Under the pieces are notes generated by a model, which had not been told where the DNA came from, ran no database searches, and saw nothing but the letters and a program-made list of their open reading frames with translations. Positions 1 through 9,907 of a stretch of 9,907 nt of DNA are shown in pieces. Numbering within the stretch: the stretch's first letter is position 1; the number at the start of each line of letters is the position of its first letter. The position numbers and the translations under genes were made by a program. This DNA is from a virus (Duplodnaviria > Heunggongvirae > Uroviricota > Caudoviricetes). Location of the stretch: IMG/VR virus record IMGVR_UViG_2534682160_000014; one strand, written 5' to 3'.

Positions 1-1242
1 ATGGCGAGAAAAACACCCCCATTAACCACAGTACAGATCAAAGCAGCCAGACCAGCAGAAAAGGAATACACCCTACAGGACGGCGGAGGGCTTTTTCTCC
101 TGATCAAACCGTCTGGATCAAAACTCTGGAGATTTTCCTACTACCGACCATCGGACAAAAAAAGAATATTGCTGAGTTTTGGATCGCTTGATGATGTTTC
201 CCTGGCTGATGCCAGAAAACGCCGTAGCGAGTACAGGGCGTTAATTCGTGCCGGAACTGACCCGCAGGACCACGAGAGGCAAAAAAGAGAGGCAGAGGCC
301 CGAAGACAAGGGAACACGTTCGAAAATGTGGCAACAGCATGGTACCAGGTGAAAATCAGCCAGAATCTGGCCCCCAATACGATTAAAGACATCTGGCGAT
401 CGCTGGAAAAATATGTATTCCCGTTCATCGGCAACACGCCAATAGACACCCTGACCGCTCGCAGGTTTGTTGAGGTGCTTACCCCCATCAAGGAACGTGG
501 CAACCTGGAAACGCTCAAGCGAGTTTTACAGCGTGTAAATGAGGTAATGGATTACGCCGCCAATAGTGGGATGATTGATGCCAATCCGGCTATGAATGTG
601 CGTAAGGCGTTCCCCTCCCCTGTAAAAAAACATATGCCAACAATCCGCCCCGAACAGCTGCCGGAGCTTATGCAGGCTTTATCAGTATCGGCAACAGAAC
701 GGCAGACCAGATTACTGATTGAATGGCAGTTACTGACCGTAACCCGTCCCGTTGAAGCATCGTCGGCACGCTGGGAAGAAATCGACATGGAGGCGCAACG
801 CTGGACCATACCCGCCGGACGCATGAAGATGCGCCGCGACCACGTTATCCCGCTTTGTGACCAGGCTATGGCAGTGCTGGAGGCTATGAAACCAATCAGC
901 CACCACCGCGATTATGTTTTCCCGAGTCTGAAAGCCCCACGGCAGCCGATGAACAGCCAGACAGCAAACGCAGCATTACGACGCATGGGGTTCGCTGGCG
1001 TGCTGGTGTCTCATGGATTACGCGCCATATTCAGCACAGCAGCGAACGAGGAAGGATTCGAGCCGGACGTAATCGAGGCGGCACTTGCCCACGTCGACAC
1101 CAACGAAGTCAGACGGGCATACAACCGGAGCAACTACATAGAAAAACGCGTGGTGCTTATGCGCTGGTGGGGCGAATTTGTCGAGGCTGCGGCGACGGGC
1201 GTAACCCTCGCCAGTGGTAAAAGGGGTATCCGAGCCGTTTAG
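1..1242 (+). CDS. int: Tyrosine site-specific integrase, P4-like family
   Basis: 413-aa ORF from the ATG at position 1 to TAG at 1240-1242. The C-terminal region carries catalytic-type motifs (HGLRAIFSTAA; AYNRSNYIEKR with the presumed nucleophile Tyr), and the N-terminal ~90 aa is basic and arm-binding-like, as in P4-type integrases. Confidence 0.93.
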   Translation: MARKTPPLTTVQIKAARPAEKEYTLQDGGGLFLLIKPSGSKLWRFSYYRPSDKKRILLSFGSLDDVSLADARKRRSEYRALIRAGTDPQDHERQKREAEARRQGNTFENVATAWYQVKISQNLAPNTIKDIWRSLEKYVFPFIGNTPIDTLTARRFVEVLTPIKERGNLETLKRVLQRVNEVMDYAANSGMIDANPAMNVRKAFPSPVKKHMPTIRPEQLPELMQALSVSATERQTRLLIEWQLLTVTRPVEASSARWEEIDMEAQRWTIPAGRMKMRRDHVIPLCDQAMAVLEAMKPISHHRDYVFPSLKAPRQPMNSQTANAALRRMGFAGVLVSHGLRAIFSTAANEEGFEPDVIEAALAHVDTNEVRRAYNRSNYIEKRVVLMRWWGEFVEAAATGVTLASGKRGIRAV

Positions 1243-1319
1243 CTGTACAGAAAACCAGTAAAAACTACGAAAACCATTTAAAACCGTCGTATAATTGCAT
1301 CACATTTAACGACGAGGCC

Positions 1320-1571
1320 TTGAAAAATGAAACCGTTAAGATGCAAACAAATTTCAGATGCAATTGCGACGGGCTGCAACTGGCCCTGATGGTTCAGCAT
1401 GAATTTTGGTCAACCTACGATCCGGAGGACAGAACGACGGCCCCATCAAAAAAACAGGTAGTAGATTTCCTGGTATCCCGTGGAGCTTCCAGAAATCTGG
1501 CTGTAAGTATTGATAAGGTTGTACGTCCGGCATCCATGAAGACCGGAGGCAGGCCCAAAAAATGGCGGTAA
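1320..1571 (+). CDS. Hypothetical small basic protein (83 aa from TTG 1320; 76 aa if the first ATG at 1341 is used)
   Basis: Open frame ending TAA 1569-1571, immediately followed by a strong + strand intrinsic terminator. No recognisable family. Start codon uncertain because neither candidate has a strong SD. A TATAAT hexamer lies at 1293-1298. Confidence 0.45.
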   Translation: MKNETVKMQTNFRCNCDGLQLALMVQHEFWSTYDPEDRTTAPSKKQVVDFLVSRGASRNLAVSIDKVVRPASMKTGGRPKKWR

Positions 1572-1580
1572 CAATCCTGA

Positions 1581-1605
1581 AAGCGGCAGAAATGCCGCTT
1601 TTTTT
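1581..1605 (+). terminator. Rho-independent terminator closing the int / small-ORF unit
   Basis: Perfect 8-bp stem aagcggca / tgccgctt with a GAAA loop (1581-1600), followed by T6 (1600-1605). Confidence 0.85.
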
Positions 1606-1633
1606 ATAAATCCCTTTCAAATCATCAATATAA

Positions 1634-1668
1634 AAAACGGTGTATACCGTTTAAAAACGGTGAGTACT
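1634..1668 (+). promoter_or_regulatory. Direct repeats (aaaaacggtg x2, 19 bp apart) with a short dyad aacggt/accgtt in the alpA upstream region; candidate regulator binding sites
   Basis: aaaaacggtg at 1634-1643 and 1653-1662; the first copy is followed by an aacggt-gtat-accgtt dyad. Located ~70-100 bp upstream of the alpA-like ATG at 1739. Confidence 0.3.
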
Positions 1669-1738
1669 GTTTTTCCCTGCATCCGATGATTTACCGTATT
1701 TCTCACCGGAATACACCGGATTAATGAGGTAAATCACG

Positions 1739-1944
1739 ATGGAAGCAATCAAAAAAGTCATCTTTCGCCAGGAAGTAAAAAACTTATCCATATTAAGGCA
1801 GACAGCACGCTGCAAAGCATGATCAACGCCGGAGAATTCCCGCAGGGTTTTCGTGTCGGTTTGCGCCGTCGCGGATGGTATGAGGAAGACGTAATCGCAT
1901 GGATGAAAGAACGCGAACAAGAAGCGCGCGGAACGACCGCTTAA
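1739..1944 (+). pseudogene. alpA: AlpA-family (phage transcriptional regulator) gene, apparently disrupted by a 1-nt frameshift in an A6 tract, or a sequencing error at the homopolymer
   Basis: ATG at 1739 with an SD (GAGGT, 1726-1730) opens a frame reading MEAIKKVIFRQEVKN... that stops at TGA 1820-1822. The AlpA-like HTH and C-terminus (…DSTLQSMINAGEFPQGFRVGLRRRGWYEEDVIAWMKERE…) are in the -1 frame, open from 1688 to TAA 1942-1944 but with no ATG/GTG/TTG start upstream of 1819. The frames can be joined at A6 (1777-1782); one extra A gives a continuous 68-aa AlpA-like protein. Confidence 0.55.
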
Positions 1945-1969
1945 CATATATAGGGCAAATGATGAACAT

Positions 1970-1995
1970 AAAAAAAGCGGCCCCGAAATGGAGCC
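1970..1995 (-). terminator. Probable intrinsic terminator for the leftward operon ending at 2066
   Basis: On the minus strand: GGCUCC-AUUUC-GGGGCC hairpin (includes a G-U pair) followed by a U7 run (plus-strand A-run 1970-1976). Lies ~70 nt downstream of the minus-strand stop at 2066-2068. Confidence 0.4.
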
Positions 1996-2065
1996 ACCTT
2001 TCTGAACAATTAACCCGCTGCGCCGTATGTGTCAACAATCATAAGCCTGGGCATGATAACCGCGA

Positions 2066-2269
2066 TCAGGCTGGTGGGCAATTATCTTTCTTGTTGGGGC
2101 CGTATTGTGCTGCCATTTTCATCCGTTCAGAACGTGAATATTTTTTTAGAAACTCATCAAGGACAAAAGCGCATGGTGCGAATCTTTCTGATTCATGCTC
2201 GAGCGCCATATTTTCGTGCTCTCTGTTCGTTTTTTGCGATGGTGTATCGATTGATTCTTTATTGGTCAT
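2066..2269 (-). CDS. Hypothetical small protein (67 aa), second gene of leftward module B; paralog of the 2720..2947 product
   Basis: ORF MTNKES…NCPPA. The start ATG is 9 nt downstream of the conserved 44-nt element. It shares the MTN start and an internal C-A-x-x-x-x-E-x-L block with the 75-aa paralog. Confidence 0.5.
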   Translation of the reverse strand: MTNKESIDTPSQKTNREHENMALEHESERFAPCAFVLDEFLKKYSRSERMKMAAQYGPNKKDNCPPA

Positions 2270-2277
2270 TGTGTGTA

Positions 2278-2321
2278 CCTGTAAAGCAATGCGCCGTAGT
2301 ACCTCACGCCACGGCGCTGAT
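2278..2321 (-). repeat. Conserved 44-nt intergenic hairpin element, copy 1 (between the RHH stop and the small-protein start)
   Basis: mRNA sense: AUCAGCGCCGUGGCGUGAGGUACUACGGCGCAUUGCUUUACAGG. 7-bp stem GCGCCGU/ACGGCGC, 13-nt loop containing GAGGU. Matches 2956-2999 at 43 of 44 positions, with identical placement (begins 5 nt after the upstream stop, ends 9 nt before the downstream ATG). Confidence 0.7.
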
Positions 2322-2326
2322 GTTTT

Positions 2327-2500
2327 TTATCCTTTGGGTTCAATACCGCGTTGCTGTAATTCTTTTCGGAGTACTCGCTTGATCCAGGTGGCTAAAGAAG
2401 TGTCACCGTCTGCTTTCGCTGCCTCTTCAAGTTGTGCTCTGAATTCTTCTGGTAGCCGCATTTGGTATGGAGGCGATCGCTTTTTCAATGGTGTTGACAT
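2327..2500 (-). CDS. Arc/Mnt-like ribbon-helix-helix transcriptional repressor (57 aa)
   Basis: Not in the ORF track (short). Translation from ATG (complement of 2498-2500): MSTPLKKRSPPYQMRLPEEFRAQLEEAAKADGDTSLATWIKRVLRKELQQRGIEPKG. The PYQMRLPEEF beta-strand followed by two helices matches the Arc-type RHH pattern. The start codon sits inside a palindromic operator. Confidence 0.7.
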   Translation of the reverse strand: MSTPLKKRSPPYQMRLPEEFRAQLEEAAKADGDTSLATWIKRVLRKELQQRGIEPKG

Positions 2501-2546
2501 GGTAATTACCCTTAATTACTATAGTTACATGGTAATTACCATTGTA
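2494..2546. promoter_or_regulatory. Divergent promoter/operator region of module B
   Basis: Perfect 10-bp palindrome ggtaattacc at 2501-2510 and 2531-2540 (each preceded by acat), plus a partial copy taattac at 2514-2520. Plus strand: TTGACA (2494-2499) - 17 bp - TACTAT (2517-2522). Minus strand: TTGTTT (2568..2563) - 16 bp - TACAAT (2546..2541). Operators overlap both promoters and the RHH start codon. Confidence 0.6.
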
Positions 2547-2562
2547 CTTACCGTTATACAAA

Positions 2563-2609
2563 AAACAACGCCCCGCAGTGGTGGCTCACATACGGGGCGT
2601 CTAACCAAA
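2563..2609. repeat. Conserved hairpin element M2, copy 1; terminator-like on the minus strand and 5' leader on the plus strand
   Basis: Outer stem cgccccg (2569-2575) / cggggcg (2593-2599), inner stem gtg/cac, variable apical loop. On the minus strand it is followed by UUGUUUUUUGU. The paralogous copy at 3303-3349 has identical stems and a different apical loop. Confidence 0.6.
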
Positions 2610-2680
2610 CCATTAATTGAGGTAACGATTATGGCTATAAAAGAGCATAGCTTACTCTTTATACACACACAAACGCCCCG

Positions 2681-2700
2681 GAAACGGAATAATCCGTTTC
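2681..2700. terminator. Hairpin (8-bp stem gaaacgga / tccgtttc, loop ATAA) just downstream of the 2720..2947 minus-strand gene; possible terminator or attenuator
   Basis: Perfect inverted repeat seen directly. U/G-rich sequence follows on the minus strand and a T-rich stretch on the plus strand. Function not resolved. Confidence 0.35.
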
Positions 2701-2719
2701 ATAGTTCGGTTTTGTGTAC

Positions 2720-2947
2720 TCATCCTGGCGGGCGATTCTTACGGGACTTTAGCCGCCGTGGGCAGCTTGCTAAAAATGCCTCCAACGCGAATAGTCCAGG
2801 TTTCATTTCTATCGGTATTAGTTGGATATTCAGAGGATTAGCCAGTTCGGCTTCAAGGCGAGCACAGGTTTCTAACTGCCTTTGCCGAATGATTTCATCT
2901 TCTTGCGTCTGCGTGTCTTGTATTGGTGATAGTGTGTTGTTGGTCAT
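2720..2947 (-). CDS. Hypothetical small protein (75 aa), second gene of leftward module A; paralog of the 2066..2269 product
   Basis: ORF MTNNTLSPIQ…; the ATG is 9 nt downstream of the conserved 44-nt element copy 2. Confidence 0.5.
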   Translation of the reverse strand: MTNNTLSPIQDTQTQEDEIIRQRQLETCARLEAELANPLNIQLIPIEMKPGLFALEAFLASCPRRLKSRKNRPPG

Positions 2948-2955
2948 GGTACTGC

Positions 2956-2999
2956 CCTGTAAAGCAATGCGCCGTAGTACCTCACACCACGGCGCTGAT
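2956..2999 (-). repeat. Conserved 44-nt intergenic hairpin element, copy 2
   Basis: Differs from copy 1 at a single loop position (GGUGUGAGG vs GGCGUGAGG in mRNA sense). Same spacing to the flanking stop and start codons. Confidence 0.7.
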
Positions 3000-3004
3000 A
3001 GTGA

Positions 3005-3184
3005 TTATTCTGATTCTTTGGCCTTGCGGCGCTGGCGGCGTTTGATCTCGCCTTTTGCTGCCGTAACTAGAAATCCGGCGGTACTTTCGCCAGGTTCTTT
3101 AAGTTGCTCAATATCGGTCATTACCTCATGCGGGATTCTGACCGTTGTCATTTGTGATTTTGCGTTCTTTGCACCTGTTGCCAT
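3005..3184 (-). CDS. Ribbon-helix-helix-like small DNA-binding protein (59 aa), first gene of leftward module A
   Basis: ATG (complement of 3182-3184) preceded by SD AGGAGAA. Translation MATGAKNAKSQMTTVRIPHEVMTDIEQLKEPGESTAGFLVTAAKGEIKRRQRRKAKESE has a beta-strand (TVRIP) plus two-helix pattern and a basic tail. The 220-aa track ORF 3005..3667 is a spurious upstream extension. Confidence 0.6.
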   Translation of the reverse strand: MATGAKNAKSQMTTVRIPHEVMTDIEQLKEPGESTAGFLVTAAKGEIKRRQRRKAKESE

Positions 3185-3204
3185 TTCTGGTTCTCCTGAT
3201 AATC

Positions 3205-3297
3205 GGTGTATTTCAGTATACGCAAAAAAAAAGATAAAAAAAGTCTTGCGGTGTATTTCACTTGAATGTAGATTTAAAAATGAAGGTGAAATACACC
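3205..3297. promoter_or_regulatory. Divergent promoter/operator region of module A
   Basis: ggtgtatttca at 3205-3215; ggtgtatttcac at 3250-3261 with its perfect inverted partner gtgaaatacacc at 3286-3297 (24-bp spacer). Plus strand: TTGCGG (3246-3251) - 17 bp - TAGATT (3269-3274). The operator sequence is different from module B. Confidence 0.55.
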
Positions 3298-3302
3298 TAA
3301 AA

Positions 3303-3349
3303 CAACAACGCCCCGCAGTGATGGGAACACATACGGGGCGTCTAACCAA
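3303..3349. repeat. Conserved hairpin element M2, copy 2
   Basis: cgccccg (3309-3315) / cggggcg (3334-3340) with inner gtg/cac. T-rich on the minus-strand 3' side. Followed on the plus strand by an SD (GAGGAG) and the ATG at 3371. Confidence 0.6.
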
Positions 3350-3370
3350 CAACGTAAACGAGGAGCCGTT

Positions 3371-3571
3371 ATGGTTGCCGTAAATCATACCCCACACCTT
3401 GTACACACACAAACTGCCTTTGTGTGGCGTTTTCTGGCACTGAGTGCCGGAGAATCTCAAATCATCCACGTAACCGCCTGGACGGAACGCGAAGCGCGTA
3501 ACCGTTGCCCGTCCGGTTGTGTTGCTGTATTTGCCGCCCGTATTCGCCAGGGGGAAACCTATGCACAATAA
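3371..3571 (+). CDS. Possible leader ORF (66 aa) at the head of the rightward operon
   Basis: ATG with a good SD. The N-terminus MVAVNHTPHLVHTQT parallels MAIKEHSLLFIHTQT at the equivalent site in module B (ATG 2631). The rest has no recognisable features and overlaps the next gene's start. Coding status uncertain. Confidence 0.3.
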   Translation: MVAVNHTPHLVHTQTAFVWRFLALSAGESQIIHVTAWTEREARNRCPSGCVAVFAARIRQGETYAQ

Positions 3572-3800
3572 AACCACACCGGACGCAGCAGCCGCCGCGC
3601 TCACTACGCTGATGCACGCGCTGATTGATATTTCTGTTATTGCTGACAGGGCGCATAAGCACGCCACCAGTGAAACAGAATATGCAGGGGCTTTCGTTCC
3701 TCATTCGCTGGCGGTTATGCAACTTAGTGCGGATATGGCGCTGAATGAGGCCAAAGCCATCCTGATTGCTGATTGTGAAAATGGGGGGGGTTATGCGTGA
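3561..3800 (+). CDS. Hypothetical protein (79 aa from ATG 3561; the track gives a GTG start at 3519)
   Basis: ATG 3561 preceded by AGGGGGAA. Ala-rich helical protein. The stop TGA 3798-3800 overlaps the next start. Confidence 0.5.
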   Translation: MHNKTTPDAAAAALTTLMHALIDISVIADRAHKHATSETEYAGAFVPHSLAVMQLSADMALNEAKAILIADCENGGGYA

Positions 3801-4014
3801 TGATCGTTTTAATTCCCTGAAACAAGAATTTTCCGGCGTTCCTGATGATGCGGCTGATGCGCTTTCGTCAATATCTGAAATTATGCGGGTGGCTTTTTTC
3901 TTTCTTTGCACTGATGAGCACAGAGATACAGGGCTAAATATTCTTGATATTGCCGCTAACTATGCTGATTTCGTGACAGAAGCTGTTTTAAGAAAAACAA
4001 CGGACGGGGATTAA
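3793..4014 (+). CDS. Hypothetical acidic protein (73 aa; alternative starts at 3781 or 3766)
   Basis: ATG 3793 directly after a G8 run (3783-3790) that can serve as the SD. Stop TAA 4012-4014. Confidence 0.5.
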   Translation: MRDDRFNSLKQEFSGVPDDAADALSSISEIMRVAFFFLCTDEHRDTGLNILDIAANYADFVTEAVLRKTTDGD

Positions 4015-4015
4015 T

Positions 4016-4249
4016 ATGCGTGATATTTATCTTGAAACAATAGACCGCGCATTTAGTGCCCTTGCTTACGCTGAAGGTATGTACGAAATATTGCAAATGT
4101 GGCTGGAAAAATTTGACGATAATGAGCGTGATGTAAAGAAGGCGCGGATTATTAAATCATTGATAACTCTCCTTGAACCTGTAATAACAGAGTTGCAGGA
4201 AATAGACCTATTGCACGACAGATATAACGAACAGCACACCGGAGAATAA
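4016..4249 (+). CDS. Hypothetical helical protein (77 aa)
   Basis: ATG 4016 one base after the preceding stop, with SD ACGGGGA. No family recognised. Confidence 0.55.
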   Translation: MRDIYLETIDRAFSALAYAEGMYEILQMWLEKFDDNERDVKKARIIKSLITLLEPVITELQEIDLLHDRYNEQHTGE

Positions 4250-4254
4250 AAATA

Positions 4255-4554
4255 ATGAAACTTAAATATTCTGGCTTAACTGCCAGTGGCAACACTCACC
4301 CTAAATTTACGCGCGGTGATATTTACCGCGACCAGTACGGCGGCACGGTAATGATTAAGGGCGTGGCGGGACGGTGCGTAACTTACCGCCGTGAAGGTTA
4401 CGAATATGATTGCGTGATGCCTGTTTATCAGTTCCGGCGTGATTTTTCTCTGGTACAGACCGCGCCGCATAACGTGCCCACCAGCAACGCCAGCGCACGG
4501 GCAAACATCCAGAAGCTGAAAACCATGATTAACGGATTCAGGGGTAAAAAATGA
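4255..4554 (+). CDS. Hypothetical protein (99 aa)
   Basis: ATG 4255 with upstream GGAGAA. The stop overlaps the rep start (ATGA at 4551-4554), indicating translational coupling. Confidence 0.55.
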   Translation: MKLKYSGLTASGNTHPKFTRGDIYRDQYGGTVMIKGVAGRCVTYRREGYEYDCVMPVYQFRRDFSLVQTAPHNVPTSNASARANIQKLKTMINGFRGKK

Positions 4555-5960
4555 AACTGGCACCGAACGTAAAACGATTACCGAAAGATAAATACACCGA
4601 TGCGATTATTTTTGCGGGTATTGATGCTCATTCATTCGCAGAGCATTACATCATTGCACAGGCCAAAAAAGCAGGCGATCCAGTCCCTCCCGTTTATCTG
4701 GGGCGTTATCAGTTAAGCGAACTGGATAACCTCCAGATTGTTGATGATGGGCGATACAGGGCGACGGTGATACGTGCCGGAAATATTGAAGAGCCGCAGC
4801 TGTTAACCATCGCCACGAAACTGGCGATCGCCGGAGTCCAGGAGGCGCGGCTACTTTCTGAAAATTTAGAATTGCTGGAGGAATGGAGCGACCAGCTTCC
4901 ACGGCTTAGGGAGGCATGGGAACGCGGGGAAAGCCTGGTCATGAAAAAAATCCCCCAGCGAAAAACCAAGCTACCGATGAGCGTTGGATCTACCGGATAC
5001 GACACACAGCTTGATTACGTGGTAAAGGGGATTATTCCGGCATCGTCGCTTTGCAGCATATACGGGGCGAGCGGTTCCTATAAATCATTCCTTGCCGGAT
5101 CGTGGGCGTGTCACGTTTCCACGGGCCGCCAGTGGGGAGGCCGCAGGGTGGCGCATGGCGCTGTTCTCTATGTGGTTGGTGAAGGCGGTATAGGCGTTCC
5201 GCGTCGTGTAAAAGCCTGGGAGGTTGTGCACGATGAGCAGGTGAAAAATCTGTATCTGGTAAACCGTCCCATCTTTCCGGCTGCCCCGCTTGATATTGAT
5301 GAAATGGTTATCGCTGCCAGCCAGGTGGAGCGGGAAACGGGTAAACCGGTCCGAATGATTATTCTGGATACGCTGGCGCGTTGCTTTGGCGGCAATGATG
5401 AAAATGATTCCCGTGATATGGGGGCGTTTATCCGTGGGTGTGACGAACTGAAACGGCGCACAGGGGCCACGGTGCTGGTGGTTCACCATTCCGGCAAGGA
5501 TGAGACGAAAGGCGCGCGCGGTTCCAGTGCATTTCGTGCATCACTGGATGCTGAATACCGGATACGCAGGGAGGACGCAGGAAGCGAAGCGCTGGTTATC
5601 TCATGCACCAAAATGAAGGACGCGGAGGAACTCAAAGAAGCCGCATATGACTTACGCGTGGTGGAGCTTTTTACCGACGCTGACGGTGAGTTAATCACGT
5701 CGCTGGTGGTGGTGGATAAGCCGCGCCCTCCCGTTGAACTGGAGCGCATCGAGGAGGCAGGGAACAAGACGGAGAATCACGCCGCGCTATGGCAGTGCAT
5801 CAGAACACGAACAGCACACGGGGAGGCGTGCACTATCGCCCTTCTCCGCGACGATATGAAAAAGCTGGGGTATGAGATGAAGCACTTCCGGCGCTGGCTG
5901 TACAAGCTGGAAAATGATGGCGTAATCGTTATTGACGGTGATGACGTGCGCCCGCTGTAA
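4551..5960 (+). CDS. Replication initiator / helicase-like ATPase (RepA / AAA_25-like, RecA-fold) of the island
   Basis: 469 aa. P-loop-like GASGSYKS (5064-5087), and HHSGKDETKGARGSSAF, a motif typical of RepA/DnaB-like AAA_25 ATPases. An iteron array starts immediately downstream of the stop. Confidence 0.75.
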   Translation: MKLAPNVKRLPKDKYTDAIIFAGIDAHSFAEHYIIAQAKKAGDPVPPVYLGRYQLSELDNLQIVDDGRYRATVIRAGNIEEPQLLTIATKLAIAGVQEARLLSENLELLEEWSDQLPRLREAWERGESLVMKKIPQRKTKLPMSVGSTGYDTQLDYVVKGIIPASSLCSIYGASGSYKSFLAGSWACHVSTGRQWGGRRVAHGAVLYVVGEGGIGVPRRVKAWEVVHDEQVKNLYLVNRPIFPAAPLDIDEMVIAASQVERETGKPVRMIILDTLARCFGGNDENDSRDMGAFIRGCDELKRRTGATVLVVHHSGKDETKGARGSSAFRASLDAEYRIRREDAGSEALVISCTKMKDAEELKEAAYDLRVVELFTDADGELITSLVVVDKPRPPVELERIEEAGNKTENHAALWQCIRTRTAHGEACTIALLRDDMKKLGYEMKHFRRWLYKLENDGVIVIDGDDVRPL

Positions 5961-6165
5961 AAAGTGGGGAGTAAAAGTGGGGAGAGTGGGGGATTTAACA
6001 AAATTGAAACATAATTACCCACTTTCCCACCTGTATACACCCAAAAAAGTGGGGAGTAAAAAACATATTGAAAAACATAACGTTAGAATCACAAAAAAAA
6101 GAGGTGGGGAGACGGTGGGTAATTTCAAAAAGTGGGGAGCAAAAGTGGGGAGTAGTGGGGAATGA
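5960..6165 (+). repeat. Iteron-type replication origin (ori)
   Basis: Eight or more direct copies of (A)AAAGTGGGGAG and variants at about 5963, 5976, 5985, 6048, 6103, 6131, 6145 and 6154; one inverted partial copy (cccacttt, 6018-6025); AT-rich spacers at 6001-6017 and 6057-6100. Positioned directly 3' of rep. Confidence 0.75.
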
Positions 6166-6413
6166 ACAGAAAAACCAGAGATAAGACAGCGCCAAAATAT
6201 AAAGCGTTAGACATGACAGAGCACGCCTTAAAGGTGGCAATCAGAACGATAGACCGCCACGCGGGGGAAGGATACGCGAAGGAACATCCCGACCTGATAA
6301 GCGCATTCATGACCACAGCAGCGGCAAACTTTGCCACGCTGACAGAACGGGAGATTGCCGAAGCGGAACAGGTAACAACCATCAACGTTAAAACCGGAGA
6401 GGGGGCAGTATGA
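6162..6413 (+). CDS. Hypothetical protein (83 aa)
   Basis: ATG 6162 lies inside the last iteron (GGAG 8 nt upstream). The stop overlaps the ssb start (ATGA at 6410-6413). Confidence 0.5.
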   Translation: MNRKTRDKTAPKYKALDMTEHALKVAIRTIDRHAGEGYAKEHPDLISAFMTTAAANFATLTEREIAEAEQVTTINVKTGEGAV

Positions 6414-6820
6414 CGGCACAGATAGCCGCTTACGGGCGGCTGGTGGACGACCCGCAGGTAAAACAGACCAGCAAGGGCACACCAATGACGCTGGCTCGTA
6501 TGGCGGTATCGCTGCCATGCAGCCAGGCACAGGACGGACAGGCGACGTTATGGCTGTCGGTCATCGCATTTGGCAAGCAGGCCGACTACCTGGCTAAACA
6601 TCAAAAAGGCGATGTTGCCAGCGTATCCGGCACGATACAGGTTAGCCAGTGGACCGGACAGAACGGGGAAACGCGGCAGGGTTATCAGGTTATCGCAGAC
6701 AGTGTAATCAGTGCCAGTGCTGCCCGTCCTGGCGGGAGCCGACGCAAGACCACAGGCACACAGGGTAATCAGCCACCAGCTGGAGGCGATGACCCCTACG
6801 GTGACAATATTCCTTTCTGA
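6410..6820 (+). CDS. ssb: Single-stranded DNA-binding protein
   Basis: 136 aa. OB-fold-like N-terminal region (…GRLVDDPQVKQT…WLSVIAFGKQADYLAKHQKGD…), Gly/Pro-rich linker, and an acidic C-terminal tail DDPYGDNIPF matching the SSB DDDIPF-type tip. Confidence 0.8.
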   Translation: MTAQIAAYGRLVDDPQVKQTSKGTPMTLARMAVSLPCSQAQDGQATLWLSVIAFGKQADYLAKHQKGDVASVSGTIQVSQWTGQNGETRQGYQVIADSVISASAARPGGSRRKTTGTQGNQPPAGGDDPYGDNIPF

Positions 6821-6828
6821 ACATCATG

Positions 6829-6851
6829 GCCGGAGAAAATCCGGCTTTTTT
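6829..6851 (+). terminator. Rho-independent terminator after ssb
   Basis: gccgg-agaaaat-ccggc hairpin followed by T6 (6846-6851). Confidence 0.8.
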
Positions 6852-6856
6852 GTAGG

Positions 6857-6926
6857 TACTCCTGGTGGGGGTGGCCTGTCCACGGGGCGGGAGGGCGCGG
6901 AAAAAGGCGCATTTTTTGATTTTTAT
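6857..6926 (+). repeat. Conserved G-rich repeat R, copy 1 (immediately after the terminator)
   Basis: tactcctggtgggggtggcctgtccacggggcgggagggcgcggaaaaaggcgcattttttgatttttat. About 85% identical over ~65 bp to 9393-9460, at the same distance from the preceding stop codon. Confidence 0.7.
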
Positions 6927-7030
6927 GGCACCATCACCACCACTATAAGCTATTGATATATTGAGAAATAAAAATTTTTAGTGTCGGATCAGGTTGTTTT
7001 TGTTCATCGCTGGAACGTTCCCGAAAACAT

Positions 7031-7086
7031 TTACAAAAAAACAGGCGCAAAAAAAGCGCCCCCGATTGCTGTTACCGGAGGCGCTT
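7031..7086. terminator. Terminator- or attenuator-like alternative hairpins
   Basis: ggcgc-A7-gcgcc hairpin (7044-7060) with a U-run on the minus-strand side (7031-7043). The same gcgcc segment can instead pair with ggcgct (7079-7084), which is followed by TTTT on the plus strand. Confidence 0.3.
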
Positions 7087-7279
7087 TTACACGACAAAGG
7101 AGTTTTTATCGCCAGGATGACGAGTCTTAATATTGCTTCAATGGCAAAAATGCGTCAATGGCTTTGCCTCTCTGAGAATAATCAGAAAAAACATAATCTG
7201 ATTTTCAGGTAGAAAATGATTTATCTATTACTTTTATCGATCAATAATGATGCCCGTTAATCAAAACGGAGGCGGATTT

Positions 7280-7474
7280 ATGCCAGAGAACAACACCAGA
7301 AAGCCGGATAAAAGTGCCACGGTACACATAGACGCCGGAACTATGGAGAAGATCGAACGCTATCAGCAGTTCATCAAAGATAATCACCCGGGTATGCCAG
7401 TACCCACGAAAGGACAAATCACACGCAGCGCGGTTGAATACTGGTACCAGGCAACGTTAGGAGCCTGGCTATGA
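7280..7474 (+). CDS. Hypothetical small protein (64 aa; the track ORF starts at 7247), translationally coupled to the protease
   Basis: ATG 7280 with SD GGAGG 7 nt upstream. The stop overlaps the protease start (ATGA at 7471-7474). Function unknown; a small DNA-binding role is only a guess. Confidence 0.5.
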   Translation: MPENNTRKPDKSATVHIDAGTMEKIERYQQFIKDNHPGMPVPTKGQITRSAVEYWYQATLGAWL

Positions 7475-8070
7475 AAACATGGTTTTCCATTAAGGCTATG
7501 GCAGATGTTGTCTATGTGCGTATTTATGACGAGATCGGCGGGTACGGTGTAAAAGCATCGGCACTTACTGACGAGATCAACGCGTGTGGTAATGCGTCTG
7601 AAATCCATCTTCGCATCCATTCACCTGGTGGCGACATCTTTGAAGGGCTGGCTATCTATAACGCCCTGAAAAATCATCCGGCAAAGAAAATTGTACACAT
7701 TGAAGGCATGGCGGCTTCTATGGCCTCGCTTATTGCCATGTGTGGCGATCACATCGTTATGCCTGAAAACGCGATGATGATGATACATGCCCCCCGTGGT
7801 GTTACTGCCGGAGTGTCGGGCGACGTTCGCCGCTTTGCTGACCTGATGGACAAGCTGGGCGACACGATGGCGGAAACCTACGCCGGAAGAACGGGCAGGA
7901 GCAAACAGGAGATCACCTCAATGATGGAGGCGGAAACCTGGATGGATGGCAATGAGTGTAAGGCTAACGGCTTCGCAGATGAGGTTATACCCGCGATTAC
8001 AGCAATGGCCCGAATTGAATCAAAACGAATCGGAGATTTTTCAAATATGCCGGAAAAATTAAAAGCATGA
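7471..8070 (+). CDS. ClpP-like (S14 family) serine protease; prohead maturation protease
   Basis: 199 aa with ClpP-type motifs: HSPGGDIFEGLAIYNAL, catalytic Ser context GMAASMASLIAM, His context MMMIHAPRG. Immediately precedes the capsid gene with an ATGA overlap. Confidence 0.88.
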   Translation: MKTWFSIKAMADVVYVRIYDEIGGYGVKASALTDEINACGNASEIHLRIHSPGGDIFEGLAIYNALKNHPAKKIVHIEGMAASMASLIAMCGDHIVMPENAMMMIHAPRGVTAGVSGDVRRFADLMDKLGDTMAETYAGRTGRSKQEITSMMEAETWMDGNECKANGFADEVIPAITAMARIESKRIGDFSNMPEKLKA

Positions 8071-9359
8071 TCAGCCAGAAAACTGGCAGTGGCGAACAGG
8101 AACGACTTAACGGAATCCGTGAATTGTTTGGCACCTTCAACGGAAGATATAACGACCTGGCTATAAGTTGTCTTGCGGATTCAGAATGTAGCGTTGAGAA
8201 TGCACGCGAACGCCTTTTACTCGCTATGGGTAAAGAATCAACGCCAACAAACAAAACCACCCCCGCAAATCTTTACTACGCGTACACGGGTAACGGCAAT
8301 ATAACCGGCGATGCCATGCGTCAGGGGCTTAATGCGCGTCTTGGTCACGAACGGGCCGAACGCGGTAATCCTTACGCCATGATGAGCCTTTTCGATATGG
8401 CACAGGCATCATTAACCCATCGTGGTATAAGCACGGGCAGCTACAGCACACGCTCGCAGATAGTAAACGCGGCATTCACCCACAGCAGCAGCGATTTTAC
8501 CGATATCCTTGCTGGTGGCGCTGAAAAATCAGTGCTTGCAGGCTGGGAGCACAGCGGCGAAACATTCCGCCAGTGGACGAAAAAAGGTTCCCTTTCAAAC
8601 TTCCGGGAAGCCCGCCGCGTTGGTATGAATGGCTTCTCAACGTTAAACAAAGTGCCGGAAGGGGCAGAATATAAATACATCACCACCAGCGATCGCGGTG
8701 AACCCATCGCGCTGGCTACTTACGGGAATATTTTCAGCATTACCCGCCAGGCGATAATCAATGATGACCTTGATCAGTTATCAACGGTGCCAATGGCTAT
8801 GGGCCGTGCAGCATCAAGAACGGTGGGAAATCTGGTTAATCTGATGCTTACAAGCAACGTAAAACTTTCTGACGGAATAACGCTGTTTGACAAAAAACAC
8901 AGCAACCTGATTGAAGCAGGACTGACAACACCGGGACTTAGTGCAGCACGTCACCTGATGCGCACACAGAAGGACAAAAATGGCGAAGTGCTGAATATTG
9001 CGCCTAAATTCCTTTTAGTTCCGGCAGCACTGGAAGATCGCGCGTTGCAGATGATTAACTCAACCGCACCTTTCGGGGCTGATAAAAACAGCGGGATCTT
9101 TAACCCGTATCACAAGCTACTTGATATCATCGTCGATCCCCGCCTTGATGATATCAGCGAAAAACAATGGTACATGCTTTCCGCACAGGGAACGGACACA
9201 ATCGAGGTGGCTTATCTTGATGGCAATGACGAGCCTTACCTTGAACAGCAGGAAGGTTTTATCGTTGACGGCGTGGCCTGGAAAGTCCGTATTGATGCAG
9301 GTGTGGCAGCTCTGGATTATCGCGGTATGGTCAAATCAGGCGGGACAGATTCACTATGA
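8067..9359 (+). CDS. Major capsid protein, HK97-fold family (probably with N-terminal delta/scaffold-like region)
   Basis: 430 aa, directly downstream of and overlapping the prohead protease gene, which is the usual protease-capsid order in HK97-like head modules. Size and position support the call; the fold assignment is by family knowledge, not a search. Confidence 0.75.
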   Translation: MISQKTGSGEQERLNGIRELFGTFNGRYNDLAISCLADSECSVENARERLLLAMGKESTPTNKTTPANLYYAYTGNGNITGDAMRQGLNARLGHERAERGNPYAMMSLFDMAQASLTHRGISTGSYSTRSQIVNAAFTHSSSDFTDILAGGAEKSVLAGWEHSGETFRQWTKKGSLSNFREARRVGMNGFSTLNKVPEGAEYKYITTSDRGEPIALATYGNIFSITRQAIINDDLDQLSTVPMAMGRAASRTVGNLVNLMLTSNVKLSDGITLFDKKHSNLIEAGLTTPGLSAARHLMRTQKDKNGEVLNIAPKFLLVPAALEDRALQMINSTAPFGADKNSGIFNPYHKLLDIIVDPRLDDISEKQWYMLSAQGTDTIEVAYLDGNDEPYLEQQEGFIVDGVAWKVRIDAGVAALDYRGMVKSGGTDSL

Positions 9360-9365
9360 CAACAA

Positions 9366-9387
9366 GGCGGCACCAGCCGCCTTTTTT
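9366..9387 (+). terminator. Rho-independent terminator after the capsid gene
   Basis: ggcggc-acca-gccgcc hairpin followed by T6 (9382-9387). Confidence 0.8.
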
Positions 9388-9392
9388 GCGGG

Positions 9393-9460
9393 TCCTCCTG
9401 GTGGGGTGGGCCTGAACACGGGGCGGGCGGCGCGGAAAAAAGCGCATTTTTGTGATTTTA
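9393..9460 (+). repeat. Conserved G-rich repeat R, copy 2
   Basis: tcctcctggtggggtgggcctgaacacggggcgggcggcgcggaaaaaagcgcatttttgtgatttta; followed by a (CAT)4 run at 9466-9477. Confidence 0.7.
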
Positions 9461-9616
9461 TCGTCATCATCATCATGTGTGTAACCTGTTGTTTTTAATG
9501 TGGTTGATGCAAAAAAGATGATGATTGCGGTTAATTTTTGTTCGACATCTTTTAGCGTGACAGATTCTTTACAAAAAATCTGAGCTTGTTTTCTTCACCA
9601 GCGCGATGGGGGCACA

Positions 9617-9907
9617 ATGACAGAAGCCGAAATACTGGGATTAATCCGCCGCGTCGCCGGAATCAGCCAGCAGGCTGACGAACAGGCCACGCAGCCGGAC
9701 AGCATGACCGCCGAAAATTATGCGCGTGTTGTTGCTGAGGTGATGCGCCGTGATGGTATCCAGCTTAATGATGCGGATATGCGCGACATACGGATCCGCG
9801 TTCTGGAAATGCTGGCCTACAATCGCCGCGTTGAACTGTATCGGGAGAAAGAAAAATTACGTACCACTGGAAAAAGCCGGAGCGGTTACGGCGTTAACGA
9901 GTTGTGA
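9617..9907 (+). CDS. Hypothetical protein (96 aa); by position possibly a head-completion / head-tail connector type protein
   Basis: ATG 9617 with a GGGGG SD. Stop TGA at 9905-9907, the window end. The functional guess is from gene order after the capsid gene only. Confidence 0.45.
   Translation: MTEAEILGLIRRVAGISQQADEQATQPDSMTAENYARVVAEVMRRDGIQLNDADMRDIRIRVLEMLAYNRRVELYREKEKLRTTGKSRSGYGVNEL

Follow-up and report, generated by a model that had tools for sequence, protein, structure and literature searches.

The interruption of the alpA gene in the genomic island of Escherichia coli STEC 94C is very probably a base-calling or assembly artefact, caused by an undercalled homopolymer in 454 sequence data. 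The stretch of DNA analysed here (9,907 nucleotides, in the following called the window) is an exact substring of contig AFDU01000019.1 (GCA_000225105.2) from this strain, which has serotype O48:H21. An exact search with the 430-aa capsid fragment encoded in the window yielded this contig and no other. We infer that the 94C culture really carries seven A residues where the draft has six. According to this explanation, 454 reads would have undercalled A7 (GTA AAA AAA CTT, Val-Lys-Lys-Leu) as A6 in the 94C draft, and A7 would restore one uninterrupted gene of 207 bp for a 68-aa AlpA-type winged-helix regulator, WP_000387403.1. By analogy with the islands EcCICFT073 and EcCIEDL933, this AlpA would be induced by a helper phage, activate its own expression and start excision and replication of the island. 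An artefact is the best explanation because the assembly derives from the 454 platform only, the companion contractions all point in one direction and the tract is intact in relatives.

The alpA frame is broken at an A tract in the deposited sequence

As deposited, the gene for the alpA-type regulator spans positions 1739-1944 on the plus strand (206 bp) and is frameshifted. Its ATG (1739-1741) is preceded by a Shine-Dalgarno-like GAGG at 1726-1729 on the plus strand, 9 nt ahead of the start codon, and the zero frame translates to MEAIKKVIFRQEVKNLSILRQTARCKA, comprising 27 codons up to a TGA stop at 1820-1822. The first 14 residues encoded by this upstream frame (1739-1822, plus strand), MEAIKKVIFRQEVK, constitute the genuine N-terminus of AlpA, and the remainder is out-of-frame read-through. 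The adjacent frame is open through the A tract and ends with TAA at 1942-1944. The first ATG, GTG or TTG that it contains is the ATG at 1819, which defines an ORF of 41 aa (1819-1944, plus strand) that is annotated as ECSTEC94C_2586, 'hypothetical protein', and corresponds to the C-terminal 41 residues of AlpA. When one A is added to the A6 tract at 1777-1782, the translation becomes MEAIKKVIFRQEVKKLIHIKADSTLQSMINAGEFPQGFRVGLRRRGWYEEDVIAWMKEREQEARGTTA, with 68 aa.

All of this agrees with the first-pass annotation, which had described the Shine-Dalgarno motif and the ATG at 1739 opening the frame of 27 codons, had placed the break exactly at the A tract and had obtained the 68-aa protein with one extra A. 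Its statement that the adjacent frame has no usable start is likewise right, since the earliest ATG, GTG or TTG of that frame lies at 1819. The split is a true property of the deposited sequence and not a reading error of the first stage. A missed start codon for the downstream frame was considered and rejected: no ATG, GTG or TTG precedes the one at 1819, and the homologues as well as the protein structure 8c3t align from Met1 of the upstream frame.

The A tract is one base longer in related genomes

Of 5426 complete E. coli genomes, 276 contained a stretch of 441 bp around alpA, and the best 40 of these 276 matches were 99.8% identical to the window and one base longer. The finished genomes of O111:H- 11128 and strain 12867 equal the window across the aligned stretch except for A7 in place of A6, and both annotate a 207-bp CDS, WP_000387403.1, under the name 'AlpA family phage regulatory protein' or 'helix-turn-helix transcriptional regulator'. 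The translation of this CDS agrees with the repaired 68-aa protein in all residues, so that joining the two frames by one A, as originally suggested, reproduces residue for residue the intact protein that is annotated in relatives. Exactly this protein was found on at least 1000 contigs. Sequence comparison thus points to a true alpA gene of 207 bp encoding 68 aa, identical to WP_000387403.1.

The A6 tract of the window (1777-1782, plus strand) is A7 (GTA AAA AAA CTT, V-K-K-L) in every close relative inspected, and it is the probable site of the one-base undercall. With a query of 92 bp centred on the tract, none of the 276 complete E. coli genomes matched the A6 version without a gap; 83 complete-genome records matched at 95-99% and 193 at 90-95%. 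For the near-identical allele (95-99%), gap-free matches accordingly amounted to 0 of 83 complete genomes, and those inspected carry A7. In all alleles seen, the codons for Lys14-Lys15 form part of a conserved run, which is A7 or A8. A second A6 tract in the same gene, at 1751-1756, has the same length in finished relatives. The first-pass annotation had considered that the island might be locked off, phase-variable at the A tract or dependent on ribosomal slippage, and had named A7 in related genomes as the observation that would speak against these proposals. Related genomes do have A7, and none of the three proposals is supported as a description of strain 94C.

Homopolymer contractions recur throughout the window

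In 454 chemistry, the length of a homopolymer is read from the light intensity, and runs of six or more identical bases are often miscounted. The 94C assembly is based on 454 Titanium reads only; according to PMC3491183, the draft (AFDU00000000) was generated on the '454 Titanium FLX' platform, with Celera 6.0 as the assembler. The nearest relative over the whole window (DACYXH020000001.1, in the following L022) is colinear and, with 9 substitutions over 9907 bases, 99.85% identical. Indels between the two sequences are restricted to six one-base homopolymer contractions, and all six are in the window. Besides the alpA tract, where A7 in L022 is opposed to A6 at 1777 on the plus strand, these are A9 instead of A10 at 3224-3232, T5 at 6997-7001 instead of T6 in L022 and all relatives compared, A7 at 7049-7055 instead of A8 in L022 and most relatives, A5 at 8054-8058 (plus strand) instead of A6 in all relatives, and A5 at 9852-9856 (plus strand) instead of A6 in relatives. 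The last of these changes the C-terminus of the ORF at 9617-9907, which has 96 aa in the window and 93 aa in relatives.

The contraction at 8054-8058 splits a second gene, which encodes a fusion of a ClpP-like prohead protease and a major capsid protein (7471-9359, plus strand). It is present as two parts of 199 and 430 aa in the window, and the NCBIfam profile NF045540 matches both halves in colinear order. An uninterrupted gene for 629 aa is present in FWSEC0008 and 88-3493 as well as in nine further assemblies with an identical 469-aa helicase. For eight of these nine assemblies, the fetched stretch extends to alpA, and each of them calls a 68-aa gene there. Addition of one base at each of the six tracts of the window yielded a 68-aa AlpA identical to that of L022, a terminal ORF of 93 aa and a protease/capsid fusion of 629 aa with 2 differences from L022. 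The split of the protease/capsid gene is the same kind of artefact as the split of alpA.

Compared to the finished genome of FWSEC0008 over the window and 10-kb flanks, 8 of 8 homopolymer differences were contractions in 94C. As a control, comparisons between finished genomes carrying the same islands gave 1-3 homopolymer indels per 117-175 substitutions, in mixed directions. Because these controls correspond to about one homopolymer indel per 100 or more substitutions, approximately 0.1 real homopolymer indels would be expected at 9 substitutions, compared to the six that were observed, all of them contractions. In the flanking core genes, of which 5.3 kb were compared, all seven homopolymers of 6 or more bases were unchanged; this is compatible with the per-tract error rate of roughly 15% in the island and does not set the island apart.

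The pattern is that of 454 miscalls in draft genomes: length errors of one base, all in a single direction, affect only homopolymers of 5-10 bases, arise at a much higher rate than substitutions and give the impression of frameshifts in genes that relatives carry intact. For the 94C genome, the use of this platform is documented, and we found nothing that differs in kind from such miscalls.

The 41-aa fragment occurs in other error-prone drafts

The 41-aa fragment was located at five places, including the 94C contig, and the protein records carrying it are those of STEC_94C, DEC8A and KFV31455.1. Between the draft locus AIGF01000028.1 (L006) and the finished genome of O111 11128 there is 1 substitution, and in addition the draft has 4 homopolymer contractions. 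In the Logan assembly of SRR066813, 4 of 4 homopolymer differences were contractions. JNNK01000021 had both tracts expanded, the first from A6 to A7 and the second from A7 to A8, and expansions of the tracts were seen in only one draft (L008). A metagenome scaffold with the fragment is uninformative on the tract because it begins inside alpA. A variant of the 41-aa fragment has been deposited for STEC_DG131-3, the genome of which originates from the same 454 project as that of 94C (PMC3491183). Several homopolymer miscounts were found at each of the fragment loci that were checked (L006, L008 and L009). Given these miscounts and the origin of DG131-3 from the 454 project, off-length calls of the A7 allele follow error-prone drafts and not phylogeny. 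For DEC8A (AIGF), JNNK01 and SRR066813, the sequencing platform is suggested by the error pattern.

A further off-length record is that of P0010 (MDW9215001.1), for which a 67-aa 'AlpA' beginning with MEAIKSHLSPGSKKLIHIK has been deposited. Such a protein would arise if both A tracts (corresponding to 1751-1756 and 1777-1782) were one base short, with a compensated double frameshift that scrambles residues 6-13. This double contraction is probably another assembly artefact.

A homopolymer sequencing error had been rated as equally possible from the outset. Considering the 454-only assembly, the six contractions and the error-laden sister drafts, a miscount is by far the best explanation.

Alternative explanations for the interrupted frame

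A genuine one-base deletion in 94C would make alpA a pseudogene and leave an island that is locked in the chromosome and cannot be induced by a helper phage. Deletion of alpA abolished induction and transfer of PICIs in the islands that were tested (PMC6092414; cf-PICI preprint 10.1101/2022.09.08.507074), and so the phenotype predicted from a real deletion matches the locked state that was initially considered. Furthermore, four finished genomes of O26 type share a probably real and inherited contraction from A8 to A7 at the homologous tract. We nevertheless regard a genuine deletion in 94C as quite improbable, considering that six contractions were seen where about 0.1 real homopolymer indels would be expected, that the assembly consists exclusively of 454 data and that none of the 83 complete genomes has a gap-free A6. 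The fragment ORF is otherwise found in drafts that bear miscounts, and DG131-3, which has the variant, was part of the 454 project on 94C.

The O26-type frameshift affects a sister allele, WP_000387479.1, which is more common than the allele of the window and has A8 (GTA AAA AAA ATT) at the tract. Among approximately 198 complete genomes with this allele, four have A7 and were flagged as 'frameshifted' by PGAP, namely FWSEC0001, MBT-5, EH2252 and 05_3471 (L011, L013, L014 and L015), all of them finished and from different laboratories. In these sequences, alpA lies at about 2501-2706 in L011 and at about 6001-6206 in L013, L014 and L015. The assembly of FWSEC0001 was polished with Illumina reads (PMC6787312). 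The three A7 genomes for which long flanks were available are identical over 12 kb except for one 10-bp repeat unit in EH2252, and when compared to RM8426 they have three further homopolymer states in common. Since four independent finished assemblies agree, the change from A8 to A7 in the O26:H11-type genomes is probably one inherited and real frameshift of alpA. It resembles the condition of the window in that one A is lost from the same Lys14-Lys15 codon pair with the same predicted consequence. However, it consists of a change from A8 to A7 in the other allele and is common to four finished assemblies, whereas the change in the window is private to a 454 draft.

It is highly improbable, in our assessment, that the poly-A run at Lys14-Lys15 represents a real mutational switch, by which host lineages occasionally or reversibly silence the satellite through frameshifting of its activator. 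If it did, the O26:H11-type contraction would be a fixed example and the A6 of 94C possibly another. Judging from the O26-type genomes, the tract can fail for real, and the data suggest one event and not switching.

The tract might also be a contingency locus, in which reversible slipped-strand changes between A7 and A6 would switch the inducibility of the satellite within populations. With 7-8 A, the run is on the short side for frequent phase variation in E. coli with proficient mismatch repair. The conserved A7 or A8 run at Lys14-Lys15 in all alleles seen could be taken as an indication of such a locus, as could the recurrence of off-length tracts in databases (A6, A8 and the double contraction in P0010) and the one real contraction that became fixed in an O26 sublineage. 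Outside the O26 clade, however, off-length calls were found only in drafts with several other miscounts, and among finished genomes they amount to 0 of 83 for the A7 allele and 4 of 198 for the A8 allele. The four suggest a single event, because they are identical over 12 kb except for the one 10-bp unit in EH2252. A two-way length polymorphism among accurate assemblies of close relatives, by which a phase-variable tract would be recognised, was not observed. This makes phase variation a very remote prospect.

Recoding of the A6 allele into full-length AlpA, either by a -1 frameshift on A AAA AAC (1777-1783) or by transcriptional slippage, has a practically negligible probability. Once A7 has lost one A, the zero frame does contain a canonical X XXY YYZ heptamer (GTA AAA AAC), at which a -1 shift would enter exactly the AlpA frame, but the fold of the 77 nt downstream is not better than that of shuffled sequences (z = 0.29; 121 of 200 shuffles fold at least as well), and since all relatives inspected encode AlpA in one frame, with no two-frame arrangement among them, nothing appears to be programmed here. 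The heptamer in phase is thus accompanied neither by a downstream structure nor by a conserved two-frame organisation. The A tract is also too short for efficient transcriptional slippage, and the AGGA at 1770-1773 is closer than the distance at which -1 shifting is promoted in dnaX.

The repaired protein is a probable, divergent member of the AlpA family

Against the Pfam profile PF05930 (Phage_AlpA), the repaired 68-aa protein scored 17.8 bits (E = 0.003), below the cut-off of 21 bits. The match is weak and covers nearly the whole profile (protein residues 11-56, profile positions 7-51 of 51). HTH_17 scored 17.3 bits compared to a cut-off of 27, and no NCBIfam profile matched the repaired AlpA. 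The best PDB match in a phmmer search, 8c3t, was not significant (E = 0.07, 23% identity) and is colinear over residues 1-61 from Met1; a PDB profile search with close homologues brought no improvement over the single sequence for this entry. An AlphaFold model of the repaired protein had a pLDDT of 72, corresponding to moderate confidence, and its best fold match was again 8c3t, with TM scores of 0.63/0.73, an rmsd of 3.2 A over 57 columns and a non-significant E-value of 0.87. The next fold matches were MerR-family proteins, mycobacteriophage Xis, BldC and RacA domains, which belong to the same winged-helix class. The entry 8C3T, best in both sequence and fold, is the excisionase of GIsul2 and was deposited as 'AlpA family phage regulatory protein'; it is described as an excisionase, whereas the AlpA of PICIs is described as a transcriptional activator. 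In a protein search, which returned 19 clusters, homologues were restricted to E. coli/Shigella-type records, and Lys14-Lys15 and the HTH region show no variation among them. A scan of GTDB species-representative genomes confirmed no relatives.

With about 70 aa, a helix-turn-helix domain and a position shortly after the integrase gene on the same strand, the protein resembles the AlpA regulators of EcCICFT073 and EcCIEDL933, and as in those systems the gene is part of an island with the order int-alpA-replication genes at a tRNA gene. The identical protein is called 'AlpA family phage regulatory protein' by RefSeq. Its sequence is divergent, as reflected by the 17.8 bits for Phage_AlpA. The assignment in the first-pass annotation, an AlpA-like HTH regulator of a PICI, is supported by these comparisons. 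In EcCICFT073 and EcCIEDL933, a helper phage turns on AlpA, which stimulates transcription from its own promoter and without which the islands are neither induced nor transferred (PMC6092414; 10.1101/2022.09.08.507074). From its position and family, AlpA of the window may be expected to act in the same way.

Organisation of the island around alpA

The left end of the island is formed by a gene for a tyrosine integrase of 413 aa (1-1242, plus strand), which adjoins tRNA-Pro(GGG) in the source contig. It is followed by a small ORF (1320-1571) and then by alpA (1739-1944), which is the position typical of AlpA-type regulators. Besides int, alpA and small genes, the island contains a gene for a RepA-family helicase (AAA_25), three iterons, ssb and the protease/capsid fusion gene, and, in relatives as in the source contig, it is flanked by tRNA-Pro(GGG) and yejO. 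PICIs of the Gram-negative type carry int, alpA and replication genes (pri-rep or helicase) in one orientation, occupy a specific attachment site, measure about 10-15 kb and have neither lysis nor tail genes; by its gene content and location, the island can be classified among them. A search for direct att repeats from tRNA-Pro to the right end gave none at a seed of 14 nt. A cf-PICI has a complete head and packaging module, with capsid, protease, portal, connectors, HNH, TerS and TerL. In its right part (6410-9907), the island falls short of this gene set: between ssb and yejO, the source contig and relatives contain only the protease/major-capsid fusion gene along with one small ORF, and no portal, terminase or connector is annotated before yejO. 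Other islands share the int-alpA left arm and have different right arms, such as terS and a 307-aa capsid gene in O111/O26 (L005, 11842-12540), and module shuffling among these islands is evident.

Upstream of alpA, a perfect 9-bp hairpin (AAAGCGGCA/TGCCGCTTT) with a T run behind it was detected at 1580-1605 on the plus strand by repeat search and in the sequence itself. It is probably the terminator of the small ORF at 1320-1571 and would isolate the transcription unit of alpA; a scan for consensus terminators did not list it. Between this hairpin and alpA lie operator-like repeats (1633-1723), which consist of two copies of a 20-nt unit, AAAAACGGTGTATACCGTTT, at 1633-1672, each partly palindromic, and two copies of a 10-nt unit, CACCGGAATA, at 1704-1723. 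A third copy of the 10-nt unit is present in FWSEC0008 and in the SRR066813 assembly. These repeats are candidates for an operator or for recombination-arm sites. A similar change in the copy number of a 10-bp unit (CACCGGAAAG) was seen just after tRNA-Pro in O26 genomes. A scan for sigma-70 promoters upstream of alpA found no promoter-like site on the plus strand, a result that is consistent with an activator-dependent promoter and does not constitute evidence for one.

Several further features of the island were observed. Three 18-nt copies of AAAAAGTGGGGAG(T/C)AAAA occur at 5959-5976, 6044-6061 and 6127-6144 with a spacing of 83-85 bp; the series starts in the final bases of the RepA-family helicase gene and continues downstream of it. 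They are probably the iterons of the island's replication origin. A diverged module is present twice (2259-2333/2937-3011 and 2560-2608/3300-3349), with conserved cores of 75 nt and 25+22 nt that are about 680-740 bp apart. The two copies are associated with small ORFs on the minus strand, one of them Arc/RHH-like (2327-2500) and, in relatives, YlcI/YnfO-like. A plus-strand ORF of 494 aa across these modules (1899-3383) looks spurious. Rfam searches gave nothing credible over the whole window at the gathering threshold, including no match for the diverged modules, and in the region 1560-3600 at E <= 1 the only hit was Atu_C8 with 24 bits compared to a cut-off of 50, again not credible.

At the junction of two small ORFs lies a poly-G run (3783-3790), which is followed by TT and the ATG of the second ORF. 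Among the compared sequences (L001-L025), the run varies in length, also between finished genomes; it is G8 in most assemblies, G9 in O111 11128, FWSEC0008 and RM8426, and G10 in L017. Either G7 or G10 would fuse both small ORFs to a product of about 150 aa, and in L017 a protein of 151 aa was called. The run may be a truly hypervariable tract, or its main role may be that of a Shine-Dalgarno sequence for the second ORF.

Implications

The gene underlying the split frame is an ordinary and already catalogued member of a known family. The interruption itself carries little biological weight, as the apparently 'locked' or recoded state would vanish after correction of the undercall. In 94C and its sister drafts (DEC8A, DG131-3 and SRR066813), approximately one homopolymer contraction per 1.5-2 kb occurs in these A/T-rich islands. 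Genes that are split at homopolymers in these drafts should be discounted before pseudogenisation, phase variation or recoding is deduced from them, and this caution covers the split protease/capsid gene of the same window. Credible biology surfaced elsewhere, in the alpA frameshift that is common to four finished O26-type genomes: it predicts that the satellite is non-inducible in this O26 sublineage.

Follow-up and report, generated by a model that had tools for sequence, protein, structure and literature searches.

Two predicted ribbon-helix-helix repressor cassettes at the alpA/icd junction of a PICI-like island, crossed by an antisense open reading frame

The junction between the alpA-like and the icd-like gene of a PICI-like island probably carries two different, exchangeable immunity cassettes crossed by a translated bridge ORF, a reading to which we assign a probability of about 0.55. 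Comparative evidence supports its core idea, namely that the cassettes encode predicted ribbon-helix-helix (RHH) repressors differing in operator specificity. The analysis was carried out on the window, which denotes the whole stretch of 9,907 nt, and on a comparative set of 85 cassettes from 67 E. coli/IMG-VR loci.

Genomic setting and composition of the cassettes

The window contains an integrase gene, an alpA-like gene, and genes for an AAA_25 RepA-type helicase, an SSB, a ClpP-type protease, and a major capsid protein. With this gene set, the island appears to be a capsid-forming PICI-like element (cfPICI), an assignment made on a window that ends before the portal, the terminase, and the right end of the island. 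Relatives of the island are integrated at tRNA-Pro, beside yejM, and some of them carry AntA and Bro-N genes upstream of the cassette. Both cassettes sit between the alpA gene and the replication operon, at the alpA/icd junction that such cassettes would occupy in phage satellites of the Enterobacterales. The upstream neighbor of the array is the alpA-like HTH gene (1739..1944, plus strand; homologous to WP_000387403.1 in L001), which matched a PHROG described as 'excisionase and transcriptional regulator'. By sequence comparison it is frameshifted in the window, with an A6 run at 1782-1787 vs. A7 in relatives, and the island of the window may therefore be defective. On the other side, the icd-like gene (3371..3571, plus strand; NCBIfam NF033153, E 7e-18) is the first gene of the rightward early/replication operon and is homologous to the P4 ORF following the CI RNA. 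An earlier note on this DNA had module A facing the replication operon and module B facing module A. The order is the reverse: module B (2720-3349) lies directly beside the icd-like gene (at 3371) and the replication operon, and the predicted rightward promoter of module A points at a truncated icd start (icd'; 2601..2675, plus strand; TCTAACCA box, SD GAGG, ATG at 2631, and ~15 conserved codons) and then at module B.

Each cassette consists of an RHH gene, a hairpin element of 44 nt that is strictly conserved (hp44), a small ORF, divergent predicted promoters with three allele-specific operator copies, and a second hairpin, M2. All four minus-strand ORFs proposed before are present, namely small ORF A (2066..2269) and RHH-A (2327..2500) in module A and small ORF B (2720..2947) and RHH-B (3005..3184) in module B. 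A 75-nt direct repeat (2259-2333 / 2937-3011) has 83% identity and a 44-nt core that is 98% identical, in agreement with the conserved 44-nt hairpin that had been noticed in both modules. On the minus strand, hp44-A (2279..2322; hairpin 2291-2317) lies between the RHH-A stop and the start of small ORF A, and hp44-B (2956..2999; hairpin 2969-2995) comprises 12 pairs, G·U among them. In type I cassettes, a T-run follows hp44 on the plus strand, where the element might act as a terminator for rightward transcripts.

The small proteins have 67 aa (A; type A1, motif RFAPCAFVLDEFLKKY; PHROG 21027, unknown function, E 2.5e-12) and 75 aa (B; type B1, motif LFALEAFL...NRPPG). The case for their proposed paralogy is weak: they share no BLASTP similarity, and the family profiles have only one 18-column motif in common (F-A-x-x-x-F-x-L-[DE]-x-F-L; hhalign probability 68%). 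The common N-terminal 'MTN' falls within the conserved DNA block. Neither protein gave a significant match in Pfam, NCBIfam, or PADLOC, and the homologues of small protein B are all E. coli hypothetical proteins, save one partial match named AlpA-family.

The M2 repeat was also found in both modules beyond the promoter, as described before (2560-2608 / 3300-3349, with 22 identical bases). M2 is a predicted strand-specific leftward intrinsic terminator. M2-A (2560..2600, minus strand) forms a hairpin at 2568-2600 with a U-run corresponding to the plus-strand A-run at 2560-2567, and M2-B (3299..3340, minus strand) forms a hairpin at 3307-3340. For 28 of 30 variants, the minus-strand fold is the more stable one, the difference reaching 12 kcal/mol; all 11 predicted pairs are kept, three of them with compensatory changes, and G·U pairs occur on the minus strand only, followed by a U-rich tail. 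The conserved block around M2 extends over the ribosome-binding site of icd and its first ~15 codons as well, with the leftward terminator placed just beyond the icd SD. A further putative leftward intrinsic terminator, for the module A operon, was read at 1970..1995 (minus strand; GGCUCC-AUUUC-GGGGCC followed by U7). Its stem has a C·A mismatch on the plus strand, and a partial match to Rfam Atu_C8 covers only this stem-loop. In addition, a cis-antisense RNA of ~80 nt (3296..3378, minus strand) is predicted from a -10-like TATGAT at 3389-3384 in icd codons 5-6; this RNA would extend over the ATG and SD of icd as far as M2-B. Such a -10-like element (TATGAT/TATGCT) is located 9-15 nt inside icd in most variants and is degenerate in L084 and L088.

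Islands carry one to three cassettes. A single cassette is found in 50 of the 67 loci, while 17 arrays represent 14 allele combinations, in none of which an allele occurs twice. Small-ORF types reassort freely among RHH alleles, and one RHH allele was seen with four small-ORF types. Internal cassettes always have small-ORF type B1 and the same junction, and the conserved cassette flanks behave as recombination boundaries. In cassettes of Klebsiella, Yersinia, and Edwardsiella, RHH gene, operators, M2, and icd are kept; small ORF and hp44 are absent. The literature searched gave no description of the layout for PICI or P4-like satellites, as the earlier note had supposed.

For the tandem duplication proposed before, the repeats, inverted repeats, and ORFs are all there, but a combinatorial array of exchangeable cassettes describes them better. 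The two units could still be left over from unequal or illegitimate recombination of co-resident islands, with no role for the tandem arrangement as such, module B alone in control, and module A as a passenger. We consider this unlikely. Recombination at the conserved hp44 and M2/icd blocks would fit with the truncated icd start after module A, with the flanks acting as recombination boundaries, with the uniform B1 type and junction of internal cassettes, and with the prevalence of single-cassette loci; since up to six hp44 copies occur per genome, recombination partners are available. However, ORFs and operators are intact in every cassette of all 17 arrays, the antisense frame is open in all but two, and module A retains a strong predicted rightward promoter. 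Moreover, 14 combinations without a repeated allele indicate that arrays formed repeatedly and persisted.

RHH proteins, operators, and promoters

The RHH nature of both genes, proposed from the sequence, was borne out by profile searches. RHH-B (59 aa, type II, tail ..RRQRRKAKESE) scored 62.1 bits against the NCBIfam YlcI/YnfO model (NF041551; curated cut-off 30) and is a member of this family, whereas RHH-A (57 aa, type I, tail ..RGIEPKG) with 20.1 bits is not a member by score. By its profile matches, RHH-A is an Arc/Mnt-like repressor candidate: it matched PHROG 228 'Arc-like repressor' (E 4.9e-7) and, below the cut-off, Pfam Arc (E 0.0076), and the type I profile aligns weakly with strand and helix A of P22 Mnt (1mnt; E 0.28). 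Profile-profile comparison of types I and II by hhalign gave a probability of 88% (E 3e-6), indicating that they are related. By these matches, RHH-A and RHH-B are assigned to the Arc/MetJ (ribbon-helix-helix) repressor superfamily. In the AlphaFold model of RHH-B (pLDDT 82), an extended N-terminus is followed by two helices (19-28 and 35-58), and residues 1-18 are non-helical except for a short three-residue helical turn. A Foldseek search of the monomer model, a weak query for an obligate dimer, gave only E values above 1 against the PDB; the best two of these non-significant matches were an N-terminal domain chain (1xrx_A) and the PrpA RHH domain (7ycv_B).

Control region A (2494..2553) contains the predicted operators ATGGTAATTACC (2499-2510) and GGTAATTACCAT (2531-2542), which form a perfect 12-nt inverted repeat, and a third copy that is degenerate (2541-2553). 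The predicted rightward promoter (plus strand; TTGACA 2494-2499, 17 nt, TACTAT 2517-2522) overlaps the operator, and a leftward -10 (TACAAT 2549-2544, minus strand) was read from the sequence only. In control region B (3204..3297), whose promoter hexamers were read from the sequence, the predicted operators O1 (3250-3261) and O2 (3286-3297) also form a perfect 12-nt inverted repeat (GGTGTATTTCAC). The third one, O3 (GGTGTATTTCA, 3205-3215), adjoins the putative leftward -10 TATACT (3220-3215), followed by an A-tract. The rightward promoter of module B is predicted with -35 TTGCGG (3245-3250), 17 nt, and -10 TAGATT (3268-3273) on the plus strand, and the layout of this control region is present in all type II cassettes. 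By our estimate, ~0.007 perfect 12-nt inverted repeats within 40 nt are expected by chance per 2.8 kb. The promoters are consensus-level predictions: that of module A matches 10 of 12 consensus positions, and a scan gave fewer promoter-like sites than in shuffled sequences.

In the 85 cassettes, each allele of the RHH beta-strand goes together with an operator core of its own, and these cores repeat at fixed positions on the conserved -35/-10 elements of the divergent promoters. Identical RHH/operator pairs recur in Klebsiella, Yersinia, and Edwardsiella. The repressor/operator reading is supported because of this pairing and its recurrence in other genera, and the covariation also favors the earlier suggestion that the two RHH proteins, whose operators differ, probably have distinct specificities.

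A gene order with the RHH gene first and the small ORF second, with palindromic operators in their own promoter and multiple copies per genome (hp44 up to six), is also what type II toxin-antitoxin units would offer, with the RHH protein as autoregulating antitoxin and the small protein as toxin. Such units would act in maintenance of the island or in abortive infection and not in control of the replication operon. Antitoxins often have RHH domains, and that of PrpA was the second-best, non-significant fold match. We nevertheless hold this explanation to be very improbable. No known toxin partner was found by Pfam, NCBIfam, or PADLOC, and the small-protein types, matching no toxin in the Pfam and PADLOC families, are not co-adapted with the RHH alleles among which they freely reassort. 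The short RHH proteins end in a basic tail of ~10 residues after the fold, without a toxin-binding domain. Furthermore, the operators overlap the predicted icd-operon promoter, and the Klebsiella, Yersinia, and Edwardsiella cassettes retain RHH, operators, M2, and icd in the absence of the small ORF.

For immunity cassettes, we propose that the leftward operon would provide an Arc/Mnt-type RHH dimer, the hp44 hairpin, and the small protein. The RHH protein would bind three copies of its own allele-specific operator. Two of these bracket the rightward -35/-10 and start site, and their occupation would shut off the icd-like/replication operon, while the third abuts the -10 of the leftward promoter of the RHH gene itself and may serve autoregulation. 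M2 would insulate the control region as a leftward-only terminator and would probably also terminate the predicted short antisense RNA over the icd ribosome-binding site. Two cassettes in series would mean two independently repressed rightward promoters with different specificities, of which that of module A would have to read through module B.

The bridge ORF

The four minus-strand genes of the modules share one register, and opposite to them a single frame is open. This bridge ORF (1959..3383, plus strand) comprises 474 stop-free codons antisense to both modules. It begins, 15 nt past the alpA stop, with an SD-like AGGG and ATGATG and closes with TAA 10 nt downstream of the icd ATG (ATGGTTGCCGTAA), and icd' is in frame with it. 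Across both modules, the bridge frame has no stop, whereas the two other frames have 23 and 43; for the 636 nt of non-coding DNA the numbers are 0 vs. 15 and 25, and shuffling of these nucleotides gave a mean of 11.8 stops and never 0 in 5000 trials.

In the comparative set, 83 of 85 cassettes have an open antisense frame running across both small ORF and RHH gene, the remaining two not being scored as spanned. Such frames are 170-765 codons long, extending over coding and non-coding DNA, and 1189 protein clusters match the bridge frame. At least seven different left contexts have an SD+ATG start directly behind the upstream gene, with an ATGA overlap among them. The frame of icd-proximal cassettes ends 4-37 nt short of the icd ATG, overlaps this ATG by 13 nt, or enters icd, with five exceptions; in these and in one internal cassette, 73-134 nt separate its stop from the icd or icd' ATG. 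The open frame also spans the RHH gene in Klebsiella, Yersinia, and Edwardsiella, even though hp44 and the small ORF are absent there.

The open frame might be an unselected by-product of amino-acid composition and shared ancestry. RHH coding sequences are intrinsically stop-poor in the antisense phase: the lambdoid ylcI gene of E. coli K-12 has no stop over 65 codons in this phase, and synonymous shuffling gave per-gene P(0) values of 0.2-0.9, often 0.4-0.9. Also, the stop statistics overstate independence because the cassettes are related by descent, and homologous cassettes are non-independent samples. Among 29 non-redundant genes (<80% identity, 2004 codons), however, a single antisense stop was observed, vs. 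20 after synonymous reshuffling (minimum 8 in 1000 trials) and ~58 expected at the rate of the background genes of the window. The non-coding DNA of promoters, operators, and terminators is stop-free as well, and all genes have one register in common. The starts stand beside the upstream stop in unrelated left flanks and the frame terminates at the icd start, whereas the open stretch of K-12 ylcI closes within 50 nt of the gene. Taken together, a by-product is hardly credible.

Alternatively, the plus-strand frame could be a true overlapping gene for a functional long protein, in many relatives an N-terminally extended Icd-like one. The frame is indeed fused to icd in many relatives, for which NCBI annotates 'Icd-like' proteins of 460-604 aa. 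It is in register with icd in Klebsiella, Yersinia, and Edwardsiella, and the last 62 of the 188 positions of PHROG 29966 are the Icd part. Yet the predicted protein is rich in Cys, Ser, and Arg without a family match, its sequence changes completely with each RHH allele, and its junction with icd varies between in frame, a 13-nt overlap, and a stop 4-37 nt upstream. Since the predicted rightward promoter and the icd SD lie within the frame, the short Icd would be made independently. A functional long protein is thus improbable.

In our reading, the frame would be kept open for its translation, which rightward transcripts would need in order to get across the inverted cassettes. The bridge ORF would keep alpA- and module-A-initiated transcripts translated while they run antisense to the cassettes, its translation would allow escape from Rho termination and from the strand-weak hairpins, and ribosomes would be brought to icd. 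The GC skew revealed no obvious C-rich rut region. Rightward transcription may also interfere with repressor expression in an excludon-like manner. More tentatively, hypervariable, stackable Arc/Mnt-type cassettes with operators to match, exchangeable at their conserved flanks, and an obligatorily translated bridge ORF as commitment switch might constitute the master-repressor system of Gram-negative satellites, which we regard as possible, though doubtful. If true, a translated excludon would be the commitment switch of satellite induction, with the repressor genes silenced by convergent transcription. Downstream PICI genes are activated by AlpA, whereas for Gram-negative PICIs no global repressor is known (PMC6092414); the cassettes are a testable candidate for this role.

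Comparison with known regulatory systems

In P4, vis is followed by PLE, isrK/seqA, C4 (CI RNA), the icd-like ORF, epsilon, and alpha; the immunity region also includes seqC, with seqA and seqC as targets of the CI RNA. Position and order of vis/alpA, immunity determinant, icd-like ORF, and replication genes recur in the window, and by this order the putative cassettes are at the site of the P4 CI-RNA immunity elements. P4-type RNA immunity found no support in the window: upstream of the icd-like ORF, and in the window as a whole, no match to Rfam C4 (RF01695), isrK (RF01394), or c4-a1b1 (RF03163) was obtained at E up to 1, while P4 as positive control gave 74.9, 60.8, and 44.1 bits, respectively. 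Unlike in P4, the determinant in the window is predicted to be an inverted protein-repressor cassette. P4 immunity acts by premature transcription termination in the leader (PMC4825925), which makes a translation-dependent read-through plausible in the window.

Stl (Rpr), the master repressor of SaPI and other Gram-positive PICIs, with its divergent stl-str promoters, resembles the predicted cassettes in that a repressor gene is divergent from the excision/replication operon of a phage satellite. In both systems, the diversity of alleles would be expected to reflect differing helper-phage inducers (PMC6092414). In contrast to the large HTH protein Stl, the cassette proteins are RHH proteins of 57-106 aa with an unrelated fold, no antirepressor is known for the cassettes, and the islands have, in addition, alpA, which is described as the activator in Gram-negative PICIs.

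RHH-B and the YlcI/YnfO family (DUF3950) have a similar size and a common N-terminal 'R-[IF]-P' strand, but K-12 ylcI lies beside the packaging gene nohD and not at an alpA/icd junction. We know of no function described for this family.

The immI region of P22 comprises the RHH repressors Mnt and Arc, the divergent promoters Pant and Pmnt, and the sar antisense RNA. The comparison with it was tested by the Mnt sequence match alone. Common to both would be a small Arc/Mnt-type RHH gene divergent from the controlled operon, operators over the promoter, and a short leftward RNA ending at a hairpin opposite the ribosome-binding site of the first gene, the latter two being predictions for the window. 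In P22, the antirepressor gene ant is controlled, whereas here it would be the icd-like/replication operon of a satellite. Further differences are the large number of specificity alleles, each with its operator, the occurrence of the cassettes in arrays of one to three, the small ORF and hp44 downstream of the RHH gene, and the long antisense open frame.

An excludon has one long transcript that runs antisense to a set of genes and is at the same time the mRNA of an adjacent, oppositely acting operon. The predicted long rightward transcript would likewise be antisense to the cassettes and mRNA for the adjacent opposing operon. In a related prophage locus, the nucleotides of an upstream ORF are conserved and its amino acids variable, and translational coupling drives the downstream gene (PMC4825925). 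As in isrK-orf45-anrP of Gifsy-1, where the upstream ORF counts for its translation and not for its sequence and couples the downstream gene (PMC4825925), the bridge ORF would act by being translated. Unlike in both the excludon and the leader ORF, the antisense segment of the window is itself kept open across coding and non-coding DNA.

Two putative repressor cassettes in a satellite island

The window is a phage-satellite island, which we read as a capsid-forming PICI-like element whose right end lies beyond the window. Its gene order starts with a tyrosine integrase gene (1..1242) and an alpA-like gene (1739..1944), followed by the cassette region, an icd-like gene directly beyond it (3371..3571), several small ORFs and the gene of a DUF4222 protein. 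Downstream, genes for an AAA_25 RepA-type helicase, SSB, a ClpP-type protease and the major capsid protein follow in that order. Close E. coli relatives have the same layout and are integrated at tRNA-Pro adjoining yejM.

The alpA-like gene has A6 at 1782-1787 where E. coli relatives have A7 (L001 2939..3145, WP_000387403.1). Its frame is thereby broken after codon 14, with a stop near 1820, and a 41-aa ORF (1819..1944) is all that retains the C-terminal portion. The gene may be a pseudogene, or the shorter A-run may reflect slippage or a homopolymer error in sequencing. Further right, a direct repeat of 115 nt is located downstream of the SSB gene (6841-6955) and of the capsid gene (9377-9491), with 71% ungapped identity and, for gapped alignment of the 151-base stretches around the copies, 83% mean column identity. 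Each copy comprises a terminator hairpin with T-run, a conserved G-rich segment (CTCCTGGTGGGG..GGCCTG..CACGGGGCGGG) and a second GCGC hairpin with T-run, and the repeat had no Rfam match. Non-coding DNA 3′ of the capsid gene (9384-9584) is 88-90% identical to unannotated DNA of Stx1/Stx2-converting phages and may be a cos or packaging region common to the island and Stx-phage helpers. A sub-threshold Rfam match to ctRNA_p42d at 7047-7088 on the minus strand (23 bits, E 0.27) is essentially a GC hairpin with U-run and probably just a terminator.

The earlier note had described two adjacent leftward repressor modules, an observation that is real and was largely read correctly. All four minus-strand ORFs are present: the RHH genes A (2327..2500) and B (3005..3184) and the small ORFs A (2066..2269) and B (2720..2947). 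A 75-nt repeat around the 44-nt hairpin hp44 (hp44 coordinates 2279-2322 and 2956-2999), which was also followed with blastn-short, is there as well, and so is M2, the hairpin between control region and icd start (2560-2608 and 3300-3349). Two details have to be corrected. The small proteins, taken for paralogues, have no pairwise similarity, and their family profiles have only an 18-residue motif in common. Also, it is module B, not module A, that faces the icd/replication operon, while module A faces a truncated copy of the icd start (icd′, ATG 2631) and then module B. Module A recurs in E. coli O111:H- 11128 (NC_013364), a carrier strain whose alpA is intact. The arrangement appears to be an Arc/Mnt-type divergent repressor switch at a site where none has been described, with an unexpected conserved antisense open frame.

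The RHH assignment of both proteins holds. RHH-B belongs to the YlcI/YnfO family (62 bits, cut-off 30), and RHH-A matches the PHROG ‘Arc-like repressor’ (E 4.9e-7) and, weakly, Pfam Arc; the relatives of RHH-A, combined in a profile, align with P22 Mnt over its strand and helix A. Pairwise identity of the two is just 28%, and profile-profile comparison identifies the two types as homologous (88%, E 3e-6). Type I has the tail ..RGIEPKG, as in RHH-A, and type II, with short and long forms, the tail ..RRQRRKAKESE, as in RHH-B, and a hypervariable N-terminal strand ‘KSQxxxxR[IVF]PH[ED]V’. An AlphaFold model of RHH-B predicts an extended N-terminus plus two helices (pLDDT 82), and a Foldseek fold search with this model gave no significant match. 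The RHH family ranges across Enterobacterales, and sources name members from genera of this order besides the five listed below for the cassette. Among 50,697 phage records, tblastn with RHH-B found nothing at E values up to 1e-3, and a titration of the repressor by YlcI homologues of helper phages was therefore set aside.

Allele-matched operators and exchange of cassettes

For comparison, an exact 18-mer of hp44 was used to collect 59 IMG/VR loci; adding the window and seven loci from E. coli genomes brought the set to 85 cassettes at 67 loci (one cassette in 50 loci, two in 16, and three in one, L007). Among 5,426 complete E. coli genomes, 168 contain hp44, with 301 copies and up to six per genome. 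For a scan of 185,579 species representatives the 18-mer is too short: only the Shigella flexneri match among 16 was true, and the other 15 were chance matches in unrelated MAGs. The cassette is known from Escherichia coli, Shigella, Klebsiella, Yersinia and Edwardsiella.

Across the 85 cassettes, each RHH strand allele has its own operator core at three fixed sites, of which one adjoins the conserved leftward -10 (TATACT), the second lies between the rightward -35 (CTTGAC-like) and -10, and the third is found just downstream. The inverted-repeat operators of the earlier note correspond to two perfect 12-nt pairs, 2499-2510/2531-2542 in module A and 3250-3261/3286-3297 in module B, which has a further copy at 3205-3215, by the leftward -10; the rightward promoter of module A (TTGACA-17-TACTAT, 2494-2522) is a consensus-scan prediction. 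Pairs of strand and operator recur across genera: E. coli shares the pair SQQLNARFPHDV/GTGCGATTCAC with Klebsiella, SKQISIRIPHD/TGTGATTCA with Yersinia and SQSLTARIPHDV/TGTAAG(A/C)CA with Edwardsiella. Of the available evidence, this covariation speaks most strongly for an inferred binding by which the RHH protein would repress the adjacent rightward promoter and autoregulate. In the control region of module 2 of L055, a 23-nt unit with operator CTGTGCGCACA is triplicated, compared with two copies in relatives, and thus operator copy number varies.

The element hp44 is a GC hairpin in the gap between RHH stop and small-ORF start and is usually more stable on the minus strand. Its 17 copies in the window and the seven E. 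coli loci are 97-100% identical, while the flanking genes differ. Small-ORF types occur in free combination with RHH alleles, and therefore hp44 and the M2/icd block behave like recombination boundaries of exchangeable cassettes. The earlier note had named toxin-antitoxin modules as the reading that would overturn its own; small proteins A and B have no match to a known family, and the small ORF is missing from the Klebsiella, Yersinia and Edwardsiella cassettes, which speaks against such a pair. On the free combination and a defence-family search, we give low weight to such modules. Loop-loop pairing of hp44 with M2 or the icd ribosome-binding site was dropped as a candidate, because inspection by eye found complementarity of only 4-5 nt.

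The 17 arrays represent 14 allele combinations, none with a repeated allele, and no other array in the sample has the window's pair of type I ‘KKRSPPYQMRLPEEF’ and type II ‘KSQMTTVRIPHEV’. In every internal cassette the icd start is truncated and the small ORF is of type B1, a constancy which points to an origin of the arrays by recombination at conserved blocks. Two serial locks could possibly provide dual immunity or accept two helper inputs; alternatively, the arrays may merely persist. Some single-cassette islands (L012, L014, L021, L045 of IMG/VR) have an orphan icd′ block between alpA and small ORF, with no RHH gene and in some cases with an M2 copy. These blocks have the look of leftovers from a first cassette that was deleted, and so arrays would both grow and shrink.

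The open frame antisense to the cassettes

The four minus-strand genes are in one common register, and the plus strand opposite them is stop-free from 1884 to 3383. From the ATG at 1959, this bridge ORF has 474 codons, while the other plus frames contain 23 and 43 stops. Its 636 non-coding bases have 0 stops, versus 15 and 25 in the other frames, and shuffling them gave a mean of 11.8 stops and never 0 in 5000 trials. Across small ORF and RHH gene, a plus-strand frame is open in 83 of the 85 cassettes. Within hp44, two frames are open. For 29 genes with less than 80% identity (2004 codons), the antisense phase has one stop, whereas 20 were expected from synonymous reshuffling (minimum 8 in 1000) and about 58 from background genes in the same phase. 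The common ancestry of the cassettes and an interrupted frame in a few of them are caveats here. K-12 ylcI, the negative control, also lacks stops in the antisense frame over the length of the gene itself; RHH coding sequence is by its nature poor in stops in this phase and taken alone weak evidence. The case therefore rests on the non-coding DNA, on the summed result of synonymous shuffling and on where starts and stops are placed.

The frame begins with a Shine-Dalgarno sequence and ATG a few to about 60 bases past the stop of the upstream gene, in at least seven unrelated left flanks, for example with a CATGTGTAA overlap or TAAGGAG-N8-ATG. In all but five icd-proximal cassettes it runs into icd in frame, stops 13 nt inside, or stops 4-37 nt ahead of the ATG. 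In Klebsiella, Yersinia and Edwardsiella it spans 171-344 codons over RHH gene and control region (other frames 11-88) and is in frame with icd in 5 of 6 loci; the exception is Klebsiella L085, where about 15 nt separate its stop from the gene that follows. There too it starts at the upstream gene's stop (ATGA overlap in L085, TAAttATG in L086). These loci (L084-L089) carry AntA and/or Bro-N (antirepressor-like) genes on the alpA strand between alpA and RHH cassette, directly upstream of the bridge frame.

It could be argued that the long plus-strand ORF is the sole gene and the minus-strand genes are spurious, but this was rejected in view of the family matches and the operator covariation. 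That the bridge frame is kept open by selection appears highly probable (roughly 0.85). The frame accounts for a recurrent annotation artefact: gene callers' products fall into 1,189 protein clusters, many called ‘Icd-like protein’, of 460-604 aa. Proteins of this length are named ‘host cell division inhibitor Icd-like’ by NCBI and other sources (related loci; protein clusters P0015-P0132) and consist of the antisense bridge frame fused to an Icd-like part of ~65 aa; in PHROG 29966 (188 positions), the Icd part is at the C-terminus only.

Proposed switch and comparison with known systems

In E. coli PICIs, helper phages switch alpA on and AlpA in turn activates genes downstream (PMC6092414). 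Here, the operon to be activated by AlpA is separated from alpA by the inverted cassettes. Rightward RNA from the alpA or module A promoter would have to pass 0.7-2 kb antisense through them. Translation of the bridge ORF would shield this RNA from Rho, melt hp44 and M2 and bring ribosomes to icd, and convergent transcription together with antisense RNA would switch off repressor synthesis, leading to commitment. We rate this specific purpose of translation at slightly under an even chance. GC skew, used as a stand-in for rut sites, gave no informative signal.

M2 appears from its sequence to be a leftward terminator. Of 30 sequence variants, 28 have a stabler RNA hairpin on the minus strand than on the plus strand, with differences reaching 12 kcal/mol, and its G·U pairs would turn into C·A mismatches in plus-strand RNA. 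All 11 pairs of the consensus are kept, three of them with compensatory changes, and next comes a U-rich tail. Downstream of small ORF A, the terminator at 1970-1995 has the same strand asymmetry, and thus both are predicted to stop leftward but only weakly rightward transcripts. M2 lies between control region and icd Shine-Dalgarno sequence, and most variants have a -10-like TATGAT/TATGCT 9-15 nt inside icd, degenerate in some relatives. Together these features predict, tentatively and with odds somewhat against it, a cis-antisense RNA of ~80 nt over the icd initiation region. It would be likened to sar of P22, a cis-antisense RNA of this kind.

For the bridge ORF mechanism, one of two nearest analogies is the excludon. 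The other is orf45-anrP coupling, where the nucleotides of the ORF are conserved and its amino acids are not (PMC4825925). With hundreds of codons kept free of stops opposite genes, promoters and terminators alike, the frame offers an unusually clear natural test case for the question whether translation can be selected purely for carrying transcription across hostile sequence.

According to Fillol-Salom et al. [quoted passage not shown] With allele-matched operators exactly on the replication-operon promoter, the RHH cassette is a candidate for such a repressor, and allele diversity and arrays would account for satellite-to-satellite immunity and possibly helper specificity. P4 has the order vis (alpA homologue), PLE, isrK/seqA-like element, C4-family CI RNA, icd-like ORF, epsilon and alpha, and its immunity is premature termination dependent on the CI RNA (PMC4825925). 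When the complete window was scanned against Rfam with E values up to 1, two sub-threshold chance matches came up and neither C4 nor isrK. The window shares the gene order of P4 but has no C4, isrK or c4-a1b1 match, and the RHH cassette therefore stands where a P4-like early operon has its immunity determinant.

Follow-up and report, generated by a model that had tools for sequence, protein, structure and literature searches.

Organisation of the repressor region

Within the window (the 9,907-nt stretch of viral DNA analysed here), two small open reading frames (ORFs) are located on the minus strand at 2066..2269 (67 aa, F1 type) and 2720..2947 (75 aa, F2 type; ORF list and family alignment). 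The ORF list confirmed the coordinates given in the first-pass annotation, and each ORF indeed follows an RHH gene on the same strand, at a distance of exactly 57 nt in both modules. This spacer is occupied by a copy of a repeated junction element, copy 1 at 2270..2326(-) (recognised from direct repeat D1 and folding) and copy 2 at 2948..3004(-), with a hairpin at 2995-2969 (terminator-like call and folding). The RHH gene of module 1 (2327..2500(-), 57 aa) matched the Arc-like repressors of PHROG 228 (E 4.9e-7), with weaker matches to Pfam Arc (E 0.0076, under the Pfam cutoff) and to the RHH protein AmrZ (3qoq, E 0.24), and since it scored only 20 bits with NF041551 (E 4.9e-4, cutoff 30), Arc-like is a better description of its product than YlcI/YnfO. 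The RHH gene of module 2 (3005..3184(-), 59 aa) belongs to the YlcI/YnfO family, based on its matches to NF041551 (E 3.9e-17, 62 bits against the cutoff of 30) and PHROG 949 (E 1.3e-19). Divergent from this gene is the Icd-like gene (3371..3571(+), NF033153, E 7.4e-18), the first of the rightward replication/packaging operon.

Both RHH genes are accompanied by repeated sites which are probably their operators. Two palindromes of the pattern ATGGTAATTACC(AT) at 2499..2542 are probable operators of the Arc-like RHH protein, with four matches to the pattern versus 0.07 expected, and they overlap a σ70-like rightward promoter at 2494-2522 detected in the promoter scan. Similarly, three exact GGTGTATTTCA sites (3205, 3250 and 3287(-), within 3205..3297; 0.15 expected) are the probable YlcI operators. 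In the window, each hairpin-plus-gene unit thus comes after an RHH repressor gene with its own set of putative operators.

Between the modules is a second icd leader remnant (2560..2680(+)), recognised by repeats D2/D6 and its alignment with 3300-3420, which contains a conserved hairpin (CGCCCCG..CGGGGCG), a Shine-Dalgarno sequence and the first ~16 icd codons. On the minus strand a T-run comes directly after this hairpin, which would there terminate the YlcI/75-aa transcript. Terminators were found 3′ of the small ORFs, and for the 67-aa ORF a terminator-like hairpin with U-run is located at 1962..2000(-), based on a sub-threshold Rfam alignment and reading of the sequence. Finally, a 494-codon open frame on the plus strand (1899..3383(+); ORF list and null models) begins inside the 3′ end of alpA and stops 10 nt past the icd ATG, and is antisense to the two RHH genes as well as the two small ORFs. 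Unexpectedly, this frame was open in 97/97 distinct contexts, in which it extends from alpA to icd opposite the whole cassette and has a length of 204-765 codons. The product of this frame matched nothing in Pfam or PHROG, and the frame is kept stop-free, yet its 'protein' is not conserved.

Coding status and kinship of the small ORFs

On the evidence of their substitution patterns, both small ORFs are genuine protein-coding genes. The core of F1 had a pN/pS of 0.20, versus 0.74 and 1.94 in the shifted frames, and F2 core plus tail had a pN/pS of 0.37, versus 1.6-1.8 in the shifted frames; for these regions the sense frame had the lowest pN/pS of all six frames, with the limit that the antisense open frame (pN/pS 0.37 and 0.58) uses the same third codon positions, so that constraint on the sense strand and on the antisense strand is not completely separable by pN/pS. 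Unlike the conserved core, the middle and tail of F1 showed a pN/pS of ~1. The ORF was intact in 134 of the 136 junction instances, indels in the small ORFs are multiples of three, start and stop positions are conserved, and the motif, read in the sense frame, has changed conservatively (F/Y, L/V/I and E/D). Alternatively, the small ORFs could be nonfunctional, with their conservation a by-product of selection on the antisense long frame or on RNA or DNA elements. Such an explanation can draw on the conserved stop-free frame overlying them, on the shared third codon positions which partly confound pN/pS, and on the PGAP annotation, which often omits the small ORFs (many genomes are without annotation there), but we consider it very improbable given the six-frame minimum, the retained start and stop positions, the conservative motif changes and an F1-F2 similarity that is present only in the sense translation. 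The six-frame pN/pS and the sense-only family similarity also led us to reject the small ORFs as antisense-frame artefacts. The RHH gene and small ORF are in phase, with 19 sense codons between them; a fusion of the two proteins through read-through of the stop codon is implausible with UAA stops, and the antisense open frame accounts better for the conserved phase.

The 67-aa and 75-aa proteins gave no alignment with BLASTP. Comparison of the larger F1 and F2 family alignments with hhalign aligned them at full length over 56 columns (probability 96.7%, E 3.8e-10), members P0028/P0033 bridge the two types, and the translations of the three antisense frames reached ≤5% probability. The paralogy proposed in the first-pass annotation was hence borne out, and the two proteins belong, as diverged relatives, to a single superfamily of 55-92-aa proteins that has not been described before. 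The homology of the internal block (PCAFVLDEFLKKYSR / PGLFALEAFLASCPR) also stood, but not the register CAFVLDEFL/CARLEAEL originally suggested, as the profile comparison pairs FAPCAFVLDEFLKKYSRSE (residues 30-48) with MKPGLFALEAFLASCPRRL (residues 48-66). The C-termini share the pattern R[ML]K...PP[AG], but the Cys of the Cys-Pro C-terminus described earlier is not conserved across the family. Both proteins do start with MTN, but this start is within a 75-nt direct DNA repeat (2259-2333 and 2937-3011, 83% identical), and is therefore not independent protein evidence.

In a six-frame search of the window, the motif [FY][AVSGI]L[ED].[FY][LV] was found in only these two ORFs. We define the FALExFL superfamily by the motif P-x-x-[FY]-A-L-[ED]-x-[FY]-[LV] with a basic tail, a length of 55-92 aa, a position in a satellite between alpA and the icd operon, and an upstream junction hairpin, and all four features are present for both window ORFs. 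The family comprises about 64 clusters, all labelled "hypothetical", and a joint F1+F2 profile recovered both types with only 16 cluster representatives among 1.84e9 proteins. The 67-aa protein matched PHROG 21027 over residues 1-48 (E 2.5e-12), where its function is unassigned, and the PHROG search gave no match for the 75-aa protein; RefSeq contains 'hypothetical protein' entries (such as WP_000182303.1 and WP_012601535.1), and L003 carries both ORFs, also annotated as hypothetical. Neither the PHROG nor the RefSeq entries record a function, the motif or the link between F1 and F2, and with PHROG 21027 as sole match and no curated family, the earlier statement that no family was recognised still holds. 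Searches with the small proteins gave nothing meaningful in Pfam, NCBIfam and PADLOC (a Cas8g2 match at 15.8 bits, with a cutoff of 125, was noise), no PDB match by sequence or profile, and no family match by tblastn in 50,697 GenBank phage records. Of the profile and structure searches proposed in the first-pass annotation, the profile comparison linked F1 to F2, but Foldseek with both AF2 models gave no match in BFVD.

Members of the family start with a charged and variable N-terminal helix (of the ..I[IL]ERQREK.. type or with an arginine run), followed by a variable and often Pro-rich linker, a conserved amphipathic helix (P-x-x-[FY]-A-L-[ED]-x-[FY]-[LV]-x-x-[YC]-x-R) and a basic tail often ending in RPPG, with N-termini and tails combined as a mosaic. 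Many F1 members have the sequence SPARKRRRRK at residues 11-20, and the majority of the family has a pI of ~10; the arginine run is absent from both window proteins, which are near neutral (pI 6.7 and 7.8). Conservation in the family is highest in the hydrophobic FALExFL helix rather than in the basic region. The 67-aa protein has a disordered N-terminus, the conserved core HESERFAPCAFVLDEFLKKY and a variable tail (predicted helices 26-43 and 46-56, mean pLDDT 67.8), and the 75-aa protein has an N-terminal helix (10-36), a Pro-rich linker, the motif helix FALEAFLA and the basic tail PRRLKSRKNRPPG (mean pLDDT 70.8). For both, AF2 predicted helices joined by disordered segments, with only moderate confidence (pTM 0.33-0.38).

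Junction hairpin, distribution and pairing with RHH genes

The hairpin of junction copy 1 consists of GCGCCGTGG-CGTGAGGTA-CTACGGCGC (2317-2291), followed by ATTGCTTTACAGG and the ATG, and is predicted to fold at -21.8 kcal/mol (z -2.5). Across 75 variants, no other DNA in the cassette is as well conserved as this copy. Copy 2 folds at -24.3 kcal/mol and was flagged as terminator-like, with 12 pairs and the tail ATTGCTTTAC. The junction hairpin is terminator-like on the mRNA-sense strand, its TGAGG loop is nearly invariant, and one-sided stem changes are G-U compatible on the mRNA-sense strand only; in a distant relative, an unrelated stem with a clean U-run occupies the same position. In the hairpin alignment 89.9% of the cells were paired, with two double changes, which is not above shuffled alignments, and because of this weak covariation we build no case for a structured RNA. 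In Rfam (E≤1), neither the junction hairpin nor the icd leader hairpin matched a real family, and a possible C4/CI-type antisense RNA in the icd leader was not supported in that search. The terminator-like junction hairpin was present in 1577/5426 complete E. coli genomes, and a scan of genome contigs with the hairpin found one Shigella genome only, which indicates that the element is species-restricted.

Members of the family occur almost exclusively in the regulatory region of E. coli and Shigella phage satellites with cf-PICI, PICI and P4-like backbones, where they are positioned between alpA and the icd operon, and nearly all cassettes contain the Icd-like gene. A metagenome scan detected close relatives mainly on contigs from human gut metagenomes. 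RHH types and small-protein types reassort freely, the same RHH variant preceding different small-protein types (F1 or F2 subtypes) and conversely, and the commonest family member has no upstream RHH gene, with no promoter detected upstream of the RHH-less copy. Furthermore, 2-4 paralogues may follow one another in an array with no RHH genes in between, most of them with a hairpin in front. Reassortment, RHH-less copies and arrays together argue against a cognate co-repressor and contradict the earlier suggestion that each protein is the partner of 'its' RHH. Pairing of small protein and RHH is positional rather than a matched partnership, and a role as cognate co-repressor or toxin is unlikely. 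The observation made in the first-pass annotation was confirmed in part, and its interpretation is partly supported.

Possible functions of the FALExFL proteins

In the immI region of phage P22, the Arc RHH repressor is co-transcribed with the antirepressor Ant, and the satellite cassette resembles this arrangement in having an RHH repressor gene upstream on the same strand of an immunity region, with a trans-acting downstream product as proposed here. It differs in the size of the downstream proteins (55-92 aa), which lack an Ant, AntA, KilAC or Bro domain in Pfam and any such annotation in PHROG, in the terminator-like hairpin between the genes, and in a downstream gene that reassorts independently of the RHH gene and is also found without it. 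Small helix-based modulators are known from phages and satellites, such as lambda CIII (54 aa, inhibiting FtsH), the RS1 satellite antirepressor RstC (74 aa) and P4 epsilon, and these are generally similar in size, in having one conserved amphipathic helix with a loose remainder, and in being encoded in a regulatory region. Unlike these proteins, with which there is no sequence or profile similarity, the FALExFL family forms arrays of paralogues with a hairpin for each gene.

Our best explanation, which we put forward tentatively, is that the FALExFL proteins are trans-acting docking or adaptor proteins, expressed weakly off the repressor transcript, with an accessory part in immunity or interference of an anti-repressor or anti-activator type. 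The small genes would be transcribed from the repressor promoter via partial read-through of the hairpin, which we assume here, allowing low-level production in the quiescent island. Binding to one conserved partner of host or island would fall to the conserved helix and tail, and the variable N-terminus would set the target specificity; the proteins would be neither cognate co-repressors nor toxins of the adjoining RHH. The N-terminal RKRRRRK run of many members would fit nucleic-acid binding as well as protein docking.

Alternatively, the proteins could be RNA-binding regulators like lambda N or HK022 Nun, in which case the arginine-rich N-terminus would bind the upstream junction hairpin or the icd leader hairpin and modulate termination or translation. 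As with N and Nun at nut (boxB), small, basic and mostly unstructured proteins are encoded just 3′ of a conserved hairpin, and many F1 members have the ARKRRRRK run; the high pI of most members, the nearly invariant loop, the terminator-like character of the hairpin and the strand-specific G-U compatibility all fit. This role is nevertheless unlikely, as the near-neutral window proteins are without the run, conservation peaks in the hydrophobic helix, the hairpin is larger than boxB and terminator-like with no significant covariation, and profile searches gave no similarity to the N or Nun families. Somewhat less doubtful is a role as 'morons' for exclusion or defence, or as counter-defence genes, which the quiescent island would express on its repressor transcript and which would act on incoming phages or competing satellites, comparable to rexAB adjoining lambda cI and to Acr genes adjoining Aca. 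The location at the end of a repressor transcription unit, the arrays of diverged paralogues, the hypervariable flanks of the core (pN/pS ~1), the free reassortment of modules and the restriction to satellites suit such genes, but PADLOC gave no match, known defence effectors are rarely of 60 aa and largely disordered, and Acr-type proteins do not usually share a conserved motif across all paralogues. The possibility also overlaps with the adaptor explanation, differing in target only.

The near-constant presence of the Icd-like gene could instead point to host-directed modulators of cell division, for instance mimics of the FtsZ C-terminal peptide, as the motif hydrophobic-x-[IL]-x-x-F-L-x-K, followed by basic residues, may resemble the E. 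coli FtsZ tail (..DYLDIPAFLRKQAD). We regard this as improbable, since the likeness is a short, low-information pattern and the conserved Pro of the FtsZ peptide is missing. A type II toxin-antitoxin pair of RHH antitoxin and small toxin has even less to commend it and is already disfavoured. The gene order agrees with such a pair, and the intergenic hairpin would keep the downstream product at a lower relative level, but RHH and small protein do not co-vary, copies and arrays exist without an RHH gene, and each RHH has candidate operator repeats facing the icd operon, like a switch repressor. No toxin fold (RelE/ParE, CcdB, MazF, Doc etc.) was matched in Pfam, NCBIfam, PADLOC or PDB, and the predicted structures are helices and disorder, which upholds the first-pass view that these are not classical toxins.

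The cassette, consisting of an RHH repressor gene with probable operators, the conserved hairpin and 1-4 FALExFL proteins, is present in ~29% of complete E. coli genomes, and literature searches covering YlcI/YnfO, cf-PICI repressors and peptide strings gave no description of its genes in the searchable papers. In current descriptions, the activator AlpA controls E. coli PICIs and cf-PICIs (10.1101/2022.09.08.507074; PMC11773190). As a more speculative extension, which we consider rather doubtful, the cassette could belong to a two-strand switch of a type for which satellites offer no described example. In the quiescent state, the minus strand would give the RHH repressor and, past the leaky hairpin, the FALExFL adaptor(s), which would act as quiescent-state effectors restraining AlpA or a helper-phage factor. 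After AlpA-driven induction the long plus-strand frame would be translated, so that a ribosome-coupled RNA polymerase could traverse the cassette from the alpA side to icd while avoiding Rho polarity, and head-on interference would silence the repressor and adaptor genes. The antisense open frame thereby offers a concrete and testable idea of how induction overrides the repressor cassette. If the FALExFL proteins are adaptors or antirepressors, they would be candidate determinants of the specificity of induction between helper phage and satellite, or of satellite-satellite immunity.

The two small ORFs and their family

The ORFs for the 67-aa and 75-aa products were found at 2066-2269 and 2720-2947, both on the minus strand, and each is located downstream of an RHH gene as proposed in the first-pass annotation, with its start 57 nt past a small DNA-binding gene: an Arc-like gene (2327-2500, minus strand) for the 67-aa ORF, and a clear member of the YlcI/YnfO family (3005-3184, minus strand) for the 75-aa ORF. 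Similarity between the two products was not detected by BLASTP. Only 16 clusters were recovered when 1.84 billion representatives were searched exhaustively by profile, and these included bridging sequences (P0028 and P0033) with a common N-terminus and two different core types. Comparison of enlarged sets of the 67-aa type (F1) and the 75-aa type (F2) using hhalign gave a probability of 96.7% (E 3.8e-10, 56 columns), which together with the bridging sequences identifies the two proteins as true, distant paralogues, as had been suspected. The internal block said to be in common does exist, but its register was wrong: when the profiles of the two small families are compared, residues 30-48 of the 67-aa protein fall opposite residues 48-66 of the 75-aa protein, pairing PCAFVLDEFLKKYSR with PGLFALEAFLASCPR. 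The common MTN start is also present, but is not independent evidence, since it falls within a 75-nt direct DNA repeat (2259-2333 and 2937-3011, 83% identical) that further includes the RHH stop codon and a hairpin.

Coding status was assessed across 122 loci taken from E. coli genomes, IMG/VR and assemblies, which yielded 136 junction-plus-ORF instances. The ORF was intact, at 57-78 codons, in all of these except two, both of which were the same truncated 49-codon variant. Pooled pN/pS was lowest among the six frames for the conserved helix region (core) of F1 (0.20) and for the core plus tail of F2 (0.37), the similarity between F1 and F2 was confined to the sense translation (≤5% probability for the three antisense translations), and substitutions in the motif are conservative in the protein (F/Y, L/V/I, E/D). 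Both small ORFs are real, and the original observation stands with its alignment corrected; PGAP leaves these ORFs uncalled in several genomes.

Family members have a variable, charged N-terminal part, in many cases with an ..I[IL]ERQREK.. helix or an RKRRRRK run, followed by a variable and often Pro-rich linker, the core (P-x-x-[FY]-A-L-[ED]-x-[FY]-[LV]-x-x-[YC]-x-R) and a basic tail, for which RPPG is a frequent ending. AF2 predicted helices with disordered segments between them, and no globular fold. The first-pass annotation recognised no family, and profile and structure searches (fold, PDB, Pfam, NCBIfam and PADLOC) likewise matched the small proteins to no characterised family, the sole match being that of the 67-aa protein to PHROG 21027, of unknown function. 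The family consists of ~64 clusters at 90% identity, with the named clusters being E. coli or Shigella 'hypothetical proteins' throughout and a few unnamed clusters coming from metagenome reads, and none of the GenBank phages (50,697 records searched by tblastn) carries a member. This is an undescribed family that is common in E. coli. A further ORF, P0022 (83 aa, on a 1577-nt contig), is a chimera in which the last 25 residues of the 75-aa protein are joined to AlpA sequence; since the window has the 75-aa gene and alpA on opposite strands, rearrangement or an artefact of assembly is the probable cause.

The junction hairpin and its relation to the RHH genes

The hairpin in the 57-nt spacer has a terminator-like score on the mRNA-sense strand, an unrelated stem with a clean U-run occupies the corresponding place in a distant metagenomic relative, and terminators are present after the small ORFs. 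In the simplest reading, the repressor transcript would be attenuated ahead of the small gene, and the small protein would then be made at a low level in the quiescent island. As stem covariation was weak, no claim is made for a structured regulatory RNA.

Among 5426 complete E. coli genomes, 1577 carry the hairpin-plus-start element, at 2076 places in total. Its location is nearly always the 3′ end of a YlcI/YnfO gene, and it is the best-conserved DNA in the cassette. RHH variants and small-protein variants reassort freely, as five different small-protein subtypes occur after one YlcI variant, and the 67-aa type of the window is found after Arc-type or YlcI-type genes alike. P0066, the most frequent member of the family (at least 1000 contigs), has the hairpin and lacks an RHH gene upstream, and some islands carry 2-4 paralogues in tandem, most with their own hairpin. 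Such arrays of diverged paralogues with the family motif (FALExFL) were present at locus L117 (3258-4247) and at L124, L125, L150-L154, L156 and L120; RHH genes are not interleaved between the paralogues, most of which are preceded by a junction hairpin of their own. The reassortment, the RHH-less P0066 and the arrays thus place the hairpin with the small gene and make the 'partnership' with RHH genes positional, which weakens the earlier description of the small proteins as RHH partners, and argues against a cognate co-repressor, one of the roles then suggested, or a toxin-antitoxin pair.

The YlcI-type proteins (L008-L119) occur in two forms of 59 aa and 101-103 aa, the longer with an extra C-terminal helical segment inserted (..ARRQAEGSGENPLVSSLDALAQVEKIG..). 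Both have the same RRKAKESE ending, encoded by conserved junction DNA.

An open frame antisense to the cassette

A 494-codon ORF on the plus strand (1899-3383) is antisense to all four cassette genes, starting within the end of alpA and stopping 10 nt past the icd ATG. Permutation of synonymous codons in the four minus-strand genes left the frame stop-free in 1.8% of trials, and shuffling of the intergenic pieces in 0/5000 (mean 12 stops), and these two null models show that the frame in the window is not open by chance. An antisense frame was open in 97/97 distinct contexts from the window and L001-L122 (Arc-type, YlcI-type, RHH-less and array variants), spanning 204-765 codons, with 5.2-6.5 stops per 100 codons in the other two frames of the same strand, and in ~60% of contexts it shares the phase of icd and runs on to the icd stop. 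Since the product has no family match and differs between cassette types, selection seems to be on openness rather than on a protein. Keeping this frame open also accounts for the invariant 57-nt spacers and the one phase common to all four minus-strand genes. In both modules (2270-2326 and 2948-3004) the RHH stop is followed, in the same phase and after 19 stop-free codons, by the small-ORF ATG; UAA read-through fusing the RHH protein to the small ORF seems unlikely, and the antisense open frame explains the phase conservation better.

Anti-polarity in the P1 c4-icd-ant operon is dependent on translation. With this operon as a model for the alpA-to-icd frame, ribosomes would need to trail RNA polymerase across the cassette, from alpA as far as icd, and such a ribosome-following, anti-polarity reading is plausible by analogy.

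Island setting and possible functions

The window belongs to the E. coli type of phage satellite and has an integrase (1-1242), an AlpA-like gene (about 1739-1944), a regulatory cassette transcribed leftward, and a rightward operon containing an Icd-like gene (3371-3571), small ORFs, DUF4222, a RepA-family helicase (4551-5960), SSB, a ClpP-like protease and an HK97-type capsid protein. In complete E. coli genomes, its relatives adjoin tRNA-Pro/yejM or roxA and keep this gene order, and the capsid module and AlpA gene match the cf-PICI family (10.1101/2022.09.08.507074). An A7 run in the alpA-like gene (about 1777-1782) is 1 nt shorter than in the otherwise identical genes of L002 and L003, giving a frameshift, and the island may therefore be non-inducible; alternatively, this is possibly a homopolymer sequencing error. 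Immediately upstream of alpA, 1705-1718 is 86% complementary to the YlcI operator region (3204-3217) and may be an extra repressor site controlling alpA.

Three GGTGTATTTCA sites, probable operators of the YlcI-type RHH, and two ATGGTAATTACC palindromes, probable operators of the Arc-like RHH, face the rightward promoter region of the window, and with each having its own repeated site there, the two RHH proteins resemble switch repressors that differ in specificity. Module 1 (window 2327-2720) retains just the leader and first ~16 codons of icd, along with the Arc-like RHH, its own palindromic candidate operators and a promoter-like site, and is an orphan second immunity cassette. About one in five related loci had double modules, and module 1 may serve in repression of heteroimmune satellites. 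A second conserved repeat (2560-2608 and 3300-3349) contains a hairpin (CGCCCCG..CGGGGCG) just before the icd SD and ATG, which has no Rfam match and on the minus strand resembles an intrinsic terminator, with a T-run after the stem; it could be an icd operon leader element, an insulator terminator, or both.

For the small proteins themselves, a toxin of a TA system is the least credible function, the pairing with RHH genes being positional, and a lack of any function is hardly more probable. A cell-division link with Icd is improbable, binding of RNA via the arginine run is rather unlikely, and an exclusion or counter-defence role is somewhat less so. The amphipathic helix and tail are conserved while the N-terminal and linker parts vary, the family displays paralogue arrays and mosaic recombination, it is restricted to satellites, and its genes are located in the repressor transcription unit. 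The function that best fits these properties, and which we tentatively propose for this family, is that of an immunity-region protein acting in trans as a docking or adaptor factor, whether in anti-repression, anti-activation or interference.

Follow-up and report, generated by a model that had tools for sequence, protein, structure and literature searches.

In the immI region of phage P22, an Arc-type ribbon-helix-helix (RHH) gene, arc, is followed by a short, conserved and structured spacer and then by ant, a gene for which dosage relative to the repressor is important; the active element there is sar, an antisense RNA made from the opposite strand. In phage lambda (cro-nutR-tR1 and nutL), hairpins on both divergent early transcripts flank a variable repressor-operator region, and one of them, nutR, directly follows a small repressor gene. 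In P4 and related satellites, the same genomic neighbourhood holds the immunity RNAs (Rfam C4/CI RNA, isrK and c4-a1b1). Hairpins also stand at the 5' edge of ribosome-binding sites, as in the MS2 coat-replicase operator, the thrS leader and the ompA-type 5' stabilisers; these are stable, lie about 20 nt upstream of the start codon, have a constrained loop and keep a fixed distance to the ribosome-binding site. Induction of Gram-negative PICIs needs alpA (bioRxiv 10.1101/2022.09.08.507074), and the silencing and switch-on of these islands are otherwise poorly understood.

We analysed a stretch of 9,907 nt (the window) that holds two copies of a 44-nt element, here called h1, each between an RHH gene and a small gene. 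The element has the P22 layout; with a second hairpin, h2, it repeats the lambda arrangement; it lies in the neighbourhood of the P4 immunity RNAs; and it has the stability, position, constrained loop and fixed spacing of the MS2/thrS/ompA-type hairpins. It also departs from each of them. In contrast to sar, the evidence for h1 points to the mRNA strand, and the search for an antisense promoter found none. Unlike the nut sites, it has neither boxB geometry nor the boxA consensus, and h1 and h2 do not belong to one family. The P4 immunity RNAs have no match in the window, pairing between C4 and h1 stays at the level of shuffled controls, and a covariance model built from h1 finds no copy in P4. 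Finally, in contrast to the hairpins at ribosome-binding sites, the h1 hairpin includes neither the Shine-Dalgarno sequence nor the AUG, and h1 is known from sequence alone. A search of the literature with the gene names and with the sequence itself found nothing on h1. We regard h1 as a new candidate among the familiar cis-regulatory mRNA hairpins, placed in a little-known regulatory system.

A satellite with a duplicated control module

Judged from its gene content and from the matching architecture in E. coli, the window is a PICI/P4-like phage satellite of E. coli and belongs to the capsid-encoding kind; its control module is tandemly duplicated. Besides the features listed below, it has SSB-like, protease-like and capsid-like ORFs. 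BLAST against complete E. coli genomes found matching architecture in many strains, and the matching islands carry annotations for an integrase, an AlpA-type HTH, a YlcI/YnfO family protein, an Icd-like protein, DUF4222 and a primase.

The control region is a divergent unit. Leftward, the order is RHH gene, h1, small gene and terminator; rightward, it is the h2 hairpin and the icd-like gene, and onward to the primase. This entire divergent unit occurs twice in tandem within the window, and each copy has separate operator-like repeats (ATGGTAATTACC in module 1 and GGTGTATTTCAC in module 2). The features are as follows, with h1 parts given in mRNA sense.

1-1242, integrase
about 1739-1944, alpA, frameshifted
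1970-2002, minus strand, strong intrinsic terminator that ends the leftward unit after small1 (13-bp stem then U7; -19.9 kcal/mol, z -4.5)
2066-2269, minus strand, small1, 67 aa, small-protein family A with the motif ESERFAPCAF.L.EFLKKY (phrog_21027, unknown function)
2278-2321, minus strand, h1 copy 1 (covariance-model match of 75.4 bits): AUCA, 5' arm GCGCCGU (2311-2317), loop GGCGUGAGGUACU (2298-2310), 3' arm ACGGCGC (2291-2297) and tail AUUGCUUUACAGG (2278-2290)
2327-2500, minus strand, RHH1, Arc-like ribbon-helix-helix protein of 57 aa (weak Pfam Arc and NCBIfam YlcI_YnfO_N matches; PHROG Arc-like repressor, 4.9e-7)
2499-2542, no strand, presumed RHH1 operator: palindromic ATGGTAATTACC repeats within the divergent promoter region that belongs to module 1 (6 matches vs 0.84 expected)
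2568-2607, plus strand, h2 copy 1, a further conserved hairpin, located in the rightward (icd-to-primase) operon leader; its tail UCUAACCA is invariant
2720-2947, minus strand, small2, 75 aa, small-protein family B, ending in FALEAFL..CPRRLKSRKNRPPG
2956-2999, minus strand, h1 copy 2 (covariance-model match of 76.5 bits): arms 2989-2995 and 2969-2975, loop GGUGUGAGGUACU (2976-2988) and tail 2956-2968
3005-3184, minus strand, RHH2, YlcI/YnfO-family ribbon-helix-helix protein of 59 aa (NCBIfam YlcI_YnfO_N, 3.8e-17)
3204-3297, no strand, presumed RHH2 operator: direct and inverted copies of (C)GGTGTATTTCA(C) within the module 2 promoter region (5 matches vs 0.2 expected)
3308-3348, plus strand, h2 copy 2, 23 nt upstream of the Icd-like ORF
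3371-3571, Icd-like ORF (NCBIfam Icd-like match, 7.4e-18)
3406-3426, terminator-like hairpin early in the rightward operon
4551-5960, RepA/AAA_25 helicase

The genes on either side of h1 have diverged heavily between the modules, as the original prediction held: RHH1 and RHH2 are 28% identical (E 0.79), and small1 and small2 give no alignment (BLASTP). Multiple alignment finds weak homology between the two small proteins (about 33%), which makes them distant homologs. More widely, the upstream RHH proteins have two unrelated C-terminal types, ..RRQRRKAKE[SQP]E and ..QQRGIEPKG, and many N-terminal variants and specificities, and the small proteins form two divergent families that have the motif F-A-L-E-x-F in common. 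The same few h1 loop variants occur across all RHH types and both small-protein families, with no co-variation between the loop and the family of the small protein.

Conservation, geometry and helix of h1

We found the two h1 copies match at 43 of 44 positions, since they differ by a single base, G/A at 2308/2986, inside the loop; this near-identity had been noticed at the outset. The copies are the core of D1, the longest direct repeat in the region (75 nt, 83% identical). Hence, identity drops sharply on either side of h1. Each copy starts 5 nt past its RHH stop, in agreement with the earlier description, but the gap to the next ATG, given there as 9 nt, is 8 nt (ATG at 2267-2269 and 2945-2947). 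Measured from the stem of copy 1, the RHH1 stop lies 9 nt ahead and the small1 ATG 21 nt past.

The 7-bp stem GCGCCGU/ACGGCGC (2311-2317 with 2291-2297, and 2989-2995 with 2969-2975) and the 13-nt loop carrying GAGGU, about 36 nt from the ATG, are also as first described. G·U pairs can lengthen the copy 2 stem in minus-strand RNA to 11 bp, which reduces the loop to the pentaloop UGAGG; these extra pairs are poorly conserved in relatives, in which the closing pair is often U·C. Overall, the GC-rich h1 hairpin has at least 7 bp and an energy of -13 to -19 kcal/mol, and alifold gives the hairpin alone, with no larger conserved structure around it.

A 61-nt query around h1 matched 2,695 places, far more than chance would give, in 1,546 of the 5,426 complete E. 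coli genomes; a single genome has as many as seven, and all of these places but two are chromosomal. A pattern scan of IMG/VR, the first pattern of which fixed the outer stem bases, gave at least 120 loci; these, as listed, together with the window and seven E. coli loci, make up a set of 133 matches, and the sampled copies are all closely related. Word-11 blastn found no match to h1 in a collection of 50,697 phage records.

The placement of h1 is nearly invariant. Among the matches listed, the stop codon lies exactly 9 nt before the stem in 132 of 133, and an upstream ORF of at least 18 aa is present in 129 of 133, about 127 of these ORFs being RHH genes. On the other side, in 117 of the 133 matches listed, the small gene starts at an ATG 21 nt from the stem, or an in-frame ATG, additional in the GCUAUGCAGG tail variant, stands at 6 nt. 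The fixed layout is therefore an upstream stop, 9 nt, a 27-nt hairpin, 21 nt and the small-gene ATG. The spacer from stop to ATG is always 57 nt. Hence, it is in frame with both ORFs.

Nucleotide diversity is 0.02-0.04 in h1 vs 0.16 in the 3' end of the RHH gene. As originally claimed, h1 is conserved far beyond its flanks. A recent local gene-conversion tract, named with the original prediction as the competing source of the identity, is rejected because over 1,500 genomes carry the same core, combined with many different and unrelated flanks.

Covariation, which had been proposed as a check on the hairpin, gave a result that depends on the sample. Among the 31 common variants it is not significant, since the helix, 90% paired, hardly varies there. 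With divergent lineages included, the covariation score is 0.161 vs 0.120 ± 0.010 in shuffles, none of the 500 shuffles scores as high and all slid controls are lower; the signal comes from two divergent lineages, L003 and L161/L004. Pair 10-28 goes from C-G to U-A in L003; in L161/L004, U-A replaces G-C at pair 6-32 and C-G at pair 7-31. All three changes are compensatory.

One-sided stem changes distinguish the strands. Six of them (8-30 twice, 7-31, 10-28, 11-27 and 12-26), among them the tandem U·G/G·U pair in L164, leave a G·U or U·G pair in the minus-strand RNA where the plus strand would have A·C, against one opposite change, in L171; this 6:1 wobble excess for the minus strand (p ~0.06) comes from few lineages. 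When non-consensus bases were forced at the tested C position, the scan returned 17 stretches, of which 16 are genuine copies of three variant types and one is an unrelated chance match (L163); at the two tested G positions, it returned 2 copies (1 uncompensated) and 0. On average, the hairpins fold at -15.7 kcal/mol in the minus sense and at -12.4 kcal/mol in the plus sense. Hence, compensatory pairs, the wobble excess and the better folding energy favour the minus-strand (mRNA) hairpin, though not decisively. The helix is maintained by compensatory and wobble substitutions on the transcribed strand, with support that is modest because few lineages contribute.

In L161, three stem pairs are changed and the loop and tail are essentially unchanged, which suggests a sequence-specific constraint on loop and tail beyond the helix. 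With its conservation, its compensatory and wobble changes and its preference for the minus strand, h1 is best read as a cis-acting RNA element, as had been proposed, and is probably a new cis-acting control element of the mRNA.

Linkage of h1 to the small gene

h1 had been described as lying between an RHH gene and its small gene. This position does not define h1, which travels with the small-gene family: some copies have no RHH gene, others precede each member of a tandem pair of small genes, and RHH homologs that lack a small gene lack h1 too. When IMG/VR loci were retrieved through the small protein alone, with the hairpin sequence unused, h1 was in place at 30 of 30. L003 and L161 have h1 and a small gene and no RHH gene, and L003 keeps a remnant of the RHH 3' end that is recognisable by eye; a scan for the small-gene start of these two found it on one contig only. 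The L004 island has a tandem array in which h1 precedes each of two small genes.

RHH homologs in Dryocola, Citrobacter and Edwardsiella (L129-131) have neither h1 nor the small gene; they are the three loci obtained by an RHH-anchored scan of one genome per species. The RHH homolog is followed by a canonical intrinsic terminator in Dryocola and by a terminator-like hairpin about 80 nt downstream in Citrobacter, with none evident in Edwardsiella. Hence, from the 30 loci found through the small protein, the loci without RHH genes, the tandem array and the RHH homologs without h1, h1 is chiefly a leader of the small-gene family, and it also marks a module boundary.

One type of island departs from this rule. 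In 16 of the 133 matches listed (L007 type), the hairpin is kept, and AT-rich cargo starting right after the tail takes the place of the small gene. Hence, the RHH transcript may be what h1 serves, alone or in addition to the small gene.

Readings of h1

We tentatively favour h1 as a cis-acting stem-loop of the leftward mRNA in enterobacterial PICI/P4-like satellites that exerts post-transcriptional control of small-gene expression, a reading that falls a little short of probable. h1 would be co-transcribed with the upstream RHH repressor gene where that gene is present; no internal promoter is evident between the RHH gene and the small gene, nor on either strand at or next to h1. The GC-rich hairpin would then form, and a ribosome terminating on the RHH gene should not melt the stem, which begins 9 nt after the stop. 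Given the footprints of ribosomes, a 9-nt spacer past the stop should keep the stem intact, and a stem that ends at -22 abuts the initiating 30S subunit. Hence, translation of the message would leave the hairpin standing, in keeping with an operator, an insulator or a stabiliser.

h1 would thereby abut the 5' edge of the small-gene ribosome-binding site, with its weak Shine-Dalgarno sequence CAGG, and could set the amount of small protein relative to the repressor, post-transcriptionally, at that site. It may regulate translation or stability. As an operator or insulator hairpin, it might be bound by a factor, which possibly reads the loop U-R-A-G-(G/U)-N-A-Y-U and the tail AUUGCU. The loop GAGGU, noticed originally as resembling a Shine-Dalgarno sequence, is unlikely to work as one: it stands 31 nt from the AUG, the 8-9 nt ahead of the ATG separate it from a conserved (A/G)CAGG, and GAGUA loop variants have lost the motif but keep the gene. 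At this locus, a hypervariable RHH repressor with its own operators is flanked by two nearly invariant RNA hairpins; constancy of a sequence amid modules that exchange freely on both sides strongly suggests a control step that they share. This explanation and the alternatives below are not all mutually exclusive.

h1 might instead be a leaky intrinsic terminator that also stabilises the 3' end of the RHH transcript, so that read-through alone reaches the small gene, and we consider this unlikely. Most transcripts would end at h1 or be trimmed to it, giving a stable repressor mRNA. The position of h1 is the site of the canonical intrinsic terminator in the Dryocola homolog, L007-type islands keep the outer stem with neither a small gene nor another terminator nearby, and h1 energies are typical of terminators. 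The stem is GC-rich over 7 bp and the loop is 13 nt unless the G·U extension pairs form; a simple terminator scan flags copy 2 (12 pairs then AUUGCUUUAC) but not copy 1. Against termination, the U-tract is poor, AUUGCUUU or AUUGCUAU, vs the U7 at 1970-2002, and the sequence right 3' of the stem is not U-rich, the tail being AUUGCUUUAC or AUUGCUAUGC with 2 U in its first 5 nt. Termination also leaves unexplained the conserved loop and tail, as well as a hairpin that stands before the first gene (L003/L161) or before each tandem small gene (L004). If h1 were merely a stabiliser or a terminator, it would be ordinary biology and useful for annotation.

A more novel reading, which we think quite unlikely, is that h1 is a dedicated recognition hairpin in the RNA, common to essentially all E. 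coli PICI/P4-like satellites. One trans-acting factor, encoded by the satellite, its helper phage or the host, would gate the small-gene family through h1, with h2 acting in parallel on the rightward operon. If true, h1 would be the satellite counterpart of nut or operator sites, tying satellite expression to helper infection. h2 shows rich covariation in a two-tier stem, followed by the invariant UCUAACCA, and matches no Rfam family. We rejected h1 and h2 as one family, since the h1 covariance model does not detect h2. Hence, they are separate families. Direct contact as a kissing pair was likewise rejected, loop-loop pairing being 5-7 bp and inconsistent between the modules, and no conserved long-range partner of the h1 loop was found in 60 contexts.

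A feature of the DNA itself, with the RNA hairpin incidental, is decidedly unlikely. h1 could be a linker at which satellites swap repressor and cargo modules through homologous recombination, its copies being kept uniform by recurrent exchange, or a palindromic protein-binding site. Both flanks are mosaic, with break points just outside h1, in the RHH 3' end and directly after the tail in L007-type islands; h1 reaches seven copies per genome, and the tandem duplication of the module in the window is consistent with unequal exchange. However, the tandem U·G/G·U of L164 and the other wobbles break the DNA palindrome and keep the minus-strand RNA helix, and the compensatory changes speak for pairing as the target of selection. 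By itself, a linker leaves the fixed stop and start spacing unexplained, and the presumed RHH operators are different repeats that lie elsewhere.

We also strongly doubt that h1, perhaps with h2, is a site for a trans-acting antiterminator or RNA-binding regulator from the satellite, the helper or the host, in the manner of nutR and nutL. The layout is suggestive, with h1 after a Cro-like RHH gene leftward, h2 after the rightward promoter and the variable repressor-operator cassette between them, and the rightward operon has the terminator-like hairpin at 3406-3426. Loop and tail are conserved independently of the stem sequence, and sister islands use the termination-based P4 immunity RNAs at this place. 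Yet the h1 covariance model misses h2 even at E = 10, and these islands have no known N-like protein. As for a lambda-type nut site (boxB with boxA CGCUCUU(U)A), h1 differs in stem and loop, since it lacks the 5-bp stem and GNRA-like pentaloop of a boxB; its tail is only loosely boxA-like, UUGCUUUAC resembling boxA by inspection when a gap is allowed, and the commonest variant, AUUGCUAUGC, does not match.

Very improbable is a P22 sar-like role, in which h1 would terminate a plus-strand antisense RNA over the small-gene ribosome-binding site: the locus has the P22-like order of Arc-type RHH gene, spacer and regulated gene, and the plus-strand hairpin of copy 1 is followed by UGAUGUUUUUUAU, but this T-run occurs only beside Arc-type RHH genes (CUGAUAGUGAUUAUUC takes its place beside YlcI-type genes), several lineages have acquired A·C mismatches in the plus-sense stem, the folding of which is weaker, and a scan and inspection of both small-gene families found no conserved plus-strand promoter in the small-gene 5' end.

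Several other identities were rejected. Rfam 15, including C4, isrK, c4-a1b1 and int-alpA, gave nothing covering h1, with the whole window searched at E ≤ 1 and positions 2230-2660 searched at E ≤ 10. P4, a positive control, matched C4 with 74.9 bits and isrK with 60.8 bits, and the sister islands L003 and L005 also matched, having P4-type isrK and C4 beside the h1-small gene unit. h1 as the target of a P4-type C4/CI RNA was dismissed, duplex energies being no better than those of shuffled controls (p = 0.45 and 0.15). On the non-template strand, h1 copy 1 matches the RfaH ops element GGCGGTAGCGTG at 9 of 12 positions, and L003 at only 6 of 12. Matches to ops with up to three mismatches number 16 in the window vs 7.75 ± 2.8 expected. 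Hence, the match of copy 1 is not distinctive.

Stop-codon read-through, bypass and coding on either strand were rejected because the common GAGUAAC-loop variants, as well as L003 and L007, have in-frame stops, and because of the pattern of substitution over codon positions: by inspection, the variable positions of h1 are mainly first and second codon positions. The upstream stop is always UAA.

For annotation, h1 provides a practical 44-nt marker of the regulatory module. At present, PGAP pseudogene calls overlie h1.

A second hairpin in the rightward leader

Besides h1 (the conserved 44-nt hairpin in the leader of the small-gene family), we found another conserved hairpin, h2:

Window 2568-2607 and 3308-3348 (+): second conserved hairpin, h2, leader of the rightward icd-to-primase operon

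The h2 fold has an outer stem of 7-8 bp, an internal loop, an inner stem of 3-5 bp, and a variable apical loop; 3' of the stems lies an invariant UCUAACCA, with the start codon ~20-30 nt further on. Compensatory variation is clear in both the outer and inner stems, with variants such as CGCCCCG/CGGGGCG vs. AACCCGG/CCGGGCUU and AGUG/CACU vs. ACUG/CAGU. No Rfam family was found for h2, and a search with the h1 model did not pick it up. The h2 hairpin is also present in the related islands L001, L002, and L005-L007, and in many IMG/VR loci. About 60 nt downstream of h2 in the window is a further candidate:

Window 3406-3426 (+): terminator-like hairpin, CACACAAA/UUUGUGUG then GCGUUUUCU, inside the Icd-like ORF, within 20 codons of its start

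This hairpin folds no better than shuffled sequence (z -0.4).

Tandem control modules and the antisense frame

At window 2560-3350, we found the whole control module in tandem duplicate (small gene, h1, ribbon-helix-helix (RHH) gene, operator, h2, and icd start), and the two modules differ in repressor specificity. The first icd-like ORF (ATG at 2631, MAIKEHSLLFIHTQT..) is cut off at the start of module 2. This arrangement fits unequal recombination between satellites.

A stop-free frame of 494 codons (window 1899-3383, +) runs antisense across the RHH genes, small genes, promoters, and h1 copies of the two modules. On the equivalent stretch in other genomes (L001, L002, and L005), PGAP puts pseudogene calls ('Icd-like', 'BRO-N', 'ash family'). 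The translation of the 494-codon frame is non-protein-like in appearance, and the h1 substitutions showed no synonymous bias.

Operator-like motifs and alpA

We counted 5 copies of the RHH2 operator-like motif CGGTGTATW in the window, vs. 0.2 expected by chance:

Window 1638-1646 (+), 1710-1718 (-), 3204-3212 (+), 3249-3257 (+), and 4591-4599 (-): CGGTGTATW copies

These copies lie in the RHH2 promoter region, on either side of the alpA promoter, and at the helicase gene start; this placement suggests that alpA may be a further repression target of the YlcI/YnfO RHH protein. Between alpA and the terminator that follows ORF 1320-1571, we found:

Window 1633-1672 (+): a pair of 20-nt repeats in tandem, AAAAACGGTGTATACCGTTT and AAAAACGGTGAGTACTGTTT, both of them palindromic in part

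In alpA itself (window ~1739-1944, +), there is an apparent frameshift in an A-run near 1775-1785: the N-terminal part (MEAIKKVIFRQEVKNLS..) lies in one frame and the C-terminal part (ORF 1819-1944) in another. Either this alpA is a pseudogene or the shift is a sequencing error. The window has no match to the Rfam int-alpA RNA, unlike L006, a related island with a match above the gathering score downstream of its integrase (181-248, +; 45.8 bits).

P4-type immunity RNAs in sister islands

In the sister islands L003 (3227-3417) and L005 (3525-3726), the rightward transcript carries the P4-type RNAs isrK, c4-a1b1, and C4 (CI RNA), adjoining an h1-small-gene unit like that of the window. These RNAs stand alongside RHH and h2 in L005 and in place of RHH in L003. 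Hence, the control locus hosts two immunity systems, which either replace one another or occur together.

Follow-up and report, generated by a model that had tools for sequence, protein, structure and literature searches.

Organization of the locus

We analyzed a stretch of 9,907 nucleotides from the IMG/VR virus record IMGVR_UViG_2534682160_000014, which is referred to below, at its full length, as the window. The window covers the left half of a phage satellite that encodes a capsid and belongs to the Gram-negative PICIs. The gene set of Gram-negative/capsid-forming PICIs is present (integrase domains, an AAA_25 RepA helicase, SSB, a Clp protease and Phage_capsid_4), and the terminase and portal genes fall beyond the end of the window. 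The order of elements is int, alpA, two tandem leftward ribbon-helix-helix (RHH) cassettes, and a rightward Icd-like/replication operon. The alpA-like regulator gene (1738–1944, plus strand) lies upstream of both cassettes; within the window only PHROG assigns it (excisionase/transcriptional regulator, E 1e-6), and its homolog in RefSeq is an AlpA family or HTH regulator. The Icd-like gene (3371–3571, plus strand; NCBIfam NF033153, 64 bits compared to a cutoff of 25) opens the replication operon and is followed downstream by DUF4222, the RepA-type AAA_25 helicase and SSB. This double-cassette layout was found at three integration sites. It should be noted that many of the E. coli loci used in the comparisons share descent, and that the distant loci were gathered through homologs of the first-cassette RHH protein, a contig scan with the Icd-like protein having given only two loci.

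The first cassette, module B, is a leftward operon of two minus-strand genes, with a minus-strand terminator beyond the second one at approximately 2000–1970. Its first gene encodes RHH-B (2327–2500), an Arc-like RHH protein of 57 aa that matches the Arc-like repressor of PHROG with an E-value of 5e-7 and stays below the cutoffs of the curated families (Pfam Arc, 16.5 bits versus 20.4; NCBIfam YlcI_YnfO_N, 20 versus 30). A PDB sequence search with RHH-B gave nothing significant, with a weak match to AmrZ. The AlphaFold model (pLDDT 79) places helices at residues 17–30 and 35–49 after an extended N-terminus, that is, in a beta-alpha-alpha fold; the top Foldseek matches of this model are all RHH proteins, with Arc at ranks 1–4 and TM of about 0.6, the individual E-values being not significant. 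The second gene, orf67 (2066–2269, phrog_21027), has no assigned function.

The second cassette, module A, has the same leftward arrangement. RHH-A (3005–3184, minus strand) is a YlcI/YnfO-family protein of 59 aa (NCBIfam NF041551, 62 bits compared to a cutoff of 30; phrog_949, E 1e-19) for which a PDB sequence search gave no match. The second gene of the operon, orf75 (2720–2947, minus strand), was taken from the list of open reading frames and encodes 75 aa with no assigned function. RHH-A and RHH-B can be weakly aligned across the beta-alpha-alpha core, and a comparison of orf67 to orf75 showed no similarity. The module A operators, GGTGTATTTCA(C), are located at 3205–3216, at 3250–3261 and, inverted, at 3286–3297, and bracket a weak rightward promoter, P_A (TTGCGG at 3245–3250, a 17-bp spacer, and TAGATT at 3268–3273; 7/12), which was read from the sequence and falls under the threshold of the promoter scan. 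For the leftward promoter of RHH-A we can offer only a weak guess, with a candidate -10 element TATACT at 3220–3215.

The rightward promoter of module B

A predicted sigma-70-type promoter, P_B, occupies positions 2494–2522 of the plus strand, with the -35 element TTGACA at 2494–2499, a 17-bp spacer and the -10 element TACTAT at 2517–2522; the start site is predicted near 2529. The preliminary description of this locus had called it the most consensus-like promoter of the region. Its coordinates are right, and the 10/12 match to the consensus is the top score of the promoter scan in the window. The hexamers alone are at chance level: dinucleotide-shuffled windows contain on average 1.7 matches of at least 10/12, and 81% of them contain at least one. 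When the local 180 nt were shuffled, a plus-strand match appeared in 5% of the shuffles.

Conservation provides a different type of evidence. The hexamers and operators of P_B are identical in three relatives (L004, L005 and L011), where the module B region is about 83% identical overall (H73, H75) and P_B directly precedes the leader, the Icd-like/ash gene and the replication genes; in relatives with a single cassette, the promoter would drive this operon directly. In Pasteurella, Gilliamella, Yersinia and Aeromonas, a 10–11/12 match with a 17-bp spacer is found at the exact position of P_B, with the -35 overlapping the RHH start codon and the -10 taking the forms TATAGT, TATTAT, TATGCT and TATGAT. 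The start codon of RHH-B likewise overlaps the -35 of P_B, which also encodes Met-Ser-Thr of this protein, and coding could explain part of the conservation of the -35. Two further relatives (L010 and L012) carry a different first cassette with a perfect TTGACA-16-TATAAT at the equivalent place. First-cassette promoters score 10–12/12 in every double-cassette island, and, because L010 and L012 carry an independent 12/12 variant, these promoters stay strong in such islands. Context and conservation, rather than the hexamers, make a convincing case for P_B being a real promoter. The rightward unit of module B is the ancestral early promoter, joined to the second cassette by a conserved junction; the preliminary description, which treated module B as a peer of module A, has to be revised on this point.

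Two exact copies of the operator ACATGGTAATTACC, with the palindrome GGTAATTACC, are found at 2497–2510 and 2527–2540, overlapping the -35 and the predicted start of P_B, and nowhere else in the window. A degenerate third copy is present at 2539–2555. In distant genera, homologs of RHH-B likewise occur with related repeats, GGTAAT.ACC. RHH-B probably shuts P_B by binding the two GGTAATTACC operators over the -35 and the start site. Repression of P_B by the RHH protein of module B was a condition of the scheme in the preliminary description, and both the placement of the promoter and the modelled RHH fold, whose best structural matches are P22 Arc, agree with it. The operator sets of the two cassettes do not overlap; therefore, any crosstalk between modules A and B must go via transcription, as the preliminary description had assumed.

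Leader hairpins and terminators

Downstream of the predicted start of P_B, a leader hairpin (2568–2600) is followed by the invariant TCTAACCA (2600–2607), with a dG of -18.4 on the plus strand and -24.0 on the minus strand. Three covarying pairs were detected among 13 variants of this hairpin. Together with the T-run at 2558–2567, the same hairpin is a canonical intrinsic terminator on the minus strand. A second copy of the hairpin and TCTAACCA is located upstream of the Icd-like gene (3308–3348), and the second cassette is flanked by direct leader repeats of about 50 bp. Two further hairpins adjoin the genes of module A. One, with an 8-bp stem, is located just 3' of the orf75 stop codon (2681–2700) and is conserved in all double-cassette relatives; it is non-canonical as a terminator on both strands. 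The other (2969–2995), with a 12-pair stem on the minus strand, is conserved as well; it lies in the interval that separates the RHH gene from the second one, and has a paralogous copy within 2259–2333 of module B (83% over 75 nt).

A terminator scan and folding of the plus strand between 2529 and 3184 revealed no canonical intrinsic terminator. The only match of the scan on this strand is a 5-bp stem at 3077–3091; the leader hairpin at 2568–2600 has no T-tail on the plus strand, and the hairpin at 2969–2995 has no T-run. The hairpin at 2681–2700 was considered as a plus-strand terminator and rejected, given that 9 nt separate its stem from the T-run. A plus-strand terminator near 2700, which the preliminary description had named as the feature that would speak against its scheme, is thus absent in canonical form. 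The composition of the plus strand gave no clear C-rich, G-poor Rho loading region past the first 200 nt, this signal being weak. An Rfam search of the whole window with E up to 1 returned two sub-threshold, chance-level matches and no C4 RNA. As a separate observation, a minus-strand TTGTGT-17-TATGAT is found inside the 5' end of the Icd-like gene, and a cis-antisense RNA could result from it in combination with the leader terminator; the -10 of this element is perhaps conserved only through the Asn-His-Thr codons.

The minus-strand open reading frames at 2720–2947 and 3005–3184 exist as described, and a transcript from P_B must run antisense through both. One explanation of this geometry, in line with the cascade of the preliminary description, is that the P_B transcript mainly interferes with RHH-A/orf75, by antisense pairing or by collision, so that derepression of module B lowers repressor A and P_A opens the operon. 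P_B and the RHH-A operon converge over about 680 nt with no intrinsic terminator between them, the orthogonal operator sets leave transcription as the channel of crosstalk, and P_B (10/12) is far nearer to the consensus than the leftward RHH-A promoter candidates or P_A (7/12). Interference between convergent promoters is established in coliphage 186 and in P22 immI. Nevertheless, we consider such a cascade unlikely as the main mechanism: P_A need not open if the transcript reads into the Icd-like gene, and the cascade leaves unexplained both the conserved SD and ATG at the junction and a reading frame that is stop-free through unrelated operator regions and ends at the next start codon.

A stop-free frame across module A

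This frame (orfX, hereafter the bridge ORF; 2619–3383, plus strand) has an SD, GAGG, at 2619–2622, an ATG at 2631, 250 codons and a TAA at 3381–3383. The whole of module A lies antisense to it, and its end is 12 nt beyond the ATG of the Icd-like gene. The full stop-free frame is longer still (1884–3383, plus strand, 499 codons): it opens within the 3' end of the alpA-like gene and includes both cassettes with every intergenic region. It contains no stops, compared to 25 and 45 in the other plus-strand frames, with a chance probability of about 2e-8. We further separated the coding from the intergenic contribution. Synonymous resampling of the four minus-strand genes gave P = 0.008 for the open frame, a modest value; the wobble-coincident phase of the two strands makes an open antisense frame less costly inside genes. 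Shuffling of the five intergenic segments gave P = 3e-6. An ATG after leader B that would open a 24-codon mini-ORF was rejected, given that the frame from the ATG at 2631 stays open to 3383. In the preliminary description, the P_B transcript runs antisense through module A. It is more than an antisense RNA, given that its sequence includes a conserved SD, the conserved ATG at 2631 and a stop-free frame under selection.

All double-cassette relatives that were examined carry the frame, as do the model island EcCICFT073 and three of the four distant genera. In all six relatives with the junction ATG (6/6), the ORF spans the whole second cassette and ends at +12, at -9, or in frame to the Icd stop. 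The ORF of L015 and L017 ends at +12, and that of L016 at -9. The frame remains open despite second cassettes that are only 74–75% identical or that carry unrelated RHH segments; at the junction, SD and ATG do not differ between islands with four different first cassettes. Among the distinct segments between the RHH gene and the leader, which represent independent operator types, 20 of 21 are stop-free in this frame to within 28 nt of the next ATG, the shuffle probability per segment being 0.01–0.1. EcCICFT073 has a frame of 434 codons that begins 38 nt beyond the alpA gene and reaches the Icd stop, and the open frames of Gilliamella, Aeromonas and Pasteurella have 320, 239 and 201 codons, respectively. 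There are exceptions: a stop interrupts the promoter region in Yersinia L022, L010 and L012 are closed between alpA and the first cassette, and in L003 a 105-nt deletion removed the leader hairpin and the junction ATG, with the frame stopping 28 nt before the Icd-like ATG.

Such a frame may simply encode a functional protein, with selection acting on the product rather than on the act of translation. It is long and widespread and is predicted as a protein in 715 clusters, and translated antisense overlapping genes are reported for E. coli. The amino-acid identity between variants (59–65% for the bridge frame versus 61–67% for the minus-strand proteins) appears to favor this explanation; however, similar identity on both strands is expected when wobble positions coincide, and protein-level identity was for this reason discarded as a test of which strand is selected. 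Other properties are not those expected of a conserved product. The translation has no family match in Pfam (precomputed) or NCBIfam, its composition is Ser/Leu/Arg/Cys-rich, and across the operator segments the frame is open yet its protein sequence cannot be aligned between variants. Furthermore, the length varies from 200 to 607 codons, and the end varies between out-of-frame stops and an in-frame Icd-like fusion. An overlapping gene of this kind is, in our judgment, highly improbable.

Proposed translated read-through into the replication operon

Conservation of the frame indicates that it is probably translated. The conserved SD and ATG, together with a frame ending 12 nt inside the Icd-like gene, lead us to propose translated read-through into the replication operon: P_B would be an upstream entry point from which a translated transcript reads through module A into this operon, with antisense interference as a side effect. 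We hold this proposal with belief and doubt about evenly balanced. Under it, firing of P_B would start a transcript near 2529 with the conserved hairpin/UCUAACCA leader, and ribosomes loading at the SD (2619) and ATG (2631) would translate 250 codons opposite orf75, RHH-A and the operators of P_A before terminating 12 nt beyond the Icd-like ATG. Uninterrupted translation would shield this long antisense RNA from being terminated early, probably by Rho. In this way RNA polymerase, perhaps with ribosomes that re-initiate, would reach the Icd-like/replication operon regardless of whether the weak P_A, guarded by RHH-A, is open or shut; given such read-through, the operon could open without any fall in repressor A. 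The convergent RHH-A/orf75 transcript should end at the minus-strand terminator (2600–2558); colliding and pairing with it would be an extra effect of P_B firing, and the cascade considered above may coexist with translated read-through in this added role.

Alternatively, P_B could be a relic of cassette shuffling at the leader repeats that serves only the autoregulation of RHH-B, the frame being kept for read-through from the alpA promoter or by descent. The sequence downstream of P_B is a diverged, truncated copy of the leader and of the 5' end of the Icd gene (MAIKEHSLLFIHTQT versus MVAVNHTPHLVHTQT), direct leader repeats flank the second cassette, and L003 shows that these repeats recombine. 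In the window, as in most loci, the open frame also reaches upstream into alpA. Expression downstream of alpA has been documented to depend on this gene: in EcCICFT073, this holds for a reporter fused to ORF3, which is located downstream of alpA (PMC6092414), a result that is consistent with plus-strand transcription entering the cassette region. Conversely, a relic is not expected to keep a score of 10–12/12 in every double-cassette island, including the independent 12/12 variant, nor to be followed by the same junction SD and ATG in combination with four different first cassettes. The frame of L010 and L012 opens only at the first-cassette promoter and not at alpA, and the layout recurs at each of the three integration sites. 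These observations make the relic explanation distinctly unlikely.

Extending translated read-through from P_B to related islands, we suggest, tentatively and with more doubt than belief, that Gram-negative satellites keep a stop-free, otherwise meaningless "bridge" frame in the direction of the operon, opposite to the repressor cassettes, whose translation lets transcripts from upstream promoters (that of alpA or of the first cassette) survive as far as the replication operon; that stacked RHH cassettes form a hierarchy in which upstream derepression simultaneously overrides and silences the downstream repressor; and that the YlcI/YnfO/Arc-like cassettes are the missing repressors of Gram-negative PICIs. 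[quoted passage not shown] Exactly in the interval from alpA to the replication operon, this locus and its relatives have one or two small RHH repressor cassettes, each furnished with operators, and on the opposite strand a strong promoter and a selected open frame pass through them; among these relatives is the model island EcCICFT073, which carries a YlcI/YnfO cassette along with the open frame. If the bridge is translated, it offers a concrete mechanism by which induction signals pass through or override repressors, and would be an uncommonly clear example of selection for translation as such and not for a protein product. There is also a consequence for annotation: gene callers and PGAP either overlook the genes of the repressors or give the antisense frame the name "Icd-like" or "ash". 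In the literature searched on PICI regulation, Icd-like satellites and EHEC overlapping genes, no description of the RHH cassettes was found, and none of the antisense frame.

Comparison with known systems

In gene order, the island agrees with Gram-negative and capsid-forming PICIs such as EcCICFT073: int, alpA, Icd-like gene, DUF4222, primase/RepA and SSB, with a ClpP-like protease and a capsid gene here as well. The immI region of P22 contains the RHH repressors Mnt and Arc, the overlapping promoters Pant and Pmnt, and the sar antisense RNA. The present locus resembles it in having small Arc-like RHH repressors, repeated palindromic operators over a strong early promoter, and an interleaved promoter on the opposite strand, and in opposing transcription as a presumed part of the control logic. 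Unlike P22 immI, two tandem RHH cassettes lie here between alpA and the operon, the overlap extends for hundreds of nucleotides across whole genes, and the opposing transcript bears a long selected ORF, with no sar-like RNA or ant gene identified. In the immI region of P1/P7 (c4 RNA-icd-ant), translation of icd prevents Rho-dependent termination upstream of ant. The likeness consists of an Icd-like first gene (NF033153), a structured leader and, as proposed here, the licensing of downstream transcription by translation of an upstream ORF. The differences are that no C4 RNA was found in the window (Rfam, E up to 1), that the licensing ORF is antisense to repressor genes, and that control would be exerted by protein repressors and not by an antisense RNA.

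A strong lytic-type promoter facing a putative weaker promoter of a repressor operon recalls pR/pL of coliphage 186 and Pe/Pc of P2, and by analogy firing of one would be expected to suppress the other, as in the scheme of the preliminary description. However, the overlap in 186 is short and untranslated, whereas here it covers both genes of module A in full, and a conserved ORF that runs to the next start spans it. A parallel for the frame itself is found in the antisense overlapping genes of E. coli O157:H7 and Pseudomonas (pop, asa and ano), which are also long ORFs antisense to annotated genes in the wobble-coincident phase. Unlike these genes, the frame described here also traverses promoters, operators, leaders and terminator hairpins, extends over as many as four genes, and has a protein sequence that is not conserved where the cassette type changes. 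This variability of the protein, combined with a frame running through non-coding elements, points to selection for translation rather than for its product.

Organization of the locus and the bridge frame

The window (9.9 kb) is the left part of a Gram-negative PICI-type phage satellite. From left to right come genes for a tyrosine integrase (1-1242) and an alpA-like regulator (1738-1944), separated by a small ORF (1320-1571), and then two leftward cassettes of two genes each, both with a ribbon-helix-helix (RHH) gene: module B (RHH-B, 2327-2500; orf67, 2066-2269) and module A (RHH-A, 3005-3184; orf75, 2720-2947). The rightward operon that follows begins with an Icd-like gene (3371-3571) and includes DUF4222, a RepA-type AAA_25 helicase and SSB; next come genes for a ClpP-like protease and for capsid. 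Close relatives in E. coli reside at yejM/tRNA-Pro, roxA and tqsA, and the layout is shared by EcCICFT073, an island that has been studied experimentally.

Behind the leader of P_B, the rightward promoter at module B, an SD sequence (GAGG, 2619-2622) and an ATG (2631) begin a plus-strand frame of 250 codons that is open to the TAA at 3381-3383, 12 nt past the Icd-like ATG (3371). In antisense orientation, this bridge frame crosses orf75, the intergenic hairpin, RHH-A and the entire operator/promoter region of P_A, the rightward promoter at module A. It is the downstream portion of a 499-codon stop-free frame that starts at 1884, inside the alpA 3' end, and also crosses module B; the other two plus-strand frames contain 25 and 45 stops over the same span. 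All four minus-strand genes share one phase relative to the bridge frame such that wobble positions coincide, which lowers the cost of an open frame inside genes. Under synonymous-codon resampling, the four genes were stop-free on the plus strand in 0.8% of cases and, when the five intergenic segments were shuffled, these were stop-free in 3e-6; the joint chance is about 2e-8.

Conservation of the bridge frame in related islands

In the E. coli group, an ORF crosses the whole second cassette in all six relatives that have the junction ATG. Relative to the next rightward ATG, its end lies at +12 nt in L002 and L013 and at -9 nt in L012; in L001 and L010, it continues in-frame to the Icd-like stop. 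The frame is still open where the second cassette is only 74-75% identical to that of the window (L002, L013) or carries an unrelated, longer RHH gene (L001, L012). Three more double-cassette islands, with RHH proteins 46-63% identical, have ends at +12, -9 and +12; the frame of a Shigella single-cassette island ends at -9, and that of EcCICFT073 spans 434 codons, opening 38 nt past the alpA stop and closing at the Icd-like stop. Outside E. coli, operon-strand frames of 320 (Gilliamella), 239 (Aeromonas) and 201 codons (Pasteurella) each cover the RHH antisense and the promoter/leader and run into the first operon gene; no such frame was found in Yersinia. Among 21 distinct RHH-to-leader intergenic segments, representing at least 7 unrelated operator types, 20 have no stop in this frame up to a point 28 nt or less from the next ATG, with per-segment shuffle probabilities of 0.01-0.1.

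Gene callers predict the bridge ORF in 715 protein clusters (90% identity), as hypothetical, "Icd-like" or "ash"; the long frame has no family match, and the match of the Icd-like HMM is confined to the 66-aa gene. Plus-strand PGAP pseudogenes labelled "Icd-like protein, partial" lie across the RHH antisense in L004, L005 (3100-3693, +), L006, L011 and L014, in several of which the RHH genes were left unannotated; the long open frame gives rise to these calls, which are annotation artefacts.

Selection could act on a protein product or on translation itself. Amino-acid identity between variants is about equal on the two strands (59-65% versus 61-67%), as expected from the wobble-coincident phase. 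In the operator/promoter segments, the plus-frame translation is unalignable, yet it has no stops and resumes the same frame (...LTNNVNEEPLWLP, then stop). The frame also closes differently from locus to locus, at an out-of-frame stop (+12 or -9) or by in-frame fusion, and is between 200 and 607 codons long. Selection to keep translation uninterrupted as far as the next start codon is a better fit to these observations than selection on a protein product.

Promoter P_B and its putative repressor

The preliminary description had named a plus-strand promoter at 2494-2522 as the most consensus-like of the region, and its hexamers (TTGACA, 17 bp, TACTAT) are confirmed as the best match of the window, at 10/12. 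It should be noted that this match alone means little because shuffled windows contain a mean of 1.7 equally good matches, with at least one in 81%; overall, the window has fewer promoter-like sites (7) than shuffles (12). P_B is nevertheless convincing as a promoter when its operators, its relatives and four other genera are considered together with the hexamers. ACATGGTAATTACC, a sequence with the palindrome GGTAATTACC inside it, occurs twice without mismatch, at 2497-2510 and 2527-2540; the two sites bracket P_B and cover the -35 and the predicted start, and the window has no other exact copy. In the single-cassette islands of B type (L005, L006) and in those where the B type is followed by an ash-type gene (L004, L011), hexamers and operators lie immediately ahead of the leader and the first rightward gene. 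L004, L005 and L011 show no change in them, save one substitution per operator copy in L005, and the -10 of L006 is TGCTAT; the sequence around P_B is about 83% identical to that of relatives (H73, H75). In satellites of Pasteurella, Gilliamella, Yersinia and Aeromonas that encode RHH-B homologs, a 10-11/12 match occupies exactly the position of P_B, with the -35 overlapping the RHH start codon, a 17-bp spacer and a -10 of TATAGT, TATTAT, TATGCT or TATGAT. Conservation of the -35 may be due partly to the coding of Met-Ser-Thr, an explanation that does not extend to the -10 and the spacing.

RHH-B matches Arc-like repressors in PHROGs (E 5e-7), with Pfam Arc and NCBIfam YlcI_YnfO_N matches both under cutoff. 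Its AlphaFold model (32 homologs, pLDDT 79) consists of an extended N-terminus followed by two helices, and all top Foldseek matches are RHH proteins, with P22 Arc in places 1-4. RHH-A is a YlcI/YnfO-family member proper (62 bits); its alignment with RHH-B is weak (26% identity) and covers the beta-alpha-alpha core. The module A operator, GGTGTATTTCAC, is clustered only at 3205-3297, with no overlap with the module B set. Given the operators, the Arc-like fold and the separate operator sets, it is reasonable to infer that RHH-B represses P_B. Allowing one mismatch, the module B operator has 3 matches versus 0.25 expected; two are the exact P_B operators, and the third, GGTCATTACC, at 3116-3125 inside the RHH-A coding sequence, is probably due to chance.

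Cassette architecture

Four different first cassettes, i.e., the B type, the L010/L012 type, an A type in L013 and the L016 type, are followed by one and the same junction sequence (leader tail, SD, ATGGCTATAAAAGAG...), and the first-cassette promoters are strong in all four, including an independent perfect TTGACA-16-TATAAT; therefore, the double-cassette layout is an established design and not a scar. That perfect promoter accompanies a different first-cassette RHH (WP_000103621.1) with its own repeats, TGTGTATATACACA, in L010 and L012 (3040-3100), and the joining of this cassette to the window's junction suggests cassette swapping at a shared leader. The layout can evidently also decay by recombination of direct repeats: relative to window 2567-2671, L003 (strain 10, CP146507; 3041-3540) lacks a stretch of exactly 105 nt (35 codons) between the direct repeats 2554-2575 and 2659-2680; P_B is kept, and the leader hairpin and the junction ATG are lost.

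Terminators, leaders and hairpins

A plus-strand terminator near 2700, which the preliminary description had named as contrary to its reading, was searched for, and no canonical one was found. The hairpin at 2681-2700 was rejected because 9 nt separate it from the T-run; the leader hairpin (2568-2600) and the hairpin at 2969-2995 have no T-tail on the plus strand, and the sole other plus-strand scan match in the interval is a 5-bp stem (3077-3091). On the minus strand, the leader hairpin is a textbook intrinsic terminator (dG -24 kcal/mol, followed by TTGTTTTTTG) that is well placed to end the leftward RHH-A/orf75 transcript immediately ahead of the P_B operator region.

The leaders of P_B (2554-2608) and of the Icd-like gene (3294-3349) are paralogous. 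All rightward leaders contain a hairpin followed by an invariant TCTAACCA (window, 2568-2607 and 3308-3348; L019, the EcCICFT073 locus, 9780-9823). Pasteurella, Gilliamella and Yersinia have the same arrangement ahead of the first operon gene, and Aeromonas has TCTCACCA instead. Three stem pairs show compensatory changes; the element has no Rfam match. A minus-strand promoter-like site (TTGTGT-17-TATGAT, ~3385-3413) lies inside the Icd-like gene 5' end and has a module B copy (2645-2673, -10 TATGCT). In combination with the leader terminator on the same strand, an antisense RNA of ~80 nt covering the Icd SD and ATG could result; the -10 of this site may be conserved only through Asn-His-Thr coding.

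A 75-nt repeat, 83% identical between the modules (2259-2333, 2937-3011), holds the hairpin between the RHH and second genes; despite this identity, the second genes do not align. In module B, the plus-strand hairpin is followed by TGATGTTTTTTAT and so could attenuate untranslated read-through from alpA, which has no good plus-strand terminator. A strong minus-strand terminator (1970-2000, GGTGGCTCCATTTCGGGGCCGC then T7) ends the leftward module B operon just after the alpA stop and explains a sub-threshold Rfam Atu_C8 match. Another sub-threshold match, ctRNA_p42d (7047-7088, minus strand; 23 bits, gathering score 50), falls on a terminator-like hairpin located between the SSB and protease regions and is probably just a terminator.

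Proposed mechanism and comparison with known systems

In the most likely mechanism, P_B would be the early promoter of the first cassette, held off by RHH-B. Once it fires, the transcript would be translated from 2631 across module A, and translation would shield the long antisense RNA from premature termination, carrying RNA polymerase into the Icd-like/replication operon and thereby bypassing the weak (7/12), RHH-A-guarded P_A. Translation is generally known to protect against Rho, as in P1 immI; the composition of the P_B transcript lends this idea no further support. In parallel, repressor A would be lowered through collision with the convergent RHH-A transcript and pairing to it. The preliminary description had proposed this last effect as the cascade that opens the replication operon; it is partly supported, because the geometry is right, P_B being convergent with the RHH-A operon, but the proposed mechanism can do without the cascade, which may be secondary. 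Beyond the promoter being real and the frame being selected, these are steps that we infer.

In the founding paper on Gram-negative PICIs, a global repressor is called "unclear", AlpA is shown to act as an autoactivator, and expression of a reporter in ORF3, which lies downstream of alpA, requires AlpA (PMC6092414); the latter is compatible with plus-strand transcription entering the region. In EcCICFT073 (E. coli CFT073, NC_004431.1, 1380242-1380652), a YlcI/YnfO RHH cassette lies between alpA and the Icd-like gene, with a strong rightward promoter (TTGACG-18-TATAGT) flanked by two copies of GTGGGCCACACC, and is a candidate for that repressor. Neither PMC6092414 nor the EcCIMP1 study (PMC11773190) describes RHH cassettes or the antisense frame, and no description was found in the literature searched on Icd-like satellites and E. 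coli overlapping genes.

The conserved frame, with its putative translation as a bridge, is the most interesting and testable element of the locus. The nearest analogues are P22 immI, P1 immI, the convergent-promoter switches of 186/P2 and reported antisense overlapping genes; the C4 RNA of P1 immI is absent here, according to the Rfam search of the window. The locus partly resembles each of these systems and is a member of none; the finding is a variation on a known kind of switch.

Follow-up and report, generated by a model that had tools for sequence, protein, structure and literature searches.

What does a short G+C-rich hairpin do that occurs twice in a phage satellite, each time with its stems kept and its loop changed, just upstream of a rightward gene start? 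Phage-inducible chromosomal islands (PICIs), capsid-forming PICIs and P4-like satellites are major vehicles of gene transfer in Enterobacteriaceae, and their silencing and switching on is partly known to involve AlpA, protein repressors and, in some islands, C4/CI RNAs. The window, by which we mean the whole 9,907-nt stretch of DNA that was analysed, is an enterobacterial phage-satellite island with a capsid-forming PICI-like layout. An integrase gene (1-1242) and an AlpA-type gene (1739-1944) are followed by two tandem switch modules, small ORFs, a DUF4222 gene and a gene for a RepA/AAA_25 helicase-primase (4551-5960), to the right of which lie iterons, ssb, a ClpP-like protease and a 430-aa ORF (8067-9359) that we take to be a putative HK97-type capsid gene. 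A near-identical island is found in E. coli strain 10, beside tRNA-Pro and yejM, and a related one is Sp7 of O157:H7 Sakai, a prophage-like element that is presumably the Sakai counterpart of EcCIEDL933. The latter is described as the prototype capsid-forming PICI in the capsid-forming PICI paper.

The two switch modules, A and B, are diverged tandem copies that average 75% identity over the whole aligned stretch, and each consists of leftward ribbon-helix-helix genes of the Arc/YlcI-YnfO type, an operator region and a rightward start. The YlcI/YnfO-family (Arc-like ribbon-helix-helix) gene of module B lies on the minus strand at 3005-3184 (NF041551, 62.1 bits), and its module A counterpart (2327-2500, minus strand) gives weak Arc and YlcI matches only. 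A rightward promoter in module A, TTGACA-17-TACTAT, is located on the plus strand at 2494-2522 with operator repeats ACATGGTAATTACC on its flanks. The rightward gene of module B (3371-3571, plus strand), which is the predicted target discussed below, encodes a 66-aa protein belonging to NCBIfam NF033153 (phage_ICD_like; 64.4 bits, cut-off 25 bits), a family named 'host cell division inhibitor Icd-like', and 113 of its homologues are named Icd-like. Module A contains the remnant of such a start, MAIKEHSLLFIHTQT (2631-2675, plus strand), in which icd homology stops after codon 15 while the reading frame continues stop-free to 3383. That the downstream gene is Icd-like, and that copy A of the hairpin precedes a truncated icd remnant only, was absent from an earlier sequence-only reading of this DNA.

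The hairpin, M2, forms together with its flanks (AACAACG...GTCTAACCAA) an island of near-identity between the otherwise diverged modules. The sequence-only reading had described two copies with stems CGCCCCG/CGGGGCG and GTG/CAC and with apical loops that differ in sequence and length, and both lie where it placed them: copy A reads CGCCCCG CAGTG GTGGCT CACATA CGGGGCG (2569-2599) and copy B reads CGCCCCG CAGTG ATGGGAA CACATA CGGGGCG (3309-3340), with loops GTGGCT and ATGGGAA. The pattern of both outer arms has exactly 2 sites in the window and none in 200 dinucleotide shuffles. On the minus strand the copies form terminator-type stem-loops, hereafter SL2 of predicted antisense RNA A (2567-2601, 6-nt loop) and of predicted antisense RNA B (3307-3342; 11 + 3 bp, one bulged U, 7-nt loop). 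Both strands fold, the minus strand better, with -23.8 kcal/mol (z -4.1) for copy A and -23.3 kcal/mol (z -4.5) for copy B versus -18.4 and -18.4 kcal/mol on the plus strand (z -2.7 and -3.5). The U-rich run that had been noticed after each copy on the minus strand is also present (UUGUUUUUUGU for copy A, UUGUUGUUUUAGG / UUGUUGUUUU for copy B); the U-tract after copy A, GUUUUUUGU, occupies 2558-2566, and the U-rich tract after copy B, UGUUGUUUU, occupies 3298-3306. The plus strand past M2 reads CUAACCAAC, without a U-tract. What defines an intrinsic terminator, a stable G+C-rich stem-loop with a U-rich tract directly 3' of it, is therefore found on the minus strand. Neither M2 nor the antisense promoter described below was picked up by a generic scan for promoters and terminators; M2 was missed because its bulge makes the uninterrupted stem enclose more than 8 nt.

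We compared M2 across related islands at about 280 loci in total. These were gathered via the Icd-like protein and not via the hairpin, with a DNA-pattern scan adding more, so that conservation of the hairpin is a result and not a selection criterion. Scanning genome contigs with the Icd-like protein gave two loci, an alignment-based viral scan gave the same 80 loci as before, and the diversity of loci came from a distant-homologue query and the DNA pattern. Icd-like genes of the type found in the window always have a hairpin 25-45 nt upstream of the Shine-Dalgarno sequence (SD). On the plus strand these homologous hairpins are flanked by an A-rich run and then a conserved TCTAACCA. Some 25-30 different stem sequences occupy this same position, for example ACGCCCCG/CGGGGCGT versus AAGCCCCG/CGGGGCTT or GTG/CAC versus CTG/CAG, and the inner helices are wholly different in loci L003, L048, L136, L186, L232 and L238. 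In a minus-strand alignment of 25 sequences, 94.2% of cells are paired and compensatory double changes occur in 8 of the 14 pairs, counts that overstate the number of independent events since the sequences are related and mosaic. The observed values for pairing and compensation were reached by 0 of 500 shuffles, and slid registers pair at 32-52%. An island of Salmonella Senftenberg shares this layout and adds one more compensation, from C-G to U-A. Because pairing is kept across the variants, the structure is under selection, which bears out the earlier suggestion that the constraint is structural rather than purely one of sequence. The comparison strongly supports the view that M2 evolves like a folded RNA in which the pairing, and not the sequence of the stems, is conserved.

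Which strand carries this RNA can be read from the exceptions to Watson-Crick pairing. They systematically take the form of G·U pairs on the minus strand and hence of C·A mismatches on the plus strand, and over the 25 variants the minus strand forms 327 bp including 43 G·U versus 280 bp including 12 G·U for the plus strand. The minus strand is also the more stable one in 23 of the 25 variants and in 41 of 44 flanked sequences. Among the tabulated M2-type variants, a U-rich tract 3' of the stem is found on the minus strand only; most are T-runs, and a few M2-type tails are weakly U-rich. These sequence comparisons settle the strand on which M2 is constrained as the minus strand. Taken together, the G·U/C·A asymmetry, the stability and the U-tract indicate that M2 is a hairpin of the leftward Rho-independent terminator type, and it is neither a plus-strand leader structure nor a terminator of the rightward operon.

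A leftward terminator directs attention to the sequence that a leftward transcript would traverse before reaching it. The segment from M2 to icd codon 4 folds on the minus strand only, as a second stem-loop, SL1. In module B, SL1 (3347-3380, minus strand) is built from the helix CGGCAAC/GUUGUUG and an inner ACGG/CGUU around the anti-SD CUCCUC, and its sequence complements the icd SD, the ATG and codons 2-4 (z -2.0 on the minus strand, -0.2 on the plus strand). In module A, SL1 (2602-2637, minus strand) is formed by UAGCCAUAAUCGUUAC / AAUGGUUUGGUUA with G·U pairs and has the anti-SD CCUC in its loop (z -3.3 and -1.3, respectively). Over seven leader types, Salmonella and the two window copies among them, z ranges from -1.8 to -4.0 on the minus strand and from -0.2 to -1.3 on the plus strand, and the mean energy over 32 distinct leaders is -11.5 (minus) versus -5.9 kcal/mol (plus). 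A conserved UUGGUUAG, the complement of TCTAACCAA, pairs in SL1 with the complement of the start codon or of the SD region, with the anti-SD inside the loop or next to it. When all leader types are taken together, RNAalifold yields an SL1 core of 3 bp only, because the leader types are not alignable with one another, and per-type folding was used instead. Within the V5 family (48 sequences), pairing in SL1 reaches 98.9%. Two of its pairs are nearly invariant G·U, one alternates between A-U and G·U (33/15), and one shows compensation (AU 44, CG 2, UA 2); several single variants weaken the helix. True covariation of SL1 is thus modest.

Upstream of SL1 on the minus strand, we find sequences resembling a promoter. 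In module B, a predicted -10 hexamer TATGAT (3384-3389, complement of icd codons N5-H6-T7) and a predicted -35 hexamer TTGTGT (3407-3412, complement of codons H12-T13-Q14) are separated by a spacer of 17 nt. Module A has a predicted -10 hexamer TATGCT (2644-2649) and a predicted -35 hexamer TTGTGT (2667-2672), again with a 17-nt spacer. TATGCT and TATGAT have the same 10-nt spacing to the complement of the ATG, and the -10 and -35 hexamers are kept between the modules though the spacer differs. By consensus TTGTGT-17-TATGAT is weak, matching at 8 of 12 positions, which is under the 9/12 threshold of the scan, and part of the conservation of these hexamers could come from the Icd N-terminus. 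Every M2-linked icd gene has, at a constant spacing of 7-8 nt upstream of SL1, a hexamer resembling a -10; in Salmonella this is a TATGCT without a recognisable -35, and in the V5 type it is an extended -10, TGnTATGAT. When 48 distinct V5-type sequences are compared, exactly TG (-15/-14), TA (-12/-11) and T (-7) never change, and positions -13, -10, -9 and -8 vary (TGGTATGAT, TGGTATAAT, TGGTATAGT, TGATATGAT, TGGTAATAT, TGTTACGAT). Among these fixed bases are the third positions of icd codons 4 and 5, always T and C, and nonetheless the residues encoded there vary (H/Y/I/R and T/I/N). Fixed third positions with varying residues are the opposite of protein constraint and are the pattern expected of a promoter on the other strand. 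Paralogues of icd that are preceded by a canonical C4 RNA lack M2, these N-terminal codons and the -10 motif, and the truncated module A retains the predicted promoter, SL1 and M2 despite having lost the body of icd.

The terminator-type M2, SL1 and the conserved -10 together suggest that the hairpin ends a discrete antisense RNA starting about 80 nt away. The predicted RNAs run on the minus strand from ~3377 to ~3300 and from ~2637 to ~2560, and in full they fold with -34 kcal/mol each (z -3.2 and -5.0) versus -26.6 and -23.9 kcal/mol for the plus strand. A covariance model, R1, which combines the SL1 core and SL2, matches the window exactly twice, both times on the minus strand (3295-3380, 87.8 bits; 2555-2640, 75.4 bits), and matches once each in Sakai Sp7, strain 10, Salmonella and locus L091 (labels of the matches include L161 and L162). 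Conserved secondary structure specific to the antisense strand is accordingly found for SL2, for SL1 and for the whole RNA. With moderate confidence, we read M2 as the terminator stem-loop of a predicted cis-antisense RNA of ~80 nt directed against the icd-like ribosome-binding site.

The closest alternative in kind is that M2 is a leftward intrinsic terminator that serves as an insulator only, with no discrete regulatory RNA. It would stop stray antisense or read-through transcription before the leftward repressor promoter, and copy A would also end the leftward operon of module B. The sequence-only reading had proposed such insulation of each leftward promoter, and the terminator half of that proposal stands on solid minus-strand features. 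Leftward ribbon-helix-helix genes are found just past M2 in every island examined (unannotated in O157 Sp7), and copy A lies downstream of the leftward genes 3005-3184 and 2720-2947. Insulation alone is nevertheless an incomplete account, since it leaves unexplained why a minus-strand-specific SL1 abuts M2 and why promoter-type TG/TA/T conservation occurs at third codon positions ~80 nt upstream, within the first icd codons. In single-module islands, moreover, all genes to the right of M2 are rightward, so that no leftward gene there needs a terminator. The O157 Sp7 and Salmonella islands, which were examined as lacking leftward genes, do carry a leftward operon, and an insulator and an antisense RNA are not separable in them. 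We consider a purely insulating role unlikely. Still less probable, in our judgement, is a stem-loop acting in the 5' leader of the rightward mRNA, as a stabiliser or as a binding or attenuation element before the icd SD. The position assigned to M2 by the sequence-only reading, in a leader ahead of an SD and ATG, is correct (the SD/ATG are at 2631 and 3371, and M2 lies between the rightward promoter at 2494-2522 and these signals), the plus strand does still fold at -18.4 kcal/mol, and TCTAACCA is conserved 3' of M2. A function on that strand, on the other hand, fits poorly with variants that gain C·A mismatches where the minus strand gains G·U, with the lower stability and missing U-tract of the plus strand, and with a plus-strand leader that is structured no more than shuffles (z -0.2 to -1.3).

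Two other explanations were weighed. As a DNA-level element, M2 could be a palindromic protein site, a recombination junction of mosaic modules or a single-stranded DNA hairpin, and its location exactly where the highly variable operator region gives way to the conserved icd leader, as well as the reshuffling of inner and outer stem parts among islands, would agree with this. Only the pairing is conserved, however, and not the stem sequence, and a tolerance of G·U that is limited to one strand, combined with a U-tract, fits RNA, whereas a site in duplex DNA would show no strand asymmetry; we regard a DNA-level role as very improbable. An origin as a diverged sense-strand immunity RNA of the P1 C4 or P4 CI kind, or as a seqA/isrK partner, is hardly credible. 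M2 does occupy an analogous place upstream of an icd-like gene, and C4 and isrK are present in related islands, but M2 is half their size and is constrained on the opposite strand. Identity with C4, CI or isrK was rejected on the Rfam search, which at E<=10 returned 0 matches for M2 versus 72-78 bits for C4 and 62-65 bits for isrK elsewhere (loci L002, L086 and L091).

If M2 does terminate an antisense RNA, the anatomy of the modules suggests how the RNA might work. A leftward promoter within icd codons 5-15, in the form of a -10 TATGAT/TATGCT with a weak -35 TTGTGT or, in other islands, of an extended -10 TGnTATGAT, would yield an RNA of ~80 nt that starts near the complement of the icd start codon. 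SL1 would present or flank the anti-Shine-Dalgarno sequence, and M2 with its U-tract would end the RNA short of the leftward repressor promoter. The rightward mRNA would begin upstream of M2 and carry the complete complementary region; in module A, a transcript from the promoter at 2494-2522 would include the entire region complementary to antisense RNA A. Being fully complementary to the icd 5' leader, SD and AUG, the antisense RNA would be expected to block translation of the Icd-like protein, and, if λ OOP, P22 sar and type I antitoxins are a guide, pairing would probably lead to cleavage of the duplex and to polarity on the downstream replication genes. The outcome would be a satellite island that is kept quiet when the rightward promoter leaks. 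Upon induction, a strong rightward promoter may read through the antisense promoter and interfere with it.

The element is widespread and has gone without annotation. Of 5426 complete E. coli genomes, 1189 have a match to its 97-nt form, and in 731 the match spans 80% or more of that length; carriers include O157:H7, in Sp7, and the element is also found in Salmonella. Three 'plasmid' records contain it too, including a Salmonella one. A deposited phage collection, P4 included, gave 0 matches. RefSeq annotates no RNA at the M2 position in the islands examined, and no Rfam family matches M2 in the window at E<=10. In O157 Sp7 and the Salmonella island, a 247-aa ORF annotated on the plus strand overlaps the unannotated leftward ribbon-helix-helix genes, and the long 'hypothetical protein' that reference genomes show across the M2 region is probably spurious. 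In the literature on Gram-negative PICIs, immunity RNAs of the C4 and isrK type are mentioned but not the M2 element (PMC10111431), which also goes unmentioned in the capsid-forming PICI and EcCIMP1 papers. An Hfq-crosslinking (CRAC) list for O157:H7 Sakai contains no peak in Sp7, a carrier of the element. The orphan Hfq-site list (Table S2) covers core and island sites, and an abundant Hfq-bound RNA might have appeared in it. The missing peak counts weakly against the antisense RNA, its weight being small because cis-antisense RNAs are often Hfq-independent.

An important question is what such an RNA would mean for satellite biology. We suggest, as a tentative and still doubtful possibility, that M2 marks a new family of cis-antisense 'immunity' RNAs that is widespread among enterobacterial phage satellites and forms a third layer of control. 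If so, PICIs, capsid-forming PICIs and P4-like islands would have this layer beside protein repressors and C4/CI RNAs, with translation of the first, Icd-like gene under its control and, via polarity, the whole replication operon as well. The hypervariable terminator loop and SL1 would then confer specificity for the island type, and the tandem modules of the window would make two different RNAs. The existence of the predicted RNA would in itself place an unannotated regulator at the first gene of the induction operon and would explain the synonymous-site constraint in the first codons of Icd-like genes.

How does the predicted RNA compare with known systems? The small RNA sar of phage P22 is an antisense RNA against the ribosome-binding region of ant in the immI region; it has an intrinsic terminator, and control by an Arc-type repressor is found nearby. 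It is listed in a review (PMC5415839). Like sar, the predicted RNA would be a short cis-antisense RNA of a temperate mobile element with a promoter in or next to its target gene, would cover the ribosome-binding site of a gene that is harmful if expressed at the wrong time, and would end at an intrinsic terminator, in a region that is also controlled by Arc-type ribbon-helix-helix repressors. The targets differ, being an antirepressor for sar and, for the predicted RNA, an Icd-like gene that heads the satellite replication operon, and we found no sequence or Rfam relationship between sar and M2. OOP of phage lambda, an antisense RNA of 77 nt, has a promoter of its own and ends at an intrinsic terminator; it targets an early regulatory mRNA by way of duplex formation and RNase III (PMC5415839). 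The predicted RNA would resemble it in running antisense from its own promoter to an intrinsic terminator. OOP, in contrast, overlaps the 3' end of cII and not a ribosome-binding site, and has no homology to the predicted RNA.

The C4/CI RNAs of P1, P4 and PICI-type elements (Rfam RF01695, RF01394 and RF03163, with a/b or seqA (isrK) targets) would share with the predicted RNA the control of an icd-type first gene at the RNA level, and in related loci the systems coexist in the order M2, icd1, isrK, C4, icd2, although canonical C4 and isrK RNAs were not found in the window itself (Rfam, E<=10). They differ in that C4/CI RNAs are processed from the sense transcript and pair in trans through loop and target, whereas M2 is constrained on the opposite strand and, if expressed, would be part of a perfectly complementary cis-antisense RNA. 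In type I toxin-antitoxin systems such as hok/sok and ibs/sib, too, the gene for a small protein with toxic potential is overlapped by a structured antisense RNA, which spans the translation-initiation region and stops at a terminator hairpin, as is predicted here. In contrast to those systems, the Icd-like gene heads a long operon and is not an independent module, and its toxicity, set against that of type I toxins, is assumed from the family name only. The predicted antisense RNA is so far undescribed, as judged by the lack of an Rfam match and of a mention in the PICI literature compared. Its predicted features are those of a cis-antisense small RNA with an intrinsic terminator, akin to P22 sar, λ OOP and the type I antitoxins.

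Two tandem switch modules occupy positions 2066-2675 (module A) and 2720-3412 (module B), and each is composed of one or more leftward ribbon-helix-helix (RHH) repressor genes, the M1 hairpin, an operator set, the repeated hairpin M2, and an icd start. The operator sets differ between the two modules (ACATGGTAATTACC repeats versus GGTGTATTTCAC repeats). The rightward promoter of module A matches the consensus at 10 of 12 positions, and its predicted transcript would be antisense to the repressor operon of module B. A module A promoter directed across the module B repressor operon could serve either as a double lock or as an anti-repression device. The tandem-module region is covered to at least 80% in 24 E. 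coli genomes.

M1, the second repeated hairpin, lies on the minus strand directly 3' of the stop codon of each leftward RHH gene (GCGCCGTGG..CCACGGCGC region; 2290-2320 and 2969-2995). Conservation between modules A and B is 83% over 75 nt, a generic promoter/terminator scan found M1 to be terminator-like on the minus strand, and the related locus L012 also has M1 3' of its repressor gene. The same scan returned a small terminator-like hairpin on the minus strand at 2676-2701 (GAAACGGATTATTCCGTTTC, then CGGGGCGTTTGTGTG), which is located just past the point where the leftward gene at 2720-2947 (75 aa) terminates and adjoins the predicted -35 element of antisense promoter A.

On the plus strand, a long ORF of 494 aa (1899-3383) runs antisense through the leftward RHH genes. 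The equivalent ORF in O157:H7 genomes encodes 247 aa and is annotated as a hypothetical protein (2414-3157 in related locus L163; ECs_1576 in strain Sakai). A Pfam search with this 247-aa ORF gave no match, and the ORF overlaps unannotated leftward homologs of the window genes at 2327-2500 and 2066-2269, so this hypothetical protein is probably a spurious annotation.

The covariance model of the SL1 core and M2 (R1) also gave weak matches on both strands of Sakai prophage Sp6 (L164, 2246-2335), with scores of 18 and 16 bits (E 0.037 and 0.1, respectively). This site falls between ECs_1556 and ECs_1557, a regulator gene and an antirepressor gene of a lambdoid prophage, and is probably just a terminator.

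Induction of such islands has been reported to need AlpA. The AlpA-type gene of the window (1739-1944) is broken into 2 ORFs of 27 and 41 aa because of a run of six A at ~1777-1782. The island of E. coli strain 10, which is 99% identical to the window apart from this run, has seven A at the same place and a whole AlpA-type gene of 68 aa. The window copy is either a frameshift pseudogene or the product of a homopolymer sequencing error.

The right half of the window contains further repeats. An intergenic element of ~100 nt is present in 2 copies, 3' of ssb and of putative capsid genes (6826-6935 and 9362-9475), each with a terminator-like hairpin followed by GGTaCTCCTGGTGGGG..CACGGGGCGGG..GCGCGGAAAAAgGCGCATTTTT. 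The copies share 82% mean column identity over a 197-column alignment, in which the first ~110 columns contain long stretches without any difference, and may represent a repeated regulatory or late-promoter region. Reading of the sequence also showed that direct repeats of the AAAGTGGGGAG type are clustered at 5960-6160, 3' of the helicase-primase gene; these are probably the iterons of a replication origin.

In P4-like relatives, M2-icd1 is followed by isrK (seqA-like) and then by two C4 RNAs, with another icd-like gene between them and an ash-like gene after the second. The M2-icd1/isrK/C4 arrangement is found at 1057-1976 of locus L091 and also in L086 and L002. Up to three RNA-level controls, with the M2 RNA being a predicted one, are thus stacked in one leader.

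What the first reader, a model, noticed from the sequence alone, without database searches (positions are those of the whole stretch)
2631..2700. Conserved short N-terminal peptide (…H-T-Q-T) after each M2 hairpin, followed by a second hairpin
The ATGs at 2631 and 3371 open with MAIKEHSLLFIHTQT and MVAVNHTPHLVHTQT. The nucleotides tacacacacaaac are identical in both, and each is followed by a stem-loop (2681-2700; 3438-3450). The module B frame continues as an implausible Cys/Ser-rich antisense read-through, so the conserved part may be a leader peptide or a nucleotide-level site rather than a protein.
Basis: partly seen in the sequence, partly recalled or inferred. Interest (0 to 1): 0.45.

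Follow-up and report, generated by a model that had tools for sequence, protein, structure and literature searches.

The report
Icd-like gene start and truncated twin
The two "conserved peptides" are the starts of two copies of a small phage-type (Icd-like) gene in an E. coli phage satellite, one intact and one cut off after 15 codons; the hairpin in front of each is built to work on the opposite strand, which points to an undescribed antisense RNA control.

Summary
ATG 2631 and ATG 3371 open MAIKEHSLLFIHTQT and MVAVNHTPHLVHTQT, and TACACACACAAAC sits at the same offset in both (2662-2674, 3402-3414).

- **ORF 3371-3571** is an intact 66-aa Icd-like gene (NCBIfam 64 bits, cutoff 25).
- **ORF 2631** is a 15-codon stub of a second icd-like gene. 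Other E. coli satellites carry MAIKEHSLLFIHTQT on a full-length Icd, and homology ends at 2675/2676.
- **HTQT** belongs to a protein motif, H[TS]Q[TN]AF[VI]WRF, which relatives keep with other codons.
- **The "second hairpins"** are not homologous. 2681-2700 lies in the 3' flank of the convergent minus-strand operon; 3406-3426 and 3429-3455 lie inside icd.

New: the M2 hairpin is a minus-strand structure. In 20 variants it has 24 G·U cells on the minus strand and none on the plus strand, followed by a T-rich tail. That makes it a terminator for a transcript antisense to the icd start. The invariant nucleotides (CATA, ACACAA, 17 nt apart) fit its -10 and -35; this is inferred.

The stub's frame is stop-free for 499 codons (1884-3383), far beyond chance. 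This is unexplained.

The parts
2494..2522 (+). Promoter-like site P_A (TTGACA-17-TACTAT) between operator-like inverted repeats ATGGTAATTACC (2499-2510, 2531-2542)
   Evidence: 10 of 12 consensus matches; repeat I9.
2557..2600 (-). M2(A): hairpin 2568-2600 plus T-rich tail (minus strand CGGGGCGTTGTTTTTTG), read as an intrinsic terminator for minus-strand RNA
   Evidence: Antisense fold -22.1 against sense -18.0 kcal/mol. Across the family, all 24 G.U cells are on the minus strand.
2601..2630 (+). Leader with the invariant TCTAACCA and the SD GAGGT (2619-2623)
   Evidence: TCTAACCA in 36 of 37 leader variants.
2631..2675 (+). 15-codon stub of an icd-like gene (MAIKEHSLLFIHTQT). Homology to intact icd ends at 2675/2676.
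   Evidence: P0036 is the same N-terminus on a full 65-aa Icd; three-way alignment; stub plus junction in 110 of 5426 E. coli genomes.
2644..2672 (-). Candidate antisense promoter A: -35-like TTGTGT (2672..2667), 17-nt spacer, -10-like TATGCT (2649..2644)
   Evidence: Read from the sequence; conservation pattern. Not listed by the consensus scan. Inferred.
2681..2700 (.). 8-bp hairpin in the 3' flank of the convergent minus-strand operon (3184..2720). An outer stem ACACAAAC/GTTTTGTGT can enclose it.
   Evidence: Absent from the single-module relative L074.
2720..3184 (-). Module B minus-strand operon: YlcI/YnfO-family small DNA-binding protein (3005-3184) and a 75-aa protein (2720-2947)
   Evidence: NF041551, E 3.8e-17; RefSeq annotation of relatives.
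3297..3341 (-). M2(B): hairpin 3308-3341 plus T-rich tail (CGGGGCGTTGTTGTTTT), a minus-strand terminator
   Evidence: antisense -21.6 against sense -18.0 kcal/mol.
3371..3571 (+). Intact Icd-like gene, 66 aa. The profile covers aa 17-60; HTQT is aa 12-15.
   Evidence: NF033153, 64.4 bits, cutoff 25; 113 homologues; annotated Icd-like in relatives.
3384..3412 (-). Candidate antisense promoter B: -35-like TTGTGT (3412..3407), 17-nt spacer, -10-like TATGAT (3389..3384). Predicted RNA about 3377..3300.
   Evidence: Read from the sequence; CATA and CACACACAAAC invariant among 23 distinct 5' ends while the flanks vary; the 91-nt minus-strand RNA folds as two hairpins, z -3.1. Inferred.
3406..3455 (+). 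Two hairpins inside the icd coding sequence: 3406-3426 (8 bp, followed by GCGTTTTCTG) and 3429-3455 (12 bp with 3 G.U on the plus strand)
   Evidence: -24.4 kcal/mol, z -3.4. Absent from the C4-type and MRNHT-type relatives.
1884..3383 (+). Stop-free frame of 499 codons. It contains the stub ATG 2631 and ends 10 nt after icd ATG 3371.

Best explanation
The window is an Escherichia phage satellite: integrase, AlpA-type regulator, RepA helicase, SSB, head protease and capsid. It carries two stacked control modules. Each module has a small repressor-like operon on the minus strand and, diverging from it, a promoter, the M2 element and the start of an icd-like gene.

Shown:
- ATG 3371 starts an intact 66-aa Icd-like gene.
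- ATG 2631 starts only the first 15 codons of a second icd-like gene. That gene was cut at 2675/2676, where the 3' flank of the neighbouring minus-strand operon is joined on.
- The shared peptide end and the 13-nt identity are common descent of two icd 5' ends.
- HTQT is the beginning of the protein motif H[TS]Q[TN]AF[VI]WRF that leads into the Icd core.
- M2 is an RNA hairpin of the minus strand followed by a T-rich tail, so it is a terminator for transcription running against icd.

Inferred:
- A short antisense RNA of about 75-85 nt starts inside icd codons 2-3. Its -10-like TATG(A/C)T is the reverse complement of codons 5-7, and its -35-like TTGTGT is the reverse complement of ACACAA inside the 13-mer.
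- This RNA covers the start codon and the Shine-Dalgarno sequence, and it ends at M2.
- It would hold down icd translation, as sar RNA does for ant in P22 and C4 RNA does for icd in P1.
- This would explain why these nucleotides are invariant inside a variable peptide. It would also explain why the stub keeps exactly terminator, leader, -10 and -35 and nothing more.

Sub-confidences: icd start plus truncated stub 0.9; M2 acting on the minus strand 0.8; an antisense RNA over the icd start 0.55; this particular promoter 0.4.
For: - **Icd-like identity.** NF033153 scores 64.4 bits against a cutoff of 25, over aa 17-60. There are 113 homologues, mostly named Icd-like. RefSeq annotates the same gene in relatives.
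- **Stub.** P0036 is MAIKEHSLLFIHTQT followed by a full Icd core. It is encoded in single-module satellites L068-L071. The three-way alignment shows module A identical to L068 up to ...ACACACAAACG, and then unrelated.
- **Protein-level motif.** The variants [28 protein letters not shown] and HSQNTFI all occur. The C4-type relatives encode H-S-Q-T as CAT TCT CAA ACN, without the 13-mer or the hairpin. The Thr-15 codon varies among ACT, ACG, ACA and ACC.
- **M2 strand.** Among 22 variants the antisense fold averages -21.9 against -16.9 kcal/mol for the sense fold, and is the more stable in 20 of 22. On a 20-sequence alignment 95.8% of cells pair on the minus strand, and two pairs show compensatory double changes. 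The cell counts are 227 Watson-Crick plus 24 G.U plus 11 mismatches on the minus strand, against 227 plus 0 plus 35 on the plus strand. The first 10 nt 3' of the minus-strand stem hold 6.1 T on average.
- **Promoter pattern.** Among 23 distinct 5' ends only ATGG, CATA and CACACACAAAC are invariant. Codon 5 varies among N, Q and E but keeps its middle A. Codon 7 varies among T, I and S but keeps its first A. The spacer is always 17 nt. CATA is present in all 37 M2-type leaders, including the unrelated MRNHT and MAGLQ N-termini, and is absent from the C4-type.
- **Retention.** The stub plus junction is kept at 95% identity or more in 110 of 5426 complete E. coli genomes, behind three different operator types.
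- **Parallel arrangement.** Relatives have Rfam isrK plus C4 at the position of M2.
Against: - The proposed promoter is weak by consensus: 3 of 6 plus 5 of 6 in module B, and 3 of 6 plus 4 of 6 in module A. The promoter scan does not list it, and sites this weak are common by chance.
- No expression data could be consulted, and no paper describing this RNA was found.
- Conservation of CATA and ACACAA is confounded with protein coding and with close relatedness of the sequences.
- The 24-to-0 G.U count sits at 6 pair positions in related sequences, so the number of independent events is small.
- E. coli strain 10 (L001) has lost M2(A) and the stub by a deletion between AACGCCCCG repeats. The stub unit is therefore dispensable at least there.
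- The better folding of the minus-strand leader (21 of 21 variants) is expected from its G/U-rich composition alone.
- tblastn did not link this protein to P1 Icd itself.
Confidence: 0.6

Rival explanations
1. Plain relic. The 2631 ORF is a decaying remnant of an icd-like gene left by recombination between satellites. The 13-nt identity and the shared peptide reflect recent common ancestry only. M2 merely insulates the repressor promoter from stray antisense transcription, and no dedicated antisense RNA exists.
For: Homology ends abruptly at 2675/2676. The junction shares AAACG with intact icd. L001 has deleted M2(A) plus the stub between 9-bp repeats without losing either repressor operon. 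PGAP calls no gene there in most genomes. The putative promoter is below the consensus threshold. All M2-type sequences are closely related, so invariance is weak evidence.
Against: In single-module satellites every gene to the right of M2 is on the plus strand. A conserved, compensated minus-strand terminator therefore has nothing obvious to terminate except an antisense transcript. The stub is kept at 95% identity or more in 110 genomes behind three operator types. It ends 3 nt beyond the -35-like hexamer. Its reading frame stays open for 205-355 codons in all 11 stub-bearing loci that hold the full sequence.
Confidence: 0.28
2. Plus-strand leader-peptide attenuation. Translation of the first 15 or so codons controls formation of the downstream hairpin, and so controls read-through into the operon.
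For: Hairpin 3406-3426 uses the 13-mer, is followed by GCGTTTTCTG, and is flagged as terminator-like. Its five synonymous stem positions are almost invariant (one G-to-A change in 23 distinct 5' ends), while the synonymous loop position varies between T and G. In P1 and P4 (own knowledge: Biere et al. 1992; Forti et al. 1999), translation of icd or of kil/eta decides whether transcription terminates.
Against: Neither ORF is a short leader ORF: one is a 66-aa protein and the other has no stop for 250 codons. The hairpin after the stub (2681-2700) is unrelated to 3406-3426. The 3406-3426 hairpin is missing in the C4-type and MRNHT-type icd genes, which still keep the peptide motif or the CATA element. 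The stem has only 3 G-C pairs, and the T-run starts 3 nt after it. The 12-bp hairpin 3429-3455 is broken by the GCA-to-GCC change in 20 of 60 variants.
Confidence: 0.08
3. The long plus-strand ORF (494 aa from ATG 1899, or 250 aa from ATG 2631) encodes a real protein, and the conserved peptide is an internal segment of it.
For: The frame is stop-free far beyond chance and is conserved in relatives. Several relatives have a good SD plus ATG at its beginning.
Against: The translation is Cys/Ser/Arg-rich and runs through promoters, operators and two terminator hairpins. It has no Pfam or NCBIfam match and is not called by PGAP. The minus-strand YlcI/YnfO gene that it overlaps has a strong family match. 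Its length and end point change from locus to locus.
Confidence: 0.04

Closest known systems
Phage P1/P7 immI operon (c4 antisense RNA - icd - ant)
   Same: A small icd(-like) gene is the first cistron of an operon and is preceded by an RNA element that acts on its ribosome-binding region. In relatives of this satellite the very same position holds Rfam C4 (with isrK) in front of an icd-like gene.
   Different: The window has no C4 or isrK match. M2 is a single hairpin that works on the opposite strand, so any RNA would be a cis-antisense transcript rather than a trans-acting RNA processed from the sense leader. No ant gene follows. tblastn did not connect the protein to P1 Icd itself.
Phage P22 immI (mnt / arc-ant with sar antisense RNA)
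   Same: Small repressor genes (weak, sub-threshold Arc similarity) next to a promoter. There would be a short antisense RNA whose promoter lies inside the 5' end of the regulated gene and whose rho-independent terminator lies upstream of that gene's ribosome-binding site. The P22 details are from own knowledge (Liao et al. 1987; Wu et al. 1987); sar is listed as inhibiting anti-repression in PMC5415839.
   Different: There is no sequence or Rfam similarity to sar. The regulated gene is icd-like, not ant. The antisense RNA here is predicted, not observed.
Satellite phage P4 immunity leader (CI RNA, seqA/B/C, kil-eta translation controlling termination)
   Same: Both are satellites with an integrase, a Vis/AlpA-type regulator and a primase/helicase operon. 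In both, RNA-level control would sit at the start of the replication operon, with translation of the leader region plausibly deciding read-through (own knowledge: Forti et al. 1999).
   Different: CI RNA belongs to the C4 family, which is absent from this window. The divergent repressor modules and the stacked two-module layout are not P4 features.
Gram-negative PICIs and capsid-forming PICIs of E. coli (EcCICFT073 type)
   Same: The int-alpA-replication-packaging layout. AlpA is the activator whose transcript continues into downstream genes (PMC6092414).
   Different: That work states that a global repressor in these elements is unclear. The repressor-like modules, the M2 element and the icd-like gene described here are not discussed there.

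Membership tests
Icd-like protein (NCBIfam NF033153 phage_ICD_like) | Profile HMM score above the curated cutoff | tested here: met
   ORF 3371-3571 scores 64.4 bits against a cutoff of 25, E 7.4e-18, profile positions 1-48 on aa 17-60.
Icd-like protein (NCBIfam NF033153 phage_ICD_like) | The same, for the ORF starting at 2631 | tested here: not met
   No NF033153 hit for 2631-3383. Only codons 1-15 resemble icd, and they lie outside the profile.
Icd-like protein (NCBIfam NF033153 phage_ICD_like) | Detectable similarity to the founding protein, P1 Icd | tested here: inconclusive
   tblastn against 50,697 phage records gave one hit (vB_KppS-Ant) and none in P1 or P7. Whether a P1 record is in the collection was not checked.
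Icd-like protein (NCBIfam NF033153 phage_ICD_like) | Inhibits host cell division | not testable with these tools
   Needs expression in E. coli and microscopy.
C4 / CI antisense RNA (Rfam RF01695) with isrK (RF01394) | Covariance-model match upstream of icd | tested here: not met
   No match in the window even at E up to 1. Positive control: L003, L020 and L073 score 75-78 bits for C4 and 62-66 bits for isrK.
sar-type cis-antisense RNA | Rho-independent terminator on the strand opposite the target, upstream of the target's ribosome-binding site | tested here: met
   M2: 95.8% of cells paired on the minus strand; 24 G.U on the minus strand against 0 on the plus strand; T-rich 3' tail.
sar-type cis-antisense RNA | Promoter on the antisense strand inside the 5' end of the target gene | tested here: inconclusive
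   TTGTGT-17-TATGAT and TTGTGT-17-TATGCT are conserved but below the scan threshold.
sar-type cis-antisense RNA | The RNA is made and represses translation | not testable with these tools
   Needs Northern blot, dRNA-seq and reporter fusions.
sar-type cis-antisense RNA | Sequence or structure match to Rfam sar (RF00262) | tested here: not met
   The scan of all 4227 Rfam families, which should include sar, gave no match anywhere near this region.
Leader-peptide transcription attenuator | A short ORF that ends before or within alternative terminator and antiterminator hairpins | tested here: not met
   The 2631 ORF has no stop for 250 codons. The 3371 ORF is a 66-aa protein. The downstream hairpins are unrelated.
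YlcI/YnfO small DNA-binding protein (module repressor candidate) | Profile match above the cutoff | tested here: met
   3005-3184(-) scores 62.1 bits against a cutoff of 30. 2327-2500(-) scores only 20.1 bits, below the cutoff, and has a weak Arc hit.

The most novel reading that the evidence does not exclude
The stop-free plus-strand frame (1884-3383, 499 codons) is a selected 'ribosome bridge'. Transcripts that start at alpA or at P_A must cross 0.7-1.4 kb of sequence antisense to the repressor modules before they reach icd and the replication operon. Keeping one frame open lets ribosomes travel with the polymerase, which would avoid Rho-dependent termination. The ribosomes are then handed to icd, because the frame ends within about 30 nt of the icd ATG or is fused to it. 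On this reading the 15-codon stub is not junk. It is the ribosome entry site of the second promoter, and the M2-terminated antisense RNAs gate that entry. This would be a cis-antisense version of the P1 and P4 rule that blocking leader translation terminates transcription.
Probability: 0.25. Interest if true: 0.8.

Novelty: new variant of a known kind. Interest (0 to 1): 0.5.

Why it matters
As written, the finding is mostly ordinary: a gene start and a truncated paralogue. The context is less ordinary in three ways.

- **A repressor-like layer in these satellites.** Gram-negative PICI-type satellites are thought to be switched on by AlpA, with no clear repressor (PMC6092414). This family carries one or two repressor-like modules in front of an icd-like gene.
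- **An uncatalogued RNA element.** A strongly conserved hairpin, not matched by any Rfam family in the scan, is shaped for the antisense strand. It occupies the place where relatives have the C4/isrK immunity RNAs. If the antisense RNA exists, it is a second, independent RNA solution to controlling icd-type operons, present in hundreds of E. coli and STEC genomes. Its variable stem and loop could set immunity specificity between co-resident satellites.
- **The stop-free frame.** If selected, it would be an unusual case of sequence kept open for the act of translation rather than for its product.

Tried and rejected
- **Rfam on the window.** A scan of all 4227 families at E up to 1 found nothing at M2, the leader or the stub.
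- **Pfam and NCBIfam on the 250-aa read-through ORF.** Only noise, so a real long protein was rejected.
- **M2 as a plus-strand leader hairpin.** I rejected it because every wobble pair is on the minus strand and the T-tract is on that side.
- **M2 loop pairing with the icd ribosome-binding site or the 13-mer, C4-style.** Inspection found no complementarity beyond 4 bp.
- **Homology of the two 'second hairpins'.** Rejected by the alignment.
- **Better antisense folding of the leader as evidence.** Discounted, because the minus-strand leader is G/U-rich and would fold better anyway.
- **Consensus promoter scan.** It does not list the proposed antisense promoter, so that promoter is kept as inference only.
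- **Search of one genome per species for relatives.** Only Shigella flexneri and Escherichia albertii were found, so no deep phylogenetic test was possible.
- **tblastn against phages.** One hit, no P1.
- **Literature.** Searches on Icd-like, the PICI/AlpA/Icd combination, c4/icd, sar and EcCICFT073/AlpA found no description of this region. The 'icd' in PMC10111431 is isocitrate dehydrogenase.
- **Clustering the upstream regions into independent types.** This gave only 6 loose clusters, so the cross-locus evidence for the open frame is not independent.

Full report
**What the window is.** The 9.9-kb window is an Escherichia phage satellite.
- It carries an integrase (1-1242), an AlpA-type regulator, a RepA-family helicase (4551-5960) followed by iterons, SSB (6410-6820), a ClpP-type head protease and a capsid gene.
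- Between alpA and the replication operon lie two stacked modules.
- Each module has two small minus-strand genes: module A, 2327-2500 and 2066-2269; module B, 3005-3184 and 2720-2947.
- Diverging from each pair are operator-like inverted repeats, a promoter region, the 'M2' hairpin, a Shine-Dalgarno sequence and an ATG.
- The same layout is annotated in RefSeq relatives as 'YlcI/YnfO family protein' followed by 'host cell division inhibitor Icd-like protein'.

**Checking the observation.**
- The peptides and the 13-nt identity are exactly as described. TACACACACAAAC sits at 2662-2674 and 3402-3414, both 31 nt after the ATG, and occurs nowhere else in the window.
- The hairpin at 2681-2700 is correct.
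- The hairpin given as 3438-3450 is really 3436-3448, and it is the tip of a 12-bp hairpin at 3429-3455.
- A further 8-bp hairpin at 3406-3426 is built from the 13-mer itself.

**What the two ATGs are.**
- ORF 3371-3571 is a bona fide Icd-like gene. NCBIfam NF033153 scores 64.4 bits against a cutoff of 25, with the profile on residues 17-60. It has 113 homologues.
- Their N-termini come in several versions: MVAVNH(T/I)P(H/R)L(V/A)[85 protein letters not shown] and MAGTQHTQTHPKYQYRF.
- HTQT is therefore the start of a protein motif, H[TS]Q[TN]AF[VI]WRF, that runs into the Icd core.
- Relatives with a different leader encode H-S-Q-T as CAT TCT CAA ACN, with no 13-mer and no hairpin.
- One homologue, P0036, is MAIKEHSLLFIHTQT followed by a complete Icd. 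That is the exact module-A peptide on an intact gene. It is encoded in single-module satellites L068-L071.
- A three-way alignment shows module A identical to L068 from the M2 3' arm to ...ACACACAAACG. From 2676 on it is unrelated, whereas L068 continues like module B.
- So the 2631 ORF is a 15-codon stub. What follows it is the 3' flank of the convergent module-B operon, including the 2681-2700 hairpin. The two 'second hairpins' are unrelated.
- The stub plus junction is present at 95% identity or more in 110 of 5426 complete E. coli genomes, usually without an annotated gene. It is found behind three different operator types.
- One lineage (L001) has deleted M2(A) plus the stub between two AACGCCCCG repeats.

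**M2 works on the other strand.** I collected about 150 related loci and found 22 distinct M2 variants.
- The minus-strand version folds to -21.9 kcal/mol on average, against -16.9 for the plus strand, and is the more stable in 20 of 22 variants.
- On an alignment of 20 variants a 14-pair stem is 95.8% paired on the minus strand. Two pairs show compensatory double changes (C-G to A-U, G-C to C-G). No shuffle in 500 reached the observed pairing.
- The same stem has 227 Watson-Crick, 24 G·U and 11 mismatched cells on the minus strand. On the plus strand it has 227, 0 and 35.
- On the minus strand the stem is followed by a T-rich tail averaging 6.1 T in 10 nt, in many different sequences. On the plus strand it is followed by the invariant CTAACCA.
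- M2 is therefore a minus-strand intrinsic terminator.
- In single-module satellites everything to its right is plus-strand. What it terminates must then be a transcript antisense to the icd start.
- At the same position, other relatives carry Rfam isrK plus C4, the P1/P4-type immunity RNAs. Rfam has nothing for M2.

**Where that transcript may start (inferred).**
- Among 23 distinct 5' ends of the HTQT-type genes, the first 45 nt are variable except ATGG, CATA (nt 16-19) and CACACACAAAC (nt 34-44). Codon 5 is N, Q or E but always xAx. Codon 7 is T, I or S but always Axx.
- Read on the minus strand, these invariant bases are TATG(A/C)T and TTGTGT separated by exactly 17 nt: 3389..3384 and 3412..3407 in module B, 2649..2644 and 2672..2667 in module A.
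- The CATA element is also present in the unrelated MRNHT and MAGLQ N-termini that follow M2-type leaders. It is absent from the C4-type genes.
- A start about 7 nt downstream would give an RNA of roughly 78 nt: a 5' hairpin with the anti-Shine-Dalgarno sequence in its loop, a single-stranded UGGUUAGA, and the M2 terminator.
- The stub retains exactly this unit, with only 3 nt beyond the -35-like hexamer.
- Caveats: the promoter is weak by consensus and the scan does not list it. The conservation is confounded with coding and with relatedness. I had no expression data. L001 shows that the module-A unit can be lost.

**How it most likely works.** The repressor-like proteins would control the divergent promoters through the inverted repeats. 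The icd-like gene is the first cistron of the replication operon. Its translation start would be held down by a cis-antisense RNA. This parallels sar RNA and ant in P22 immI, and C4 RNA and icd in P1 immI (own knowledge; sar is listed in PMC5415839). Shown: gene identities, the truncation, and the strand of M2. Inferred: the promoter, the RNA and its effect.

**An unexplained property that includes the finding.**
- The frame that starts upstream of alpA's stop and contains the stub ATG is free of stop codons for 499 codons (1884-3383). The other two plus-strand frames have 25 and 45 stops.
- It runs antisense through all four minus-strand genes, all in the same phase with third codon positions coinciding. 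It also runs through both promoter regions and both M2 elements. It ends 10 nt after the icd ATG.
- Dinucleotide shuffles never exceed 275 codons in 2000 trials.
- Codon-order shuffles of the genes combined with shuffles of the spacers give a joint probability of about 7e-9.
- Most of 67 distinct relatives have an open frame of more than 200 codons over this region (typically 230-470). A few divergent loci, such as L153 and L113, have only about 110-200. The frame either continues in frame into icd or stops at -44, -65 or -82/-84 relative to the Trp codon, with the icd ATG at -54.
- All 11 stub-bearing loci that hold the full sequence keep 205-355 codons open after the stub. A twelfth locus, L007, ends inside the stub.
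- The translation looks like junk and has no family match. The relatives are not independent, and in 7 of 12 promoter-region types the best frame still has one or two stops.
- One reading, by analogy with P4 and P1 where leader translation decides termination, is that the frame is kept open so that ribosomes accompany transcripts across the antisense region. This is speculative.

**Verdict.** The conserved peptide is the N-terminus of an Icd-like protein and of its truncated twin, which by itself is an ordinary result. I rate this a new variant of a known kind, namely RNA control of icd-type operons. The stop-free frame remains an open oddity.

Noticed in passing
window 1884-3383 (+): A 499-codon frame without stop codons runs antisense through four genes, two promoter regions and two M2 elements, and ends 10 nt after icd ATG 3371. 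Chance probability is about 1e-8. Most of 67 distinct relatives have a similar frame.
   Followed up: partly
window 2568-2600 and 3308-3341 (-): The M2 hairpin is minus-strand specific (24 G.U cells against 0) and has a T-rich tail on the minus strand. It is a terminator for antisense transcription, not a plus-strand leader hairpin.
   Followed up: yes
window about 1776-1781: alpA is frameshifted. The A-run has 6 A here against 7 in L001, so only a 41-aa C-terminal ORF (1819-1944) is left. This is either a pseudogene or a homopolymer sequencing error.
   Followed up: partly
L001 3560-3650 compared with window 2554-2680: E. coli strain 10 lacks M2(A) and the stub. A 105-bp deletion lies between direct repeats AACGCCCCG (window 2567-2575 and 2672-2680).
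   Followed up: yes
L003 4424-4762; also L020 and L073: The RefSeq 'ash family protein' pseudo-CDS lies over Rfam isrK (4553-4629) and C4 (4651-4738), so the annotated protein may be a translation of RNA genes. Some database Icd-like proteins carry N-terminal extensions that are translations of M2 or C4 leaders (for example P0014, P0046).
   Followed up: partly
window 2259-2333 and 2937-3011: A 75-nt repeat ('M1', 83% identity) lies between the two genes of each minus-strand operon. It holds a hairpin (GCGCCGTGG...CTACGGCGC) with a G.U only on the minus strand, flagged as terminator-like. It may be an intra-operon attenuator.
   Followed up: no
window 3388..3005 (-), frame open to 3667: The reverse complement of the invariant His-6 codon CAT is an ATG in frame with the YlcI/YnfO gene (a 127-aa minus ORF). 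Open frames therefore cross promoter B on both strands.
   Followed up: no
window 2499-2542 and 3205-3297: Each module has different operator-like inverted repeats: ATGGTAATTACC in module A and GGTGTATTTCAC (three copies) in module B. Relatives show at least eight further types in front of the same M2 and icd, which suggests exchangeable repressor specificities.
   Followed up: partly
window 6841-6925 and 9385-9470: An intergenic element of about 80 nt is repeated after SSB and after the capsid gene (..cctggtgggg.gggcctg.acacggggcggg..gcgcggaaaaaa.gcgcattttt..).
   Followed up: no
window 5960-6160: Multiple AAAGTGGGGAG iterons lie directly after the RepA helicase gene. This is probably the satellite replication origin.
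   Followed up: no
phage record LR881103.1 (hit H47): The only tblastn hit of the Icd-like protein among 50,697 phage records is a 16.5-kb 'induced prophage' (vB_KppS-Ant), probably another satellite. No P1 or P7 match was found.
   Followed up: no

Follow-up and report, generated by a model that had tools for sequence, protein, structure and literature searches.

The question that this locus raises is what a 200-bp "intergenic" stretch full of short repeats does directly after rep, a gene for a predicted initiator-helicase. The sequence-only reading of the window (the whole stretch of viral DNA analyzed here, 9,907 nt) had taken these repeats for an iteron origin in the "classic satellite and plasmid arrangement." From comparison with related islands, we conclude that an E. 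coli phage-satellite island very probably has its replication origin in these repeats, and that the arrangement itself is already known. The features on which this conclusion is based are listed in Table 1.

Table 1. Features of rep, the repeat region, and the adjacent genes in the window.
Feature	Coordinates	Strand	Details
rep, 469-aa initiator-helicase (predicted)	4551–5960	+	Pfam AAA_25, E = 1.9e-43; full-length PHROG 2850 match
Winged-helix-coding part of rep (aa 405–469), proposed iteron reader	5763–5957	+	AF2 pLDDT ~90
Left iteron array, three direct copies	5961–5993	+	exact AAAGTGGGGAG at 5961 and 5974; degenerate copy 5983–5993
AT-rich spacer I	5994–6014	none	
Inverted iterons, dyad left arm	6015–6031	−	AAAGTGGGTAA on the minus strand at 6015–6025; GGTGGG at 6026–6031
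Palindrome TGTATACA, proposed first melting point	6032–6039	none	
Central direct iteron, dyad right arm	6046–6056	+	exact AAAGTGGGGAG at 6046
AT-rich spacer II, ~44 bp, candidate unwinding region	6057–6100	none	GC 0.32–0.37
Right iteron arrays	6101–6162	+	exact AAAGTGGGGAG at 6129 and 6142; degenerate copies 6101–6111, 6112–6122, and 6152–6162
83-aa gene, conserved, PHROG 1231	6162–6413	+	PHROG E = 1e-50; ribosome-binding site and start codon within the last iterons
Island's own single-stranded DNA-binding protein (SSB), likely replicon accessory	6410–6820	+	Pfam SSB, E = 5.7e-17

There are 11 GTGGG cores within 5961–6162 of the window, and 206-bp tiles elsewhere in the window hold no more than two such cores each, compared with 11 in 5960–6165. 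When one mismatch is allowed, AGTGGGGAG is matched 8 times versus the 1.28 matches expected, and none of 200 shuffles reached 8. The iterons are ~11 nt long and irregularly spaced, at 9–17 bp. Only five copies are exact, and thus the "eight or more copies" reported previously is correct only if degenerate copies are counted, of which there are four in direct orientation. The "one inverted partial copy" described at the same time is in fact two adjacent inverted copies, and these are not incidental as that description implied but form a strongly conserved dyad. The spacers were rightly called AT-rich, with a GC content of 0.32–0.38 inside the region compared with ~0.5–0.65 in the flanks. The rep stop codon TAA is at 5958–5960 and the first iteron begins at 5961, in agreement with the placement of the array directly after the rep stop, and in all relatives examined the array starts at or inside the rep stop codon. 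At the other end, the final core (6155–6160) adjoins the ATG at 6162, the iteron at 6152–6162 overlaps that ATG, and GGAG of the preceding iteron (6149–6152) is 9 nt 5′ of the ATG, which is a workable Shine-Dalgarno position, so the last iterons do overlap the Shine-Dalgarno sequence and start of the next gene as had been stated. A 45-nt block of three iterons is duplicated (5959–6003 and 6127–6171, 82% identity). The left iterons (5961–5993 and 6015–6056) and the right iterons (6101–6162) flank AT-rich spacer II, in which AAAAACATA is present twice, and relatives have an AT-rich gap at the same place. Elsewhere in the window we find no other repeat cluster or AT-rich gap. An exact AGTGGGGAG at 5131–5139 within rep codes for the conserved QWGG motif and is taken to be coincidental.

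The most conserved feature of the region is the dyad, which consists of an inverted iteron, 24–26 bp centered on TGTATACA, and a direct iteron, with TGTATACA exactly halfway between the inverted core (6018–6022) and the central direct core (6049–6053). An inverted iteron is present at the dyad position in 66 of 77 relatives, and the core-to-core gap is 22–26 bp in 63 of these 66, with 24 bp in 56. The center of the gap in these 63 relatives is (T)GTATA(T/C)A, regardless of the iteron sequence. The variable base of the inverted copies changes together with that of the direct copies (CCCAC to CTCAC) in relatives whose Rep has Asn at the position discussed below.

Rep itself has three modules: an N-terminal domain of ~125–135 aa, a RecA-fold RepA/AAA_25 helicase core (aa 151–318), and a C-terminal domain (aa 405–469) that is predicted to be a winged helix. 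The N-terminal domain (aa 1–135) has no Pfam match even at E ≤10, and AAA_25 is the sole domain found in the protein, with no primase domain recognized. Homologues of Rep carry the RefSeq name "helicase RepA family protein," a search against PDB sequences gave a weak match to RSF1010 RepA (1g8y, E = 0.01), and NCBIfam gave only sub-threshold RadA matches on the core. The Walker A motif is atypical (GASGSYKS) yet invariant. The model of full-length Rep has a mean pLDDT of 64.8 and is of low quality over some of the helicase core, and Foldseek matched it to RAD51/RadA and T7 gp4 cores. Since this search retrieved the RecA core only, we modeled the C-terminal domain separately. The AF2 model of that domain has the topology H-H-H-beta-beta, and its top PDB matches in Foldseek are nearly all winged-helix DNA binders (DtxR/IdeR, LexA-DNA, PcaR, histone H1, and Fur), with a TMq of ~0.6 and a probability of 0.97–0.99 but weak E values of ~0.05. 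In the model, the third helix is N-capped by residue 445, which in the window is His445, encoded by CAC at 5883–5885. We conclude that the helicase of Rep is of the RecA-fold type (RepA/AAA_25), unlike the SF3 type of SaPI Reps.

Comparison of ~80 related islands, with a site finder that presumed the frame GTGNG, suggests that one Rep residue sets which repeat sequence Rep recognizes. Residue 445 predicts base 4 of GTGNGG in 65 of 65 Enterobacterales elements, where His (10 elements) and Lys (27) go with G, Asn (21) goes with A, and Ser (7) goes with C. In a set of seven E. coli Reps, position 445 alone consistently separates the two iteron types (His versus Asn). P0086, a His-type Rep that was retrieved after the rule had been set, has GTGGG iterons that match the prediction, and P0118, a "GRKGF" Rep for which there was no prior prediction, has GTGCGC, where base 4 is C as in the RKSF (Ser) class. 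In relatives with an 80–96% identical rep, the iteron positions are kept, and 8–9 of 11 copies, including the inverted ones, are GTGAG and not GTGGG. As judged by these comparisons, all iteron copies of an element change together, inverted copies included. When placed on a helicase-core tree, the residue and base characters change ~8–9 times. The covariation is correlative, and since the winged helix and the origin adjoin and recombination can co-inherit both, the number of truly independent switches may differ from this count.

The repeats also vary as a unit with rep from island to island. The downstream gene and SSB of the window are shared by more than 1000 E. coli genomes that do not share its rep or its repeats. 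The same gap holds TAACCCGCA iterons after a DUF927 protein in island L002, CTGTCTACC iterons after a primase-family protein in L003, and P4-type CTGTTCACC iterons after another primase-family protein in L006. Homology to islands with other replication proteins breaks or resumes at the right edge of the array (6155–6170), while the DUF4222 gene on the upstream side and the 83-aa gene on the downstream side remain conserved, with 80–92% DNA identity, where the repeats differ completely. The SSB gene comes after the origin in most relatives. Of all the genes, rep is the only one with which the repeats are exchanged, and an exchangeable replicon cassette of the satellite family can be defined that extends from approximately rep codon 125 through the last iteron. 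The Rep-iteron cognate specificity that had been predicted for this locus is therefore supported by comparison in three ways: the swapping of rep and repeats together, the concerted change of the iterons, and the covariation with residue 445.

The island that carries this cassette is ~9.6 kb long, is located between tRNA-Pro/yejM and yejO, and has att-like repeats at both ends in L001. It has the characteristics that define a phage-inducible chromosomal island (PICI), including its own integrase (1–1242), a specific att site, transcription in the rightward direction, and a length within the PICI range of ~9–15 kb. This rep and origin recur in the named PICI EcCI11128, where 3 of 236 nt differ, and the island is of the EcCI11128 type with the yejM/tRNA-Pro att site that is listed in PMC6092414. 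The rep-ori DNA had no match in a phage collection and five partial matches among plasmids, none with ≥80% query coverage, and thus the replicon corresponds to no phage or plasmid replicon already known. A literature search with the iteron string and "iteron" found nothing, the text portion of the PMC6092414 supplement has no iteron sequences, and the cf-PICI paper does not discuss origins. An Rfam scan of the whole window found no RNA family, a promoter scan of 5700–6500 found none, and a terminator scan of the same interval found a single terminator-like site, on the minus strand inside rep and at chance level. Within 5940–6180 there is no DnaA box (≤1 mismatch) and no IHF, Fis, or GATC site, and therefore models of a host-initiator-dependent origin were dropped. 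The single-stranded fold of 5955–6170 is just mildly better than shuffles (z = −1.66), and since its pairing comes from the inverted iterons only, there is no ssi-like hairpin.

Whether these repeats could serve a purpose other than initiation has to be weighed against the same observations. They might bind Rep mainly for control, either in copy-number "handcuffing" or to gate rep read-through into the SSB and capsid genes in the manner of a roadblock or operator, with the true origin elsewhere. The array indeed forms part of a rightward transcription unit, and neither a promoter nor a terminator is predicted in the interval that separates rep from the next gene. In addition, its last iterons overlap the ribosome-binding site and ATG of that gene, and in iteron plasmids direct-repeat arrays have control functions. 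We nevertheless consider this reading unlikely because the window has no second repeat cluster or AT-rich gap and because a conserved dyad with a TA-rich center beside an AT-rich gap is origin-like. In addition, the equivalent region of EcCICFT073 is needed for rep-dependent plasmid replication (PMC6092414), and control and initiation roles can coexist. It is very improbable that the repeats are instead an operator or promoter of the downstream operon bound by a protein other than Rep, such as the 83-aa product of 6162–6413, an AlpA- or PerC-type regulator, or the DUF4222 protein. Their position directly upstream of the next gene and overlapping its start would suit such a function, but both the downstream gene and the DUF4222 gene are 80–92% identical at the DNA level in islands with completely different repeats, the repeat sequence follows one Rep residue in all 65 elements, and the region has no predicted sigma-70-like promoter. 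The 83-aa product in particular is not the iteron reader, since its gene is 92% identical in L002, the iterons of which are unrelated.

We give hardly any credence to a packaging signal (cos or pac) read by a small terminase. Satellites do have packaging signals, and a small-terminase gene is present in some relatives, but the repeats covary and swap with rep and not with the capsid/terminase module, which varies among islands that share this origin, and the L001 copy of the island has no annotated terminase gene. The last possibility, that the repeats are non-functional products of slippage, G-quadruplex-prone low-complexity DNA, or chance, would be in keeping with the many G4 runs on the plus strand and with the mild folding of the single strand. 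Against it are the large excess of repeats over chance and the retention of their positions and orientations across genera while the spacers diverge, and we regard this reading as effectively refuted by the conservation and covariation seen among the relatives. The G-quadruplex version was rejected because GTGAGG of the Asn-type relatives interrupts the G runs, which means that the conserved property is something other than G4 potential. We assign 5961–6162, with considerable confidence, as the probable vegetative replication origin of a PICI.

The features of this origin can be combined in a proposed mechanism. After induction, island Rep would bind the GTGGGG iterons via its C-terminal winged helix, with the N-cap residue of the recognition helix, His445, reading the fourth base of GTGNGG. 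Binding would nucleate at the twofold symmetric core, composed of the inverted iteron at 6015–6025, TGTATACA, and the central direct iteron, and would be strengthened by the flanking direct arrays. Rep, a presumed RecA-fold RepA-like hexameric helicase, would then oligomerize at the core, melt the TA-rich center and/or the adjacent AT-rich spacer II, and load itself as the replicative helicase, and the fork would be completed by island SSB together with host primase and polymerase. We also propose, tentatively and at slightly under an even chance, that the Rep family is a set of natural orthogonal self-loading RecA-fold initiator-helicases. In this proposal, specificity would be reset by single N-cap substitutions of the winged-helix recognition helix, each matched by a concerted iteron change (His/Lys–G, Asn–A, Ser/Gly–C), while the dyad "landing pad," made up of an inverted iteron, a 24-bp stretch with TATATA at its center, and a direct iteron, would stay fixed. 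If residue 445 is causal, H445N would re-target Rep from GTGGGG to GTGAGG origins, and, if the proposal is true, it could account for the coexistence of several such islands in a single cell with no cross-talk in replication; there are up to six related places per E. coli genome. The residue-to-base rule would be usable to predict replication compatibility of co-resident satellites and to build orthogonal Rep/ori pairs, and a probable function is assigned to a stretch that hundreds of E. coli genomes carry, among them those of O157, O111, O26, and O103 STEC strains.

How does this origin compare with known systems? With the classical iteron plasmids (pPS10, F, R6K, and RK2) it shares repeated initiator sites beside an AT-rich region and, as the comparison of relatives suggests, cognate Rep-iteron specificity. 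Those plasmids have Rep_3/RepA-WH1-WH2 initiators, iterons of 17–22 bp, DnaA boxes and/or IHF sites, and an array upstream of rep, whereas Rep here is outside the Rep_3 family, the repeats are short, no DnaA box is present in 5940–6180, and the array is downstream of rep, and for these reasons it is not a classic iteron-plasmid origin. The "classic" arrangement claimed previously thus holds for published PICI and SaPI origins but not for classical iteron plasmids. RSF1010/IncQ RepA has the same ATPase core family, but IncQ divides the work between RepC for iteron binding, RepA as helicase, and RepB as primase at ssi sites (ssiA/ssiB), whereas here iteron reading and helicase are apparently combined in one protein, and none of the ORFs of the window was recognized as a RepC or RepB homologue. 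Phage P4 alpha with its ori/crr shares a modular initiator, a C-terminal origin-binding domain (predicted here), and octamer-class iterons, and P4-type iterons occur only in sister island L006, in the homologous gap. The P4 iteron is TGTTCACC, however, compared with GTGGGG (AAAGTGGGGAG) in the window, the helicase class is also different, and P4 has crr, whereas the window has no separate crr-like second site.

The SaPI Rep-ori systems resemble this origin in layout. In SaPI Reps, a C-terminal winged helix mediates iteron binding (PMC9371898). The shared features are 6–12 iterons directly downstream of the rep ORF and an AT-rich center, and probably also a self-contained initiator-helicase with such a domain (predicted here) that would read 5–6-nt iterons, matched Rep/origin pairs, and opposed iterons around a melting site (proposed here). 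SaPI Reps are SF3/AAA+ helicases, whereas Rep here is RecA-fold (SF4-like), and on present evidence the likeness is one of architecture and not of descent. SaPI origins also have at least two opposed iterons on each side of the AT-rich region (PMC9371898), compared with one conserved opposed pair around TGTATACA here. To the left and right of the larger AT-rich gap (6057–6100), every iteron has the same direction, and since most iterons are direct, the match to the SaPI layout rests on the single dyad. Close counterparts are the Gram-negative PICIs, for which PMC6092414 describes origins directly 3′ of rep with two iteron sets around an AT-rich region, and a rep-ori of EcCICFT073 that drives plasmid replication (Fillol-Salom et al. 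2018). As in EcCICFT073 pri-rep-ori, the origin here directly follows the initiator gene and has an AT-rich region flanked by short iterons, and, as in those PICIs, it belongs to an integrated island with its own integrase, rightward transcription, and exchangeable initiator alleles. The EcCICFT073 initiator is called "Pri-Rep" and likened to P4 alpha in that source, whereas Rep here is a RecA-fold RepA/AAA_25 protein with no recognizable primase domain. The picture of PICI replication is unchanged but is extended to an initiator with a different helicase fold.

Strong comparative evidence supports the view that the repeats following rep are a Rep-specific iteron origin. The 469-codon rep ORF ends in a TAA stop at 5958-5960, the following ORF begins with an ATG at 6162, and the 201-bp gap between them is filled by the iteron array. 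There are 11 GTGGG cores in the 206 bp of the array versus at most 2 in any other equal-sized tile of the window, and the iteron 9-mer, with up to one mismatch allowed, has 8 matches versus 1.28 expected, a number reached by 0 of 200 shuffles. From left to right, the gap opens with three direct copies; 21 bp of AT-rich spacer separate them from two inverted copies, and the palindrome TGTATACA and a single direct copy come next. Beyond another AT-rich spacer, of 44 bp, lie first two and then three more direct copies, the last of which abuts the ATG of the following gene. The outer iteron triplets form a 45-nt direct repeat with 82% identity. The sequence-only reading had placed the repeats, with AT-rich spacers, directly 3′ of the rep stop, and this placement holds, as the first copy begins at 5961 and GC drops to 0.32-0.38 inside the array region. 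It had also counted eight or more copies, and the repeats are there, but only five are exact and the remainder are degenerate or inverted; in place of its one inverted partial copy we find two adjacent inverted copies. Each AT-rich spacer also holds a non-iteron repeat that is kept only in part among E. coli relatives, and AAAAACATA is likewise present twice. The exact AGTGGGGAG within rep, which codes for the conserved QWGG motif, is probably a coincidence.

Coordinates of the repeats and of other features of the island and its relatives (window numbering unless a locus is named)
Feature	Position	Remark
Exact AAAGTGGGGAG copies	5961, 5974, 6046, 6129, 6142	n = 5, direct
Degenerate direct copies	5983-5993, 6101-6111, 6112-6122, 6152-6162	n = 4
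Adjacent inverted copies	6015-6025, 6026-6031	n = 2
Palindrome TGTATACA	6032-6039	
ATTGAAA(AA)CATAA	6003-6016, 6068-6081	one in each AT-rich spacer
AAAAACATA	6059, 6071	
AGTGGGGAG within rep	5131-5139	
P-loop GASGSYKS	5064-5087	Rep aa 172-179
Shared N-terminal segment, window	4551-4940	Rep aa 1-~130
Same, sister island L002	1005-1380	DUF927 protein; iteron, both orientations, TAACCCGCA / TGCGGGTTA
Same, sister island L003	1425-1800	primase-family protein; iteron, both orientations, CTGTCTACC / GGTAGATAG
Same, sister island L006	1312-1700	another primase-family protein; iteron, both orientations, CTGTTCACC / GGTGAACAG (P4-type octamer)
Extended gap after rep, L010	2517-3000	
494-aa ORF	1899-3383 (+)	window-specific part 2353-3324
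Prohead protease ORF	7471-8070	
Major capsid protein ORF	8067-9359	
A-run at protease/capsid junction	8048-8058	

The window is an E. coli chromosomal island of ~9.6 kb that adjoins tRNA-Pro, with yejM on one side, yejO on the other, and att-like repeats at both ends. Its genes run from the integrase through small regulatory genes, DUF4222, and rep to the repeats, and from there to the 83-aa gene (PHROG 1231), SSB, a ClpP-like prohead protease, and the major capsid protein. Phage-inducible chromosomal islands (PICIs) at the same att site are listed in the supplement of Fillol-Salom et al. 2018 (PMC6092414), EcCI11128 among them, and because EcCI11128 carries the same "helicase RepA family" gene and a repeat region with 3 differences from the window over 236 positions, the window element is a catalogued PICI type. 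The repeat region is present in 431 of 5426 complete E. coli genomes. Up to 3 places in a single genome match the origin region and up to 6 match the rep-ori-SSB segment, and therefore co-resident islands are common. The 494-aa ORF flanked by the integrase and the regulatory genes has no match in Pfam, PHROGs, PADLOC, or NCBIfam, and ~970 bp of it stand in for 232 bp of L001, an island copy that is otherwise 98% identical; it is a candidate for accessory or defence cargo. In L001 and other relatives, a single 630-aa ORF encodes the protease fused to the capsid protein. The two are separate in the window, where the A-run at ~8053 is 1 nt shorter (GGAAAAATT vs GGAAAAAATT); a frameshift mutation, a sequencing error, or a slippery site could explain this split.

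When rep, the repeats, and the following gene were together used as the query, 1478 E. coli genomes matched, and in most of them the match begins only at 6155-6170 and runs onward. These islands conserve the DUF4222, 83-aa, and SSB genes, while their replication protein and gap repeats are both different. In pairwise BLAST, the right homology break coincides with the array's right edge (the same 6155-6170), and the left break falls within rep, where the first ~125 residues of Rep have 70-76% identity with the DUF927-type (710-aa) and primase-type (584-605-aa) proteins of sister islands, which are otherwise unrelated to Rep. Since these N-terminal residues are common to other replication-protein types, the exchangeable cassette comprises the repeats together with the Rep helicase core and C-terminal domain. 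To judge from these alignments, the repeats travel with rep and with no other gene.

The repeat positions are kept in all six E. coli relatives whose rep DNA is 80-96% identical to that of the window, and in four of the six GTGAG replaces GTGGG in 8-9 of the 11 copies, inverted ones included. Over the whole Rep alignment, position 445 alone consistently splits the groups: all three GTGGG elements have His there, and all four GTGAG elements have Asn. The C terminus of the L010 Rep differs from that of the window at only four positions. The two N-terminal alleles of RepA-type Reps assort independently of origin type, and because each is found with both iteron types, the N-terminal domain is not what determines iteron type. 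Among 80 Rep homologues from across Enterobacterales, at most a few per species, 65 elements had at least four clear sites, and in every one base 4 of GTGNGG can be predicted from the residue that precedes Phe in the motif K-x-F-x-R-W: His goes with G (GTGGGGA; RKH variants GTGGGGGC; 10 elements), Lys with G (GTGGGGGA; 27), Asn with A (GTGAGGA; 21), and Ser with C (GTGCGGCA; 7). When the two characters are mapped on a neighbor-joining tree built from the helicase core, 8 and 9 changes are counted, so the association is not one inherited event, though some of these changes may stem from recombination involving the winged helix and the origin, which lie side by side. A Rep homologue fetched to test the rule, P0086 (..TKHLKRW, His), has GTGGG iterons as predicted, and another, P0118 (..GRKGFRRW), with no prior prediction, has GTGCGC, whose base 4, C, is that of the RKSF (Ser) class. 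The observed pairings agree with common preferences of amino acids for bases, in which His and Lys go with G and Asn with A. Both the swapping of repeats with rep and the 65/65 tracking of base 4 by residue 445 argue for the Rep-iteron cognate specificity that had been proposed from the sequence alone.

The Xenorhabdus beddingii locus L016 carries a full GTGAGG (Asn-type) array and then, ~225-260 nt past the rep stop, a GTGGGG / ATGGGG run (His-type sequence) that could be a second-origin remnant or a recombination scar. In L010 (E. coli ETEC4090, a RepA-type island), the gap after rep is stretched to ~480 bp and contains additional iterons pointing either way; the usual 83-aa gene and SSB are replaced there by a ProQ/FinO-family gene.

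The C-terminal 65 residues of Rep are modelled as three helices and a beta-hairpin with pLDDT ~90, and in this model His445 immediately precedes the third helix (446-455), the usual recognition helix. The PDB entries that match this model best are DNA-binding domains of the winged-helix type (DtxR/IdeR, LexA-DNA, PcaR, histone H1, and Fur), with TMq ~0.6 and weak E-values. Pfam assigns the helicase core (aa 151-318) to AAA_25 (E=1.9e-43), the structural neighbors of its model are RAD51/RadA and T7 gp4, and the top PDB sequence match is RSF1010 RepA, a weak one (E=0.01); the motor is RecA-fold and SF4-like, not SF3/AAA+. Family searches found no primase domain in Rep. In the P-loop, Tyr occupies the position before Lys that is Gly in the Walker A consensus, and because the motif is identical in 20/20 aligned homologues, this is a conserved deviation and not decay. 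The N-terminal domain, modelled as alpha/beta with pLDDT 70-89, has no family match, Pfam included, and may be a common adaptor, perhaps to the overlapping DUF4222 gene product or to the host or helper replisome.

Whatever the specificity class or genus, the array begins at or within the rep stop codon, and further along come an inverted copy and, at a fixed distance from it, a direct copy. Of the 66 elements in which the search pattern found an inverted copy, 63 have a core-to-core gap of 22-26 bp, including 56 with a gap of exactly 24 bp, and (T)GTATA(T/C)A lies at the centre of the gap; in the window the dyad axis coincides exactly with the centre of TGTATACA. This dyad is the most constrained feature of the repeat region, the outer direct arrays being more variable in copy number, and it is the natural candidate for the site where Rep would assemble symmetrically and melting would begin.

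Binding of the repeats by some regulator other than Rep is improbable, because every neighboring gene stays the same where the repeats change. The repeats are also unlikely to be a packaging site, since the capsid and terminase modules differ among islands that share the same origin. Rep binding could serve control, for instance by handcuffing or by blocking read-through into the following gene, and such a role is compatible with origin function. A G-quadruplex reading was rejected, as the potential to form such structures is not conserved. Searches for an RNA family, a promoter, a terminator, a DnaA box, and IHF, Fis, or Dam sites were negative, and the single-strand structure of the region was not notable.

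We found no published text describing the iteron or the residue-to-base rule, and the figures of PMC6092414 might already draw the origin. PICI origins sit directly 3′ of the gene for the initiator and have iteron sets on both sides of an AT-rich region, and the EcCICFT073 rep-ori has been shown to drive rep-dependent plasmid replication (PMC6092414); the window has this arrangement, with a predicted origin 3′ of rep and iteron sets around an AT-rich region. Membership tests rejected a classical Rep_3 iteron-plasmid origin, a P4 ori, and an IncQ replicon for the window. Of the "classic satellite and plasmid arrangement" in the sequence-only reading, the satellite part stands, with a PICI layout, and the plasmid part does not, the predicted origin not being of the Rep_3 iteron-plasmid kind. 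To the known picture the comparisons would add a single-residue specificity rule, a conserved dyad, and a modular Rep with a family-wide N-terminal domain, which are of modest interest and open to direct testing. SaPIs have 6-12 iterons right after rep that are read by the C-terminal winged helix of Rep (PMC9371898), and the window appears to fit this model, but the SaPI Rep motor is SF3/AAA+, whereas that of the window is RecA-fold and SF4-like, and the window differs from the PICI/SaPI model in that its repeats are mostly direct, around one dyad.
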